Source: an uncultured Acidobacteriaceae bacterium
GTDB taxonomy: Bacteria > Acidobacteriota > Terriglobia > Bryobacterales > Bryobacteraceae
Reading direction: 5' to 3'
Length of the DNA: 64,000 bases
Assembly: GCA_963842195.1 (NCBI GenBank)
Contig: CAWJFN010000006.1
Span: 6,320 to 70,319, forward strand
Shown here piece by piece: positions 1 to 64,000 of the stretch. How positions within the stretch are numbered: the first letter of the stretch is position 1; each line of letters begins with the position of its first letter. A model generated the notes under the pieces. That model had not been told where the DNA came from. It did not search any database and worked only from the letters and a program-made list of their open reading frames with translations. A program made the position numbers and the translations under genes.

Positions 1-2
1 CG

Positions 3-206
3 CGCCCACCAGAGGGGCTCGAGCGCTTGTCTTCCCTGTGGACTGCGCCATTTGCGCGCTACGCGCCGCCGTACATCCGCAGCGTTCAATTCGGGTACAT
101 GCTTTCCGCAATGTTTGGGACAGGTTTTATAACGCTGAGTTGCCTGGGGCTGGGACGCCTCGCGCGCGCCTGCAGTTATGATCGGCATACTGAGCGCACG
201 ACATGA
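3..206 (+). CDS. PDGLE-domain / CbiN-like accessory protein of a Ni/Co ECF transporter, C-terminal fragment (gene starts upstream of the window)
   Basis: Frame 3 reads RPPEGLERLSSLWTAPFARYAPPYIRSVQFGYMLSAMFGTGFITLSCLGL..., with a PEGLE motif and a terminal hydrophobic helix. Its TGA stop overlaps the cbiQ ATG (ATGA at 203-206). Confidence 0.5.
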   Translation, partial: RPPEGLERLSSLWTAPFARYAPPYIRSVQFGYMLSAMFGTGFITLSCLGLGRLARACSYDRHTERTT

Positions 207-1039
207 CCGTGCTGCGGACGCGCCACGCTCATCAGTTCCTCGAGCACACGCTACACGGCCTGTACACGGCTATGGACCGCGCTCTTTATGCGGAGAAGTC
301 GGCCAGCGCTGGTGGCTTGCTGCAGCGGCTCGATCCCAGAGTTAAGGTCGGCGGAGTTTGCGCCTTGATTGCCGCTGTCGCATTAGCGTCGAAACTGTGG
401 GTTCTCGCGGCGATTTTTGTTCTTACTGTTGCGCTGGCGACAACTTCAGGGATTTCTATTATCGCGCTCGCGACGCGTGTGTGGACGAGTGCGCTGGTTT
501 TCACGGGTGTAATCGCCCTGCCAGCCTTGTTTTTGACCCCCGGGCAGCCAGTCTGGCGTGTGCCGGGTCTCAGCTGGGTCATAACTGCTCCCGGTCTGAC
601 CACGGCGAGCTATCTCATTTTGAGAGTGGAGGCGTCGGCGACGTTGGCGCTGTTGCTCATATCGACGACTCCCTGGACGTACGTTCTCAAATCACTGAGA
701 ATGTTCCGCGTCCCAGTGGTCTTCGTGGTCATTTTGGGCATGACTTGCCGCTACATTCTGTTGATGCTCGAAGCCGCGCACGAAATGTTTGAATCGCGTA
801 GGAGCCGTACAGTCGGTGTACTTTCAGGCAGAGAAGCGCGGCGAATGGCCATTGCGAGTGCTGGAGTTCTGCTGAGCAGAACCTTTCAGTTGAGCGGCGA
901 AGTGTACCTGGCCATGCAGGCGCGAGGCTTCCGAGGCGAAGTCTATCTCCTGGACGATTTCCGGATGCGAGGACTTGATTGGTTCGCAGCTTTGGCTTTT
1001 TTCGTCGCCACCCTGACGGCCATGTGGGCGGGCCGCTGA
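203..1039 (+). CDS. cbiQ: ECF-type cobalt/nickel transporter transmembrane (T) component CbiQ
   Basis: 278 aa polytopic membrane protein with a CbiQ/EcfT-like C-terminal half (...CRYILLMLEAAHEMFESRRSR...LSGEVYLAMQARGF). Translationally coupled to the downstream ATPase. Confidence 0.85.
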   Translation: MTVLRTRHAHQFLEHTLHGLYTAMDRALYAEKSASAGGLLQRLDPRVKVGGVCALIAAVALASKLWVLAAIFVLTVALATTSGISIIALATRVWTSALVFTGVIALPALFLTPGQPVWRVPGLSWVITAPGLTTASYLILRVEASATLALLLISTTPWTYVLKSLRMFRVPVVFVVILGMTCRYILLMLEAAHEMFESRRSRTVGVLSGREARRMAIASAGVLLSRTFQLSGEVYLAMQARGFRGEVYLLDDFRMRGLDWFAALAFFVATLTAMWAGR

Positions 1040-1863
1040 TGTTGTTCGAGATCGACCGGCTCACCTATCGCTATGAGGGAGTGATCGCCCTTGATGCATT
1101 GAGCCTGTCCATCGCGGAGGGAAAGCGTGTGGCTCTGCTCGGAGCAAACGGTTCGGGCAAATCGACCCTGCTGCGTATTCTTGATGGCCTGTACTTCGGT
1201 GCTTCCGGTGCAGTTCGATTTCGCGGCGTGGAACTGACCGAAAATCGATTTGCCGAAGATGAGTTTGCGTTCGCGTTTAGAAAACAGGTCGGACTGGTCT
1301 TCCAGAACCCCAACGTGCAGCTCTTTAATCCGTCTGTTTTCGACGAGGTGGCGTTTGGGCCGTTGCAGCTTCGACTACCCAAAAGGGAAGTTCGGGCTCG
1401 CGTGGAGACGATCCTCGAACGTATGCGGCTCTCGCATTTGAAAAACCGCGCGCCGCATCGGCTCTCGGGCGGCGAGAAGAAGCGTGTTGCGCTGGCCAGC
1501 GTACTGGTCATGGAACCGGATGTGCTTCTACTGGACGAACCCACAGCATCGCTTGACCCTCGCAGTCAGAGTCAAGTCATCGATTTGCTGGTGGAGTGGG
1601 GAGGCGGTGCGAAGTCGGTGATCATCGCGACACACGATCTGGGCGATCTTCACGATATCGCGGACAGATGCTATGTGCTCGATAGAGGGCGACTGGCTGG
1701 TGAGGGCGCGCCGGGAGACGTCCTGCAAGACACTGACCTGCTGCGGAGGACGAATCTCATTCATGCTCATCGGCACCGGCACTTTTCAGGAGAGACGCAC
1801 ACGCATCCGCATCTTCATCGGCGGCATGAAGCCACTGACTTCGAACATCCGCTGGTGGACTGA
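1039..1863 (+). CDS. cbiO: ECF cobalt/nickel transporter ATP-binding protein CbiO with a His-rich C-terminal tail
   Basis: Walker A GANGSGKST, ABC signature LSGGEKKRV, Walker B LLLDEPT. Start chosen at the ATG overlapping the cbiQ stop (TGATG) rather than the longer ORF-track start at 979. The tail ...HAHRHRHFSGETHTHPHLHRRHEATDFEH is His-rich. Confidence 0.85.
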   Translation: MLFEIDRLTYRYEGVIALDALSLSIAEGKRVALLGANGSGKSTLLRILDGLYFGASGAVRFRGVELTENRFAEDEFAFAFRKQVGLVFQNPNVQLFNPSVFDEVAFGPLQLRLPKREVRARVETILERMRLSHLKNRAPHRLSGGEKKRVALASVLVMEPDVLLLDEPTASLDPRSQSQVIDLLVEWGGGAKSVIIATHDLGDLHDIADRCYVLDRGRLAGEGAPGDVLQDTDLLRRTNLIHAHRHRHFSGETHTHPHLHRRHEATDFEHPLVD

Positions 1864-1884
1864 TTCTCGTAGCACAGATGGCTG

Positions 1885-3870
1885 ATGCTGAAACGACGGC
1901 TTCGGTTCATAATTCTCGGGCTGTCGGCGGCGATGTATGCGCAAACCGCCGCGCAAGAGATCGCGCCGCATCAGGAAACAATCACCGTGACCGGCGATGT
2001 CGACAAGGTAGACATTCAGCAGCCGGACCCGGCCCAACGCGTTATAGTCCGTGAAGAAATCCTGGATGCGAATCCGGGCCGTCCAGGCGCACCCGTTTCG
2101 ATTCCCGGTCTACCGATTGAGACGGCTTCGGGGGGACTCAAGGCGCCTCAGTATTTTGCGCCCGGGGTGGCCGGAGATCACGGCGAACCGATTGCGACGT
2201 ACTTGCAAATCGGCAGCTTTCTCCTGCCGAATAATTTAAATGCCAACGCGCACGGAAATGGCTACTCCGACCCGAATGTAATGGTTCCCGCCATTATCGA
2301 AAGCGTGCAGACGGATGGTGGCGCGTTCAATGTGCGCGAAGGCGACCATTCAGTCGACCTCGCTGCGACTTATGAGTTACGGCCGCGCTTCGAACCGTTT
2401 GCGACCATAACCGCCGATTATCGGGATGTCGATCTGAGCACCGGTCGGAACTGGCTGGCGCTGCAAGCATCCTATGGCAACGGGTTTCTGGACGCTCTGG
2501 AACATCGCCAGCAGTACAAGATGAACGTATTGAAGAACTGGAATCCGCGAAGCCACACAATTTCACTGCTGTTTATCGGCTACTACGGTCAGTCGAAGAT
2601 CCCGGGGCTGGTTCCCATCAATGTTCCGAATCTTCACGACACCATCGACTCCCGACAGCGCGATCAGACACACACAGGAGAAATCGCTGTCAATGATGTT
2701 TGGCAACTTCGATCCGGAAGTGAATTGCAGCTCTCCACTTTCTTGCGCACTTACGACCTTTCCTTGTATTCGAATTTTGGCGATGGCCTCATCCGGCAGA
2801 GCGAATTCCGCACGGTGACGGGCGGCAATGCAACATACATCCGAAAATTTGGCGATCGCCTTTCGATGATGGCGGGCTTTGACTATTTACGCGACGCGCC
2901 GCGCCGCGACGATCTCGACCGTTATCTATCGATGGATCCGTCCTATTACGGACCGTTTGAAACGGTTTCGGCGAATAACATCACTCTTAATTTCCTGACG
3001 CCCTTTGTGGCCCTCGAAGGCAACCTTCTGCCCTGGCTGCGATATAACCTCGGCTGGCGGCGCGACCAAGTCCAAATTGACAACCAGGACCTGTTCAGAC
3101 CGGCAAATTCCCTGGAGAAATGGCAAGCTATCAATTCGCCCAAGGCGACGCTCAGCTTATTACCGCCTAAAGCCGTGTCGCTGCCTTCGGTTTCCTTCAG
3201 TTTCGGCGAAGCCTTCTTTACCAACGATCCTCGAATGGGAACAGGGGTCCAGCAAGGCAGCCTGGCAAGCCGCGCTCACGCTTACCAGATGGTGGTGAGC
3301 AAGACAATTTTCAACACCGACTTCCGAGCGACTTTGGGGCACATCACGCAAGAGGCATCTCTCGCCAAGATTGATCCCGATACTGGATTGCAATTTAATG
3401 AGGGACCGAGCCGCAACCGATATGTGACAGTCTCGGCGCGAAAGTATTTCGGGGTTGGCCTATTACAGGGTTCCATTTCGAAAGCCGATGCACGCGATCT
3501 GTCCGACGGCACGCCCGTTCCCGAAGCACCCCGTCTGATTGTCGACGTTCTCGGCACGCTGGACCGGATGCCGTTCCATCTACATGCCCGCGCTGAGTTT
3601 GAGGAGGTCGGGCGCAAACCGCTGGGCGACGGATTCGTCAGCGTTCCGGTGCGCGAGTTCCGCGGCGCCTTGGTTCGTGGGTTTCTCAACGGCACTCTTC
3701 AGGCCGGCGTGCAATTCCAATTGTCCAGCGGCTACACGGGACAAACCACTGAAGTGCTAGCACTGCCTGGAGAAGGGGGCGCTTCCGAACGTGTCGTCGG
3801 CGTTTATCTGCCTTCATACGCGACCGTTTCGCTGACCTGGCATATGAAACGCGGAGCGGCGCAACCGTGA
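1885..3870 (+). CDS. TonB-dependent-receptor-like outer-membrane beta-barrel protein
   Basis: Signal peptide (MLKRRLRFIILGLSAAMYAQTAAQ), a plug-like N-terminal region (ETITVTG...), then long alternating beta-strand-like sequence. Lies immediately downstream of cbiO. Confidence 0.6.
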   Translation: MLKRRLRFIILGLSAAMYAQTAAQEIAPHQETITVTGDVDKVDIQQPDPAQRVIVREEILDANPGRPGAPVSIPGLPIETASGGLKAPQYFAPGVAGDHGEPIATYLQIGSFLLPNNLNANAHGNGYSDPNVMVPAIIESVQTDGGAFNVREGDHSVDLAATYELRPRFEPFATITADYRDVDLSTGRNWLALQASYGNGFLDALEHRQQYKMNVLKNWNPRSHTISLLFIGYYGQSKIPGLVPINVPNLHDTIDSRQRDQTHTGEIAVNDVWQLRSGSELQLSTFLRTYDLSLYSNFGDGLIRQSEFRTVTGGNATYIRKFGDRLSMMAGFDYLRDAPRRDDLDRYLSMDPSYYGPFETVSANNITLNFLTPFVALEGNLLPWLRYNLGWRRDQVQIDNQDLFRPANSLEKWQAINSPKATLSLLPPKAVSLPSVSFSFGEAFFTNDPRMGTGVQQGSLASRAHAYQMVVSKTIFNTDFRATLGHITQEASLAKIDPDTGLQFNEGPSRNRYVTVSARKYFGVGLLQGSISKADARDLSDGTPVPEAPRLIVDVLGTLDRMPFHLHARAEFEEVGRKPLGDGFVSVPVREFRGALVRGFLNGTLQAGVQFQLSSGYTGQTTEVLALPGEGGASERVVGVYLPSYATVSLTWHMKRGAAQP

Positions 3871-3884
3871 GTCGCTGCCTGAGT

Positions 3885-5213
3885 TTAATCGATTGCGAAC
3901 TCGGCGAGCCGTTCACGCAGGGACTGCGGAGCGTCCGCGACAACTTCGCAATACTCCTCTTCGTAAGTCTTCGAAATTATAGCGGCGCGGTCGTGGAGTA
4001 AATGCAGCGCACGGCCTTCGCTCAACGGTAAACGGAACCTCTGGCGCTCGACCGGGTCCTGCTGAAGCTCGCGGTCGATCACTTCGAGCAAGCGTTCCAT
4101 ACCTTGACCTGTACGCGCAGAGATCAAGACCGCCTCAGTCGCATTTTGGCGCGCAGTCTCGCCCAGAATCCGGTGAGTTAGCGTTGGCAGGTCGTGCGGC
4201 AAGTCGGACGGATTCAGGCAATCGCTCTTATTCAGGACGAGAATCTGCTTGGTGCTTTCAGCGCCAATTTCCGCAAGTACTTTCATCACGTGCTGCGTCT
4301 GCTCCGGGGCGACCGGTGATGCTATATCTACTGCGTGCAGCAGCAGCGCCGCCGCGGTCACTTCCTCCAGGGTGGCGCGAAACGCGTCCACCAAAGTCGT
4401 CGGCAGGTTTCGAATAAAGCCGACGGTATCGCTCAGAAGAATCCGCCGGTGAGAAGGCAATCTGATCTGGCGCACCGTCGGATCGAGCGTCGCGAACATC
4501 CTGGCGTCCGCGAGCACGCCGGCACCGGTGAGGCGATTGAAGAGCGTCGATTTACCGGCGTTGGTGTAGCCGACCAGGCTGACGGTTGAAAGTGGGACCG
4601 CCTGTCGCTGCGATCGTTGGACGCCGCGAGTGGCGCGCACGCGCTCGATCTCATTCTTGAGTTTGGCGATGCGCCTCCCGATACGCCGGCGATCGGTTTC
4701 GAGTTGCGTTTCGCCGGGTCCGCGAGTGCCGATACCGCCGCCGAGACGCGACATCTGCGTGCCGCGTCCGGCCAATCTGGGCAACAGATAGTTCAACTGC
4801 GCCAATTCGACCTGCAACTGACCCTCGGCCGTGCGGGCCCTACGCGCGAAGATGTCCAGGATCAGTTGGGTACGGTCGATGACTTTGACCGGCAAACGCC
4901 GTTCGAGATTGCGGAGCTGCGTGGGGCTAAGCTCGTGATCGAAGATCACTGTGTCAATCTCATCGGCTTCGATCCTTTGCCGGATCTCGTCGGCCTTCCC
5001 GGAGCCTACCAGAGTGGCAGCATCCAACGCGGGCCGCGCCTGACGCATGCTGTCGATCACGGCGGCGCCAGCGCTCTCGGCCAAACTGCGGAGTTCTGCG
5101 AGCGATTCGTCGATATCCGTGTCCCGGCTCGTCCGAGATGTCGCCCCGCGCTGACGGCCGGTCAGCTCCACGCCGATGATCAGAGTGCGTTCCGGGGGCG
5201 CCTGCGCTTCCAC
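3885..5213 (-). CDS. hflX: GTPase HflX
   Basis: HflX N-domain followed by a G-domain (LVGYTNAGKSTLFNRLTG, DTVGF, LNKSD). GTG start overlaps the hfq stop by 1 nt, giving the classic hfq-hflX pair. Confidence 0.9.
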   Translation of the reverse strand: MEAQAPPERTLIIGVELTGRQRGATSRTSRDTDIDESLAELRSLAESAGAAVIDSMRQARPALDAATLVGSGKADEIRQRIEADEIDTVIFDHELSPTQLRNLERRLPVKVIDRTQLILDIFARRARTAEGQLQVELAQLNYLLPRLAGRGTQMSRLGGGIGTRGPGETQLETDRRRIGRRIAKLKNEIERVRATRGVQRSQRQAVPLSTVSLVGYTNAGKSTLFNRLTGAGVLADARMFATLDPTVRQIRLPSHRRILLSDTVGFIRNLPTTLVDAFRATLEEVTAAALLLHAVDIASPVAPEQTQHVMKVLAEIGAESTKQILVLNKSDCLNPSDLPHDLPTLTHRILGETARQNATEAVLISARTGQGMERLLEVIDRELQQDPVERQRFRLPLSEGRALHLLHDRAAIISKTYEEEYCEVVADAPQSLRERLAEFAID

Positions 5214-5506
5214 TAATGGTTCGTTTCGGACGGATCGGGTAACGGGAGCGGCGCACCAGGCGTACCGCCGGGAGAAGCATGCAAGCCCATCCCATGCATG
5301 GGCTTCGAGACGACCACGGTCGAAATTGCGTGCTTGAAGATTAACTGCTCCTGGTTATTGGTCTCGAGAACGACGGAGTATTTGTCGAAGCTCTTAATAC
5401 GCCCCGACAGCTTGACACCGCTCATCAGATAAATAGTGAGGAATGTTTTTTCTTTTCTGGCGTTATTAAGAAACGCTTCCTGGATATTCTGCGCGAGCTT
5501 TTCCAT
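5213..5506 (-). CDS. hfq: RNA chaperone Hfq
   Basis: Sm1/Sm2 motifs ([40 protein letters not shown]...[11 protein letters not shown]). Start trimmed to MEKLAQN (ATG at 5506); the ORF-track start at 5596 adds 30 implausible residues. Confidence 0.9.
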
Positions 5507-5800
5507 TTGTTTGTCCGAGTGTGTTTCGCAGCGCTCTTCAATCCTAGCCGCAAACGGTAGCCAGGGTCCGCAGAGCCAATTGCAGACAATAGCCACGTCC
5601 GTAGCATCAAACCTCTAGCTCATACGCCGGGTACCCGGGCGAGCCAGGCACAAACCCCAGCATTTCTATACTATCTGGATCGGGTTTCGTACTCCGATGT
5701 TTCCTGGCCGTTCAGGAACCCTCCAGCAAGCCGTCGCTCGCCGCGTTACTTTATTGAAAGGCGGGCACGCAGTCGTGCACTTTGCGCTCCTCTGGCCTGG

Positions 5801-6736
5801 ATGTCCCAAACACTATCAACCGTTACCTCCGACTCCGAGCAGACGATAGGCCGGCGGGTCGCCCTGATTAGCATTTCCGCGGGAATCGTTCTAGCCATTC
5901 TGAAGATTTCTGTCGGAGTCGCGGCGCATTCCAATGCAGTGGTCTCGGATGGGCTTGAAACTGCGGGCGATGTCCTCTCGTCGACGATTGTCTATCTCGG
6001 GCTATGGCTTGCCAGCAAGCCGCCGGATGCCGAACATCCCTACGGGCACGGCCGCTATGAGACGCTGGCTGGACTTGCGGTGGGAGGCATTCTTCTGCTA
6101 ACCGGAACGGGTATCCTCTGGCACGGATTGAGCTCTCTAAAGCCGCGTTCGGACCTGCGCGGCTATGCTGTATATCCGCTATTCTTTGCCGCAGTCCTGA
6201 AAATCTTCCTTGCAGTGTTGAAATTTCGCACCGGCAATCGCATCGGCAGCAGCAGTCTGCAAACCGATGCCTGGCACGATGTCACGGACCTCTTCTCCAC
6301 CACTGTTGCATTAGTGTCCGTCGCGCTCACGCTGCACTATCCGGGACGGTTCGGCATGGCGGATCAGATGGGCGGCGTGGTCATCGGCATCATCGTTTTG
6401 TTCCTGTCATTGCAGGTTGTGAAGAACACGACGGGGTTTTTGCTCGATACCATGCCGGAACCCTCGCGCATGTCCGAAATTCGGCGCGTAGCGCTGAACG
6501 TGCCAGGTACGTTAGGCATTGAGAAATGCTTTGCCCGCCGGACGGGAATGAAGTATCACGTCGACCTGCACCTGGAGGTCGATCCCGATATGACAGTTCG
6601 CAGGTCTCACGAAGTTGCTACGGAGGTGAAAAAGCGCGTGAAAGAGAAGCTGCATTGGGTGGCCGACGTCTTGGTGCATGTAGAGCCGTCGGATCTGAGT
6701 GCTGAATCGGATTTACTCAGGCGCGGCCGGAATTGA
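5801..6736 (+). CDS. cation diffusion facilitator (CDF) family metal efflux transporter
   Basis: Six predicted TM helices, the HPYGHGRYETLA motif after TM2, and a C-terminal cytoplasmic domain (HVDLHLEVDPDMTV...H). Confidence 0.8.
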   Translation: MSQTLSTVTSDSEQTIGRRVALISISAGIVLAILKISVGVAAHSNAVVSDGLETAGDVLSSTIVYLGLWLASKPPDAEHPYGHGRYETLAGLAVGGILLLTGTGILWHGLSSLKPRSDLRGYAVYPLFFAAVLKIFLAVLKFRTGNRIGSSSLQTDAWHDVTDLFSTTVALVSVALTLHYPGRFGMADQMGGVVIGIIVLFLSLQVVKNTTGFLLDTMPEPSRMSEIRRVALNVPGTLGIEKCFARRTGMKYHVDLHLEVDPDMTVRRSHEVATEVKKRVKEKLHWVADVLVHVEPSDLSAESDLLRRGRN

Positions 6737-6762
6737 TTGGACTCGGCGCAGAGTATTTCTAA

Positions 6763-8487
6763 ATGGAAAACAAAGAGATCGCCCGGCTGTTACAGGAAAC
6801 CGCCGATCTGATGGAGGTCGCCGGCGAGGACGGATTTCGGATTCGAAGTTATCGCAACGCCGCAGCCGTCATCGTCAGTCATCCGGAGAGAATCGCCGAC
6901 GTTATCTGCAATCCGGAACGCAAGGTTACCGACATCGCCGGGATCGGAAAGGGTTTGGCAGCGGTGCTGACCGAAATTTGCCAGCGAGGTTCGTTCGATC
7001 GTCGCGATCAGATGCTCGCCCGCTATCCGGCGTCGGCTCTCGAACTGCTCAAAATTCAGGGTCTGGGACCGAAGAGCATCGCTCTTTTGTACGAGCATCA
7101 CGGGGCTAAGTCGGTCGATGATCTGGAACGTATCTGCCGTGAACAGAAGTTGCGCGATCTCCCGCGTATGGGAGTCAAGCTGGAAGAGAAAGTCCTGCGC
7201 TCAATCGAAGCGTATCGGCGCAGTGCGGGACGATTTCTCCTCACCTTCGGCAGGCGTACGGCGGCTGAGTTGATCGGCGAATTCTCGAAGCTCAGCGGCG
7301 TCGAGGAAATCGAGGCCGCAGGGAGCCTGCGGCGCGGCCGCGAGACCATAGGCGACCTAGACATTTTGGTGACGGGACCAGGCTCAGCGCAGGCGTTGAC
7401 GCACATTGTGAACCATCCGAAGACTCAGGAGGTTTTGGGACAGGGTTCGAACAAGGCTAGCGTGAGTTTTGGGCTCGAGCGTCTGCAGGTAGACGTACGC
7501 GCAGTCGGCGCTGACAGTCTGGGCGCCGCGATGCAGTACTTCACCGGAAGCAAGGAGCATAACGTTTTTCTGCGCACGGCGGCTCTGAAACGCGGCCTAA
7601 CATTGAATGAATACGGGCTGTTCACGCTGGAAGACAACGTGCGCGTGGCTGGGCGCGAAGAGCGGGAAATCTACGAACGCTTGGGATACGCCTGGATCCC
7701 GCCCGAACTGCGCGAGAACTCGGGCGAGTTCGAAGCGGCAGAAACAGGGACCTTACCGCGCCTCATAGAAGCTTCGGACATTCGCGGCGACCTGCATATG
7801 CATACGGTTGCGACGGACGGAAGGGCAACCCTGCAAGAGATGGCCGAGGCGGCAGCGGCTCTCGGCTATGAGTACATCGCCATCACCGATCATTCCAAAG
7901 CGCTCGCCATGGCGAACGGCCTGAACGAGGAGCGGGTGGTCGAATTCGCGCGGCAGGTGCGACAACTGAATCGCGATGGCCTGCCGCTTCGAGTCTTTTC
8001 TGGACTCGAATGTGACATCATGCGCGACGGCACTTTGGACATCGCCGAGGACGCGCTCGCTGAATTGGACATTGTCATTGGCAGTGTGCATAGCTATTTC
8101 AATCTAGAGTCGGAGGAGATGACGGATCGATTTCTGCGCGCGCTCGAGTCGCCCTCGCTGCGGATTCTGGGGCACGCGACCGGACGGATGTTGCTGCAAA
8201 GAGAGTCTTATCCCTTCGACTTCGAGCAGGTTGCCGCGGCAGCGGCGGCACGCGGGGTTCGTTTTGAAATCAATGCCAGTCCGGAGCGGCTCGATTTACC
8301 CCCTCACCTCGCTCGGGTGGCGAAGCGTAAAGGTTGCACGTTTACCATCTCGACCGACGCCCATCGCCCGCAGCACCTGCATAACATGAGTTATGGAGTC
8401 ACCGCGGCGCGACGGGCGTGGCTGGAGGCCGCCGATATCTGGAACACTCTGCCTTTGGCAGAATTTGAGGCGGCGATACGGCGCTGA
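6763..8487 (+). CDS. polX: family X DNA polymerase with C-terminal PHP phosphoesterase domain (PolX)
   Basis: HhH/8-kDa-like N-terminus, a Pol-beta nucleotidyltransferase core (GSLRRGRETIGDLDILV) and PHP motifs (GDLHMHT..., ITDHS, SVHS, STDAH). Confidence 0.85.
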   Translation: MENKEIARLLQETADLMEVAGEDGFRIRSYRNAAAVIVSHPERIADVICNPERKVTDIAGIGKGLAAVLTEICQRGSFDRRDQMLARYPASALELLKIQGLGPKSIALLYEHHGAKSVDDLERICREQKLRDLPRMGVKLEEKVLRSIEAYRRSAGRFLLTFGRRTAAELIGEFSKLSGVEEIEAAGSLRRGRETIGDLDILVTGPGSAQALTHIVNHPKTQEVLGQGSNKASVSFGLERLQVDVRAVGADSLGAAMQYFTGSKEHNVFLRTAALKRGLTLNEYGLFTLEDNVRVAGREEREIYERLGYAWIPPELRENSGEFEAAETGTLPRLIEASDIRGDLHMHTVATDGRATLQEMAEAAAALGYEYIAITDHSKALAMANGLNEERVVEFARQVRQLNRDGLPLRVFSGLECDIMRDGTLDIAEDALAELDIVIGSVHSYFNLESEEMTDRFLRALESPSLRILGHATGRMLLQRESYPFDFEQVAAAAAARGVRFEINASPERLDLPPHLARVAKRKGCTFTISTDAHRPQHLHNMSYGVTAARRAWLEAADIWNTLPLAEFEAAIRR

Positions 8488-8608
8488 GCGGCGGCAGCCG
8501 GACGTGCCTTCGGCCTCTCTGCACCGCGTTAAGGATTGTAAGCCGGGCAACCCAGGAACGGGGCAGTGCGTCAAGAGGGAATCGACCCCAACCTTGGAGT
8601 AAACAGTA

Positions 8609-10957
8609 ATGAAGCACGGGCGCACGATCGCGACACTTGGTTTTATGCCGCTATTCATGGCGCTGGCGTTCGCCGCCGAGCCACCCAGCAGAGTACATGG
8701 GAATTTAGACGACGGCAGCACCTTTGTTCTTTCCGGTAACAAACATCCGCTGGCGCGTGCCGAAGCCGATCAGGGAGAGGTCGATGGATCCCTGGCGCTA
8801 CCCCGGATCACCATTCATTTCCAGCGCACGGCCGAACAGGAGGCGCAGCTTGAACGACTGCTCGCCGAGCAGCAAAACCGTAACAGCGGCAGCTATCATC
8901 ATTGGCTGACGCCCGAGCAGTACGCCGAGCGCTTCGGCGTCAGCAAGTCCGATTTGAAGAAGATTACCTCATGGCTGGAGGCTCAGGGATTCAGAGACGT
9001 CCAGGTGAACCGGAGCCGGACTGCCGTGAGCGTCTCGGGAACTGCGCTCCAGGTTGAAACCGCATTTCGCACATCGATTCATCGATACAGCGTGAATGGC
9101 GAACAGCACTATGCAAACTCCAGCGATCCGGTTCTGCCTCGGGGTCTCGACGGCATGGTGGAGAGTATTCGTGGTCTCACCGACTTCCGCCCGCATCCGA
9201 GAGGCATCGCGCGGCCGCACTTCACTTCGAGTATCACCGGCAATCACTTCGTAACGCCCAACGATTTCGCGACGATCTACAACGTCCAACCTCTCTATAG
9301 CGCGGGTATTGACGGAAGCGGCATCAAAGTAGCAATTGCCGGGCAAGCCGATATTGACGTGACGAATGTCAACACCTTTCGTTCTGCCGCGGGGCTTTCG
9401 GTAAACACTCCGCAGGTAGTGCTGGACGGCACCGATCCCGGTCCCACTACGACGGGTAAGCCGACGGGCGATCAGCAGGAGGCGTATCTTGATCTCGAAT
9501 GGGCGGGCGGTGTCGCGCCGGGAGCAAAAATTCTTTACGTGAACTCGAAGGACGCATTTACGTCCGCACTGTACGCTATCGACAACAATCTGGCGCCGGT
9601 CCTGAGTTTGACGTATGGCAACTGCGAGGCCGATCTGTCCACCGCGTCCATAAGCACCTTGAACTCGGAGTTTCAAAAGGCCAGCGCATTGGGAATCACC
9701 GTCGTGGGAGCATCCGGCGACACCGGCGCGGCGGACTGCGATAGCGGAGGGCCGGGACCGAACTCGACTGCCCCCTCAACTGCTTCACATGGCCTGGCGG
9801 TTGACTTTCCGGCCAGCAGTCCCTATGTGACCGGCGTTGGGGGAACCCAATTCAACGATGCCGGCGGTACCTATTGGAGCTCCACCAACAACACACAGAA
9901 CGGTTCCGCGCTGGGCTACATACCCGAACAGGCATGGAACACCACCGCTACCGATGGACAGCTATCCGCAACCGGCGGCGGTGCGAGTACGGTTTTCGCA
10001 AAACCGGTGTGGCAGGTGGGCACTGGAGTTCCCAACGATGGAGCGCGCGACGTACCAGACGTAGCGCTCGCGTCTTCGCCTTCCTCCGACGAGATTGTCA
10101 TCTGCGCCGGAAATGGCGATTGTGTAAACGGCTTCCGAGCCGCGAATGAGGATCTGGATCCCATCGGCGGGACCTCCGCCGCCACGCCCAGCTTCGCCGG
10201 CATCGTGGCTTTACTCAATCAGTTGTACGGGGAAGCTCAGGGGAGCTTGAACGCTAATCTATACCGGGTCGCCGGCACCTCTACCGACGCCTTCCACGAC
10301 ATCGCGAGCGGCAACAATCAGGTACCCTGCGTGTCGGGATCGCCGGATTGTCCGGCTTCCGGAGTGATGGGCTACGTGGCGGCTGCCGGATACGATCAGA
10401 CTACCGGCTGGGGGTCCCTGGACGCAAACAACTTCGTTAATGAATGGGAGCCTAATTTCCGGCTAACCGCCAGCCCATCCACCATCACTGTGGGATCCGG
10501 CGCATCCGGATCGGTGACCGTAACCCTCGCCTACCTGGGCGGATTCTCGGGAGCCGTGAAGCTCTCCTGCAGCGTCGATAGCGCGCTGACCAACACCACG
10601 TGCTCGGTTCCTGCAACGGCTTCCGCAGCGGGAAATGTAACGTTGACCATCGCCAACAGCGGCACCGCTGGCGTGCTTCCGTTTATCCATTTGCCCGTTC
10701 GTGGCGGGCCGGCGTTGCCCGTCTGTCTGTTGGCGCTCGCCGGGATTCTCGCAGTGTGGTTGCTTCGTGGCCGCAGGCGCTTAGCGCTATGCGGGGCGGC
10801 GGCATTCAGCTTCGCCATCCTGACTGCGTGCGGCGGCGGAAGCAGTAGCAGCACCACTACTCAGACGATTACGCCTGCCGTTACTGCGAATGTCACCATA
10901 ACGGGTGCGAGTGGCGCGATATCGCACTCGGCGACGGTAAGCGTGACGATTCCGTAG
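8609..10957 (+). CDS. secreted S53 (sedolisin/kumamolisin-type) serine-carboxyl peptidase with pro-domain, Ig-like C-terminal domain and hydrophobic tail
   Basis: Signal peptide, pro-kumamolisin activation domain (HHWLTPEQYAERFGVSKSDLKKITSWLEAQGF) and the catalytic Ser motif GGTSAATPSFAG. C-terminal region STITVGSGASGSVTVTL... is followed by hydrophobic segments. Confidence 0.85.
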   Translation: MKHGRTIATLGFMPLFMALAFAAEPPSRVHGNLDDGSTFVLSGNKHPLARAEADQGEVDGSLALPRITIHFQRTAEQEAQLERLLAEQQNRNSGSYHHWLTPEQYAERFGVSKSDLKKITSWLEAQGFRDVQVNRSRTAVSVSGTALQVETAFRTSIHRYSVNGEQHYANSSDPVLPRGLDGMVESIRGLTDFRPHPRGIARPHFTSSITGNHFVTPNDFATIYNVQPLYSAGIDGSGIKVAIAGQADIDVTNVNTFRSAAGLSVNTPQVVLDGTDPGPTTTGKPTGDQQEAYLDLEWAGGVAPGAKILYVNSKDAFTSALYAIDNNLAPVLSLTYGNCEADLSTASISTLNSEFQKASALGITVVGASGDTGAADCDSGGPGPNSTAPSTASHGLAVDFPASSPYVTGVGGTQFNDAGGTYWSSTNNTQNGSALGYIPEQAWNTTATDGQLSATGGGASTVFAKPVWQVGTGVPNDGARDVPDVALASSPSSDEIVICAGNGDCVNGFRAANEDLDPIGGTSAATPSFAGIVALLNQLYGEAQGSLNANLYRVAGTSTDAFHDIASGNNQVPCVSGSPDCPASGVMGYVAAAGYDQTTGWGSLDANNFVNEWEPNFRLTASPSTITVGSGASGSVTVTLAYLGGFSGAVKLSCSVDSALTNTTCSVPATASAAGNVTLTIANSGTAGVLPFIHLPVRGGPALPVCLLALAGILAVWLLRGRRRLALCGAAAFSFAILTACGGGSSSSTTTQTITPAVTANVTITGASGAISHSATVSVTIP

Positions 10958-11002
10958 GGCATGCGCCCCGGACAGGCCGCACCTGCGTTGCCGCTGCCGT
11001 GA

Positions 11003-11692
11003 CTATTGCACCTCGAGCGTCACTGTCACTGTGGCCTGCACGTCGAGAGTACCCGCTTCCACCGGCGTAGCGGTTTTCATGGCCATGGCTTGAGGGGTGA
11101 ACGCGATCGGTCGCGGGCGGCTGGCTTCTGAGACCTGAGCATTCAAGACGCCCACTACTCGAAGATTTAGCGCCTTCGCGATCGCTTCAGCCTGGGAGCG
11201 TGCCTTAGATGCCGCCTCAGCCAGCGCCTGGCCGCGCGGACCCTCATCGTCTTTAAGCAAAAATGCAATCCCGGTAATCTGGTTCGCGCCCGATTGCGTC
11301 GCCCCGTCCAGAATCGCCCCGAGCAGTGACAAATCTTCGACGGTTACGCGAACCGTGTTGCTGACCTGATAGCCAGTGAGTTTGGGTGCCCCACCCTGCG
11401 GATATTGATATTCGGGTGCGATGGAGTAATCACTGGTCGTGACCAGGCCTTTTCCGCCAGCCGATTTTCTTATGCTGCTGAGTACATTCGTGCTTTGTTC
11501 GGCGTTTTGCGCGGCGGCAGCCGCAGCAGTCGACGCTTCAGTCAGCACTCCGATGGATATCTGTGCTCGATCCGGTTTTACACGGACCGTAGCTTCAGCG
11601 GAAGCAGTGATGGTGTGCGGTGGCGGTTGCAATTGGTTCTGCGCAACAGCAGAACTGAAAGCAAACAAGACGATCCATAGAATGCGCCACAT
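11003..11692 (-). CDS. SIMPL / DUF541 family periplasmic protein
   Basis: Signal peptide, then the typical SIMPL pattern (TITASAEATVRVKPDRAQISIGV...GYQVSNTVRVTVEDLSLLGAILD...ALAEAASKARSQAEAIAKAL). Confidence 0.75.
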   Translation of the reverse strand: MWRILWIVLFAFSSAVAQNQLQPPPHTITASAEATVRVKPDRAQISIGVLTEASTAAAAAAQNAEQSTNVLSSIRKSAGGKGLVTTSDYSIAPEYQYPQGGAPKLTGYQVSNTVRVTVEDLSLLGAILDGATQSGANQITGIAFLLKDDEGPRGQALAEAASKARSQAEAIAKALNLRVVGVLNAQVSEASRPRPIAFTPQAMAMKTATPVEAGTLDVQATVTVTLEVQ

Positions 11693-11784
11693 ACGTTTAA
11701 CTTATCAGCGGCGAAAGGGTGGGCCGAAACGTAAAGTACCATGGCTGTTGTCTTATTGCGGGTCCCAATTAGCCTTCCTAACCG

Positions 11785-13386
11785 ATGACACGCCGCACGC
11801 GAAGTTTCCTGCTCGCTGGAGTAGCCACCGTCCTGGTGCTGCTAATAGGCGCGGGTATCGGCGTGGACCGGTACGTCAAGAATCTGTCGCCGCGCACGCG
11901 CGATCGGGTTGTGAAGGCGCTTGAGGACCGGTTCGATGCGGATGTCGAACTCGCCAGACTGGACGTTTCTTTGTTCCCGCAGCCCAGTGTGGTTGGGGCG
12001 GGGCTTACGATCCGGCATAAAGGTTGGGCCGATCCGCATCCGTTGCTCGCTATCGCCCGATTTGACGCGCACGCCAATTTTTGGGATCTGCTGTTTCAGC
12101 ACGACAACGTCGACGTGGTGCGGCTGGAAGGCTTGCAGGTTCATGTTCCTCCGCGCGGCCGTGCTGTGCTGGGCAAGACCTTCGCCGCTAACGAAGAGGT
12201 CGCGACCGATGAACCCGGGCAGGACCAGACCAGGCTGAGCTTCAGCATCGATAGGATCATCGCAGACGGCGCACTACTCGAAATTGAGCCAAAAATCGCG
12301 GGTAAGGATCCGCTGCAGTTCCAAATCCAGAAGCTGTCCTTTTACTCAGTCGCACCCGGTGAGCCGCTGCGCTTCACGGCCAAACTGCAGAACGCGAAGC
12401 CGCCGGGTCTGATCGACAGCGACGGACGTTTTGGGCCCTGGCAGAAGGACGATCCGCGAGCGACGGCGGTATCGGGAAGCTACCGCTTCCAGAACGCTGA
12501 TCTAGGAGTGTTTAAGGGCATCAGCGGAACTCTGTCCTCCCAAGGAAGCTACCAAGGAGTCTTACAGCACATTGAGGTGAGCGGCACAACGGACACTCCT
12601 CAATTTGCGCTGAAGCGGGGCGGCGCACCGGTACACCTCCAGACGAAATTCCATTCCATTGTCAATGGAACGGACGGCGACACCATTCTCGATCCGGTGG
12701 ATGCCACATTTCTGAATTCCGAGTTCTTGTGCCGGGGAGGAATCCTGAAAGAGCACCCGAACGTCGGAAAGACAGTATCGCTCCATGCTGTGACCAAGCA
12801 CGGACGCATGGAAGACATTCTGCTTCTGGTTACAGGCGATCGTACGCCGGTGCTCACGGGGGCTGTGGACTTCAGGAGTTCCATCGTGATCCCTCCCGGT
12901 AAACAGGATGTGATCGATAAGTTGACGCTGGATGGACAGTTTCGAATCACACGGGCGCACTTTACAAGCCCCAAGGTGGAACAGCGGCTCGAGATACTCA
13001 GCGATCGAGCGCGTGGTATTTCGAAGGCAGAAGAAGAAGAGGAACCGCCCCAGACCGTCGCATCCAATTTTTTCGGCAAATACCGCTTGAACCGGGGCAC
13101 GGCTACTTTCTCCACGCTGCAGTTTGAGGTGCCGGGCGCACAAATCAGACTCGCGGGCGATTACAATATCGAGTCGCGCGAAATAGATATGTACGGCGTC
13201 TTCCGCATGCAATCGACATTGGCCGAGACACAGTCGGGCTGGAAACGCTGGCTTCTCAAGCCGATGGATCCGCTTTTCAGGAAAGACGGCGCCGGATTCC
13301 AAGTTCCCCTCAAGTTGAGCGGGAGCCGCGAACACCCAACCGTCTCGGTCGAGATGTTCCACCACCAATTCACTCTGAAACGCTGA
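11785..13386 (+). CDS. AsmA-family (outer-membrane biogenesis-like) protein
   Basis: Single N-terminal TM anchor and a long beta-rich body with AsmA-like N- and C-terminal signatures (...VELARLDVSLFPQPSVVGAGLTI..., ...GFQVPLKLSGSREHPTVSVEM). Confidence 0.55.
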   Translation: MTRRTRSFLLAGVATVLVLLIGAGIGVDRYVKNLSPRTRDRVVKALEDRFDADVELARLDVSLFPQPSVVGAGLTIRHKGWADPHPLLAIARFDAHANFWDLLFQHDNVDVVRLEGLQVHVPPRGRAVLGKTFAANEEVATDEPGQDQTRLSFSIDRIIADGALLEIEPKIAGKDPLQFQIQKLSFYSVAPGEPLRFTAKLQNAKPPGLIDSDGRFGPWQKDDPRATAVSGSYRFQNADLGVFKGISGTLSSQGSYQGVLQHIEVSGTTDTPQFALKRGGAPVHLQTKFHSIVNGTDGDTILDPVDATFLNSEFLCRGGILKEHPNVGKTVSLHAVTKHGRMEDILLLVTGDRTPVLTGAVDFRSSIVIPPGKQDVIDKLTLDGQFRITRAHFTSPKVEQRLEILSDRARGISKAEEEEEPPQTVASNFFGKYRLNRGTATFSTLQFEVPGAQIRLAGDYNIESREIDMYGVFRMQSTLAETQSGWKRWLLKPMDPLFRKDGAGFQVPLKLSGSREHPTVSVEMFHHQFTLKR

Positions 13387-13422
13387 GCGAGTAATTCTCG
13401 GTAAGCGCACACGGTTAAAGAA

Positions 13423-13456
13423 GCGGCACAGGGCGCATGTTGCCCGTTGTGCGCGG
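13423..13456 (+). repeat. palindromic intergenic element, copy A (GCGCACA...TGTGCGC family)
   Basis: gcggcacagggcgcatgttgcccgttgtgcgcgg, near-identical to copy B at 35047. Ends 17 nt before the galM start. Confidence 0.7.
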
Positions 13457-13472
13457 TTTAATAGGAAAGACT

Positions 13473-14723
13473 ATGGACAACACAGTTTTGAGGAGCTCAC
13501 GCAAAACGGTCGCGCTATCGAGCGCGCCAGCCGAGGGACCAGCGGGTTCCTTTCCTGATTGGTGGCGCGCAGCCGCGCCCTTTGCGCTTCGTCGTATCCA
13601 TCCCGCGATGCTCGCCTTTGCGGGGCTGCTCTTTTCAACAGGGATGCTCGCCACTGCCTACGCCGCTCCGGTCAAGGTGCAACCGTGGGGCAAGACGGAC
13701 GGCAAACAGGTGAATCTATACACGCTGAAGAATGCCGCCGGGATGGAGGTCAGGATCACAAACTATGGCGGGACGGTGACATACATCAGTGTTCCGGACC
13801 GTGAGAAGACATTTGGCGATGTGGTGCTCGGGTTTGAGAAGCTGGAAGGCTACACGTCGAAATCGAACACTTCCTACTTCGGGGCGCTGATTGGCCGGTA
13901 CGCAAACCGCATCGGACATGGAACGTTCGTCCTCGACGGCAATACATATCACATTCCCACAAATGAAAACGGCAACACGCTGCACGGAGGCAACAAGGGT
14001 TTCGATAAGCGGGTTTGGGAGGCGCGGGACGTTTCCGCGAGCGGGACGCCGGCACTCGAATTGAAATACGTCAGCCCTGACGGGGAAGAGGGTTTCCCGG
14101 GGACTCTCACCGCGATCGTCAAGTACAGCGTGACCACAAAAAACGAACTGCGCATCGAGTACAGCGCTACGACTGACAAAGACACCGTGCTGAATTTGAC
14201 GAATCACTCATATTTCAATTTGTCCGGGCCGGGTAGCGGAGATGTTCTCGACGACAAAATTATGATCAAGGCGGATAAATACACGCCCGTGAGCAAGGAT
14301 CTTATCCCGACTGGCGCAATCGATCCGGTTGCGGGAACGCCGTTCGACTTTCGTAAACCCGAAGTGATCGGTGCGCGTATCAAGGACAACAACCAGCAGC
14401 TAAAATTTGCCAACGGCTATGACCAGAACTGGGTGTTGGACAGCGGCGGGCATTTACTGTCACTCGCTGCGCGCGTGGAGGATCCCAAGTCCGGCCGCGT
14501 GCTCGAGGTGCTCACGGATCAGCCGGGCATTCAGTTTTACACCGGTAACTTCTTGAACGGTTCGGTCACGGGCGTCGGAGGCGTCTACAAATTTCGCTCG
14601 GCGGTTTGCCTCGAAACCCAGCACTTCCCGGATTCGCCGAATCACCCGAATTTCCCCTCCACGGAGTTGAAACCGGGAGAGAAGTTTCACGCGGTAACCG
14701 TGTATCGGTTCTCGACCGAATAG
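13473..14723 (+). CDS. galM: aldose 1-epimerase (galactose mutarotase), probably exported
   Basis: Motifs NYGGTVTYISVPD, YFGALIGRYANRI, NGNTLHGGNKGFDKRVW, LTNHSYFNL, CLETQHFPDSPN. Start set at the ATG with a GGAAAG RBS, because the ORF-track ATG at 13437 lies inside repeat copy A. RR-containing signal-like N-terminus. Confidence 0.85.
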   Translation: MDNTVLRSSRKTVALSSAPAEGPAGSFPDWWRAAAPFALRRIHPAMLAFAGLLFSTGMLATAYAAPVKVQPWGKTDGKQVNLYTLKNAAGMEVRITNYGGTVTYISVPDREKTFGDVVLGFEKLEGYTSKSNTSYFGALIGRYANRIGHGTFVLDGNTYHIPTNENGNTLHGGNKGFDKRVWEARDVSASGTPALELKYVSPDGEEGFPGTLTAIVKYSVTTKNELRIEYSATTDKDTVLNLTNHSYFNLSGPGSGDVLDDKIMIKADKYTPVSKDLIPTGAIDPVAGTPFDFRKPEVIGARIKDNNQQLKFANGYDQNWVLDSGGHLLSLAARVEDPKSGRVLEVLTDQPGIQFYTGNFLNGSVTGVGGVYKFRSAVCLETQHFPDSPNHPNFPSTELKPGEKFHAVTVYRFSTE

Positions 14724-14841
14724 CCGTCCTATTTGGGGAAGGCTGCCCTGACTCTGTTTCAGCGTATTCAGTCCGAAATCGTCGCCGCAACCATCTCTCG
14801 GCATTTTTCGTTTCGGATGGGTAACGTGCGTCGGCTCCCTG

Positions 14842-15854
14842 ATGATCGCGGTTCTGTTGATTTGGCCGGCAACTGTCATAGCGCAGGAATCCCAGGCTGC
14901 CGCGCAGGCTCAGCAAGGGGTTCAGCAGGCGCAGCGCGGCAATTATCGTGACGCTATCAGCGCCTACCAGCGCGCGATCGCGACGGATCCGCAGCTTGCC
15001 TGGCATTTACCTGGATCTTGGCCTTGCATATTTCAAGCTTGGTAAGTTTCGCGAAGCCGCCGCTGCATTCGAAAAAGAGAATGCAAAGGCTCCGAGCGAG
15101 CGCGTGCAGACCCTACTGGCAATGTCCTATTTCGGGCTTCGACAATATGCAGAAGCGGCCAAGCTCCTGAGGCCGATAGCGAGCGCTCAGCCGCAGAACT
15201 CCGAGTTGGCGTACCTGTTGGCGAAGTGCTACGTCTGGTCGGGCCAAATGCAAGACGCGATGGAGCTGTTCAAAGCATTACTCGAACGCGATCCGGATTC
15301 GGCGGCGGTGCACATGCTGATGGGCGAAGCGCTCGACGCGCAACGTCGGACCGACGAGGCGACACGGGAATTTGAAGCTGCCGCGAAAGCCGCGCCTGCC
15401 CAGCCCGACGTCCATTTCGGACTCGGTTACCTGTATTGGGAGCAGAAGCGCTATGCCAGGACGCGGAGCGCGAGTTTCGGCAGGAGCTTGCGAAAAACCC
15501 GAAGAGCGGCGAAGCGAACGCTTATCTGGGCGACAGCCTCATGAAGACGGGCCAGACGACAGGACGCGACAGCGTACCTGAAGAAGGCGGTTGAGCTAAG
15601 GAACGATCTGCACGTGGCCCACGAGGATCTTGGGAATTTTGTACGCGGACGAAAAGCAGAACGAGAAGGCGGTCGCGGAATTTCGAGTTGCCATTCAAAC
15701 CGATCCCTCCAGCTACGACGCCCATTATCGGCTGGCGCGCTTGTATCGAGAGCTGGGCCGCACAGCGGAAGCGGACAGAGAGTTCGCGACCGTTCAGAAA
15801 CTGCACCAGCAGAAAACAGAAGAGCCGCTGATGAAGATCAGCGGCCCTCGTTAG
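14842..15854 (+). pseudogene. TPR-repeat protein disrupted by at least four frameshifts
   Basis: TPR-like sequence continues across three reading frames (ORFs 14842-15045, 14948-15544, 15614-15889, 15630-15854). Frame changes occur near 14995-15005, 15452-15465, 15555-15575 and 15630-15636. Confidence 0.7.
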
Positions 15855-15872
15855 TTCGACTGGTAACGCGAT

Positions 15873-18800
15873 TTAGAAGATTAATTTAGCGCCAAGCTGG
15901 AATACGCGAGGATCCCAGACGGAAGTCACCTGGCCGAAATTGCTGGACGAGTAACTTGTGCTGATGCCGTTGAATTGCGTGTGATTAAACGTGTTGAATG
16001 TCTCGACACGCAGTTCGAACCGGCTGCCGCGCGCTTCGCTGAATCACGAATTCCTTGAACAGCGAAATGTTCCAGTTGTCGCGTCCCGGGCCGCGCAGAG
16101 CGTTCCTTGCCGAGATTCCCCCACTGGCCCGGAGCTGGGATCAGAGAAGATCGAGGTATTGAACCACTCGCCCGAATTCTGCGGGTAAGTGATCGCCCGT
16201 TGATGTTCGGCCGATTAGTGCCGTTCGCGAGGCCATTACTGCCCTGGCTGCCGCCCAACGTGATGAACAGCGGCAGTCCGGATTCCATCGTAGCGATGCC
16301 GGAGAGTTCCCAGCCGCCAAGCGTGCCGTGCAGCAGGGGACGTTTGGCATTCCTATTAAGAACGGCAGATCGTAGACGAAGTTCACGAACGCGATGTGCG
16401 TCCGGTCGCCTCCGCACGGGCCGTTGTCGTAAGCGCGGTTGTAGGGATCGGAAACGGTCGCAAGGTCGCCTCCGAGATTTGCCGGCCCGTAGCAGGATCG
16501 ATGGCGCGCGAAAGCGTGTAAGCCGCCTGCAGAGTTAAGATTGTTGCGGATCTGCGAGTGCAGTTCGATCTGCAAGCGTTGTAATGACCGTTCTCCGCAT
16601 TTTCCGACAACTGGATGGAGTGGAAGCCGAGATACGGAACCACAGTGTTATAGGCGGTTGTTCCTGCGATCAGGCCGGGCAAAACGCTCGGCGATGGAAG
16701 ATTGATCTCGCGTTATCATTCTGATGCCGGTTCTGGTTTCCTACGTAGGCAATCGAGAGCACCGAGATTCGGAGAGCTGCCGCTGTACGCCTACGCTGTA
16801 CTGATAACTGGCCGGGCTCTTGTAATCGGTGTAAGCCAAGCCCAGTGATGCTGCCCACAGGGATGGGAGCGGTCAGCGGTCGTACCGGAGAGCAGGCTGA
16901 GATTCGGGTTCGACAGAGAAACGTTGTTGAAGCGTGACGCTGGCGCTGAACGGCTGGTTCGGTCCGGCGTTGTACATGTCGTTGCCCTGAATCCGCTCGT
17001 ACATGATGCCGAAACCGCCGCGCACCACGGTTTTGCCGCTGCCCGTCAGGTCGTAAGCGAAGCCGATACGCGGCCCAAAATTCGAGCCAGGAATCTTTCA
17101 CCAGGCCTTTCGGAATGCCGTTTTTGCTCTCAAGTCCGATGCCGTTCAGGTAGAACTGATAACCGCTCAGAATCGGATTGGGGCTGGTACCAAGCCCGGG
17201 GCTCGTCGGGAGAAATGGTGTTCCCGCCGCGATCGGCGAAGATGGGCTGCATTCGCGGGGTTGTACAGGCCGGGATAAAAGTTCGCCATACGATTGTTGG
17301 CTTCGTATGTGTGCGGAATTCCATCCCAGCGCACGCCCAGGTTCAAGCGTCAAACGCGAATTGACTTTCCAGTTGTCCTGGCAAGTAAGCCGCCGGCGAA
17401 ACGTTGTTCCAATAGCCTTTATCCTGCACCGCGAGCTCCGTATAGGAGTTTGAAAGACCTAGCAGAAAATCGGCAAAATCGTTGCCGGTGTATTGCCCAT
17501 TGAAGTTGAACGAGCCCTGAGTGTCGCCGAACAGATCCTGAACCTTCTTATAGAGAGCCCAGCTTGCCCCGAACTTGAACTGATGCGATCCGTGCATCCA
17601 GGAGAGGTCGTCGCGAACTTGATAATCGTCCGCTTTGTTGTGCCAGGGCCAACTGCTGACATCGTAGTTGGTGCCGAGTTGGCCTAACGAAATGGCCGGG
17701 ATGCGATTGAGATTGTTGCCCGGGAAGAGCTCCGGAATGGTCAGACCGCTGGGGCGCTTGTAGATGCCCGCCGGTGTTAGATCGAGAGTATTGCCGTTCT
17801 GGTTATAAGCGATCTCGTTCAGCAAGGTAGGCGTTATGGACATGGTTGCATGGATGACACGCGTGGTAGCCGGGATTGCTGAACGCGTTGCCGACCGTTG
17901 GAACGTTGTCGCCGCTCCACTGTGAAGTACCGTATTGCTGGTTAACCGCCTCCTTGATCCAATGGCCGATAGATCGAGAACTTGTCGGAGAAGCGGTGGT
18001 CGATACGGACGATCTCTTCACGCAAGTCGGTGGGGAGCTTGTTGCCGCCGACAAATTGAGTGCCCGTGCCGTTTGGAGCCGGGAAAATGCCCGTCTGCAG
18101 CAGAAGCTGAGCGTTCGGGTCCAGTAAAGATGCAGGAATCTGATGGAACGTCTGTCCCGGCGTCAGGCCTGCCGCCGTAAATTTGGCCAGAAGGTTAGGG
18201 GCTAGCTGGGACGCGCTCGGAACTGTTAAGTTCGTAGATCCGAAGTTTCCGCCGTACTCACTCGTCGGGGGAACAGTGGTGTTCACATTACCGCCCTGGA
18301 TCAGCTTGCGCCATTCCATGTTGTAAAAGAAGAACGTCTTGTCCTTGTTCTTGTTGTAGAGCTTCGGGATAAAAACGGGACCTCCCACGTTGAAGCCGTA
18401 AGTGTTGAAGCGCAGTTCCGGCGTCGCTACGCCGTTGGCTTTATTAATCGCATTCGCCGCGTCCAGGGCATCGTTGCGGTTGAACTCCCAGGCCGACGCA
18501 TGAAAGTCCTTAGTGCCGGACTTGATGATGATCGTCATGGTTCCGGCCGAAGAGAGGCCGAACTCGGGACTGTAGTTGGAGGTCAACGCGCGGAACTCGG
18601 CAACGGCAGTCCACCGAAGGCATGACGTCCATGCCGCCCGCGCCGCCGCGGTCCGAAGCCTCGCCGCCGTCGATCAGCCACAGGTTGTGGTTTTCACGCA
18701 GGCCATTGAAGCTGACGCCGGCATCGCCGCCGGTCGAGGTGGGGATATTAAGGTCGGATTGGTTGCTGGACGCGCCAGCGGTCAAGGCCGCCAGCGAATA

Positions 18801-19265
18801 GATGCTACGGCCGTTCGTCGCAAGCTGTGTGACCTGCTGTCCGGTGATGACGTCGCTTACTTCCCCGGATTCCGATTGCACAGCCACCGCTGCCGCCTCG
18901 ACGGTCACGCTCTCCTGCGTGCTGCCGACTTCGAGCTTGACGTCGATTTTCTGACGGTCACCCACGTTCAGCGAGATGTTCTTCTGCTCGAACGCTTTAA
19001 ACCCGGTGGCTTCAGCGCGAACAGTGTAATGGCCAATCTGCAGATCCGGAGCGACGAAATCGCCGCTGGAACTGCTGGTGACCTGTCTGGATTGATTGGT
19101 GTCGGTATCCGTGACCGTTATCGCAACGTTCGGAACGACGGCGCCTGACGGGTCTGTGACCGTCCCAACGATCGTTCCGGCCTGCTGGGCTAAGGCTAAC
19201 GCAGCCGTCACCACCAGCAGTGTAAGTAGCGAAAACAGACGAACTCCTGGTCTTCTGTATTTCAC
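15873..19265 (-). pseudogene. CarboxypepD_reg-domain TonB-dependent receptor (~1130 aa) broken by many frameshifts
   Basis: Overlapping minus-strand ORF fragments (18510-19301, 17942-18586, 17803-18054, 17343-17843, 16670-17353, 16383-16682, 16141-16575, 15926-16417) concatenate into one receptor. It runs from signal peptide + GTIVGTVTDPSGAVVPNVAITV to the canonical C-terminus ...FQLGAKLIF. Confidence 0.8.
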
Positions 19266-19609
19266 TTGTGTCTCCCTAAAGCAAATTTGAACGCAGCCCA
19301 AGCGCGCATAAGTTAATGTTCATGGTTGCCTGGAGTGCTTCGCTATTGTACCCCCACCGATACTAGAATCGCAGTACACTACGGAACCCTACGCGAAATA
19401 TGCCTGTTATTTCAATGGCTTGGAAGACGTTACACGGCTAAAACGAACGACGTATAATACGTCTCTGACGGGAAAAATCCAACGTTTGCATGCAAGGGCT
19501 CAGCCTTGCAAGTTCACGGCGGTGCTCGGGTTGCTGCTAGCTGGCACCTCGTCGCCTGCCGGACCGCCTTCCGCCAGCCAACGCCTGCATCAGGTGTCAT
19601 CCACTAGAA

Positions 19610-21064
19610 GTGGCAGGCTACGGAAAGACGGGCATGGCGCGTTCGCTCTCACCGGTCAGCGACTCTGCTTTGCCGGACGGAACCTTCAACCACGAATTCT
19701 CCAAGACCAGCTTCCGCATCCGTTCCCAAGCCTCGGGCATGACACAAAGCTTCGTTCGCAGCGGTGAGTCCTCCGCGCAAAAAGTCGCCTTTGTCGTCGG
19801 TTCGGGAAATCACGCCTTCGGTTTTCTAATAAAAGTCAGAGATCACATCTTTCAATCGCCGATCTCGTATTACACTAAGGGCCGATTCTGGGATGTGGCT
19901 CCCGGTTATGAAATCGATCCTCACCCGGACTTCTCGCGTCCCGTGACGGTTGAATGCCTTTCGTGCCACTCTGGCAAGCCGCTGCCGGTAGCCGATACGC
20001 TGAACAGCTATCAACCCGCGGTTTTTGAGTCCTATGGTATTTCATGTCAGCGCTGCCACGGCGACACCGCTGCGCATCTGAAGAATCCCGTTGCAGGCTC
20101 GATCATCAATCCCGCGAGACTGAACGGAGCTGTGCGGGACAGCATTTGCGAACAATGCCACCTCACCGGTGAGATACGCATTCCAAATCCGGATAAGTCG
20201 ATTGTCGATTTCAAGCCCGGCCAAACTCTCGAAGATTTCTACACAACCTATATCGCCACACAATCGTCCGGAAAATACATCAAGGTAGTCAGTCATTCTG
20301 AACAGTTGGCCTTGAGTGAGTGCGCGCGAAAGAGCGGCGGCCGGCTCTGGTGTGGTAGTTGCCACAATCCGCATGAAAAACCGGTTCAGCCCGCGGCCTA
20401 CTTCCGTGAGCGCTGTCTGAGTTGCCACGCCGCGACACTCGAAAAATCACATGCTGCTCCGAGTCGCGACTGTGTCGCCTGCCACATGCCTCAACTGCCT
20501 GCGAAAGACGGCGGCCACACCGCGTTCACGAATCACAGAATCGCGCGCAACCCCAGCGCCGACACTCAGGCCGCTGAGCCAAATGCCGAACCACATAATG
20601 TCACCGCCTGGCGCGAACCCGACAATACTCTGCGCGATCGTAATTTAGCGCTCGCACTGGTTGCCGACGGATTGCAGAACCAGTCTTCAGCAGAGGTGAT
20701 ACGCGGCTACCGTATGTTGAACCGTTTAGAAAAGGATTTTCCGAATGACCCGGCGCTGCTGACAAGCATTGGGTCGGTTCTCATGCGGGGAAAACAGCCA
20801 GGCGAAGCTCTGAAATACTTTCACAAAGTGTTAGTCCTTAAGCCTGCGTACGCACCCTACCACGTGAACGCCGCGGCTGCTCTGCTGGGTATAAATGAGC
20901 CAGGCGAAGCGGTTCAGCAGCTCGAAAAGGCATTGGATTTGGATCCGTTTCTTAAACCGGCAGTGCAGCTGCTCAGCCAAATTTATCGCGAACAAGGAGA
21001 AACGGACAAGGCGGATACTTTTCTGACCAGGTACGACGAAATCATGAGCATTTCGCAGAATTGA
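19610..21064 (+). CDS. multiheme c-type cytochrome fused to C-terminal TPR repeats; 5' end apparently disrupted
   Basis: Six CXXCH motifs (CLSCH, CQRCH, CEQCH, CGSCH, CLSCH, CVACH), then TPR-like repeats. A seventh CXXCH (CIRCH, 19586-19600) lies in frame upstream of the first usable start, and the signal-peptide-like sequence is in another frame. Confidence 0.7.
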   Translation: MAGYGKTGMARSLSPVSDSALPDGTFNHEFSKTSFRIRSQASGMTQSFVRSGESSAQKVAFVVGSGNHAFGFLIKVRDHIFQSPISYYTKGRFWDVAPGYEIDPHPDFSRPVTVECLSCHSGKPLPVADTLNSYQPAVFESYGISCQRCHGDTAAHLKNPVAGSIINPARLNGAVRDSICEQCHLTGEIRIPNPDKSIVDFKPGQTLEDFYTTYIATQSSGKYIKVVSHSEQLALSECARKSGGRLWCGSCHNPHEKPVQPAAYFRERCLSCHAATLEKSHAAPSRDCVACHMPQLPAKDGGHTAFTNHRIARNPSADTQAAEPNAEPHNVTAWREPDNTLRDRNLALALVADGLQNQSSAEVIRGYRMLNRLEKDFPNDPALLTSIGSVLMRGKQPGEALKYFHKVLVLKPAYAPYHVNAAAALLGINEPGEAVQQLEKALDLDPFLKPAVQLLSQIYREQGETDKADTFLTRYDEIMSISQN

Positions 21065-21250
21065 AATTACCTTTTGGCACTTTGCACCTTCAGGAGAGGT
21101 CCGGATGGGTACTTTGTCCTGTTCCGAGATGTAGAAATTCCGAAAGCGAACACCACTTCGAACTGTTGCGAAAGTGAAGGGGCTTTGTTTGCACCATCAT
21201 AAGCATGGGCGATGAACTTGCATGACTGTGCCCCCAAAGAGGGTACCTGG

Positions 21251-23719
21251 ATGAAAGAAAACGTCGCGTCCTTCCTGAGTGACCTGAAAGTGGGCGCCCG
21301 TTCGCTGGCCCGCGCTAAAGGACTCACCGCGACCGTCGTACTGACCTTGGCGCTCGGAATCGGCGCCAATGCCGTGATATTCAGTTTGATTCGCGGTGTG
21401 CTGTTGCGCCCTCTGGTCAATCGCGACGAGGACCGGCTCGTCTACATTCGCCAGACGGCCGGAAATGCAGAAGACAACCCCACCTTTTCAGTGCCGGAAA
21501 TTGCCGATTTACGCTCGCGTGTCAAAACCCTGACAGGCTTCGGCGAGTTCTCCACCGTCGCCCTCAGCATGGTGGGCGTGGGAGAGCCTCGCTCGGTGAA
21601 CGCCGGTGTGGTGAATGGATCGTATTTCCACGTAATGGGGCTGCGCCCGGTGCTTGGGCGGCTGCTGGATGCGCGCGATGACGGTCCGAAAGCCGCAGGC
21701 GCGGTCGTGTTGACTTACCGTTTTTGGTCAACCGTGCTGAAAAGCAATCCGGCAGTGCTCGGCAAAACCGTCCGGCTCGATTCATTTATGGATGCGCGCA
21801 GCGCCACTGTCGTCGGCGTGCTGGAGCCCAGCATTCCCTATCCGGCCGATACGGAAGTTATCGCCAATATCGTCAGCAGCGCGCACCACCTTTCGGCAAC
21901 TATGCAGACCAGCCGTCTCCACAGGATGACTGAACTTTTCGCACGGCTCGCGCCCGGATCGGATCTGGAAAAGGCCCGCGCGGAACTGCGTTCCGTGTAC
22001 GCACGTATGAAGCGGCAGTATCCGGAAGCGTACGCCGCTGATGCCCAAATCAGCGCGGTAAAACTGCGCGATCAACTCACCTCGGGAGCACGGACCATCC
22101 TGCTGGTTCTGATGGCAACGTCGATACTGATTTTCATCATTGCCTGCTCGAACGTTGCAAATCTTATCCTGGCGCGGAGTGTGCGCCGCGAGGCCGAACT
22201 CGGCATCCGCGCGGCGCTCGGCGCAAGCACTGCTGCCCTGCGCCGGACTCTGCTAACCGAAAGCCTGCTGTTGTCCTTTGCGGGGGCAGCTCTCGGTCTC
22301 TTGATCGCCGGTCCAATGCTGGCGGTTCTGGCGCGCTATATATCCCGCTTCTCCATACGAGCCCTCGACCTTACGGTCGATCCGGCCATGCTTTGGGTAG
22401 GGGCGGTCCTGGCGATGATCGCCGCGCCATTGCTGGCCTTCATTCCGCGCCTGCCCTCATCCGGCGGCGCTCAGGGATTCGGATTAACCAGCAGTAGCGC
22501 GCGTATCACTACCGTCGCGAACAGAAAATTGAAGCTCTTTGCGGTGGTTCAGATCGCCGCGTCTTTCGTGCTCGTGGCGTCGGCCGGTGCCAGCGTGAAA
22601 ACACTTCTCGCGCTCAAGGCCGCGCAGAGCGGTCTCGATACACGCCATCTCCTCGCGGTGAACGTGCCGGTATTGCATGTGGGAAAGACGCCCGGCCAGA
22701 TCGTAGAGTACTATCGCGAAGCGACACGGCGAATTCGTCAATTACCTGGCGTTCTGGATGTTGCCGTTGCCAACGTTGTGCCGTGGACCAATGATTACTT
22801 CGGCGGAATGGGATTCTCCGTCGACGGGCACACTCCGGCTCCAAGTGAAAAGCAGCCGGAAGCGGCGATGCGGATCATCTCTCCCGGCTTTTTCGCGACG
22901 CTCGGGCTGCCCATCATCGAAGGACGTGATTTCGACGACGGCGACCGTCAGGGGCGAGAGCCGGTGGCTGTGATTAGCCGGAGCGTAGCCCAGCGCATGT
23001 TCCCCACAGGCGCTCTGAATCATCACGTGATGTGGACGGACCCGATCCTGAAAGCTGTACCCTTCGTCAGCACGGAGCCGCTGCGCGTCATTGGCGTCGT
23101 CGGCGACATGGACGATGGAAACATTGTTCCTAAGCCGACCATGACCCTGTACCGTCCTTTCGATCAAGAGCCGGTCCTCGGAGGCGGCCGGCTTTTCGTT
23201 CACGTGCGCTCGGATCCCTATGCTCTGGTCGCGCCCATCACAGGCATTATGCGCAAAATGTCTGCCGACCAGCCGGTGGAACACGCGACGACGCTTGAAG
23301 ACGTTCGCGCGGAGGTACTCTCACCCGAACGGTTGAACGCGGTGGTGTTCGGCGCTTTCGCCGCAGTGGCATTGTTGATTGCGGTGATCGGAGTCGCGGG
23401 CGTGCTGGCATTTTCCGTCAGTGGACGCACACGGGAGTTTGGCATACGGCTGGCAGTGGGTTCCCAGCCGCGACGTTTGCTCATGCGTGTCATCAGCGAA
23501 GGCGTGGCGATGGCCACCGCCGGACTTGCTGTCGGTCTTGGTTGCGGATTCGCGCTGGCGCATTTGGCGGGCACCTTCCTCGCGGACCTGAAAACGCCAG
23601 GCGCACTGTCGGTGGCCAGCTCGGCTGTCATCCTGCTGCTTGCGGCCGTGATTGCTTCGGTGATGCCGGCCGCACGGGCGGCTCGCATCGATGTGATTCA
23701 GGCGCTACGAACGGAGTAG
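21251..23719 (+). CDS. MacB/FtsX-type ABC transporter permease, duplicated (ADOP-like orphan permease)
   Basis: N-terminus LSDLKVGARSLARAKGLTATVVLTLALGIGANAVIFSLIRGVLLRPL, two MacB periplasmic-domain + FtsX 4-TM modules, and no adjacent ATPase. Confidence 0.8.
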   Translation: MKENVASFLSDLKVGARSLARAKGLTATVVLTLALGIGANAVIFSLIRGVLLRPLVNRDEDRLVYIRQTAGNAEDNPTFSVPEIADLRSRVKTLTGFGEFSTVALSMVGVGEPRSVNAGVVNGSYFHVMGLRPVLGRLLDARDDGPKAAGAVVLTYRFWSTVLKSNPAVLGKTVRLDSFMDARSATVVGVLEPSIPYPADTEVIANIVSSAHHLSATMQTSRLHRMTELFARLAPGSDLEKARAELRSVYARMKRQYPEAYAADAQISAVKLRDQLTSGARTILLVLMATSILIFIIACSNVANLILARSVRREAELGIRAALGASTAALRRTLLTESLLLSFAGAALGLLIAGPMLAVLARYISRFSIRALDLTVDPAMLWVGAVLAMIAAPLLAFIPRLPSSGGAQGFGLTSSSARITTVANRKLKLFAVVQIAASFVLVASAGASVKTLLALKAAQSGLDTRHLLAVNVPVLHVGKTPGQIVEYYREATRRIRQLPGVLDVAVANVVPWTNDYFGGMGFSVDGHTPAPSEKQPEAAMRIISPGFFATLGLPIIEGRDFDDGDRQGREPVAVISRSVAQRMFPTGALNHHVMWTDPILKAVPFVSTEPLRVIGVVGDMDDGNIVPKPTMTLYRPFDQEPVLGGGRLFVHVRSDPYALVAPITGIMRKMSADQPVEHATTLEDVRAEVLSPERLNAVVFGAFAAVALLIAVIGVAGVLAFSVSGRTREFGIRLAVGSQPRRLLMRVISEGVAMATAGLAVGLGCGFALAHLAGTFLADLKTPGALSVASSAVILLLAAVIASVMPAARAARIDVIQALRTE

Positions 23720-23742
23720 GCCATCATCGCCCAATCGCCGGC

Positions 23743-24990
23743 TCAGCGTTCCTCTTCGTAACGTCGGAAGATCAGGCAGCCGTTCGTCCCGCCGAAGCCG
23801 AAGCTGTTCGACAGCGCGTAATCAATCGCCATCGGACGTGCCTGGTTGGGAACATAGTCGAGATCGCAGTCCGCATCAGGAAACTCGTAGTTGATGGTCG
23901 GTGGCGCGACCTGATGATGAATCGCCAAAACCGTGATTCCTGCCTCCAATCCGCCTGCGCCGCCGAGCAAATGCCCCGTCATCGACTTGGTCGAGCTTAC
24001 CGCCAGCCGCTTCGCATGCTCGCCAAAGGCGTGCTTGATAGCAATCGTCTCTGCCTTGTCACCCAAACCAGTCGAGGTGCCGTGAGCGTTGATGTATTGC
24101 ACGGCTGAAGGCTCTATCCGGGCATCCCGCAGTGCATTTCGCATCACTCGAAATCCGCCGTCGCCGTCCTCCGGTGGAGCAGTGATGTGATGAGCGTCGG
24201 CGCTCATGCCATAACCGACCATCTCCGCCAGAATGCGAGCGCCGCGGCGGCGCGCGTGGTCCAGGTCTTCCAGGATCAGAATTCCCGATCCTTCGCCGAC
24301 AATGAACCCGTCTCGTTGCTCGTCCCAGGGACGGCTGGCACGCTGCGGTTGATCGTTGCGCGTCGACAGAGCGCGCATGGCCGCAAACCCGCCGACACCC
24401 ATCGGCGTGATGCACGCTTCGCTCCCGCCGCAAATCATGACGTCCGCGTGCTCATGCTGGATCAGCCGAAATGAGTCGCCGATCGAGTGCGCGCTGGTTG
24501 TGCATGCCGTCGCCGTGGCAGAATTTGGACCTTTCGCGCTGTACTTGATGGAAACATAGCCGCTTGCCAGGTTGACGATACAGGACGGGATGAAAAAGGG
24601 AGAAATCCGGCTGGGCCCGCGTTCAAGGAAAACCTTATGTTCGCGCTCGATGACCTCAAAGCCGCCGATTCCGCTCCCGATGTAAACGCCGACGTTCTCG
24701 GCGTCCTCGGCCGAGACCGCGAGTTGCGCCGACTCGACGGCGAATTCCGACGCCGCCATTGCAAATTGAATGAAGCGGCCCATTTTCTTGACGTCTTTTT
24801 TGTCCACGTACTGCAGCGGATCGAAGCTCGCCACTTCGCCCGCGATTTTGCACGTGAACTCGGACGCGTCGAACTGCGTGATCGGTCCAATGCCGCTCTT
24901 ACCTGCGAGGATTGCGTTCCAACATGCGCCGGTTCCGGTTCCCACGGAACTGATCAATCCTACGCCCGTGACAACTACTCTACGCGGCAA
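23743..24990 (-). CDS. fabF: beta-ketoacyl-ACP synthase II
   Basis: RVVVTGVGLISSVG start, active-site Cys context (ATACTTSAHSIG), HGTSTGLGD and NSFGFGGTNG motifs. Lies adjacent to acpP. Confidence 0.95.
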   Translation of the reverse strand: MPRRVVVTGVGLISSVGTGTGACWNAILAGKSGIGPITQFDASEFTCKIAGEVASFDPLQYVDKKDVKKMGRFIQFAMAASEFAVESAQLAVSAEDAENVGVYIGSGIGGFEVIEREHKVFLERGPSRISPFFIPSCIVNLASGYVSIKYSAKGPNSATATACTTSAHSIGDSFRLIQHEHADVMICGGSEACITPMGVGGFAAMRALSTRNDQPQRASRPWDEQRDGFIVGEGSGILILEDLDHARRRGARILAEMVGYGMSADAHHITAPPEDGDGGFRVMRNALRDARIEPSAVQYINAHGTSTGLGDKAETIAIKHAFGEHAKRLAVSSTKSMTGHLLGGAGGLEAGITVLAIHHQVAPPTINYEFPDADCDLDYVPNQARPMAIDYALSNSFGFGGTNGCLIFRRYEEER

Positions 24991-25049
24991 GCGTTTCTCT
25001 CCATTTAGAACTGGCGTGCGCCGCCGGGCGCTGCATGCGTGACTTCAAT

Positions 25050-25283
25050 CTATTTCTTCTTCGCTTCGATATAGTCGATCGCGTCCTTTACAGTTTTGAT
25101 TTTTTCCGCGTCCTCGTCCGGGATATCGAGGTCGAACGCTTCTTCAAACGCCATTACAAGCTCAACGATGTCGAGGGAATCCGCGCCCAGATCGTCCACA
25201 AAGGATGCGCTCGGGTCCACTTGGTTCTCGTCAACACCCAGTTGCTCAACAATGATTTGCTTTACTTTTTCAGCTACTGACAT
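25050..25283 (-). CDS. acpP: acyl carrier protein
   Basis: 77 aa with the phosphopantetheine site [18 protein letters not shown]. Confidence 0.95.
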
Positions 25284-25463
25284 TCAATGGTTCTCCTGTG
25301 CTCGCAACGCGTTTTCCACTCCGGCGAAGGCTGTTCGGTCCAACACCTAAAGCTACATCACGGATAAATGGGGAGCGATCGGCGGGAATGGTGATATTTG
25401 TTCAGATCAACAAAAGTTTACCAATGCCTCACAACTTGTTCGGTCCGGCACTCTAAGCTGTAG

Positions 25464-26123
25464 ATGTTGCCGGAAGGTTTGCGTGTCCTCTACTTACACG
25501 GGTTCGCGTCCGGTCCGCAGTCGCGAAAGGCCGGATTCTTTGCCGGGCGCCTCCGGGAAGCCGGGTTTCCGGTGGATATCGCCGACCTGGCAGAAGACGG
25601 GTTCGAGCGTCTCACCATTTCCGGCCAACTGCGCGTGATTGAGCGGTCGGCAAGAGGACAGTCGGTCGTCCTGATCGGTTCCAGCCTGGGAGGCTATTTA
25701 GCCGCTCTGTACGCTGCTTCTCACCCGGAAGTTGACCGCCTGGTCCTGCTCGCGCCGGCCTTTAACTTCTGGCACTTGTGGGCATCCGAGCTAGGCCCCG
25801 TCCGCCTCGCCGAATGGAGAAAAAATGGCCACATCAGCGTGTTCCATTATGCAGAAGGACGCGAGATGCCAATCGGCTATCAGCTGATGGAGGACGCAAG
25901 CCGCTTCGAACCGTTTCCGGGCTTCCGCCAGCCGGCGTTGATCATTCACGGAGATTTCGACAACGTGGTTCCCCCATCGCAATCGGCCGAGTTCGCCGCC
26001 TTGCACCCGAACGTCAGGCTGGTTCGGGTCCAATCCGGTCACGAGTTGACTGACGTACTAGAGCCTATATGGCAGGAAATAAAAAGTTTCCTGCTCACCG
26101 GAAATCAGCGAATCGGGTGTTAG
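25464..26123 (+). CDS. alpha/beta hydrolase, YqiA-like esterase
   Basis: LYLHGFASGPQS, nucleophile elbow GSSLGG, and a C-terminal HGDFDNVVP...SGHEL pattern. Confidence 0.6.
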   Translation: MLPEGLRVLYLHGFASGPQSRKAGFFAGRLREAGFPVDIADLAEDGFERLTISGQLRVIERSARGQSVVLIGSSLGGYLAALYAASHPEVDRLVLLAPAFNFWHLWASELGPVRLAEWRKNGHISVFHYAEGREMPIGYQLMEDASRFEPFPGFRQPALIIHGDFDNVVPPSQSAEFAALHPNVRLVRVQSGHELTDVLEPIWQEIKSFLLTGNQRIGC

Positions 26124-26260
26124 ACTGTGGTTACCACCCGGCTTACGGATGTTTCTTGCAACCGTGATTTTTAACCGAACGTCCACCAAGGCAAGAGACG
26201 TTATCGCGCGAAAACGCAGCAGGCGGAGTGTGTGCCGTGACTAGCAAGGAATTAGAAACC

Positions 26261-27358
26261 ATGGAGCATCCCGAAGTTGTCCAGCCCGATGCTCACAGGT
26301 CCGATACCCATCTGGACAGGCTGATCCTCAATACCGATCTTGAAGAGCCTTGGTTTAAATCGATCATCCGGAGTGTTCGGGAAAGCGTCAGTGCCTCCAA
26401 GCTTCCGCCCCTTGAAATCACATCCAAACCGATAGAAGGCGCAACGTTCGGAGATATCCAGGCAGTTGAGATCCCCTGGTATAAATCGCTGATCGGCAAC
26501 GTTCGCGACCTGATCCGTCCGCCTAAGCTGCCACCGCTCGAAATCACTTCGAAGCCGGTAGAGGTGGGGACGATTTGGGGCGCGTACCACGGCGGTGAAA
26601 CGCGCAGCGGCGCTGTTTCCATCCTGATTCACGTCGGCGTGATCACGCTGCTGCTGGTGGTCTTTAGAACGACGCCCTTGGCTAAGAAACTGAACGACGT
26701 CACGAAGCTGATCTACTTGCCGCCCTATACGCCTAAAATGCCTCCGGCAGCGGAGAAGGCGGGTGGCGGCGGAGGCGGCGGCATGCACATGCCGAAGCCG
26801 GTCAACCATGGCGCGGCGCCCAAATTTGCGCCCAAACAGTTCACGCCACCGACGCTCGCGATTCCGAAACCGAAATTACCCGTCGTTCCGACCATTACCG
26901 CGCCTGCGCCGCCAGTGATTGCCGATAACTACGCCGACCCGGTCAGCAAGATGATCGATCAGTCCGGCGGCCCTGGGTCGCAGGGCTTTGGCAACGGGAG
27001 TGGCGGCGGAGTCGGTAACGGCCACGGCGACGGGCTCGGCGATGGCTACGGCCACGGCGCCGGCGGCGGCGCGTACCGGATTGGCGGCGATGTCTCCGCA
27101 CCGCAGTTGATCAGTAAAATCGAGCCCGAATACTCCGAAGAAGCCCGTAAAGCGAAGTACTCCGGAACCGTGCTGCTCTCGATCATTGTCGATGCCAATG
27201 GACTGCCTCGTGACATTAAGGTCGTTCGTCCATTGGGGCTCGGCTTGGACGAGAAGGCGATTGAAGCCGTGTCCCACTGGCGCTTCCGTCCCGGCATGAA
27301 GGGCGGCAAAGCGGTCGCGACGCAGGCACAAGTCGAAGTCAACTTCCGGCTGCTCTAA
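26261..27358 (+). CDS. TonB-family energy transducer
   Basis: One TM helix (AVSILIHVGVITLLLVVF) and a C-terminal TonB domain (VSAPQLISKIEPEYSEEARKAKYSGTVLLSIIVDANGLPRDIKVVRPLGLGLDEKAIEAVSHWRFRPG). Start set at the ATG with an AAGGAA RBS. Confidence 0.8.
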   Translation: MEHPEVVQPDAHRSDTHLDRLILNTDLEEPWFKSIIRSVRESVSASKLPPLEITSKPIEGATFGDIQAVEIPWYKSLIGNVRDLIRPPKLPPLEITSKPVEVGTIWGAYHGGETRSGAVSILIHVGVITLLLVVFRTTPLAKKLNDVTKLIYLPPYTPKMPPAAEKAGGGGGGGMHMPKPVNHGAAPKFAPKQFTPPTLAIPKPKLPVVPTITAPAPPVIADNYADPVSKMIDQSGGPGSQGFGNGSGGGVGNGHGDGLGDGYGHGAGGGAYRIGGDVSAPQLISKIEPEYSEEARKAKYSGTVLLSIIVDANGLPRDIKVVRPLGLGLDEKAIEAVSHWRFRPGMKGGKAVATQAQVEVNFRLL

Positions 27359-27668
27359 TATCTTCGCGCTACCACCATCCTGAGAATCGGTTGACATCCC
27401 CCGCCGGTGGTAGAGTACACTGAAAAGGTTTGGCGAGTTGATTCTTCGGCCTCCGGCTACCATGCTCACTTGGGATCAGCGGCGTTTCGGCGCAGCGAAG
27501 CCTAAGGGTGGAGCATCCGGCCGGGAGTCGGGGCCCCGCTACTGGACAGTAAGCCGTTCCGCCAACCCGGACGGTGACGCTCAATCCGGCAAGGGCCGCT
27601 TCCGAAGTAGTTTCCCTCGCGTTTTGGGGCTGGTGAACAACGCTATATCAGTCTCCTGGCAAGTGGTA

Positions 27669-27698
27669 GCGCACATGCGGTTTGGGCCGTTGTGCGCG
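27669..27698 (+). repeat. palindromic intergenic element, copy E
   Basis: gcgcacatgcggtttgggccgttgtgcgcg, with GCGCACA/TGTGCGC arms. Confidence 0.6.
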
Positions 27699-27885
27699 TG
27701 AGTAATTAATCAATTCGCAGCCGGCACGGGATAACGTGTTCGCGCCTGCAAAGGAATCCCGATAGGGAAATTCCACAGTTTTTCTAGAGCTCCTTTCAGG
27801 ATGCGGTTTGCGCTGTGTCCGTAAGGGCTGAAGAGGTTCGAAAGAGGAAAAATCTCACGCGTGCCGATTCGCGCTCCTGTTGGAT

Positions 27886-27918
27886 CGCGCACAACGGCCG
27901 GCAAAACGGCCTGTGCGC
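27886..27918 (-). repeat. palindromic intergenic element, copy F (inverted orientation)
   Basis: cgcgcacaacggccggcaaaacggcctgtgcgc. Its reverse complement, GCGCACAGGCCGTTTTGCCGGCCGTTGTGCGCG, aligns with copy B. Confidence 0.65.
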
Positions 27919-27957
27919 TGCTTCAGGCGCGATTTGCTGCGTAGGGTGACATAAGGT

Positions 27958-28365
27958 ATGCCGACTTTTAACCAACTTGTGCGCAAAGGGCGGAGGCCGA
28001 CCCGGTATAAGACCGCGAGCCCGGCGCTACAAGCGTGCCCCCAGCGACGTGGAGTCTGTACGCGTGTGTACACGACGACGCCCAAGAAGCCCAATTCGGC
28101 GCTGCGCAAGGTAGCGCGCGTGCGGCTCACCAACGGCATTGAAGTGACCACGTACATTCCCGGAGTTGGGCACAACCTTCAGGAACATTCGATTGTGCTG
28201 ATCCGCGGCGGCCGTGTGAAAGATCTGCCCGGTGTGCGCTACCACGTGGTTCGCGGAACACTAGACACGGCGGGCGTTGCCAACCGCAAGCAGAGCCGGT
28301 CCAAGTACGGAGCCAAGCGTCCGAAAGGCGGCGCGGCGGCGGCTCCGGCCAAAGGCAAAAAGTAA
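27958..28365 (+). CDS. rpsL: 30S ribosomal protein S12
   Basis: [12 protein letters not shown]...[16 protein letters not shown]; carries a Lys/Ala-rich C-terminal extension. Confidence 0.97.
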
Positions 28366-28393
28366 TTGAAGAAGTAATCGAGGAGATAGGTAG

Positions 28394-28864
28394 ATGCCAA
28401 GACGCAGACGTCCTGAGCCGAGAGAAGTGATACCGGACCCGTTGTATAACTCCACGCTGGTTGAGAAGTTTGTCAACTCGATGATGTGGGACGGCAAGAA
28501 GACCACCGCTCAGAGCATCTTCTACAACGCGATGGATACGCTTCGCGAGCGCTCCGGCGATGATCCGTTGAAGCTGTTCAAGAAAGCGGTTGAGAATGTG
28601 AAGCCGCTGCTCGAAGTCAAAACGCGGCGCGTCGGCGGCGCGAATTATCAGGTTCCGATCGAAGTGCCGCAGAATCGCCGGGTAAGCCTGGCGCTGCGCT
28701 GGCTGATAACGAACGCTCGCACGCGGCCCGACAAGAGCATGGCCGACAAGCTGGCAAACGAATTGAACGATGCCGCCAATATGCGAGGGGGCGCGGTGAA
28801 GAAAAAAGACGATGTGCATCGCATGGCGGAGGCCAATAAGGCCTTTGCGCACTATCGCTGGTAA
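28394..28864 (+). CDS. rpsG: 30S ribosomal protein S7
   Basis: [20 protein letters not shown]...[11 protein letters not shown]...AFAHYRW. Confidence 0.97.
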
Positions 28865-28903
28865 TTGGCACTGGTAGTGATTTGAAGTATTTGAGTAATT
28901 GAT

Positions 28904-30997
28904 ATGGCCCGTACTGTCCCGTTAGAAAAAATGCGCAACATCGGCATCATGGCGCACATCGATGCCGGGAAAACGACGACCACCGAGCGCATTCTGTACT
29001 ACACAGGTCGTACGCACAAGATCGGTGAAGTGCACGAAGGCACCGCCACCATGGATTGGATGGCGCAGGAGCAGGAACGCGGCATCACGATCACGTCTGC
29101 GGCGACCACTTGTCAGTGGCACGACATCACCATCAACATCATCGACACCCCGGGGCACGTGGACTTCACGGCCGAGGTGGAGCGTAGCTTGCGCGTGCTC
29201 GACGGCGCTTGCGCGGTGTTCGATGCGGTCGCCGGTGTGCAGCCGCAATCGGAAACGGTTTGGCGGCAGGCCGACAAGTACGGCGTTCCCCGTATCTGCT
29301 TTATCAACAAAATGGACCGCGTAGGAGCCGACTTCTACCGCTCGGTCGAAACCATTGTGGATCGATTGAACGCGCGCCCGGTTCCGATTCAGATTCCGGT
29401 GGGAGCGGAGGATCAGTTCAAGGGTGTGGTCGACCTGGTCACCATGAAAGCGCGGATCTGGCGCGACGAGACACTGGGCGCCGAGTACGACGACGTTGAC
29501 ATTCCGGCCGACCTGTTGACCACCGCGAAAGAGCATCGCGACAAGCTGATTGAGGCGGTCTCTGAAAGCGATGACCTGCTGTTTGAAAAGTACGTCGAAG
29601 GCAAGGCGATTACCGAGCAGGAACTGGTCGCGGGCATTCGCAAAGCCACCATCGCGCAGAAAATCTTCCCGGTAATCTGCGGGTCGTCCTTTAAGAACAA
29701 AGGTGTTCAGAACCTGCTGGACGCCGTATGCGCCTATCTGCCCTCGCCGCTGGATATCCCTCCGGTCAAGGCGCACTCGATTGACAATCCAGAAGAAATT
29801 ATCGAACGCAAGGCGAGTGACGCCGAGCCTTTTGCAGCGCTGGTGTTCAAAATCATGACTGATCCGTTTGTGGGTCAGTTGTGCTTCATCCGTGTCTATT
29901 CGGGCAAGCTTAATACGGGCGATTCGATTTACAACGTCACCAAAGGAAGACGCGAGCGCATCGGACGCCTGGTGAAGATGCACGCCAACAAGCGTGAAGA
30001 GATCCAGGAAGTGCTCGCCGGTGACATCTGCGCCGCGGTTGGCCTGAAGCAGGTGGTGACCGGCGATACCATCTGCGATGACAAGTCGCCCGTGCTGCTC
30101 GAATCCATTACCTTCCCGGCGCCGGTAATTCAGCTCGCGATTGAGCCAAAGACTAAGGCCGACCAGGAAAAGCTCGGTGTGGCGATCCATAAGCTGGCGA
30201 CGGAAGATCCGACTTTGCATGTGGCGACGGATCCCGAAACCGGTCAGACGATTCTATCCGGTATGGGCGAACTGCACCTCGAGATCATCGTCGATCGCAT
30301 GCAGCGCGAATTCAATGTCGGCGCCAATGTCGGAAAGCCGCAGGTCGCCTATCGCGAAACGATCCGCCAGAAGGCCGAGTACGACTATACGCACAAGAAA
30401 CAGACCGGCGGTAGCGGCCAGTATGCGCGCGTAAAGCTCCGAGTCGAGCCGGATCCGGAAAAGGACTTCGAGTTCGAGAACGACGTGACCGGTGGAAACA
30501 TTCCGAAGGAATTCATTCCTGCGGTGCAGAAGGGCGTGGAAGAAGCGCTCGAAGGCGGCATTTTGGCCGGGTATCCGCTGAACAACATCAAGGTGACGGT
30601 GTTCGACGGCGCTTATCACGAGGTCGACTCCTCGGAAATGGCGTTCAAGATCTGCAGCTCGATTTGCTTCAAGGAAGCAGCGGCGAAGGCCAAGCCGGTG
30701 CTGCTCGAGCCGGTGATGCGGGTTGAAGTGACGGTTCCGGAAGAGTATATGGGCTCTGTAAACGGCGATCTGATCTCGCGGCGCGGACGCCTGGAGGGAA
30801 CCGAGATTGCGGGCGGCACGCACATCATCAAAGCGATGGTCCCGCTCTCGGAGATGTTCGGTTACGCAACTGAGCTGAGGTCGAGAACCCAGGGACGCGG
30901 CAGTTTCACCATGCACTTCGGGCAGTACGAAGAGGTCCCGAGGAACCTGGCTGAAGAAATTATTAACCGAAACAAAGGCGGAGTAGCCACCAAGTAG
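28904..30997 (+). CDS. fusA: elongation factor G
   Basis: [33 protein letters not shown]; 697 aa. Confidence 0.98.
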
Positions 30998-31021
30998 GGA
31001 ACAGATAAGAGGGTAGGATCA

Positions 31022-32209
<1,188 letters not shown>

Positions 32210-32286
32210 GGCCGAAGGCACATGCATGAGAAACGCTGGACGGATTATCCGGCGTTTCGAGGTGAAACAAACCATAAAGAAGAAAA

Positions 32287-32604
32287 ATGAAAGAACGCAT
32301 CCGCATCCGGCTGAAGGCTTACGACCATCGCATTCTTGACCAGTCCACGGGAGACATCGTAGATACGGCCAAACGCACCGGAGCTACTGTTGCCGGACCG
32401 ATCCCGCTGCCGACATTGAAGAACCGCTACACGGTTCTGCGCTCCCCGCACGTCGATAAGAAATCGCGCGAGCAGTTTGAGATACGCACTCACAAGCGTC
32501 TGCTCGACATCTTGGAGCCGACGCAGGAAACAGTGGATGCCTTGATGAAGCTCGATTTACCGGCTGGTGTGGACGTGGAGATCAAGGCGTTCGGAAAGAA
32601 GTAG
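32287..32604 (+). CDS. rpsJ: 30S ribosomal protein S10
   Basis: [16 protein letters not shown]...[16 protein letters not shown]. Confidence 0.97.
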
Positions 32605-32631
32605 CAGGACAGCCCATATAAGGAATCAGGC

Positions 32632-33261
32632 ATGAGTCCAGGAATTCTTGGCAAAAAACTCGGAATGACGCAGGTGTTTAATGCAGAGGGCCAGGTGGTA
32701 CCGGTCACGCTCGTGAAAGCTGGTCCGTGCGTGGTTACACAGCGGAAAACACCCGCCACGGACGGCTACGATGCGGTGCAATTGGGGCTCGTTGAGTATG
32801 CGAAGAAGCAGAACAAACCGGCGGCGGGACACCTGAAGAAGTCAGGCGCCGATGGAGTGCGCTATCTGCGCGAGTTCCGATTGCTGGGACAAGGCGCGGG
32901 CGATCTGAAGCCGGGCGATCGGGTACTCGCCGAAGAGTTCAAGCCGAAAGATGTCGTCGATGTGATCGGGACCAGCAAGGGCCGCGGCTTCGCCGGTCTG
33001 GTGAAGCGCCATCACTTCCGCGGCGGCCCGGCCTCGCACGGATCGATGTTTCACCGCGCTGCCGGATCCATCGGCGCATCGAGTTTTCCCTCGCGCGTGT
33101 TTCCGGGTATGAAAATGGCGGGACGCATGGGAACCGATCAGGTCACCATTCGCAATCTCGAGATCGTCAGCGTGGACACCGACGACAACGTGATCGCGGT
33201 CAAAGGAGCCATCCCTGGGCCAAATGGCGGCTACGTAGTCGTCCAGAGGGCGAAGCGCTAA
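32632..33261 (+). CDS. rplC: 50S ribosomal protein L3
   Basis: GILGKKLGMTQVF...GTSKGRGFAGLVKRHHF. Confidence 0.97.
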   Translation: MSPGILGKKLGMTQVFNAEGQVVPVTLVKAGPCVVTQRKTPATDGYDAVQLGLVEYAKKQNKPAAGHLKKSGADGVRYLREFRLLGQGAGDLKPGDRVLAEEFKPKDVVDVIGTSKGRGFAGLVKRHHFRGGPASHGSMFHRAAGSIGASSFPSRVFPGMKMAGRMGTDQVTIRNLEIVSVDTDDNVIAVKGAIPGPNGGYVVVQRAKR

Positions 33262-33271
33262 GGAAAAGACA

Positions 33272-33895
33272 ATGCCGAGTGTAAACGTAGTGGATCTGAA
33301 CAACGTGCAGGTGGGCTCCATCGAGTTAGCCGATGCTGTGTTCGGTGCCGAAGTGAATGAAGCGCTATTGTATGAGGCGGTTCGGCAGTATACCGCGGCT
33401 CATCGTTCGGGAACGGCTGCCACCAAGACCCGGCACGAAGTTTCGGGATCGGGCAAGAAACTGTGGAAGCAAAAGGGCACCGGGCGCGCGCGTATGGGTT
33501 CTATCCGGTCGCCACTGTGGCGGCATGGTGGGACGGTGCACGGGCCGCAGCCTCGCAGCTACGAATACAAGTTGCCGCGCAAAATGGTGCTTGGCGCTCT
33601 GCGGTCTGCTCTTTCGGCAAAGCTTCGGGACGGCCAACTGAAGGTGGTTCGCGCTTTTGAGCTGGCCGATCACAAGACGAAGAATATGGCGGGCGTGCTC
33701 GGGCGGCTGGAGGCAAAGACCAGCGTGCTGCTGGTCGAGTCCGGTGAGAACGCGAAGCTAAGCCGCGCCTCACACAATTTACCAGGCGTCAAGCTCGTGC
33801 CGACCAAAGACGTGAATGTTTACGACCTGCTGAAGTACCGGCAGGTCTTACTGAGTGAACCGGCGGCAAAGAAGCTTTCGGAGGCGTTGGCGTAA
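33272..33895 (+). CDS. rplD: 50S ribosomal protein L4
   Basis: KQKGTGRARMGSIRSPLWRHGG; S10-operon position. Confidence 0.96.
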   Translation: MPSVNVVDLNNVQVGSIELADAVFGAEVNEALLYEAVRQYTAAHRSGTAATKTRHEVSGSGKKLWKQKGTGRARMGSIRSPLWRHGGTVHGPQPRSYEYKLPRKMVLGALRSALSAKLRDGQLKVVRAFELADHKTKNMAGVLGRLEAKTSVLLVESGENAKLSRASHNLPGVKLVPTKDVNVYDLLKYRQVLLSEPAAKKLSEALA

Positions 33896-34182
33896 TGACT
33901 GTTTACGATGTGATCCGGCGTCCGTTGATTACCGAAAAGGGACACGACAAGCGCGAGAACGAAGCTACGCTGTGCTTTGAAGTCCACCCGGAAGCAAACA
34001 AGATCCAGATCAAGCAGGCGGTCGAGACGGTCTTCCGTGTGAAGGTCGCGGAAGTCCGTACCAGCAACTATGTGGGGAAACTCCGGCGCCGGGGCCGTTT
34101 CACCGGCTATGCGTCGGACTGGAAAAAGGCGTATGTGCGCCTCCGGGCCGGGCAGAAGCTGCCCGAATACGCAGACATTTAA
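33895..34182 (+). CDS. rplW: 50S ribosomal protein L23
   Basis: [11 protein letters not shown]...[17 protein letters not shown]; TAATG overlap with rplD. Confidence 0.96.
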
Positions 34183-34193
34183 GAAGGAAGCCG

Positions 34194-35024
34194 ATGCCCA
34201 TAAAAAGTTTTCGTCCAACCACACCGACGCGGCGCTTCCAGACCTATCTCACGCGTGATGACATCACGAAGGATAGGCCGGAGAAGTCGCTAGTCGAAGG
34301 CAAGAAACGGACCGGCGGGCGCGACGGCAACGGCCAGATCTCCAGCCGCTTCCGTGGAGGCGGCGCCAAGAAGGCCTATCGCCTCATCGATTTCAAACGC
34401 GACAAAACGGGCGTCACGGCCAAGGTCGCCGCTATTGAATACGATCCGAACCGCTCGGCGCGCATCGCTTTGCTGCACTATGTGGATGGCGACAAGCGGT
34501 ACATCATTTGTCCGGTCGGACTGGAAGTCGGCCGCACAGTTACAGCGGGACCGGATGCCGACATTCTGGTCGGCAATGCGCTTCCGTTGAAAAACATTCC
34601 CGCCGGCACCGTGGTGCACAACATCGAACTGAAGCCTGGCAAAGGCGGGCAGATGGCGCGCTCGGCCGGCGCGCAGGCGCAGTTGGTTTCAAAGGAAGGC
34701 GGCATCGCACTGCTGAAGCTGCCTTCGGGCGAAATCCGACGCGTGCAGATTGAGTGCATGGCGACGGTCGGTCAGGTCGGTAACGTTGAGCACGAAAACG
34801 TATCGCTCGGCAAAGCTGGCCGCAACCGCTGGCTCGGAAAGCGCCCGCACAACCGCGGGGTTTCGATGAATCCGGTAGACCACCCGCACGGCGGTGGCGA
34901 AGGCAAAACCTCCGGCGGCCGTCATCCGGTGACGCCGTGGGGTCAACCGACGCGCGGCTTCAAGACGCGAAACAACAAGCGCACTGACAGGTGGATTGTT
35001 ACGAGAAAGGCGAAAAAGCGCTAA
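34194..35024 (+). CDS. rplB: 50S ribosomal protein L2
   Basis: [14 protein letters not shown]...[29 protein letters not shown]. Confidence 0.97.
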
Positions 35025-35046
35025 TGCTGGCGCAAGCGGATTGGGA

Positions 35047-35079
35047 GCGCACAGGGCGTTTGCTGCCCGTTGTGCGCGG
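35047..35079 (+). repeat. palindromic intergenic element, copy B (type copy)
   Basis: gcgcacagggcgtttgctgcccgttgtgcgcgg in the rplB-rpsS spacer. Stem GCGCACA+GGGC / GCCC+(GT)+TGTGCGC. Ends 15 nt before the rpsS ATG. Confidence 0.75.
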
Positions 35080-35093
35080 TTAAGGAATCGCAT

Positions 35094-35375
35094 ATGAGTC
35101 GATCGCTTAAAAAAGGACCGTTCACCGACGATCACCTGGTGAATAAGGTGGGAGATCTGAACGCCAAGAACCAGAAAACGGTAGTCAAGACCTGGTCTCG
35201 CCGTTCGACGATCGTGCCTGACTTCATCGGGCACACGCTCGCGGTACATAATGGCAAGAAGTTCATCCCGGTCTACGTGACCGAGAACATGGTGGGCCAC
35301 AAACTGGGTGAGTTTTCGCCAACGCGGACCTTCAAAGGTCACGCGGCCAAGGCCACCGAAAAGGGCGCAAAGTAA
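35094..35375 (+). CDS. rpsS: 30S ribosomal protein S19
   Basis: [15 protein letters not shown]...[45 protein letters not shown]-track GTG at 35070 rejected because it lies inside repeat B. Confidence 0.96.
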
Positions 35376-35758
35376 TGGCGGCGCAAGCAGCGGTTGCAGG
35401 TGCGGGAGTTGCCAGAGCAGAGGCCCGATACGTCCGGGTTTCGGCGCAAAAGGCGCGTCTGGTCATTGACATGATCCGGGGTCAGAAGGCCGGTGATGCC
35501 ATCAGCATTCTTAGCGCTGTCAACAAACGAATCGCGCCGGCGGTAGAAAAGGTCCTGCGCTCGGCGATTGCGAATGCCGAAAACAAGTCAACCGATATCG
35601 ATGTGGACCGGCTCTATATTGCCGAGGCGTATGTCAATGAAGGACCGCGGCAGAAGCGAATCCGGCCCGCGCCGATGGGCCGCGCCTACCGTTATCAGCG
35701 GCGTACGTCTCACATTTCGCTGACGCTCGCCGAAGCCGAAGAAGAAACAGAGGAATAG
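35375..35758 (+). CDS. rplV: 50S ribosomal protein L22
   Basis: ARYVRVSAQKARLVIDMIRG...; operon position. Confidence 0.95.
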   Translation: MAAQAAVAGAGVARAEARYVRVSAQKARLVIDMIRGQKAGDAISILSAVNKRIAPAVEKVLRSAIANAENKSTDIDVDRLYIAEAYVNEGPRQKRIRPAPMGRAYRYQRRTSHISLTLAEAEEETEE

Positions 35759-35764
35759 GCAGGT

Positions 35765-36679
35765 ATGGGTCAAAAGGTACATCCGTACGGATTCCGCCTG
35801 GGCGTCACCAAAACGTGGCGCTCACGCTGGTTCGCTAAGCAGGACTATTCGCGGCTCCTGCATGAGGACCTGGAACTGCGCGAATCGCTGCAGAACCGGC
35901 TCAAAGCCGCAGGCATCAGTTCGATCGAGGTGGATCGTCCGGGCAATAAGTTGCGGATCACGATTCGCACCTCGCGCCCGGGCATCATCATTGGCCGCAA
36001 AGGCGCCGAGATCGAGAAGTTGAAGAGCGATCTGGCAAAGAAGACCAAACGCGAAGTCTTCATCGATATTCAGGAAGTGCACCGGCCGGAGCTCGATGCG
36101 CAGCTGGTGTCCGAATCAATTGCCTTGCAGCTTGAAAAACGCGTGGCGTTCCGCCGGGCGATGCGTAAGGCCGTCGATTCGGCATTGCGCTTCGGGTGCA
36201 AGGGAATCAAAGTACGCGTTTCAGGGCGTCTGAACGGCGCTGAAATCGCGCGCAGCGAGTGGTATCTGCAAGGCCAGCTTCCGTTGCACACACTGCGCGC
36301 AGACATAGATTACGGCTTTAGTGAAGCCAACACCACCTACGGTGTCATTGGCGTGAAGGTGTGGATTTACAAAGGCGAAGTGCTCGAAGGCTCGGCAAGC
36401 CGCCGCAATTCGCTGCGCAACGAAGGCGAACCGCGCCGGCGACGGCGTGAGGAGCGAGGTCCGGAGCGTGGAGAACGGCGCACTCCCGCGCCCATGCAGG
36501 GAGGTCCCGAGTTGAGCGGCCCTATTGTGCAGCAGGCGCCGGCGGACTTGCCGAAACCGGCAGCATCGCCGGTGATTCCGCCACTATCATCGCCGGTCGC
36601 TCCCTCGTGGAAACAGGAACAGCGGCAGCCCGGTGCTGATACAGCGGCACAAGACGGCACCAAGGAATCGAACGAATAG
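35765..36679 (+). CDS. rpsC: 30S ribosomal protein S3 with a long low-complexity C-terminal extension
   Basis: [13 protein letters not shown]...[14 protein letters not shown]...; 304 aa, of which the last ~85 are an Arg/Glu/Pro-rich tail. Confidence 0.96.
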
Positions 36680-36714
36680 CCGTGAAACGGGCTCCGGGGT
36701 GTGCAGATTTGATA

Positions 36715-36777
36715 CGAGTGCAAACGGCCCGGCTGCGCGCCCGTTGCGCGCTTGATTGCGTGCCCGTTTTGCACGAG
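36715..36777 (+). repeat. palindromic intergenic element, composite/nested copy C
   Basis: cgagtgcaaacggcc...gcgcgcccgttgcgcgc...gcgtgcccgttttgcacgag in the rpsC-rplP spacer. Outer arms GTGCAAACGG/CCGTTTTGCAC, inner hairpin GCGCGC-ccgtt-GCGCGC. Confidence 0.6.
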
Positions 36778-36804
36778 TGCTCAGGAAACTAAGGAGAAAA
36801 CGCT

Positions 36805-37239
36805 ATGTTGATGCCGAAGAAAGTAAAATTCCGCAAACAGCAGCGCGGCCGCATGACGGGCAAAGCCTGGCGCGGCTCGACGCTCTCGTTTGGCGACTTC
36901 GGTTTAAAGGCGCTGAGCTGCGGATGGGTTACGAATCGGCAGATTGAAGCCGCGCGTATTGCCATGACGCGCTTTATCAAACGGGGCGGAAAAGTGTGGA
37001 TCCGGGTGTTTCCCGACAAGCCGATTACCAAGAAGCCGCCTGAGACGCGTATGGGTAAGGGTAAGGGTGCGCCGGAAGCCTGGGTCGCGGTGGTTAAACC
37101 GGGTAAGGTGCTGTTCGAAATGGAAGGCGTGGCTCCATCGGTTGCGGCCGAAGCGATGCGGCTCGCAGCGATGAAGCTTTCGGTGCCGACGAAGTTTGTG
37201 GCGCGCAATCAGCCCGCCGAGACGGCGAAGGTAGGTTAG
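36805..37239 (+). CDS. rplP: 50S ribosomal protein L16
   Basis: [17 protein letters not shown]...[15 protein letters not shown]. Confidence 0.97.
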
Positions 37240-37245
37240 CAAGAG

Positions 37246-37482
37246 ATGAAAGCCAATAAGGTTCGCGGTATCGATATGGCCGATCTCGAGCGGCAGGCGC
37301 AGGATTCGGCCGAACAGTTATTCCGGCTGCGTTTTCAGATGGGTATGGGCCAGTTCGAGGGGCTGAAGAAATACCGCGCGCTCAGAAAAGACCGGGCGCG
37401 GATGCTGACGGTTTTGAATGAGAAGCGCGCGGCCGGTGAAGTCCCGGCGCCGCCTCCTGTGGACAAGAAGAGGAAGAAGTAA
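37246..37482 (+). CDS. rpmC: 50S ribosomal protein L29
   Basis: L29-like helical hairpin (LERQAQDSAEQLFRLRFQMGMGQFEGLKKYRALRKDRARMLTVL) and operon position. Confidence 0.93.
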   Translation: MKANKVRGIDMADLERQAQDSAEQLFRLRFQMGMGQFEGLKKYRALRKDRARMLTVLNEKRAAGEVPAPPPVDKKRKK

Positions 37483-37491
37483 AGGATAGCC

Positions 37492-37839
37492 ATGGCGGCA
37501 GAGCAGAGCACACACAAGACCGGGCACAAGAACCAGAAGATTGGTGAGGTCGTTTCAACCAGGATGACCAAGACCATCGTGGTGGAAGTCACGCGCCGTG
37601 TCACGCATCCGGTGTACAAGCGAATCGTAACCAAGCGCAAAAAGTTCTACGCGCACGACGAGCAGCAGACTGCGCACGTGGGCGATGTGGTGCGCATCAT
37701 CGAGTGCCGTCCGCTAAGCCGCCTGAAACGCTGGGAATTGGGTGACGTGCTGCGTAAGGCGGTGCAGGTGGGCGTGGAACATCCGGCGCTGGCAACCAGC
37801 GCGGACACGCGAGAGAAGAAGACGGTCAAGAAGAAGTAA
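37492..37839 (+). CDS. rpsQ: 30S ribosomal protein S17
   Basis: GEVVSTRMTKTIVVEVTRRVTHPVYKRIVTKRKKFYAHDE...GDVVRIIECRPLSRLKRW. Confidence 0.96.
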   Translation: MAAEQSTHKTGHKNQKIGEVVSTRMTKTIVVEVTRRVTHPVYKRIVTKRKKFYAHDEQQTAHVGDVVRIIECRPLSRLKRWELGDVLRKAVQVGVEHPALATSADTREKKTVKKK

Positions 37840-37872
37840 GCGCAACAAAGAACGGGAAGCTAGGAGAAAACC

Positions 37873-38241
37873 ATGATTGGAATGCGAACCATGCTCGAGG
37901 TTGCCGACAACAGCGGCGCGCGCAAGCTGCAATGCATCTTGCCCCGCGGCGGCGATCTGGGACTTCGCGCCGGTCTGGGCGACGTAATCACCGCGAGCGT
38001 TAAGGAAGCGGCGCCCGATTCCGCTATCAAGAAAGGTAAAGTGGTGCGCTGTGTTGTGGTCCGCATGCGCAAGGAGACGCGGCGCAAGGACGGGACCTAT
38101 ATCCGGTTCGATTCCAATGCGGCAGTGCTGATCAATGAAGTCGGCGAGCCGGTTGGCACGCGCGTCTTTGGTCCGGTCGCGCGCGAGCTGCGCGATAAAC
38201 GATTCATGAAGATCGTTTCGCTAGCACCGGAGGTGATTTAG
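37873..38241 (+). CDS. rplN: 50S ribosomal protein L14
   Basis: [22 protein letters not shown]...[12 protein letters not shown]. Confidence 0.97.
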
Positions 38242-38267
38242 CGATGACCCCGGAGGTGATTTAACAA

Positions 38268-38651
38268 ATGCCGAAAGTAGCATATCAGCGGCGGCAGGCC
38301 AAGGGTGAACTGAAGCCCCTTCGCGTCTCGATCAAAAAGGACGACCTGGTCCGCATCATCGCCGGCCGCGACAAGGGAAAAACGGGCAAGGTTCTTGAAG
38401 TTGATCGCTTCACCCGGAAGGTCACGGTAGAAGGCGTGATGGTGGTAAAACGGCACACGCGGCCGAATCCGTCGAAGCAGATCAAGGGCGGCATCGCGGA
38501 TAAACCCATGCCCATTGATGTTTCGAACGTGATGATCCTCACGGCGGGCGGCATTCCGACGCGCATCGGCTACAAGCTGGAGACCACGGGAGGAAATACG
38601 CGGCGCGTGCGTGTGGCGCGCAAGGGCGGAGAGAGCCTGGACAAGAAGTAG
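38268..38651 (+). CDS. rplX: 50S ribosomal protein L24
   Basis: KOW motif IKKDDLVRIIAGRDKGKTGKVLEV; operon position. Confidence 0.95.
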   Translation: MPKVAYQRRQAKGELKPLRVSIKKDDLVRIIAGRDKGKTGKVLEVDRFTRKVTVEGVMVVKRHTRPNPSKQIKGGIADKPMPIDVSNVMILTAGGIPTRIGYKLETTGGNTRRVRVARKGGESLDKK

Positions 38652-38705
38652 CAGGCAGGAAAGTTGAAGGCCGTTTGGAATCGGCCAAAGGAATTTGAGC
38701 GAAAA

Positions 38706-39389
38706 ATGGCAAAGCAGGCAGACAACAAAGGCGGTCAAGCAAAGCCCCAGGCGGCAGGCGCAAAGAAAACCGATAAGAAGCCGAAGGGTGCCGAGCAACA
38801 GGCAGCACAGAGCGCTGGGCCCGCCGCGCGTCCGAAGAGCGGCGGAGCGCACGCACGTCTGCGCGAGCATTACCAGAAGAGCGTCGTTCCGGCACTGGTG
38901 AAGGAGTTCGCGTACAAAAATCCGATGGCCGTGCCCAAGGTGCAGAAAGTGTCGATCAATATCGGTCTTGGTGAGGCGACCGGCAACAGTAAGCTGATGG
39001 ACGGCGCAGTGAACGAGTTGGCTGCCATCGCGGGCCAGAAACCGGTAGTCACGAAAGCAAAGAAATCGATCGCAGCGTTCAAGCTGCGCGAAGGTATGTC
39101 GATCGGCTGCATGGTGACGCTGCGGGGCGACCGGATGTTTGAGTTTTTGGATCGTCTGATGAATGTTGCTCTGCCGCGCGTGCGCGATTTCCGCGGGGTT
39201 TCGCCTAAGTCGTTCGATGGACGCGGCAATTACACGCTCGGGTTGAAGGATCAATTGATCTTCCCCGAGATCGATTACAACAAGGTGGAAAAGACCAAGG
39301 GCATGAACATCTCGATCACCACCAGCGCAAAGACAGATGCAGAGGGACTGGCGCTTCTGCGCCAGATGGGAATGCCCTTCCGGCAGTAG
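38706..39389 (+). CDS. rplE: 50S ribosomal protein L5 with a Lys/Ala/Gln-rich N-terminal extension
   Basis: Core [42 protein letters not shown]... starts ~48 aa after the ATG at 38706. The ORF track offers an alternative TTG at 38664. Confidence 0.9.
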
Positions 39390-39414
39390 GATTCCGGGCT
39401 AATAAAGGATATTC

Positions 39415-39639
39415 ATGGCAACGACGGCAAAGATTGCTAAAGAAGACAGGAAGAAAGAAGAGATCGATCGCGCCCGTGCTGCGGGAAAAACGGCGAAATT
39501 CGCGGTGCGGCATCGCAACCGCTGCAAGAACTGTGGGCGTCCTCGTGGATTTCTGCGGAAATTTTCGCTATGCCGGATCTGTTTCCGCAAGTTCGCGCTC
39601 AGTGGGCAGATTCCGGGCGTGACAAAGGCGAGTTGGTAG
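39415..39639 (+). CDS. rpsN: 30S ribosomal protein S14 (zinc-ribbon form)
   Basis: [38 protein letters not shown]; 74 aa. Confidence 0.95.
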
Positions 39640-39647
39640 CAGCCGGA

Positions 39648-39678
39648 GCGCAAAGGCGTTGCGTGCCCGTTTTGCGCG
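39648..39678 (+). repeat. palindromic intergenic element, copy D
   Basis: gcgcaaaggcgttgcgtgcccgttttgcgcg in the rpsN-rpsH spacer. The arms GCGCAAA/TTTGCGC differ from copy B (GCGCACA/TGTGCGC) by a compensatory C:G to A:T change. Confidence 0.7.
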
Positions 39679-39697
39679 ACTCAAAGTGGAGAATTAG

Positions 39698-40093
39698 ATG
39701 ACAGCAGACCCCATTGCCGATATGTTGACGCGCGTGCGTAACGCGCTGATCGCACGCCACCCGAAGGTGGACGTGCCCTCGTCGCGGCTCAAAACCGAGA
39801 TTGCACGGATTCTTAAGGATGAGGGCTACATTCTCAATTACAAGTTGACTGAGGAAGGCGCCAAAAAGTACATTCGCCTGTATCTCAAATACACGCCGGC
39901 GAATTTGCCGGTGATCTCGCGTGTGGAGCGCGTGTCCCGTCCGGGATGCCGCGTCTATGTCGGAAGCAAAGAGATCCCACGGATTCTGGGCGGATTGGGT
40001 ATCAATATCCTGACCACTCCAAAGGGCGTCATGACAGGACTCACGGCGCGCAAAGAGGGCGTCGGCGGCGAAGTGCTCTGCCAGATCTGGTAA
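39698..40093 (+). CDS. rpsH: 30S ribosomal protein S8
   Basis: DPIADMLTRVRNA...GINILTTPKGVMT...GGEVLCQIW. Confidence 0.97.
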   Translation: MTADPIADMLTRVRNALIARHPKVDVPSSRLKTEIARILKDEGYILNYKLTEEGAKKYIRLYLKYTPANLPVISRVERVSRPGCRVYVGSKEIPRILGGLGINILTTPKGVMTGLTARKEGVGGEVLCQIW

Positions 40094-40105
40094 GGAACAA
40101 AGATC

Positions 40106-40642
40106 ATGTCACGTGTAGGTAAAAAGCCCATTCCTCTTCCGAAGGGCGTAAAGATCAACATCGGCGAGCAGCTGAACGTGGAGGGCCCGAAGGGCAAGCT
40201 TACGGTGCCCATTCCTGCCGGAATTACTCTGCAGCAGAAGGACGGCACTCTGGAACTGGCTCGCGAGAATGACAGCCTTGCGGCTTTGCACGGCTTGACG
40301 CGAGCGCTCGCGGCAAACGCGGTACAGGGCGTCTCTTCAGGCTTCACGCGCGAGCTCGATGTGGTCGGCACCGGTTATCGTGCCGACGTTAAAGGCAGCG
40401 TAGCAACGTTCACGCTCGGTTATTCACATCCCATCGAATACATCCTGCCTCAGGGCGTGGAGATGAAGGTGGACAAACAGACACACGTGGTGCTCTCCGG
40501 GTACGACCGCCAGATGGTGGGTCATGTCGCGGCTCAAATCCGTGCCCTGCGTCCACCCGATCCGTACAAGAACAAGGGTGTCCGCTACACGGGCGAAGTC
40601 CTGCGTAAGAAGGCGGGCAAGACGGGAGCGGGAGGCAAGTAA
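40106..40642 (+). CDS. rplF: 50S ribosomal protein L6
   Basis: [15 protein letters not shown]...GYSHPIEY...[11 protein letters not shown]. Confidence 0.97.
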
Positions 40643-40998
40643 TGGCGCAAGCAGCGAGACAGGATATTCGCAGGCGCATTCACAAGCGCATTCGGCGCCG
40701 GGTAGAGGGTACTCCCGAGCGTCCGCGGCTGGCGATTTTCCGCAGTGTCAACCATATCTATGCGCAGGTGATTGACGATCAGCAGGGACACACGTTGGTG
40801 GCAGCGGCTTCCACCGAAAAGGATCTGCGCGGTAAAGGCGGCAATGTGGAAGGCGCGAAGACGATAGGCCGCAAGGTGGCCGAGCGCGCCAAAGAGAAGG
40901 GCATCAGCAAGGTCGTTTTCGACCGCGGCGGCTATCAGTATCACGGCCGCGTGAAGGCGCTGGCCGATGCAGCCCGTGAAGCGGGATTGGAGTTTTAA
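40642..40998 (+). CDS. rplR: 50S ribosomal protein L18
   Basis: [20 protein letters not shown]...[28 protein letters not shown]. Confidence 0.97.
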
Positions 40999-41001
40999 CG
41001 G

Positions 41002-41517
41002 ATGGCATTGAACGGAATAGCCAAGCGTCTCGATACGCAAAACCTGAACCTGAAGGAACAGGTTGTCAGCATCAACCGCGTAACCAAAGTGGTCAAGGGC
41101 GGAAAGAATATGAGCTTTTCGGCGCTCGTTGTGGTGGGCGATCCGGGAGCCAAAGTGGTCGGCTTCGGTACCGGCAAAGCGAAGGAAGTGCCTTCGGCTA
41201 TCAAGAAGGGGATCGAAGCGGCAAAGAAGAATCTGCGCAAGATCAACGTCCTCGAGACGACGATCCGGCATCCTGTACTCGGTCGCTTCGGAAGCGGTCT
41301 GGTGCTGCTGAAACCGGCTCCGGCGGGAACCGGCGTGATTGCAGGCGGGCCGGTACGCGCTGTCATTCAAGCGGTCGGGATCCCGAATGTTTTGACCAAG
41401 TCAATTGGATCGCACAACGCGCATAATGTGGTGAAAGCTACGATTGCGGCGCTCGAGCAGCTATGCGACAAAAACGCCATCGCAGACATGCGCGGGCTCC
41501 CGATCGAGAGGCTGTAA
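41002..41517 (+). CDS. rpsE: 30S ribosomal protein S5
   Basis: [27 protein letters not shown]...[13 protein letters not shown]. Confidence 0.97.
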
Positions 41518-41519
41518 AT

Positions 41520-41705
41520 ATGGCCGAGGGAAAGATCAAAATCAAGCTGGTGCGCAGCCCCATCTGCACGCCTCAGACACACAAAAACATCGTGAAGTCG
41601 CTGGGACTGCATAAAATCAATCGTGTAGTGGAGCGCCCCGACACACCGGCATTTCGCGGCATGGTGGCGAAGGTGCCGCACCTGCTCGAGATAGTAAAGG
41701 AATAG
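41520..41705 (+). CDS. rpmD: 50S ribosomal protein L30
   Basis: MAEGKIKIKLVRSPICTPQTHKNIVKSLGLHKINRVVERPDTPAFRGMVAKVPHLLEIV. Start trimmed from the ORF-track 41463, which overlaps rpsE. Confidence 0.95.
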   Translation: MAEGKIKIKLVRSPICTPQTHKNIVKSLGLHKINRVVERPDTPAFRGMVAKVPHLLEIVKE

Positions 41706-41727
41706 CCGGTTCGAAACGGTACTCGAC

Positions 41728-42201
41728 ATGAATTTAAGCAACTTGCGGCCTCCCAAAGGCCAGAAGCACAAAAAACAACGTATCGGTCAGGGTATGGGAA
41801 CGGGCCGTGGCAAGTACTCGGGCCGCGGCGCCAAGGGCGCGAAATCAATCTCGGGCTACAGCAAAATGCGCGGATTCGAGGGCGGACAAATGCCGCTGCA
41901 CCGCCGTTTGCCGAAGCGCGGGTTCACCAACATTTTCCATAAGGAATATGCGATCGTAAACGTGGCAACTCTGGACCAACTCGATGGCGATATGTTTACT
42001 CCGGAATCGCTACTCGAGAGCGGAGCTGTTAAGAAACTGCAGGCGGGACTGAAAATTTTGGGCAACGGTGAGCTGACCAGGAAACTGATCGTCAAGGCTC
42101 ATGTATTCTCGAAATCTGCGGTGGAAAAGATCGAAAAGGCCGGCGGGAGCGTCGAGGTTATCGCCAAGGCGGCTGCTCCGGCCAAGCAGGCAAAGCAGTA
42201 G
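41728..42201 (+). CDS. rplO: 50S ribosomal protein L15
   Basis: LSNLRPPKG...RIGQGMGTGRGKYSGRGAKG...FEGGQMPLHRRLPKRGF. Confidence 0.96.
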   Translation: MNLSNLRPPKGQKHKKQRIGQGMGTGRGKYSGRGAKGAKSISGYSKMRGFEGGQMPLHRRLPKRGFTNIFHKEYAIVNVATLDQLDGDMFTPESLLESGAVKKLQAGLKILGNGELTRKLIVKAHVFSKSAVEKIEKAGGSVEVIAKAAAPAKQAKQ

Positions 42202-42235
42202 CACGGCCGTTTGATGAGCGGGCCCATTCACGCAC

Positions 42236-43642
42236 ATGACTAAGTTTTTAGAAGCTCTCGCCAACGTATTCCGGATTCCGGACCTGAGGAAACGCGTGCT
42301 CTTCACGTTGGGCTTGCTTGCGGTCTACCGGATCGGCGCGTTCATTCCGACTCCTGGTATCGACACGATCCGGTTCCAGGACTTCTTCAGCCGGACGGCG
42401 CAGGGCGGATTCCTCGGCTACCTTGACGTCTTCAGCGGCGGCATGCTACGCCGCATGACCATCTTCGCGCTCGGCATCACCCCGTATATTACGGCGTCCA
42501 TCATTCTCCAGTTATTGACCGTCGTCATTCCGACGCTTGACAAGCTGCAGAAAGAAGGCGAACTGGGTCGGCGCAAAATCACCCAGTGGACGCGTTACCT
42601 GACGGTCGTTTTGGCTGTGGTCCAGTCGATCGGTATCGCCGTAGCGCTGCAGAGTTCGGACGGCAACTTTGTCCTAAACCCAGGCATCAACTTCATTCTG
42701 CTGACCATGCTGACCTTTACCGCGGGCAGTGCTTTCATCATGTGGCTCGGTGAGCAGATCACTGATCGCGGAATCGGTAACGGCATGTCGCTCATCATCT
42801 TTGTCGGCATCATTGTCGGACTGCCGCGCGCGATCATGAGCATCTACGAGAACACGTTCGTCACTCACCAGTGGAACACGCTGCAGCTCATGATCATCCT
42901 GGCGGTGATGATCGCTGTGGTCGCCTTCATCGTACTGGTCGAGCGCGGCGAGCGCCGCATCCCGGTTCAATATGCGAAACGCGTGATCGGGCGCAGAATG
43001 ATGGGCGGCCAATCCACCCACCTGCCGCTGAAAGTGAATGCCGGTGGCGTCATTCCCATCATTTTTGCTTCTTCGCTGTTAGCGTTACCGCAAACGGCAT
43101 TACAGTTCCCAGTCGTCAAGAACAGTCCCTGGATGAGTCGGATGCTCGGGTCGCTCGGTGGCGCCGAGCCGCTGTATTACCTGGTGTATGTCGTCCTGAT
43201 CGTGTTCTTCTGCTTCTTCTACGTTTCCATCATCTTCAATCCGAACGAAGCGGCCGACAACATGCGGAAGTATGGCGGATTCATTCCGGGCATCCGTCCC
43301 GGCAAGAACACTGCCGAGTACATGGACAAGATCCTGTCCAAGATCACCGTGGTAGGCGGGCTGTACCTGTCAATTCTGTCGCTGATTCCAATGATTATGA
43401 TCTCCGGCATCCGGCTGCAGCGGCTACCGGTCGTGGGGAACTTCATCGACGCGCATTTTCCGCGCTGGCTGCTGGACGGGCTCGGCGTGCAGTTTTATTT
43501 CGGCGGCACCTCGCTGCTCATCGTGGTGGGTGTCGCGATGGACACGGTAAATCAGATCGAGGCGCAGTTGATTATGCGCCATTATGAGGGCTTCACTCCA
43601 CGCGCAGGCCGCATTCGCGGACGCCGTAGCAGCACAAGCTAA
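42236..43642 (+). CDS. secY: preprotein translocase subunit SecY
   Basis: 10-TM protein with RKRVLFTLGLLAVYRIGAFIPTPGID, GITPYITASII and GGFIPGIRPG motifs. Confidence 0.97.
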   Translation: MTKFLEALANVFRIPDLRKRVLFTLGLLAVYRIGAFIPTPGIDTIRFQDFFSRTAQGGFLGYLDVFSGGMLRRMTIFALGITPYITASIILQLLTVVIPTLDKLQKEGELGRRKITQWTRYLTVVLAVVQSIGIAVALQSSDGNFVLNPGINFILLTMLTFTAGSAFIMWLGEQITDRGIGNGMSLIIFVGIIVGLPRAIMSIYENTFVTHQWNTLQLMIILAVMIAVVAFIVLVERGERRIPVQYAKRVIGRRMMGGQSTHLPLKVNAGGVIPIIFASSLLALPQTALQFPVVKNSPWMSRMLGSLGGAEPLYYLVYVVLIVFFCFFYVSIIFNPNEAADNMRKYGGFIPGIRPGKNTAEYMDKILSKITVVGGLYLSILSLIPMIMISGIRLQRLPVVGNFIDAHFPRWLLDGLGVQFYFGGTSLLIVVGVAMDTVNQIEAQLIMRHYEGFTPRAGRIRGRRSSTS

Positions 43643-43645
43643 CGT

Positions 43646-44368
43646 TTGAGGGAAGCGACGAACTCGGCCACGGCGCCGGCAATCATACTATTCGGATCTC
43701 CTGGGTCGGGGAAGGGAACGCAGGCGCAACTCCTCCAGGAGCACTTCAGCTGGCCGCACGTCTCCACCGGCGATATGTTGCGCTCCCATATCACAGCAGG
43801 CGACACGATCGGCCGCAATATTCAGGACCTGATGAAAGCCGGTAAGCTGGTTTCCGATGAACTGGTGAACGACATGGTCCGGCAGCGTTTGGCGCGGCCC
43901 GATTGTGAAGCCGGAGTGCTGCTCGACGGTTATCCGCGCACGGTGGGGCAGGCCGGTGTTTTGATGGCGATTACGGAAGAGTACCAGTTTCGGCCCGCCG
44001 TGGTACACTTATTGGTTGACCACGGTCGAATTGTAGCCCGCCTGAGTGGCCGTCGGCAGTGTCCCGTTTGCGGAACCCTCTACAGTATAAAAACCCATCC
44101 GCCTAAAGTGCCGGGGATCTGCGACCTGGACGGAGCGGTGCTGGTGACGCGTGAGGATGACAAAGAATCGGTGATTCGCGAGAGACTGAATCAGTACGAT
44201 TTACAGACCCGTCCCTTACTGGATTATTTCCGTCAGGCTGGCTTGCCGATGATCGAAACGCAGGGAGCGAGCAAGCAGCCGGAACAGATTGAGCGCTCGA
44301 TATGCGAGGCGTTGACCGCGGCCGGATTGATCCCGGCCCAATCCGCCGCCGCCGAGAACCTGAAGTGA
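43646..44368 (+). CDS. adk: adenylate kinase (Cys3-Asp zinc-type lid)
   Basis: P-loop GSPGSGKGTQAQ, LLDGYPRT, lid CPVCGTLY...CDLDG. TTG start as in the ORF track. Confidence 0.93.
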   Translation: MREATNSATAPAIILFGSPGSGKGTQAQLLQEHFSWPHVSTGDMLRSHITAGDTIGRNIQDLMKAGKLVSDELVNDMVRQRLARPDCEAGVLLDGYPRTVGQAGVLMAITEEYQFRPAVVHLLVDHGRIVARLSGRRQCPVCGTLYSIKTHPPKVPGICDLDGAVLVTREDDKESVIRERLNQYDLQTRPLLDYFRQAGLPMIETQGASKQPEQIERSICEALTAAGLIPAQSAAAENLK

Positions 44369-45135
44369 TTGTGCGTAGAAGCGCAGCTGAGCTCGAAAAG
44401 CTGAGACGCAGCGGGTTGCTGGTCTATGAGATCTTGCAAACCCTGAAGGACATGGTCCGCGAGGGCGTGACCACTCAGGAACTCGAAGCCACTGCCGAGA
44501 AGATGATCCGGGATGCCGGCGCGAAGCCGGCGTTCAAGGGTTATTACACGCAGGCATCGGGTACGAAGTATCCGTTTGTGCTGTGTACCTCAGTGAACGA
44601 GGAGGTTGTGCACGGGATGCCGTCGGTAAGGCGCAAGTTGAGGGCAGGCGATATCGTTTCCATCGACACTGGTGTCCTGCTCGACGGCTACTACGGCGAT
44701 TCGGCTGTCACCGTGGCGGTTGGCGAAGTGAACGATTCGGTGAAGCGGCTGCTGAAGATCACGGAAGAGAGCCTGGAACTGGCAATCGATCGGGTTCGGG
44801 CCGGCAATCGGCTTTTCGATATCTGCGGAACGGTTGAAAAGCACGTGGTTTCGAACGGATTCTCGATTGTCCGTGATTTTGTTGGGCACGGAATCGGCAC
44901 CTCGCTCCACGAAGAGCCGCAAATTCCGAATTATGTGGACCGGCGGGGCGAAAATCCGCGTCTGAAGCCGGGAATGGTTCTGGCGATTGAACCGATGGTG
45001 AATGCCGGGAAGCCGGACACCAAAGTTCTGTCGGATAAATGGACTGCGGTGGCAAAGGACGGCTCCTATTCGGCCCATTTCGAGCACATGGTCGCCGTGA
45101 CGGAGAATGGCCCATGGGTGTTGTCACGGCCATGA
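44365..45135 (+). CDS. map: type I methionine aminopeptidase
   Basis: VHGMPS, DIVSIDTG, GHGIG, LAIEPM and FEHMV motifs. Start set at the GTG overlapping the adk stop (GTGA) instead of the longer ORF-track start at 44302. Confidence 0.93.
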   Translation: MIVRRSAAELEKLRRSGLLVYEILQTLKDMVREGVTTQELEATAEKMIRDAGAKPAFKGYYTQASGTKYPFVLCTSVNEEVVHGMPSVRRKLRAGDIVSIDTGVLLDGYYGDSAVTVAVGEVNDSVKRLLKITEESLELAIDRVRAGNRLFDICGTVEKHVVSNGFSIVRDFVGHGIGTSLHEEPQIPNYVDRRGENPRLKPGMVLAIEPMVNAGKPDTKVLSDKWTAVAKDGSYSAHFEHMVAVTENGPWVLSRP

Positions 45136-45371
45136 CGGCAGCCGCGGAAGCGAGTGAACGGACCAGCGAAGCCATTGTGGTCGAGCTGCTGCCGAGCGCG
45201 CTCGTTCGTGTCAGACTGGAAGGTGAGCACGAGTTGATTGCTCATCTCCCCAGCAGCCAGCGCGCGAATTTTGTGCGCTTACGGGTCGGCGATCGGGTGC
45301 GCGTGGCGCTTTCGGTTCAGGATCGGACTCGAGGACGAGTGTTGGAAGTATTGACGAAGGGATTACCGTGA
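45132..45371 (+). CDS. infA: translation initiation factor IF-1 (unusually divergent S1-fold protein at the infA position)
   Basis: ATG overlaps the map stop (ATGA). AIVVELLPSALVRVRLEGEHELIAHLPSSQRANFVRLRVGDRVRVALSVQDRTRGRVLEV aligns with the IF-1 OB fold and sits at the canonical position between map and rpmJ. Confidence 0.75.
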   Translation: MTAAAEASERTSEAIVVELLPSALVRVRLEGEHELIAHLPSSQRANFVRLRVGDRVRVALSVQDRTRGRVLEVLTKGLP

Positions 45372-45412
45372 TGGCTGCTGCGAAACTGGGCGGCCTTGGG
45401 CAAGAGTGATTT

Positions 45413-45526
45413 ATGAAGGTAAGGGCATCCGTAAAGAAGCTTTGTGACAAGTGCAAGGTGATTCATCGCCACGGCGTGGTGCGGGTCATCTGCACCAACC
45501 CCAAGCATAAGCAGCGGCAAGGATAG
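45413..45526 (+). CDS. rpmJ: 50S ribosomal protein L36 (zinc-binding form)
   Basis: Not in the ORF track (37 aa). Hand translation gives [37 protein letters not shown]. Confidence 0.95.
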
Positions 45527-45533
45527 GAGTTTT

Positions 45534-45920
45534 ATGGCGCGTATTGCAGGTGTTGATTTACCAGCTAGAAAGCGGGCAGCCATCGGGCTGACCTACATCT
45601 ACGGCATCGGTCGGACCCGTGCCTTGTCTCTACTGCACCGGGCGCAGGTAGACCCGGAAAAGAAGGTCAGCGATCTTTCCGAAGAGGAAGTGAACCATCT
45701 CCGCAACCTGATCGAGGGCGAGGGTGCCATCGAAGGAGACTTGCGCAAGGAAGTCTCAATGAACGTTAAGCGCCTGATGGAGATGGGTTCGTATCGCGGA
45801 CTGCGGCATCGCCGCGGTTTGCCGACACGGGGCCAGCGTACCCACACCAATGCACGTACCCGCAAAGGACCGCGTAAGGGGACCGTCGCCAACAAGAAGA
45901 AGGCGACCGGAAAGACATAA
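45534..45920 (+). CDS. rpsM: 30S ribosomal protein S13
   Basis: [10 protein letters not shown]...LTYIYGIG...[28 protein letters not shown]. Confidence 0.97.
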
Positions 45921-45937
45921 GCGAGAAGGCATTCAGA

Positions 45938-46345
45938 ATGGCGAAGGCACCGGCAAAGACAGCTAAGAAAAAATCCTTCAAGAAGAAGGAGAAAAAGAAC
46001 GTTCCTTACGGGACGGTACACATCCAGGCATCGTTCAATAACACGATCGTCACGTTTACGGATCCGCTGGGCAATGTTCTCGCATGGTCGAGTTCAGGCT
46101 CGCTAGGCTTCCGCGGTTCGCGAAAAGGTACGCCCTTCGCCGCGCAGCAGGCGTCGTTGACTGCGGCTAACAAGGCGAAAGATTCCGGTGTGCGCACAGT
46201 TGAGGTTCGGGTTGCAGGACCGGGTTCGGGCCGCGAATCGGCCGTCCGTGCTCTCGCGACCGCAGGCATCGAAGTCCGGTCGATTAAGGACGTCACCCCG
46301 ATCCCGCACAATGGCTGCCGGCCGCCGAAAAAACGCCGCGTATAG
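45938..46345 (+). CDS. rpsK: 30S ribosomal protein S11
   Basis: [46 protein letters not shown]...[12 protein letters not shown]. Confidence 0.97.
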
Positions 46346-46384
46346 ATTTATTTGCCGCTTGCTGGCGCGTTCGGGTTCCAAACA

Positions 46385-46592
46385 GAGCCGCGACCGCCAG
46401 GGAGCGGTTTAGTTGATTCCGAGCCGGAAGCGTAAGCGACCGGTTAATCAAATCTGAGCCGGAAGCGTAAGCGACCGGTTAATTAAATCCGAGCCGCAAC
46501 CGTGAGGGAGCGGTTTTCCAAAGCGGGACGAACGCCTTGCCAGGCCGTAAACCGCACCTGATAATCCGAGCCGGGAGCGTCAGCGACCGGTC
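46385..46592 (+). repeat. array of five 25-nt hairpin repeats (GAGCCGGAAGCGTAAGCGACCGGTT family) in the rpsK-rpsD spacer
   Basis: Copies at 46385-46409, 46421-46445, 46456-46480, 46491-46515 (35-36 nt period) and 46568-46592. The stem and inner pair covary between copies, and the loops are G-N-N-A tetraloops. Confidence 0.8.
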
Positions 46593-46614
46593 GCAATGTT
46601 GGAGGTCATCGAAA

Positions 46615-47247
46615 TTGGCACGTTATAGTGGCCCGGTCTGCCGGCTTTGCCGGCGCGAAGGCATGAAGCTGTTCCTCAAAGGGGAGCGCTGCCACAGTGA
46701 GAAGTGCGCTATTGAAAAGCGCAACTTTGCTCCTGGCCAGCACGGAAAAGACAAGAAGGCCAAGATAGTCGGATACGGCCTGCAGCTGCGCGAAAAACAA
46801 AAGGCGCGACGTTACTATCGCGTTCTGGAAGGACAATTCCGGAACCTTTACGAAAAGGCCGTGAATCAAAAAGGTATTACGGGCGAGTTGATGCTCGCCA
46901 TGTTGGAGAAACGGCTGGATAATGTCGTTTACCGCATGGGGATCGCCACCAGCCGCGCACAGGCTCGCCAAGTGGTCCGCCACGGCCATATCAGGGTCAA
47001 CGGACACAAGGTGAACATTCCTTCTTACATGGTGAAGACCGGCGACAATGTAGAAGTTCGCGAAAAAAGCCGGAACAATCCGTTCATTTTGTCTGCTCGC
47101 GACGCTACGGCCCATACCCCCAGCCCCTCATGGCTGGAAGTGGACCGCGAGGCGCTGCGTGCCCGTGTTTTGCAGCAACCCAAGCGCGAAGAGTTGGTGC
47201 AGATCCAGTTGAACGAACAGCTCATCGTCGAGCTGTACTCGAAGTAA
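46615..47247 (+). CDS. rpsD: 30S ribosomal protein S4
   Basis: (M)[25 protein letters not shown]... TTG start at 46615 sits 9 nt after a GGAGG RBS. The ORF-track start at 46537 would read through hairpin repeat 5. Confidence 0.93.
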
Positions 47248-47276
47248 TTCGAAAATCGACGAGGAGGATTAAGCCA

Positions 47277-47301
47277 GAGCCGGAAGCGTCAGCGACCGGT
47301 T
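47277..47301 (+). repeat. sixth copy of the 25-nt hairpin repeat, in the rpsD-rpoA spacer
   Basis: gagccggaagcgtcagcgaccggtt, 18 nt upstream of the rpoA ATG. Confidence 0.75.
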
Positions 47302-47318
47302 CTCCATTTGGAGAAACT

Positions 47319-48350
47319 ATGTTCAAAGGATTTCAGAAACCCAAGCGTCTGGTTGCGAATACGGAAACGCTCACCGAGCGCTATGGTCAATTCACGGCGC
47401 AGCCGTTCGAGCGCGGATTTGGACCGACCATCGGCACCGGATTGCGCCGTGTACTGCTGAGCTCAATCGAGGGTGCTGCTATTACCGGCGTGCGCATCGA
47501 AGGCGTCTCGCACGAATTCAGCCCCATTCCCGGCGTTGTCGAAGACGCCACCGACATCATCCTGAACCTCAAGCAGGTGCCATTCAAGATGATGGGCGAA
47601 GGCACGCGCATCGCACGCATCAACATCGACGCGCCCGGCGAGGTGATGAGCAGCAACATCGAAACCGATGCGGACGTTGAAGTGCTCGACCGCAATCTGC
47701 ATATCGCCACCGTGGGCGAGGGCGGCAAGTTGAGCATCGAAATGCGTATCAAGACGGGCCGCGGCTATGTGTCCGCCGATCGCAACTACGATGAGGATCT
47801 GCCCCTCGGCTATATCCCCATCGACTCAGTCCATTCTCCCGTTCGGAAAGTCAACTATACGGTGGAAGCAGCCCGCCTCGGCCAGAACACCGACTACGAC
47901 AAGCTCCTCGTAGAAGTGTGGACAAATGGCGCAATTTCGCCACAGGATTCGATCGGGCAGGCTGCGAAGCTGCTCAAAGATCACATGACCATCTTCATCA
48001 ACTTCGAAGAGACACCGGAAATCTTTGAGGAACCGACCGAGCGCGCGGCAAACCAAATGAACGAGGTGCTGAATCGTTCTGTTGAAGAACTCGAGCTCAG
48101 TGTCCGTTCTTACAACTGCCTGAAGAATGCCAACATCCAGACCATCGGCGATCTGGTTCAGAAGAGCGAATCCGAAATGCTTCGGACGAAGAACTTCGGA
48201 CGTAAGTCGCTGAACGAAATCAAAGAGATCCTTTCCGGCCTCGGCCTCTCCTTCGGTATGAAGTTCGACACTCAGGGCAGGCTGGTCGGAGGCGCGCCTT
48301 CAGCCCCTGCATCTGATTACGGTCAGGACCAATACGGAGCAGAGGAGTAG
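47319..48350 (+). CDS. rpoA: DNA-directed RNA polymerase subunit alpha
   Basis: [11 protein letters not shown]...[35 protein letters not shown]...; C-terminal domain [24 protein letters not shown]. Start trimmed from the ORF-track 47130, which overlaps rpsD. Confidence 0.96.
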
Positions 48351-48353
48351 ATA

Positions 48354-48803
48354 ATGCGGCACCGCAAGGCCGGAGTTAAACTCAAACGCGACATTAGTGC
48401 GCGTCGTGCCCTTTTGCGCGGTCTGGTTACTAACGTCATTGAAGAAGAGCGCATCACGACCACAGTTCCCAAGGCGAAGGCCGCCCGTCCTTTGGTCGAG
48501 AAGATGATCACTCTGGCAAAAGAAGACAACCTGAGCGCCCGGCGTCAGGCCGCTGCCTTCCTGATGAACAAGGAAGCTGTCGAAAAACTGTTCGACAAAA
48601 TTGGACCTCGCTTCAATCAACGCAGCGGCGGTTATACCCGCATCATCAAACTCGGCTGGCGTAAGGGAGACGGCGCCGAAACGGCCAAGCTCGAACTGGT
48701 CGGCTCCGAGCTGGTCAAGCGAGCCGCCGAACGCGCCGCACGCCGTGAGGAGCGCTTGAAGCAGATCCGCACAGGCGAAGAAGGCGGCGAAGAGAGCAAA
48801 TAA
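48354..48803 (+). CDS. rplQ: 50S ribosomal protein L17
   Basis: [25 protein letters not shown]...[17 protein letters not shown]. Confidence 0.96.
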
Positions 48804-48828
48804 GCTCGTTCAATCGAATATCAGTCCA

Positions 48829-48858
48829 GGCCCGGAGCGATAGCGTTCCGGGCCTTTT
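48829..48858 (+). terminator. rho-independent terminator closing the alpha operon
   Basis: Perfect 8-bp stem GGCCCGGA (48829-36) / TCCGGGCC (48847-54), a 10-nt loop, then TTTT (48855-58). Confidence 0.75.
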
Positions 48859-48872
48859 GCTATCTACTAAGT

Positions 48873-50384
48873 ATGATCGGCAGAATCACCTCGCGCCTCA
48901 ACATCATATTGTGCGCTGTCTTACTCGGAGCTGTATTCTCCCCTATCTCTGCTCAACAGCACCCCGCGGAAGAAACCATCAGCATCAACGTGAATGGCGA
49001 ATGGCACCCGTTCCCGCACTTCTGGGAGCAGATGTTCGGGTCGGGCCGCGCGGTGCTCAGCCTGCGCGACGATTACCGGCGCGATCTGAAGCAGGTAAAA
49101 CAGGCGACCGGCTTCGAGTACGTGCGCTTTCACGCCATTCTTGACGATGAGAACGGAGTCTACGATGAGGATAAAGAGGGTCGGCCAGCCTATAACTTTT
49201 CGTATGTCGACCAGATCTATGACGGCTTGCTCGAAAACGGCGTGAAGCCGTTCGTAGAGCTGAGCTTCATGCCGAAAAAGCTGGCCGCGAATCCCGCACC
49301 GCACCCGTTCTGGTATAAGCCGCTGCCCTCGCCTCCAAACGATCCGGCCAAGTGGGCGGCGTTGATCGAAGCCTTCACCACGCACTTAGAAGACCGGTAC
49401 GGCAAAGCCGAGGTTCAAAGCTGGTACTTCGAAGTTTGGAATGAACCGAATATCGATTTCTGGGATGGCGACCCGAAGCAATCAACTTACTTTACTCTGT
49501 ACGATGAAACAGCAAAAGCGATCAAGAAAGTAGATTCGAAGTTACGTGTGGGAGGCCCTGCTACCGCACAGGCCGCGTGGGTTGACGACTTTATCAAACA
49601 TTGCTTACAAAATCACGTGCCGTTTGACTTTGTTTCGTCGCATATATACGGAAATGAAGACCCGGTGTTGGTGTTCGGTAAGAAGTTGCCGATTGCGCGG
49701 CGTGACATGGTTGGCGCATCGGCGAAGAAAGTCTACGATCAGGTTAAGGCTTCCGGCGCGCCAAACACTCCTATCATCTGGTCTGAATACAACGCTACCT
49801 ATCTCAATCAGAAGGAAGTTACCGACAGCGCATTTATCGGGCCCTGGCTAGCGAATAACATTCGTGAATGCGACGGTCTCACCAGCATGATGTCCTACTG
49901 GACCTTTTCCGATGTATTCGAAGAACAAGGAGTTGTTAAAACACCCTTCTACGGCGGTTACGGATTGATCGCAGAACGCGGCTTGCCCAAAGCTGCGCTG
50001 CACGCATTCGAACTTCTGCACCGCTTGGGCGCCCAACGATTAGTAATCGACTCCGAAAACGCGCTGGTTACAAAGAGATCGGACGGCACAATCAGCATTG
50101 CGCTCTGGAATTATGCCGAGCCAGGAGAAAAACCTGGCCAGAAGACATTCCATCTGGCGATTTCGGACGGCAGGTTCGGTCGATTACGGGTGCAGTATGT
50201 CGATCCCGCCCACGGCTCGGGTCTCAATGCTTGGCAGGCCATGGGCGCGCCGGTCAGCCCCAGCCTTGCTCAGATTCAGGAGATCCGGCGCCGTGCGCAG
50301 ATGGATCAGCCTTCCGAAAAGAGCATGAAGGATCCAATCGTGCTCGCGCCTGAAGCGCTCGCTCTAGTGGAGTTAATACAGTAA
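48873..50384 (+). CDS. secreted glycoside hydrolase family 39 (beta-xylosidase-like)
   Basis: Signal peptide. GH39-type motifs FEYVRFHAILDD, VELSFMP and WYFEVWNEPNI (acid/base Glu context). Confidence 0.75.
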   Translation: MIGRITSRLNIILCAVLLGAVFSPISAQQHPAEETISINVNGEWHPFPHFWEQMFGSGRAVLSLRDDYRRDLKQVKQATGFEYVRFHAILDDENGVYDEDKEGRPAYNFSYVDQIYDGLLENGVKPFVELSFMPKKLAANPAPHPFWYKPLPSPPNDPAKWAALIEAFTTHLEDRYGKAEVQSWYFEVWNEPNIDFWDGDPKQSTYFTLYDETAKAIKKVDSKLRVGGPATAQAAWVDDFIKHCLQNHVPFDFVSSHIYGNEDPVLVFGKKLPIARRDMVGASAKKVYDQVKASGAPNTPIIWSEYNATYLNQKEVTDSAFIGPWLANNIRECDGLTSMMSYWTFSDVFEEQGVVKTPFYGGYGLIAERGLPKAALHAFELLHRLGAQRLVIDSENALVTKRSDGTISIALWNYAEPGEKPGQKTFHLAISDGRFGRLRVQYVDPAHGSGLNAWQAMGAPVSPSLAQIQEIRRRAQMDQPSEKSMKDPIVLAPEALALVELIQ

Positions 50385-50474
50385 CAGTCGCGGCTCAGAA
50401 ACATGCTCTCCTGTTGGCAAGAGGTTACGGAGCCGCGCCCGAAGGAAGCGGTTTCGGGAATTCACCCGGCGAGT

Positions 50475-51503
50475 CTACCTGGCTCCGCCTTCATCCTGGA
50501 ACCAGATTCCCGTGCTGCCCAGCAGCGTCGGATAAGAGATTGCATATCCGTTGTTGTCAAGCATCGTTACTTGGAGCGCAGACGCAGAGCCGGGCGTATA
50601 AGTCGTGTAACTCCATGTGTAGGCGTAGCAGTCGGAGAAGTAATCCGAAATGTAGTTGGTCAAAGTCGCGAGGCCGCCGTTCACGCCCGGCCGCTCAACT
50701 ACCCATTCAGCGCTGTTTCCCACCAGGTAAGTTCCGGAAGGAGCGGTAAACCCGACTTCGACTGTCTGATTGGTGTTGTAGTTAACGTAGTAGGCGTAAC
50801 CCTGGGTTGAGCTGGTGTTCCATACTTCCAGGAATATGTCGTCTCCGGGATTTACGGGAAAGTTGCTGATCCGTACCGAACCAGCCGGGTACCATTCAAA
50901 CCACGGCGAATAAAAAGTGCTGCTAATCAAGCCGCCCAAGGCGCAGAACGCGTCGGACTCAGTACCGCCTTGCAGCACATCGCCGCTTCCCCAACCATCG
51001 ATTCCGATCCAGCTGGAAGAATAATCCCAGCCGCCGGTGCATGCGCCGTACGCTTGCGTTGCTACGGGCACGACATAATCGGTAAGGAGAAAATAAAACG
51101 AGTTTGACTGATTGTAAGAACGCGCCGGCGTCAAATTGACGGAGGCGCTCCAGTTGTTCGATGTGCCCGTGAAGTTATCGGTCTTGGACAGTTTGCTTGC
51201 TCCGTGAAAGACGTCCGTCAATTGCAGTTCCGGAGTAATTCGCACCTTGGAAGCACGCATGGCTCGCACCCACTTGGCATAACTGTCGGGGTGTTCGTTC
51301 GCATCGGGCCGCGGCGGGAATCCATAAATGGCTAGCTCTTCATCGGAGGCCTCAACCGGATTGAATCCCTCAGGAGGGTGAATCGCCGTAGTCACTCCCG
51401 GTAAGTTGGTCGGCATACGGTTTGCCATGTTATCGGCCGCTTGAGCAAGCGGCATGGCGGTGAGTAGCGCGGCTAGGGCGATCATCAAGTTACTTCGTTT
51501 CAT
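50475..51503 (-). CDS. secreted peptidase family G1 (eqolisin / scytalidoglutamic-type glutamic peptidase) with propeptide
   Basis: Signal peptide MKRSNLMIALAALLTAMPLAQA. G1 motifs SNNWSAS, SSWIGIDGWGSGDVLQGGTE (catalytic Gln context), WFEWYP, AEWVVERP (catalytic Glu context). Start trimmed to the ATG with an AAGGA RBS. Confidence 0.75.
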   Translation of the reverse strand: MKRSNLMIALAALLTAMPLAQAADNMANRMPTNLPGVTTAIHPPEGFNPVEASDEELAIYGFPPRPDANEHPDSYAKWVRAMRASKVRITPELQLTDVFHGASKLSKTDNFTGTSNNWSASVNLTPARSYNQSNSFYFLLTDYVVPVATQAYGACTGGWDYSSSWIGIDGWGSGDVLQGGTESDAFCALGGLISSTFYSPWFEWYPAGSVRISNFPVNPGDDIFLEVWNTSSTQGYAYYVNYNTNQTVEVGFTAPSGTYLVGNSAEWVVERPGVNGGLATLTNYISDYFSDCYAYTWSYTTYTPGSASALQVTMLDNNGYAISYPTLLGSTGIWFQDEGGAR

Positions 51504-52095
51504 GTTTAGGTCCTTTTCTTGTATTTGCGCTCGCGGCATGACCGGACACCTGCTCTTCCCGAGGCAGTTTGTTCGTTCGCGATCTTGCGCAGTTGGCACC
51601 GCGGGTAGACGGATTGAGGTGTTTTCACGGGTGCCGAACCGATGCAACGCGCCGCTGAGCGCCGTGGCGCAACAGTGCAGTTTCACAACCGGTGGTCAAC
51701 GCCCTGTGTTTTCAGTCCTGTGAGACTTTGGTACGGCGCGTGAAGTAGTACAAGGAAGTTAAGGCCGCAGAGTATGTCGGATAAATCCGATCAGCGGAAC
51801 CTCGCGTGCGTGACGTCCCCGGGTCGCGACCCTCTCGCCACTATCACACCCGATAGGGGCAATCAGATTTTCCTGAGAGGATCGCCACCCGCCCGGCACA
51901 AATAGGTTGTATGTTTCAAAACTCAAACTTGTTTTTCAAGCCCGTTTTGCTTGGCATTCTGCCGTCTTTCGCCCTTTGGGCCTTGGTGGTTCCGATGGCG
52001 CTCAGGCTCAGCTAGCGGTCGTTCATCGCGAAATTCTTGCGGACCGGGCCGACGGGCGTAGCCCTGCGCGGTTGACGCACAGGGCTCCTCGTCCG

Positions 52096-53301
52096 CTATG
52101 GGAGCGCCAGGTATCCGTAAACGTCGACCACGAGATGAGTCGTGTTCGACACAAAAGCATCGTCGGCTTGGCCGGGGCTTGTCGGAAGGATCGCCAGATT
52201 CGACGTAACCTGGCCATCGAGCGCGTTCAGCGTCGAAACGGAAGGAACTCCAGGCTCGCCTCCTCCCGTATCTCCGAACATGGTCAAGTAACCAAGTGGC
52301 CCGGGCGGGACCGCGGTAGCGTTTACCCAAACTCCTTGCGCGCCGCTCGGGACGCCGCAAGCCGCGCCCAGAATCGGAATCTCGGTCGTACTTTGGCCCG
52401 CAAGCGGTGTTCCAGGCGATTGACGGGAATCGAACGCCCGGCAGGGAGCTTGGGTAACCATGGCGAGCCCACCTGGAGCAGGAGCAGCAAAGTAGCCCAC
52501 CACATCAATCACGAGATCCGTGTCGTTACTGGCTATTGCGTTGATCTGCCCGTCTGAGCCCGGCGGAACTACCGCCAGGTTGGCGGTTGTTTGCCCGGTC
52601 GGCGCGTTTAAGGCCGATACGATTGGCGCACTCTGTCCGTTATTCGGCCACAGAGTGACGTAGCCCAGCGGTCCATGCGGAACGGCAGTAACGTTCAGCA
52701 CGTAAGCGGCGGCACTAGAAGGAGCCCCACAACCACTCGAATTGATTGGAAATAATCGGGATTGTCCGGCCGCCAAGCTGGGACCTCCCAGCACGCCCAC
52801 CGGGTCACGCGTATCCGCTGCGCGGCACGGGGCCACTGGAAAGAACGCGCACGATCCCGGCGTGCCCTCCGGCACAAAATAGCCGTTTACGTCGAGCACT
52901 ACATCCGTGTCGTTGCTTGCAAAAATGCTGACTGTGCCTTCGGCCGCACTCCCCGAAATCATCACAGCATTCGCCTTTACTCTTCCATCCAGCGAATTCA
53001 GCACAGATGTCTGCGGTTGTGTGGTGTCCGGCTGCCATACCGTCAGATAGCCCAAAGGCCCTCTCGGTACTGCGGTCACGTTAAGCGAAAACCCCAATGC
53101 CGCGGTTGGGATCCCGCACGGTACCGAGCGAATTGGGAACTCTCGGCTCGTCCCGGCGCTCATCATCGGGCCGCCGGTCGGGCCGGTTGGACCGCGCGTG
53201 TCCGCTACCCGGCAAGGCGGAACCGGAACAAAGTAATAGGGATTCTGCGCAAATACCGGCAGCGCGCAAAGCGAGCCGGCAACAAACAAAAACTTATGCA
53301 T
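52096..53301 (-). CDS. secreted protein made of three tandem ~130 aa Cys-pair repeats (PCRxxDTR ... CGxP ... LNVTAVP.GPLGYLT ... DVxGYF); paralog A
   Basis: Signal peptide MHKFLFVAGSLCALPVFAQ (GAGG RBS). The three internally homologous repeats are read directly from the translation. No family name recognised. Confidence 0.8.
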   Translation of the reverse strand: MHKFLFVAGSLCALPVFAQNPYYFVPVPPCRVADTRGPTGPTGGPMMSAGTSREFPIRSVPCGIPTAALGFSLNVTAVPRGPLGYLTVWQPDTTQPQTSVLNSLDGRVKANAVMISGSAAEGTVSIFASNDTDVVLDVNGYFVPEGTPGSCAFFPVAPCRAADTRDPVGVLGGPSLAAGQSRLFPINSSGCGAPSSAAAYVLNVTAVPHGPLGYVTLWPNNGQSAPIVSALNAPTGQTTANLAVVPPGSDGQINAIASNDTDLVIDVVGYFAAPAPGGLAMVTQAPCRAFDSRQSPGTPLAGQSTTEIPILGAACGVPSGAQGVWVNATAVPPGPLGYLTMFGDTGGGEPGVPSVSTLNALDGQVTSNLAILPTSPGQADDAFVSNTTHLVVDVYGYLALP

Positions 53302-53572
53302 GAAACCTCGCACAAAAAATCAGGAATCTGTCAGCAGCGCTTGCTTAGAGTCGCCGCACAGGATGATGGTATTAGAGATCGGTCCTGTTGTCAGGTACCA
53401 TGACGTACTACCCTTACTCGACCTGTACCCCCGGCCAGACCGGGCGAACTTCCCATTCTCGCCGCAAACGTGCCATATGATCCCGGAGTACGCTGGAGTG
53501 CTAATCCGGTCAGCTCTCGCCGGTATCGGATAAATCTGTCGCGAGCGTTTTCTCCTGGGCGGCACACTGATA

Positions 53573-54454
53573 TTGGTCTCGGTTTTGCACTCCTCAGCCA
53601 CAAGCTCGCTCAGTGACATCTTTATCAGCCTCGCGGAGTCCGACGTCGGCAAGTTCACTTTGTTCTTCCGGCGCCTGAGAGAAGATTATCCTCATGAGGC
53701 CATCCTCCTCTCGCTTAAGTACTTGTCGGGACACGAACTAGATACCGCGGCGCGCCAAATCACCGTTTGGCTGAGCGGTGGAGACCGCTACCTCGCCGTA
53801 CTCCTTGATCCCGATCTTCTGTCGTCGAAGGAAGCGGGACGCGCGGCAGCCATTCTGCGCGACACTGACCGGGAGTTCTTCTCGAAGCTGTCGCAACGGA
53901 ACGAGCAGAATCAAACCTCCCCCCGGCTAATCGGACAAGCTCTCTCGATTCTTGAAGATCTCGGCGACCTCACGCTTCTGGTTCCTTGGCTCCGTATGCT
54001 GACAAGACATCGGGATGAGCGCATCCGATCGAAAGCAGTCAAGATTCTGTGCAAAGCACGGCCGAACAAGGAATTGATTGCACGTCAACTCCAATCTGAA
54101 GATCCGCGGGCGCGAGCCAACGCTGTAGAGGCCATGTGGAACACAGAAACTCCGGAAGCATTGGACGTCTTTCATTCGGCATTGCACGACCCTAATCATC
54201 GCGTGGTCGCAAACGCCCTGGTAGGTCTTTACATTCACGAAGAGCAATCTGCGATTACTCGGATTACCGAACTGGGAAACCATCCGTCCCCTGCATTTCG
54301 TGCCGCTGCGGCATGGGCTCTGGGACAGATTCGGGATCGACGGGGCCTTCCTGCGCTTGCTGCTCTCGCAAAGGACGCGTCACCTCAGGTGAGAAAAGGA
54401 GCTTTGAAGTCGCTCACCCTTTTTCCCGCAGAAGGTGGCGAGCAAGGGCTTTAG
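53573..54454 (+). CDS. HEAT-repeat protein
   Basis: Repeated HEAT/PBS-lyase-like units (DERIRSKAVKIL, EDPRARANAVEAM, DPNHRVVANALVGL, PSPAFRAAAAWALGQI, ASPQVRKGALKSL). The start (TTG in the ORF track) is uncertain. Confidence 0.65.
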   Translation: MVSVLHSSATSSLSDIFISLAESDVGKFTLFFRRLREDYPHEAILLSLKYLSGHELDTAARQITVWLSGGDRYLAVLLDPDLLSSKEAGRAAAILRDTDREFFSKLSQRNEQNQTSPRLIGQALSILEDLGDLTLLVPWLRMLTRHRDERIRSKAVKILCKARPNKELIARQLQSEDPRARANAVEAMWNTETPEALDVFHSALHDPNHRVVANALVGLYIHEEQSAITRITELGNHPSPAFRAAAAWALGQIRDRRGLPALAALAKDASPQVRKGALKSLTLFPAEGGEQGL

Positions 54455-54604
54455 CGGACGGTCTTCTCACGGCAACGACCTCAACCCCAACACCGGGGCC
54501 TTGTCCCCACAGGCGAACAAGCGCCTCAATCCTCTTATATTTGTGATCGCAAGAAACTTTGTCGGAGTACGTCATCGAAGTACGTCTATTGGGTAGAATA
54601 CTTT

Positions 54605-56152
54605 TTGCGAGTACATATAATCAATCCCAGCGACACGGCGTTCGGCACCGCAGTGATCACGCCGCGCTGGTTGTTTGTCCTGGCCGCTGCGACGTCCTCC
54701 CGGTATGGCGATCCGGTCCTCTGCGACGAGACTTTAGAAGCTCTCGATCCTGCCACCATTCAGGCCGGCGACGTCGTGGGCATCGGTATCCACACCGGTA
54801 ACGCTCTCCGAGGCTACAGCACCGGCCGGCTGGCCCGCGAACGTGGGGCAACCGTGATCTTCGGCGGCATACACGCTACTCTGTATCCCGAAGAAGCGTT
54901 TGAACACGGTGCGGCTCACTGCGTCGTTCGCGGAGACGGCGACCTCGCTTGGGGCGAAGCCCTGAACGATCATGCGTCTGGCTGCCTTCAACGCATCTAT
55001 GAGGGTGGTCGCGTCGAGCCGAGTCAGTTTCAGCGCGCACGCTGGGACCTTCTCACGCCGGAGCATTACATCTGGGGGTCAGTGCAAACGGTTCGCGGTT
55101 GCGCCAAGCATTGCTCGTTCTGTTCCGTGTGGCGAACCGATGGACAGCGTCCCCGGCAGCGCGCGTCGGATCCGGTGATCGAGGAAATCGTCGAGCTTCG
55201 ACGCCGAGGTTTGCGCTTCATCGCGCTAGCCGACGACAACTTTTATCCCGTGTCTCTGACCGACATACGGCAAGCTGAGAGGCAGCAGAACCACGCCAAA
55301 GTCGCGCAGCTTCGGGCGGCGCGAGAGGAGCGCTTCGAGTTGATGGCGCGCCTGGCGGAATTGCCATCCGATCTGATTTTTTTTACCCAGATCACAATGG
55401 AAGCGGCCGAGGACCCCGAGTTTCTCGACGCCATGCGGCGCGCCCACATCAAGGGCGCACTGGTGGGCGTCGAGGCCGTTACGCCCGAGGGGCTCAAGGC
55501 TGTTTTCAAAGATTTCAACTGCTCCGGCGAGAACCTCGTGCAGCGGCTGCGCCTATTTAAAGAACATGGCGTACACGTCCTCGGCTCATTCATTTTTGGT
55601 CTGCCGACGGACCGCGAGGATACTTTCGCGGCCACGGAAGCGCTGGCCGAGCGTGCCGATTTGACGTTCGCGCAATTCGTGATGCTAACGCCGTTCGCCG
55701 GGACGGTGGACTTCGAGCGCTGGGAGCGGGCGCAAGGAGATCACCCGCCGCAAGTGGAAGGCGTACCTATCACGCGCTATTGGCTCATTCCCGCCGACAA
55801 GCGTCCCAAGATGTTCATGCCGCACCCGATCATGGGCTCGGACGAGATGCGCGCGCGCACGCAGGCCGTGTGGGACCGTTTTTATCGCATGCGAACGGTG
55901 TGGCAGCGCTCCCGTTGCACGCCGAACCTGCGAGCACGATTGGCGTTCGTGTTCATTTCCAAACTGTACCGGCAGATGTACGCCAGCACAGGCATTGCTA
56001 CCGACAGCGCGCGTCGCGAGCGGGCCAACTGGTGGGCCCGGCGAATTGCCAAGATCACCCGCCGGTTCTTTCAAGCGCGGCCGATGCCAGAATTGCAGGT
56101 CCCATCCCGGAACCAGGAACGCGCTCCCAATCCGCTGCAAATCGTTTCTTAG
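54605..56152 (+). CDS. B12-binding-domain radical SAM protein (class B rSAM, function unknown)
   Basis: N-terminal Rossmann-like B12-binding region (DVVGIGIHTGNALRG...VIFGGIHATL...VVRGDGD) and the radical SAM cluster motif RGCAKHCSFCSVW (CxxxCxxC). TTG start as in the ORF track. Confidence 0.75.
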   Translation: MRVHIINPSDTAFGTAVITPRWLFVLAAATSSRYGDPVLCDETLEALDPATIQAGDVVGIGIHTGNALRGYSTGRLARERGATVIFGGIHATLYPEEAFEHGAAHCVVRGDGDLAWGEALNDHASGCLQRIYEGGRVEPSQFQRARWDLLTPEHYIWGSVQTVRGCAKHCSFCSVWRTDGQRPRQRASDPVIEEIVELRRRGLRFIALADDNFYPVSLTDIRQAERQQNHAKVAQLRAAREERFELMARLAELPSDLIFFTQITMEAAEDPEFLDAMRRAHIKGALVGVEAVTPEGLKAVFKDFNCSGENLVQRLRLFKEHGVHVLGSFIFGLPTDREDTFAATEALAERADLTFAQFVMLTPFAGTVDFERWERAQGDHPPQVEGVPITRYWLIPADKRPKMFMPHPIMGSDEMRARTQAVWDRFYRMRTVWQRSRCTPNLRARLAFVFISKLYRQMYASTGIATDSARRERANWWARRIAKITRRFFQARPMPELQVPSRNQERAPNPLQIVS

Positions 56153-56246
56153 GGAGCGCGGCAAAGCTCCATTCGGGCGGCTGCCAGATGCCTCACTCGC
56201 CCATAAGCGCACGCGAGTTTCGTTGCGTCCGCCAGTTCGCCGAAGC

Positions 56247-56274
56247 TTGTGCGCTCTCCCGTTGCGTGTATAAT
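56247..56274 (+). promoter_or_regulatory. candidate sigma-70-type promoter upstream of the PAS kinase
   Basis: TTGTGC (56247-52), a 16-nt spacer, then a perfect TATAAT (56269-74), followed by the hairpin CTCCAG...CTGGAG. Confidence 0.3.
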
Positions 56275-56745
56275 CTCCAGAAACCCCTTATTTCCCTGGA
56301 GGCCTCTGTTTGCTTGAACCCGATCGGACTTACACCGTTACTGAGCTAATCGAGATCTTTGAACAATGCCCCGAAGAAGAATCGGGCCTGCCGCGACATG
56401 ATGGCGCCGCCACCGAAACCTCTTCTCTTAGGGAGGAAATGTTGAAGGTCTTGCATCTTGTCAAACGCTGGAGCGGTGTTACGCATAGAAAGGCGGCCCG
56501 CGCTCCTGGAACCGCGCACAGCGTCGCAAGGGCAAGTGGAGCCTGATCGCAATGCAACGTAAAAAGGGGCAGCGAACGGCTGCACTTGGGTCGGCACACA
56601 TGTAGTTGCGGATGGCGGAAGGTTCTGGCGCATCAAACACGCAAAGTGTCTGTGCCGTTGAGGCGTCGCTCGGAAACCGGGTTCTCATCTGAGCGACCGA
56701 TACGGTGTATACATTAATGGGTCGGGCAACCAGTTAAGCCTTACC

Positions 56746-57831
56746 ATGGAGGCCCTTCCATCAGTGCAGAAGCAGCACGATCTATACCGCGAACAGGTTG
56801 CGCAGTTGAAGGACTACGCAATTTTTTCTGTCGATTCAGACGGAAAAATACAGACATGGAACGCCGGCGTCGAGCATTTGCTGGGGTATTCCGAAGCGGA
56901 ATGGATCAACCAACACGTTTCCATCATCTTTACACCCGCCGACCAGGCGATTGCTCTCTGCGAGGCCGAAATGCGTATCGCACGCGAGCAGGGGACGGCG
57001 TCTGACATTCGTTGGCATAGGAAAAAGGACGGAACAGAGCTCTTTGCGAACGGCGTAATCAACGCAACTTACGATGCAACAGGTAAGCTGCTCGGCTTTA
57101 CAAAGGTTATCTCCGACGAAACCGAGCGGAAACGTCTGGAAGATTCGCTGCTGGCGGCCAATACGGCACTCGAACACTTTGCCTATGCGGCCAGTCATGA
57201 TCTGCAGGAGCCTCTCCGAACCATCGCCACTTACGCTCAATTTCTTCTCAGGAACGAACGGGACCAACTGACCCCTGCCGGCATCGAATATCTGGCTCTC
57301 ATCACCGGCTCAATTCACAAGATGACCGCGCTCGTGCAGGACTTGTTGACCTACGCGCGCGCCGGAATGCGAGAAGAGCCAACCATCTCTGTATCGCTCG
57401 ACGAAGAAGTGGAAGCTGCCGTTTCCCAATTGGCGGGCGCCGTTCAGGAAAGCGGGGCTGTTGTCACACACGATCCTCTACCAACTGTCACTGCCGAGCA
57501 CGGCCTCGTTACTCGCCTTTTTCTAAATCTGATCGGCAATGCCATCAAGTACAGATCGCCCGATAGACCTTCGGAAGTTCACATTTCTGCTGCGCCTCAA
57601 GATGATCGCTGGACGACGGTTTCCATTGCAGACAATGGCATAGGCTTCCCGCAGAAATACGCCGAGGGCATTTTTAACCCGTTCACGCGCTTGCACGGTC
57701 AGGAGTATTCAGGCTCTGGGGTGGGCCTGGCCATCTGCCGGCGCATTGTAGAGCGATGGGGTGGTCGAATTTGGGCCGAGTCCAGCCCGGGTGAGGGATC
57801 GACTTTTCGGTTCACCGTACCTCGAGCTTGA
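56746..57831 (+). CDS. soluble PAS-domain sensor histidine kinase
   Basis: PAS (DYAIFSVDSDGKIQTWNAGVEHLLGYSEAEW...), H-box FAYAASHDLQEPLRTI, N/G boxes (NLIGNAIKY, DNGIGF, GSGVGLAICRRIV). No TM segment, no receiver domain, and no response regulator nearby. Confidence 0.85.
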   Translation: MEALPSVQKQHDLYREQVAQLKDYAIFSVDSDGKIQTWNAGVEHLLGYSEAEWINQHVSIIFTPADQAIALCEAEMRIAREQGTASDIRWHRKKDGTELFANGVINATYDATGKLLGFTKVISDETERKRLEDSLLAANTALEHFAYAASHDLQEPLRTIATYAQFLLRNERDQLTPAGIEYLALITGSIHKMTALVQDLLTYARAGMREEPTISVSLDEEVEAAVSQLAGAVQESGAVVTHDPLPTVTAEHGLVTRLFLNLIGNAIKYRSPDRPSEVHISAAPQDDRWTTVSIADNGIGFPQKYAEGIFNPFTRLHGQEYSGSGVGLAICRRIVERWGGRIWAESSPGEGSTFRFTVPRA

Positions 57832-57903
57832 CCTTCGAGAGGACATCGCGAGATTGCGCGGGCGACCCGCCGTGGGCCATTCACTTGCCTTCGCGTGTAT
57901 AGC

Positions 57904-59115
57904 TTACGGTAGCGACCAGAACCCGTACACGTCGAGGACCACATGCGTCGGGTTCGACACGAATACGTCATCGGCAGCGCCCGGCGCCGTAGGAAGAATC
58001 GCGAAGTTCGACGTGATCTGTCCATCGAGCGCGTTCAGCGTGGAAACGGGTGGAACCGGAGTTTCGCCGCCTCCCTGATCGCCGTAGATAGTCAAATAAC
58101 CCAGCGGGCCCGACGGAACGACCGTCGCGTTCACTAAAACGCCTTGAGCGTTGTTCGGAACGCCGCACGAGCCGCCCAGAATCTGAACCTCCGTCGTGCT
58201 TCCGCCGGACAACGGCGTTCCCGGCGACTCACGGGAATCGAATGCGCGGCAGAAAGGCTGTTGCGAAAAGGCCAGGCCGCCGCTTCCTGGAGCGGCAAAG
58301 TAGCCCAGCACATCGATCACCAGGTCACTATCGTTGGTTGCTATGGCATTGATCTGCCCGTCTGGGCCGGGCTGAACAATCGCCATATTTGCCGTGATTT
58401 GCCCGGTCGGTGCGTTCAAAGTCGATACTGGCGGAGCGCCTTGCCCATTATTCGACCAGAGGGTGAGATAGCCTAGCGGTCCGTGAGGCACAGCCGTGAC
58501 GTTCAGTACATAAGCGGCAGCACTAGCCGGAGCACCGCAGCCACTCGAATTGATTGGAAATAATCGAGCTTGTCCGGCACTCAGGCTGGGGCCTCCCAGC
58601 ACGCCCGCTGCCAGGCGCGTATCGGCCGCTCGGCACGGTGTCAACGGATAGAATGCGAACGTGCCCCCCGTCGCCTCAGGCATAAAGTAACCGTTCACGT
58701 CCACGATCAGATCCGTGTCGTTACGCGAGACAAAGTTGATGGTCCCTTCCGCGGGGTTCGACGGAACGATTGCCGCGTTTGCCTTGACTCTGCCATCCAC
58801 CGAATTCAGCAAGGATGTCACCGGCATCGGTATGTCCGCCCGCCAGACTCTCAGAAATGCCAGCGGCTCTTTCGGCACGACGGTGACGTTTAGCGAGTAC
58901 GCAGTTGCGCCGAGCGGAACGCCGCATGCAGTCGAAACGATCGGGAATTCCCGCGTCACTCCTGCCAGCAGAGAGGGCCCGCCAACACCGCCGTTTACGG
59001 GACCGCGTGTGTCGATGACCCGGCACGGAGGAATCGGCTTGAAATAATTCGCGTTAGTTTGCGCCAGCGCTGGCATGACGCAAAAAATGCTCACGAGAAG
59101 TATGGACCTAAGCAT
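57904..59115 (-). CDS. secreted three-repeat Cys-pair protein, paralog B of 52096-53301
   Basis: Signal peptide MLRSILLVSIFCVMPALAQ. Colinear with paralog A over its full length, with the same three repeats. Confidence 0.8.
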   Translation of the reverse strand: MLRSILLVSIFCVMPALAQTNANYFKPIPPCRVIDTRGPVNGGVGGPSLLAGVTREFPIVSTACGVPLGATAYSLNVTVVPKEPLAFLRVWRADIPMPVTSLLNSVDGRVKANAAIVPSNPAEGTINFVSRNDTDLIVDVNGYFMPEATGGTFAFYPLTPCRAADTRLAAGVLGGPSLSAGQARLFPINSSGCGAPASAAAYVLNVTAVPHGPLGYLTLWSNNGQGAPPVSTLNAPTGQITANMAIVQPGPDGQINAIATNDSDLVIDVLGYFAAPGSGGLAFSQQPFCRAFDSRESPGTPLSGGSTTEVQILGGSCGVPNNAQGVLVNATVVPSGPLGYLTIYGDQGGGETPVPPVSTLNALDGQITSNFAILPTAPGAADDVFVSNPTHVVLDVYGFWSLP

Positions 59116-59315
59116 AAATCCCCCCCAACATATCCCACTCTGCTCATGTACGGCAAGGAGTTGTTGTCACAGGCCCTCACAGATCCGCACGTTGGCTGTG
59201 CCCGCACCCACGCTGGTTTCCGTGAAATTATACTCGCGGCATCCGGGTGGACTGAGTGAGGCGCGCAGCAGGTAACGCCTCGGGTTGGGAGTCAATGAGG
59301 TCGAGAGAAGAAATA

Positions 59316-59391
59316 TGGAGGCGCGGGATCGATTCGAACGACCGTGTGAAGACTTGCGGGTCTTGTGCCTTGCCCTCTTGGCTACCGCGCC
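59316..59391 (-). tRNA. tRNA-Cys-like gene with a non-canonical anticodon loop (GCA embedded in a 6- or 8-nt loop), CCA encoded
   Basis: Reverse complement: GGCGCGGTAGCCAAGAGGGCAAGGCACAAGACCCGCAAGTCTTCACACGGTCGTTCGAATCGATCCCGCGCCTCCA. It has a perfect 7-bp acceptor stem, U73, A14/G18G19/A21 and the TTCGAAT T-loop. The anticodon arm folds as AAGAC-CCGCAA-GTCTT (6-nt loop) or AAGA-CCCGCAAG-TCTT (8-nt loop). Confidence 0.6.
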
Positions 59392-59546
59392 CCTGTGTAT
59401 TTCATTCTCACCGAGGAAGCGTCGTTTGTACAGTGTCATAGGTACTGCAACCACTTAGCCCTTCGATGCGATATGAATACACCCCTGACGTAGTCCCTTC
59501 GGCGCTGCCGTCTGCTCAGCAACCTGTAACTGCCTGTTTCTGTTAG

Positions 59547-59620
59547 TGGGCCCTGTAGGATTCGAACCTACGACCAAAGGATTATGAGTCCTCTGCTCTA
59601 ACCGGCTGAGCTAAGGGCCC
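59547..59620 (-). tRNA. tRNA with CAT anticodon (elongator Met or, more likely, lysidine-type tRNA-Ile2); CCA not encoded
   Basis: Reverse complement: GGGCCCTTAGCTCAGCCGGTTAGAGCAGAGGACTCATAATCCTTTGGTCGTAGGTTCGAATCCTACAGGGCCCA. Canonical cloverleaf with no initiator features. The acceptor (C4,C5) and variable region resemble E. coli ileX. Confidence 0.9.
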
Positions 59621-59695
59621 GCGTACTGAGGTGGGCTCCTCCCGATTGTACCGTTCGCATCGGCTTGAACCGGCCCTGTCGCGATAATCGAGGTA

Positions 59696-61363
59696 ATGGC
59701 ACTTCACTCCACCGAGACCGGCGCGCCAAGCCTGCACTCGCGGCTTCGCTACACACCACAGCCGCTGCGCTTCGGTACCAGCGGCCGGCGCGGCGAGCTG
59801 ATCCATTTAACCCAGCTCGAGATCTACATCAACGCGCTTGCCGAGATCCGATACCTTCAGCAGTTGCCGTTCGAAGAAGGGGGCGTCCGCCCAGGCGAGC
59901 CATTCTTCTTCGGCTACGACCTCCGGCCAAGCTCCACATCCTTCGATCCGGCGCAGCAGGGCCGGGGTGAAATTGCGCAGGCCATCGAGCGCGCCATCCA
60001 CAACGCCGGCATGCTCCCCGTCAACCTCGGAGCCCTCCCCACGCCGGCCCTCACCTACTACGCTCTCACCCAGCGTAAAGGCAGCATCATGATCACCGGC
60101 AGCCACATTCCTTTCGATCGCAATGGGTACAAGCTGAACACGTCTCGCGGCGAGTTGCTGAAAGAGCATGAAACGCCAATTAATAACGCCGTCGCGCACG
60201 TCCGCCATGCCGAGTATGAGAAGCCATACAGCGATTCTCTATTCAATGAGGACGGCATGTTCAAAGAGCGGCACATTGAGCTATCGCGTCCGCTACCGGA
60301 TGGCGAGCTCGCATACATCAATCGATACCGCGAGTTTTTCGCCGGCCGCTCTCTGCGCGGTAAGCGCATCGCCGTTTATCAACACTCCGCTGTCGGGCGC
60401 GATCTGCTGTGCGATCTGCTGCGTGGATTCGACGCTGAGGTGATTCCCGTTGGTAGAAGCGAAACCTTCGTGCCGATCGACACGGAGAATATTGATGCGG
60501 CGCAGCTGGCCACGATTGAGGACCTGACCCCACACGCGCCCGCCCAGTACGGGAGCGTCGATGCAGTTGTCTCGACCGATGGCGACAGTGATCGGCCGCT
60601 CCTTTTAGGCCCGGAGTCTGACAGCGGGAAACTGCGCTTCTTCAGCGGGGATCTCGTAGGCATGATCGTGGCCGACTTTTTAGGCGCAGATGCGGTCGTG
60701 GTCCCCATCAGTTGCAACGACGCCATCGATCGCGGATCGCTCGCTGCTATTTTGCGGCCTAAAACCCGCATCGGTTCCCCGTTCGTAATTGCTGGCATGC
60801 AGGAGGCCAGGCAGGAAGGTAAGCACGTGGTCTGCGGATGGGAAGCAAATGGCGGCTTCCTCACCGGATCCGATATCGAGAAGAATGGTCGCATCCTGAA
60901 AGCATTGCCCACGCGCGATGCCATCCTACCCATCTTGGCGACGCTATTCAAGGCGCAGCAGGAGAAGGCAACTCTATGCGAGATCTTCAGCCGCCTTCCA
61001 CGCAGGTTCAGTCGCGCCGCGCTGATCAGAAACTTCCCGCGCGAGATCGGATTGCGCATCGTTCAGCGCTTCTCGCCTCGTCCTTCAGGCGCTTCGAATA
61101 CGAATGAGATAGCATCGGCACTCAAAACGTTCTTCACACCAGAACAGGGATTTGCCGATATTGCCAGTCTGAACTATACCGACGGTGTGCGCATCCTGTT
61201 CAGCAACGGAGAAGTCGCGCACGTTCGGCCTTCAGGAAATGCGGACGAATTGAGGATTTACGCGGTTGCAGATTCTCCAGAGCGTGCCGATGCCATCACC
61301 GCAGTCGCAGTCAAAGAACCCGATGGGATTCTGCGCCGGATGCAGCGTGCGGTTTCAGAATAA
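59696..61363 (+). CDS. alpha-D-phosphohexomutase family protein (phosphoglucomutase/phosphomannomutase-like)
   Basis: Active-site Ser loop ITGSHIPFDRNG, metal loop DGDSDRP, sugar loop GWEANGG, phosphate loop RPSGNADELRIY. Confidence 0.8.
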   Translation: MALHSTETGAPSLHSRLRYTPQPLRFGTSGRRGELIHLTQLEIYINALAEIRYLQQLPFEEGGVRPGEPFFFGYDLRPSSTSFDPAQQGRGEIAQAIERAIHNAGMLPVNLGALPTPALTYYALTQRKGSIMITGSHIPFDRNGYKLNTSRGELLKEHETPINNAVAHVRHAEYEKPYSDSLFNEDGMFKERHIELSRPLPDGELAYINRYREFFAGRSLRGKRIAVYQHSAVGRDLLCDLLRGFDAEVIPVGRSETFVPIDTENIDAAQLATIEDLTPHAPAQYGSVDAVVSTDGDSDRPLLLGPESDSGKLRFFSGDLVGMIVADFLGADAVVVPISCNDAIDRGSLAAILRPKTRIGSPFVIAGMQEARQEGKHVVCGWEANGGFLTGSDIEKNGRILKALPTRDAILPILATLFKAQQEKATLCEIFSRLPRRFSRAALIRNFPREIGLRIVQRFSPRPSGASNTNEIASALKTFFTPEQGFADIASLNYTDGVRILFSNGEVAHVRPSGNADELRIYAVADSPERADAITAVAVKEPDGILRRMQRAVSE

Positions 61364-61954
61364 ATGTCCTAATTTTTCCCGCTTCGTCTTCAGATACTCC
61401 GCTGTAGTGTCGAGCGGGGGAACGATAATCGGCGCCCGCTCCACCACCCGAATGCCGGCGTTCTCGAGCGCTGCCACCTTTTCCGGATTGTTGGAAAGCA
61501 GGCGAACATGCGTGATGCCGAAGAACTGCAGAATCGCCGCCGGAAGTGCGTAGTCACGCAGGTCGGCTTCAAAACCGAGCCGTTCGTTCGCCTCGACGGT
61601 ATCGAGCCCTTCATCCTGCAGTTCATACGCTCGCAGCTTGTTCAACAGCCCGATGCCTCGGCCTTCCTGATGCTCATAGATCAGCAAGCCGCGCCCTTCG
61701 GCCACAATCTGATCTAACGCGAGCTCCAACTGTGAACGGCAGTCGCAGCGCAGGCTATGGAAGACGTCGCCGGTCAGGCATTGCGAATGGATGCGCACCA
61801 ACACAGCTCCCCCGCGTGGCGAAAGATCTCCGATCTTAAGCGCCAGAGCCTCTTCCGTTCCGCTTGCACGAACACCTTCGAATCCGTAGATTCTAAATTG
61901 TCCAAAGCGGCTCGGAAAATCGGCCTCCGCTACTTTGTTCAGCGTGAAATCCAA
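61355..61954 (-). CDS. ribA: GTP cyclohydrolase II
   Basis: RIHSQCLTGDVFHSLRCDCRSQL, YEHQEGRGIGLLNKLRAYELQDEGLDTVEAN...DLRDY. Convergent 9-nt overlap with the phosphohexomutase gene. Confidence 0.9.
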   Translation of the reverse strand: MDFTLNKVAEADFPSRFGQFRIYGFEGVRASGTEEALALKIGDLSPRGGAVLVRIHSQCLTGDVFHSLRCDCRSQLELALDQIVAEGRGLLIYEHQEGRGIGLLNKLRAYELQDEGLDTVEANERLGFEADLRDYALPAAILQFFGITHVRLLSNNPEKVAALENAGIRVVERAPIIVPPLDTTAEYLKTKREKLGHLF

Positions 61955-62040
61955 ATCTGTCCTATGTATGTCGGATGTTCAGGCGAGAATAAAGGATGCG
62001 CATCCGAAGGTAGACACTATTATAGGAGCCGCATGAGTCG

Positions 62041-63405
62041 ATGCTCGATCAACAGCAATTAGCCGCACTCCTGATCAAAGTTGCGGTAGCGGCTTCGATC
62101 GCAAGCATTCTCATGCGCTTTGCGCGCATGCAACGAATTTTGTTGCGCGATGACCGCACCATCACGGATCGGTTGCTGTTGGCCTTCATTTTTTCTATCA
62201 TCTTCGGCTCTACGGCAGGTCTTCGCATTCTCAGCCATCAATACCAGGCAGTTGATCTGGCAATGGAAGGCGCCATCATCGCCGGAATGCTGGGCGGTTA
62301 CGTCAGCGGATTGATAACCGGAATCTGCGTTTCTCTTGCCGATATGTTCACCGGTAAATTCATGTCGATGCCCCTGTTTGCCGCGGCCGGCCTCATCGGC
62401 GCATTGATGCATGACCTGGCGCCCGAGAAAGAAGATATCTGGTATTTCTCACCATTCATCGATTTGAATTTGTACCGCTTATTGCGGCAGATTGTCCTCT
62501 TGAAACGGCGTGCCATTGAACGCCGGGTCATTGAGCGTGCGGCCTTCAACGTTACTTGCAACGCATTGGTCGTGGTAGCTGAACTTTTTCGGTGGGGTGT
62601 CCACCGTATGTTCCCCGTTCACAGTACGTTTTTCCTTTTGCATGACGCCCGGCTAAACTCATGGGTTTTCATCGAAGCTGCCGCGACGACACTCTTTGCC
62701 GTATCGCTGCCGATTCGCGTTTGGAGCAGTTTCCGCGCCGAGCGGCAGCTCGAATTGCAGCGTGTCCGTCTTACCGAGGCCAGACTTGCCGCACTTACAA
62801 ACCAGATCAACCCTCATTTTCTCTTCAACACTCTCAACTCGCTTTCAACTCTGATTCGCATTGACCCCGACCGCGCGCGCAGCATGGTTTATAAGTTGTC
62901 GAGCATCCTGCGGCGACTGCTTCGAAAGACCGATAACTTCTCCGCCTTACGCGAAGAAATCTCCTTTATCGATGACTACATGGGCATTGAAATGGTCCGA
63001 TTTGGAGACAAGCTTCGCTTCTACAAGGAAATCGAGGAAGGCGCGCTTGACCGGCTCGTACCCAGCATGATTTTGCAGCCGATCATTGAAAATTCGATCA
63101 AACACGGACTGGCGAGCAAAATTGAGGGTGGAATGATTCGCCTCCGCGTCTGGCTTGAAGGAACCCGGCTACACATTTTGATTGAGGATGATGGGGTTGG
63201 AATACCGGACTCGAAGCTCGGCAGTTTATTCGAACAGGGAATTGGCGTCAGCAACGTGAATGAGCGTTTGCGGGTGCTCTTCGGGTCCACCTATCGGATG
63301 TCAATCGACAGCCAGCCGGGCGCAGGCACTCGCACGTCGATTGAAGTTCCGGAGATTGAAAGTTATTCGCCCGCTGCTGCTGCTGCCACCCAGGTCTCGG
63401 CCTGA
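62041..63405 (+). CDS. LytS/YehU-type sensor histidine kinase (5TM-LYT + His_kinase + HATPase_c)
   Basis: N-terminal multi-TM sensor, NQINPHFLFNTLNSLSTLI H-box, ILQPIIENSIKHG, IEDDGVGI, GIGVSNVNERL. Confidence 0.85.
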   Translation: MLDQQQLAALLIKVAVAASIASILMRFARMQRILLRDDRTITDRLLLAFIFSIIFGSTAGLRILSHQYQAVDLAMEGAIIAGMLGGYVSGLITGICVSLADMFTGKFMSMPLFAAAGLIGALMHDLAPEKEDIWYFSPFIDLNLYRLLRQIVLLKRRAIERRVIERAAFNVTCNALVVVAELFRWGVHRMFPVHSTFFLLHDARLNSWVFIEAAATTLFAVSLPIRVWSSFRAERQLELQRVRLTEARLAALTNQINPHFLFNTLNSLSTLIRIDPDRARSMVYKLSSILRRLLRKTDNFSALREEISFIDDYMGIEMVRFGDKLRFYKEIEEGALDRLVPSMILQPIIENSIKHGLASKIEGGMIRLRVWLEGTRLHILIEDDGVGIPDSKLGSLFEQGIGVSNVNERLRVLFGSTYRMSIDSQPGAGTRTSIEVPEIESYSPAAAAATQVSA

Positions 63406-63492
63406 AAACTCTGGCTCCCGTCGTGGCGCGCCTGGCATTTGAACATTTAGCTTGTACTACTACACCTCAGTTTCTTTGTGGCAGAGAAAGAT

Positions 63493-64000
63493 TCACGCGG
63501 CTAAAGTCGTAAGTTGTTGAGTAGTGATACGTTGTGCCGAGAGGACGGCATTGAGAAGGAGCCGGCCGTGGCTGGTGAGCTGATAGCGATGCGTGTGAGC
63601 CAGCTTTTGAAGAATGCCGTGGGCACGGAGCATTCTTAGCTTCCGGCTGATGGCGGCAGAACGGCGTCGGCGTTCCTGTTGGGTTATCGGTTGTCCGCTG
63701 TAGAGCAGGGCCTGGAGGTCGCGGTTTCGCAATCCGTTGATGGCGAACTCGCCGTGATTAATGGCTTGCAGGAGCGCTAGGTCCGCAGGCTCGAAGGGAT
63801 GCAGAGCGCGCACGGGCTGACCGTTCCAGCGGACTCGCTTTTCAACGGACGCCGTGAGCTCGCGCAAAGTACTCGTATCGTCTACCTTGGCCAGAGCGTT
63901 GCAGTAGCGGTCGAGAGCTTTTTGGGAAACTTCCGCACGGCGATAGAGGTCGGCAATTCCTGCGCGCAACTGTTGCCATTCGAGCGGGCCCTCCTCCTGC
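63493..64000 (-). CDS. hypothetical protein, C-terminal part only (frame stays open to the window edge); winged-helix-like tail, possibly mobile-element associated
   Basis: The frame is open from 64000 down to the TGA at 63493-95. C-terminus ...FAINGLRNRDLQALLYSG...ISRKLRMLRAHGILQKLAHTHRYQLTSHGR. No family confidently recognised. Confidence 0.35.
   Translation of the reverse strand, partial: QEEGPLEWQQLRAGIADLYRRAEVSQKALDRYCNALAKVDDTSTLRELTASVEKRVRWNGQPVRALHPFEPADLALLQAINHGEFAINGLRNRDLQALLYSGQPITQQERRRRSAAISRKLRMLRAHGILQKLAHTHRYQLTSHGRLLLNAVLSAQRITTQQLTTLAA

Follow-up and report, generated by a model that had tools for sequence, protein, structure and literature searches.

Hairpin repeats in the rpsK-rpsD and rpsD-rpoA spacers of an acidobacterial contig: very probable copies of a dispersed REP-like palindromic family on either side of a candidate S4 leader

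The DNA analyzed here, henceforth referred to as the window, is a 64,000-nucleotide stretch from an uncultured Acidobacteriaceae bacterium, and the region of interest surrounds rpsD, the gene for ribosomal protein S4. The TTG start of rpsD is preceded by the Shine-Dalgarno sequence GGAGG at 46601-46605. The rpsK-rpsD spacer measures 269 nt, and the rpsD-rpoA spacer 71 nt. An earlier note on this DNA had reported a 269-nt rpsK-rpsD spacer and six 25-nt units at 46385, 46421, 46456, 46491, 46568 and 47277; the coordinates and sequences of all six units were confirmed, as was the spacer length from the gene ends at 46345 and 46615. The features of the region are listed below.

45938..46345, + strand: rpsK (S11), upstream gene, named from the Pfam labels of orthologues
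46353..46377, - strand: degenerate inverted copy of the 'Z' subtype, aligning with the rcZ-spacer-Y doublets of loci L014, L025, L094, L111 and L205
46383..46409, + strand: hairpin copy 1 with its foot (CAGA); 25-mer at 46385-46409, GAGCCGCGACCGCCAGGGAGCGGTT
46418..46515, + strand: head-to-tail array of copies 2-4; 35-nt unit, 2.8 copies, 87% matches (Tandem Repeats Finder)
46419..46445, + strand: hairpin copy 2 with its foot (CCGA); 25-mer at 46421-46445, GAGCCGGAAGCGTAAGCGACCGGTT
46454..46480, + strand: hairpin copy 3 with its foot (CTGA); 25-mer at 46456-46480, GAGCCGGAAGCGTAAGCGACCGGTT
46489..46515, + strand: hairpin copy 4 with its foot (CCGA); 25-mer at 46491-46515, GAGCCGCAACCGTGAGGGAGCGGTT
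46519..46564, + strand: candidate S4 leader, outside the repeat family, between hairpin copies 4 and 5
46566..46592, + strand: hairpin copy 5 with its foot (CCGA), W subtype; 25-mer at 46568-46592, GAGCCGGGAGCGTCAGCGACCGGTC
46615..47247, + strand: rpsD (S4), TTG start, 210 aa
47275..47301, + strand: hairpin copy 6 with its foot (CAGA), W subtype; 25-mer at 47277-47301, GAGCCGGAAGCGTCAGCGACCGGTT
47319..48350, + strand: rpoA, ATG start, downstream gene

Copies 1-6 follow the order Y, W, W, Y, W, W along the window, where 'Y' denotes the Solibacter/Legionella subtype and 'W' the Planctopirus-limnophilus subtype. The Terriglobia MAG L023 carries the exact 25-mer of copy 1 (loop GCCA) in its tuf-rpsJ spacer. 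Copies 2 and 3 share one 25-mer (loop GUAA), and copy 4 belongs to a GCAACC sub-variant of the Y subtype, with a GUGA loop, that is also present in loci L019, L027 and L076. The 24-mer of copy 6 recurs without change in a Gemmatales MAG (locus L040). All six feet conform to CnGA (6/6), and the array linkers in the rpsK-rpsD spacer are A/T-rich and 10 nt long. A degenerate pattern of the unit, expected 0.24 times by chance, matched six times in the 64 kb, each time on the + strand; the rest of the window has no further match to it, and the copies form a single cluster. The inverted copy at 46353-46377, the 35-nt array and the CnGA foot are additions to the anatomy described previously. The inverted copy and copy 1 form a head-to-head doublet that is paired in the minimum-free-energy fold of the spacer; the family consensus of the Z subtype, read on its own strand, is GAGCCGCGCGCGTNAGCAAGCGGT.

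Folding of each copy reproduced the structure claimed for the units in the earlier note, consisting of a stem of positions 4-7/20-23, a 2x2 purine internal loop, pairs 10-11/16-17 and a GNNA loop. The stem is frequently lengthened by G3.U24 and A2-U25, of which A2:U25 lacks family-wide support (35% paired). As RNA, the sense units fold at -13 to -16.7 kcal/mol (z -2.1 to -4.9) and the antisense units at -8 to -11 kcal/mol (z -0.2 to -1.3), a gap that is smaller when the units are folded as DNA.

Regularly spaced direct repeats are a property of CRISPR-like arrays, and the basal helix of the unit (A-U, G.U, C-G, C-G, G-C), together with its AGC triad and GNRA-like loop, is similar to domain V of a group II intron. 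A reading of the units as a mini CRISPR-like array, a domain V fragment or a set of intrinsic terminators can nevertheless be given next to no credence. The linkers are only ~10 nt long and similar to one another, versus the unique spacers of about 25-50 nt in a CRISPR array, in agreement with the previous rejection of that identity. The unit is 25 nt long with a symmetric 2x2 loop, versus 34 nt with a 2-nt bulge for domain V, and the stems are not followed by a T-run as would be seen in intrinsic terminators. An Rfam scan, which had been proposed as a check, returned nothing matching the hairpins, either across the whole window at the gathering score or in 45400-47400 at E <= 10, Intron_gpII included.

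A further reading, closest to the S4 or other ribosomal-protein autoregulation and the processing site put forward in the earlier note, takes the hairpins as a dedicated RNA regulatory element of the alpha operon, either as a binding site for S4 or another ribosomal protein or as an autoregulatory leader. It would account for the sense orientation of all six copies, for the stable RNA hairpins with their GNNA loops and tandem purine mismatches, for the position of the hairpins next to the rpsD start and for the fold of the whole spacer, which relative to shuffled sequence reached z -4.4 on the + strand versus -0.9 on the - strand. The orthologous spacers argue against it. The comparison covered 80 metagenome loci encoding S4 at 64-92% identity and 10 more (L201-L210) retrieved via an identical L36; an exact-protein look-up of S11 returned no record. 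No hairpin is present in either spacer of the six closest metagenome S4 loci (L121-L126, 88-92% S4 identity), in which the rpsK-rpsD spacers measure 66-138 nt and the rpsD-rpoA spacers 14-35 nt. Absence from the spacers of close relatives had been named beforehand as an outcome that would count against a functional RNA.

The same relatives delimit the inserted DNA. Upon removal of 46353-46515 and of ~35 nt around copy 5, ~70 nt of the rpsK-rpsD spacer are left, aligning with the 66-73-nt spacers of L121-L123, and upon removal of ~40 nt around copy 6 an ancestral GGAGGATTAA...AAACT remains in the second spacer. Copy 5 lies within its ~35-nt inserted block, downstream of the conserved leader (ACCUGA) and ahead of the rpsD Shine-Dalgarno sequence, with limits taken from L121-L123. 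The ~40-nt block that contains copy 6 separates the ancestral GGAGGATTAA from the rpoA start, as judged from the 33-35-nt spacers of L124/L125. Insertion of the copies has lengthened the rpsK-rpsD spacer, once ~70 nt, to 269 nt, and the rpsD-rpoA spacer, once ~30 nt, to 71 nt. From this present/absent pattern in the orthologous spacers of near relatives, the window copies are, at the level of sequence comparison, insertions and recent lineage-specific gains.

Elsewhere among the 89 S4 loci, family copies occur in the spacer only as scattered instances that are different or antisense. Locus L205 (90% S4 identity) has one antisense copy in the S11-S4 spacer, abutting the leader, as well as an rcZ-Y doublet in the S14-S8 spacer and an rcY-Z doublet in the L30-L15 spacer. 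One copy each was found in the rpsK-rpsD spacer of L147 and L148, one second-subtype copy in L149 and two tandem diverged copies in L128. Synteny with the window over 29.5-37.4 kb, at 81-98% protein identity, was seen in the Terriglobia MAG L023, a comparison that also assigns the window to Acidobacteriota, class Terriglobia; the tuf-rpsJ spacer of L023 contains a doublet, and that of the window an unrelated hairpin.

The position of a leader ahead of rpsD is taken by a different, conserved and covarying element, which also speaks against a dedicated regulatory role of the hairpins. A motif of the form AAGCrGGAnGAArG-[hairpin]-CCGUAAACyGCACCUGA is found just ahead of the rpsD Shine-Dalgarno sequence in nearly all of the relatives' S4 loci. 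It is composed of a helix P1 (GCGG/CCGC), the invariant internal loops GAnGAA and GUAAA, and a variable P2 hairpin. In an alignment of 52 distinct sequences, 96.9% of cells are paired and 84 double-sided changes are seen versus 22 in shuffles, with P1 switching among G-C, A-U, C-G and U-A and P2 varying freely; slid controls of the alignment fall to 23-47% paired. A covariance model of the element searched against 824 kb matched only upstream of rpsD (E <= 2.5e-10), all other matches having E > 0.1. No Rfam family matched 46519-46564 at E <= 10 in 45400-47400, and the sole match nearby was a sub-threshold one (18 bits) to RF00140 Alpha_RBS at the rpsM start. As far as can be judged from sequence, the role of candidate S4 leader falls to this element rather than to the repeats. 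Published S4 leaders come from other phyla, namely Bacteroidia, Flavobacteria, Clostridia and Fusobacteriales (Eckert & Weinberg 2020, PMC7247131). In Acidobacteriota, the strongly covarying element that removal of the repeats exposes makes a good candidate for a previously undescribed class of S4 leaders. The hairpins share with known S4 leaders (the E. coli alpha-operon pseudoknot RF00140, the B. subtilis rpsD leader and the PMC7247131 set) a location upstream of rpsD, but they are neither conserved at the orthologous position nor restricted to the regulated operon.

Dispersal of the units was measured by an exact pattern scan with one genome per species, which returned at least 120 stretches with at least 143 copies in at least 102 assemblies. 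Among the matches listed (120 loci), 71 are from Acidobacteriota, 45 from Planctomycetota, 2 from Anaerolineae, 1 from Chthonomonadaceae and 1 from Binataceae; the Acidobacteriota loci among them are labeled chiefly Bryobacterales, Solibacteraceae or Terriglobia. The family is also present on 93 IMG/VR contigs. A plasmid collection queried with the doublet gave no match, and no public sequencing run contained more than 8% of the sequence's words. The dominant form of the family is GAGCCGCGACCG-YNA-GGGAGCGGT. A Gemmatales MAG carries the W subtype unchanged, and a Chthonomonadaceae MAG carries it in nearly identical form.

Placement of the copies relative to genes was determined with simple GC3-based gene calls covering ~81% of the DNA. 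Despite this coding density, 150 of the 191 collected copies among the matches listed (~80%) are intergenic, and the remainder are located chiefly at ORF edges. Co-directional spacers among these matches contain 40 sense and 33 antisense copies, i.e. no bias relative to transcription, a quantity that the earlier note had suggested recording; 40 further copies have convergent genes on their two sides and 22 have divergent ones. The adjoining genes of the matches listed belong to unrelated families, e.g. peptidases, response regulators, TonB-dependent receptors and ABC ATPases. Their flanking DNA contains ~1 further cluster per 36 kb, which translates, as a crude figure, to the order of a hundred or more clusters per carrier genome. 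The copies are arranged as singletons, tail-to-tail homodimers, head-to-head heterodimers with the Z subtype, tandem half-sites and direct arrays. Genes flanked by copies on both sides are ordinary ones, plus one IS5-like DDE transposase, in L085, whose insertion site is a hairpin loop.

The same 24-mers are thus found at arbitrary intergenic sites, on both strands, in at least 102 assemblies and several phyla, which is the second outcome that had been named as counting against a functional RNA. Together with the absence of the hairpins from both spacers of L121-L126 and the antisense copy of L205, it leaves the autoregulatory or processing element originally proposed unsupported, and a dedicated alpha-operon regulator is now highly improbable.

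The other candidate raised in the earlier note, a small REP-like mobile hairpin, matches a published family. Quentin et al. 2018 (BMC Genomics 19:475, PMC6006769) described a small 'class 3' of HuH-Y1 proteins, occurring mainly in Planctomycetes, Acidobacteria and Proteobacteria. According to that paper, the class 3 TnpA-Y1 genes are flanked by REP-like structures, an arrangement called REPtron-like, and these structures reach ~600 copies in Solibacter usitatus and carry a 5' CnGA foot (PMC6006769). Its Table S1 contains CAGAGCCGCGACCGTTAGGGAGCG and CGGAGCCGCGACCGTAAGGGAGCG for S. usitatus, CCGAGCCGCGACCGTAAGGGAGCGGA for L. pneumophila, and CACGAGCCGGAAGCGTGAGCGACGGGT and ACGAGCCGGAAGCGTCAGCGACGGGC, with the core GAGCCGGAAGCGTNAGCGAC, for P. 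limnophilus, and assigns to every unit the fold ((((..((....))..)))), corresponding to 4 bp, a 2x2 loop, 2 bp and a 4-nt loop (PMC6006769). Copies 1 and 4 of the window match the tabulated S. usitatus and L. pneumophila units, while copies 2, 3, 5 and 6 match P. limnophilus (GAGCCGGAAGCGTNAGCGAC). A full-text literature search with GAGCCGCGACCG gave no match, the sequence being printed in a supplement (PMC6006769 Table S1). The hairpin repeat family was already described and catalogued in 2018 (PMC6006769).

The likeness to the class 3 REPtrons of PMC6006769 extends to the unit sequences of both subtypes, the drawn fold, the CnGA foot, the host phyla, the intergenic scatter and, in other carriers of the family, the high copy number. 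The foot was also recovered from the collected data: among 193 family copies, C occupies position -2 in 78%, and A/T occupies position -3 in 87% and position -4 in 79%. These three positions lay outside the search pattern, and the CnGA foot was therefore reproduced independently of Quentin et al. 2018. The difference lies in the flanked gene. A hunt for Y1 genes by phmmer, with E. coli RayT as query, and by regular expressions for the signature revealed no class 3 HuH-Y1 gene (NHVH ... YV[VI]xEQ) in the six-frame ORFs of the window or in the ~2.2 Mb of fetched loci, so that the putative link to the enzyme rests on PMC6006769. The sole Y1 gene seen was a RAYT in L004, which was rejected as the hairpin partner: it is frameshifted, class-2-like and flanked by unrelated long inverted repeats. 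No description of a head-to-tail array in a ribosomal protein operon or of Y/Z heterodimers was found in the accessible part of the same paper (PMC6006769).

We consider it very probable that the six units and their decayed inverted partner are copies of this dispersed REP-like palindromic repeat family. Such copies should be masked as a known repeat rather than annotated as a riboswitch-like leader, and with no Rfam model the family will go on being flagged as a 'novel structured RNA'. With at least 102 MAGs, further lineages and IMG/VR contigs, it is far broader than the 24 genomes of Quentin et al. 2018. It is uncommon among REPs for a near-identical 24-mer to recur in several phyla, and this points to a partner protein that constrains the unit tightly.

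Membership in the family also changes how the base-pair swaps are read. Copies 1 and 4 carry C7:G20 and C10:G17, whereas copies 2, 3, 5 and 6 carry G7:C20 and G10:C17, and these had been interpreted as two independent compensatory changes that preserve the fold. Both pair swaps are real, and the stem pairs covary among 100 distinct variants of the family, in which pair 10:17 is CG in 70 and GC in 26, and pair 7:20 is CG in 89 and GC in 4. The swaps are not independent changes made in situ, however; they mark two pre-existing subfamilies, since both types (Solibacter/Legionella and Planctopirus) already occur in other phyla.

Several features are shared with canonical REP/BIME elements of Enterobacteria and Pseudomonas (RAYT, class 2 TnpA-REP) and with the GTAG REPs (Di Nocera et al. 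2013, PMC3733652): an imperfect palindrome with an unpaired 5' tag, extragenic sites, an arrangement as singletons, head-to-head or tail-to-tail dimers (often of two subtypes) and clusters, and use as a target of IS insertion, seen for the present family in L085. The tag of the window family is CnGA(G), in contrast to GT[AG]G or CGTC in canonical REPs, its stem has only 4+2 bp with a 2x2 purine loop, and the enzyme class is a different one. Classical REPs are, moreover, largely lineage-specific, whereas the unit of the window family is common across phyla. With the subterminal hairpins of IS200/IS605 elements (TnpA-IS200, class 1 Y1), the family would be expected by analogy to share recognition of a hairpin and a tetranucleotide on one strand of single-stranded DNA. 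Unlike those elements, it has no IS body between copies and no evident pair of left and right ends, and its copies far outnumber any transposase gene.

IS608 TnpA and E. coli RayT bind a hairpin on one strand of single-stranded DNA, read the adjacent tetranucleotide, and cut and rejoin there. By analogy, a putative class 3 Y1 endonuclease would bind the hairpin and foot of the present family on one strand of single-stranded DNA, read the adjoining tetranucleotide, and cut and rejoin at that site, which would allow copies to spread. Together with the foot, the conserved G.T and G.A mismatches would define the active strand. The + strand of this region of the window has a positive GC skew, which would fit an active strand that serves as the lagging-strand template; the skew is weak evidence on this point because the region is also highly transcribed.

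Once founding copies had arrived, the 35-nt array may have been made by local slippage or unequal recombination, and growth of the array by slippage is likely. A broader claim is that the whole local set grew by replication slippage or unequal recombination from one or two founders, with no transposition per copy, and the balance here tilts slightly against. The 35-nt unit includes the linker and is repeated 2.8 times at 87% identity, with copies 2 and 3 identical. Arrays of a unit plus its flank exist elsewhere, as in L270, where a 67-nt unit is repeated 5.2 times; five copies at a 67-69-nt period are present in L270 and L219, copies at a 34-nt period in L272, and tandem 5' half-sites in L007, L020, L021, L106 and L113. 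Opposed to this are the interleaving of the two subtypes (Y, W, W, Y, then W, W) and the unrelated flanks of copies 5 and 6, which sit in separate places. Several independent arrivals are therefore still required.

Transcribed units within the operon are predicted by folding to form stable RNA hairpins capped by GNNA loops. Effects on mRNA decay or on the translation of S4 or RpoA are possible and would be a by-product rather than a conserved function. A stronger proposal, which is not exclusive of a REP-like repeat origin, is that the units, mobile or duplicated in origin, have since acquired an RNA-level use for the host, as a barrier to 3'-5' exonucleases or as a processing site, setting the mRNA levels of rpsM-rpsK, rpsD and rpoA or altering how S4 reaches its leader. 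Stabilization of upstream mRNA by REP elements is established in E. coli malE-malF. Hairpin stabilities of -13 to -16.7 kcal/mol would suit such a role, as would the arrangement of five copies that bracket the conserved leader, one of them between the leader and the Shine-Dalgarno sequence, and the uniform sense orientation in the window. Relatives often have another hairpin at the same two positions, e.g. L124-L126, L139 and L158. Against this, positional conservation is absent, the family as a whole has no sense bias (40 versus 33 among the matches listed) and no terminator-like T-run is present, and a host role of this kind is unlikely. Less probable still, and doubtful at best, is that the array was co-opted to retune S4 autoregulation and to uncouple the mRNA stabilities of rpsM-rpsK, rpsD and rpoA in this lineage, through its position on both sides of the hitherto undescribed leader and the stable hairpin that it sets ahead of the Shine-Dalgarno sequence; if true, it would represent a Y1-type repeat rewiring a core ribosomal operon. 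The copies located just past rpsK in L128, L147, L148 and L149 are sense-oriented as well. Since these copies and the six intact copies of the window all share this orientation, a local selective filter on orientation is conceivable and may operate.

A conserved, strongly covarying structured element occupies 46519-46564 (+) of the window and was also found directly 5' of rpsD in the comparison loci L121-L210, which include S4 loci of relatives. The element is composed of the following parts:

P1: GCrG/CyGC
Internal loops: GAnGAA and GUAAA, invariant
P2: hairpin, variable
After P2: ACCUGA, ahead of the Shine-Dalgarno sequence

No match to the 46519-46564 element was obtained in Rfam, and it is absent among published S4 leaders. 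For Acidobacteriota, the element is proposed as a candidate for a new S4 leader.

Putative expression signals also lie at the blocks inserted with two copies of the hairpin family. A putative sigma-70-like signal, defined by consensus match only, lies at 46537-46565 (+) (TTGCCA-17-GATAAT, 10/12 consensus positions), and its -10 hexamer arises at the junction of the conserved leader with the inserted block of copy 5, upstream of rpsD. The 3' end of the block inserted with copy 6, UCUCCAUUUGGAGA at 47302-47318 (+), forms a small hairpin, and the GGAG inside it likely now serves as the rpoA Shine-Dalgarno sequence. The ancestral GGAGGA is located ~40 nt farther upstream.

Long imperfect palindromes made of short tandem repeats, exemplified by GGTGCTAGGTGCTGG...CCAGCACCCAGAACC, lie directly 3' of rpsK in many relatives (rpsK-rpsD spacers of L139, L150, L158, L161, L195, L196 and L200). 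These palindromes are unrelated to the hairpin family. More generally, the site directly after rpsK seems either permissive for hairpin-forming DNA or prone to acquire it. Elsewhere in the window, map and rpmJ are separated by an IF-1-like ORF, 45039-45371 (+), which appears diverged and has an ambiguous start; in several relatives no infA gene is called at this site.

The Bryobacteraceae MAG locus L004, which carries the hairpin family, and the comparison locus L085 contain additional mobile-element features:

L004 7087-7749 (-): RAYT-like Y1 gene with HVH and YIEANP motifs (E 1e-5 to E. coli RayT)
L004 7156-7200 and 7787-7831: long inverted repeats flanking the Y1 gene
L085 5466-6525: IS5-like element with a DDE_Tnp_1 transposase and inverted ends GAGCAAATTGCA

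The Y1 gene is split by a frameshift. Its flanking repeats are not related to the hairpin family, and this is therefore a second, different Y1 system in the same MAG. The IS5-like element interrupts a hairpin copy within its loop, whose TTAG is duplicated on either side of the element, so hairpin-family loops can act as IS targets.

The hairpin family was also identified in 93 IMG/VR contigs (L212-L304), whose viral status is that of the database classification. In some of these contigs, five copies form a head-to-tail hairpin array whose 67-69-nt unit also includes extra 5' half-sites:

L270 13141-13490: five-copy head-to-tail array
L219 1365-1659: five-copy head-to-tail array
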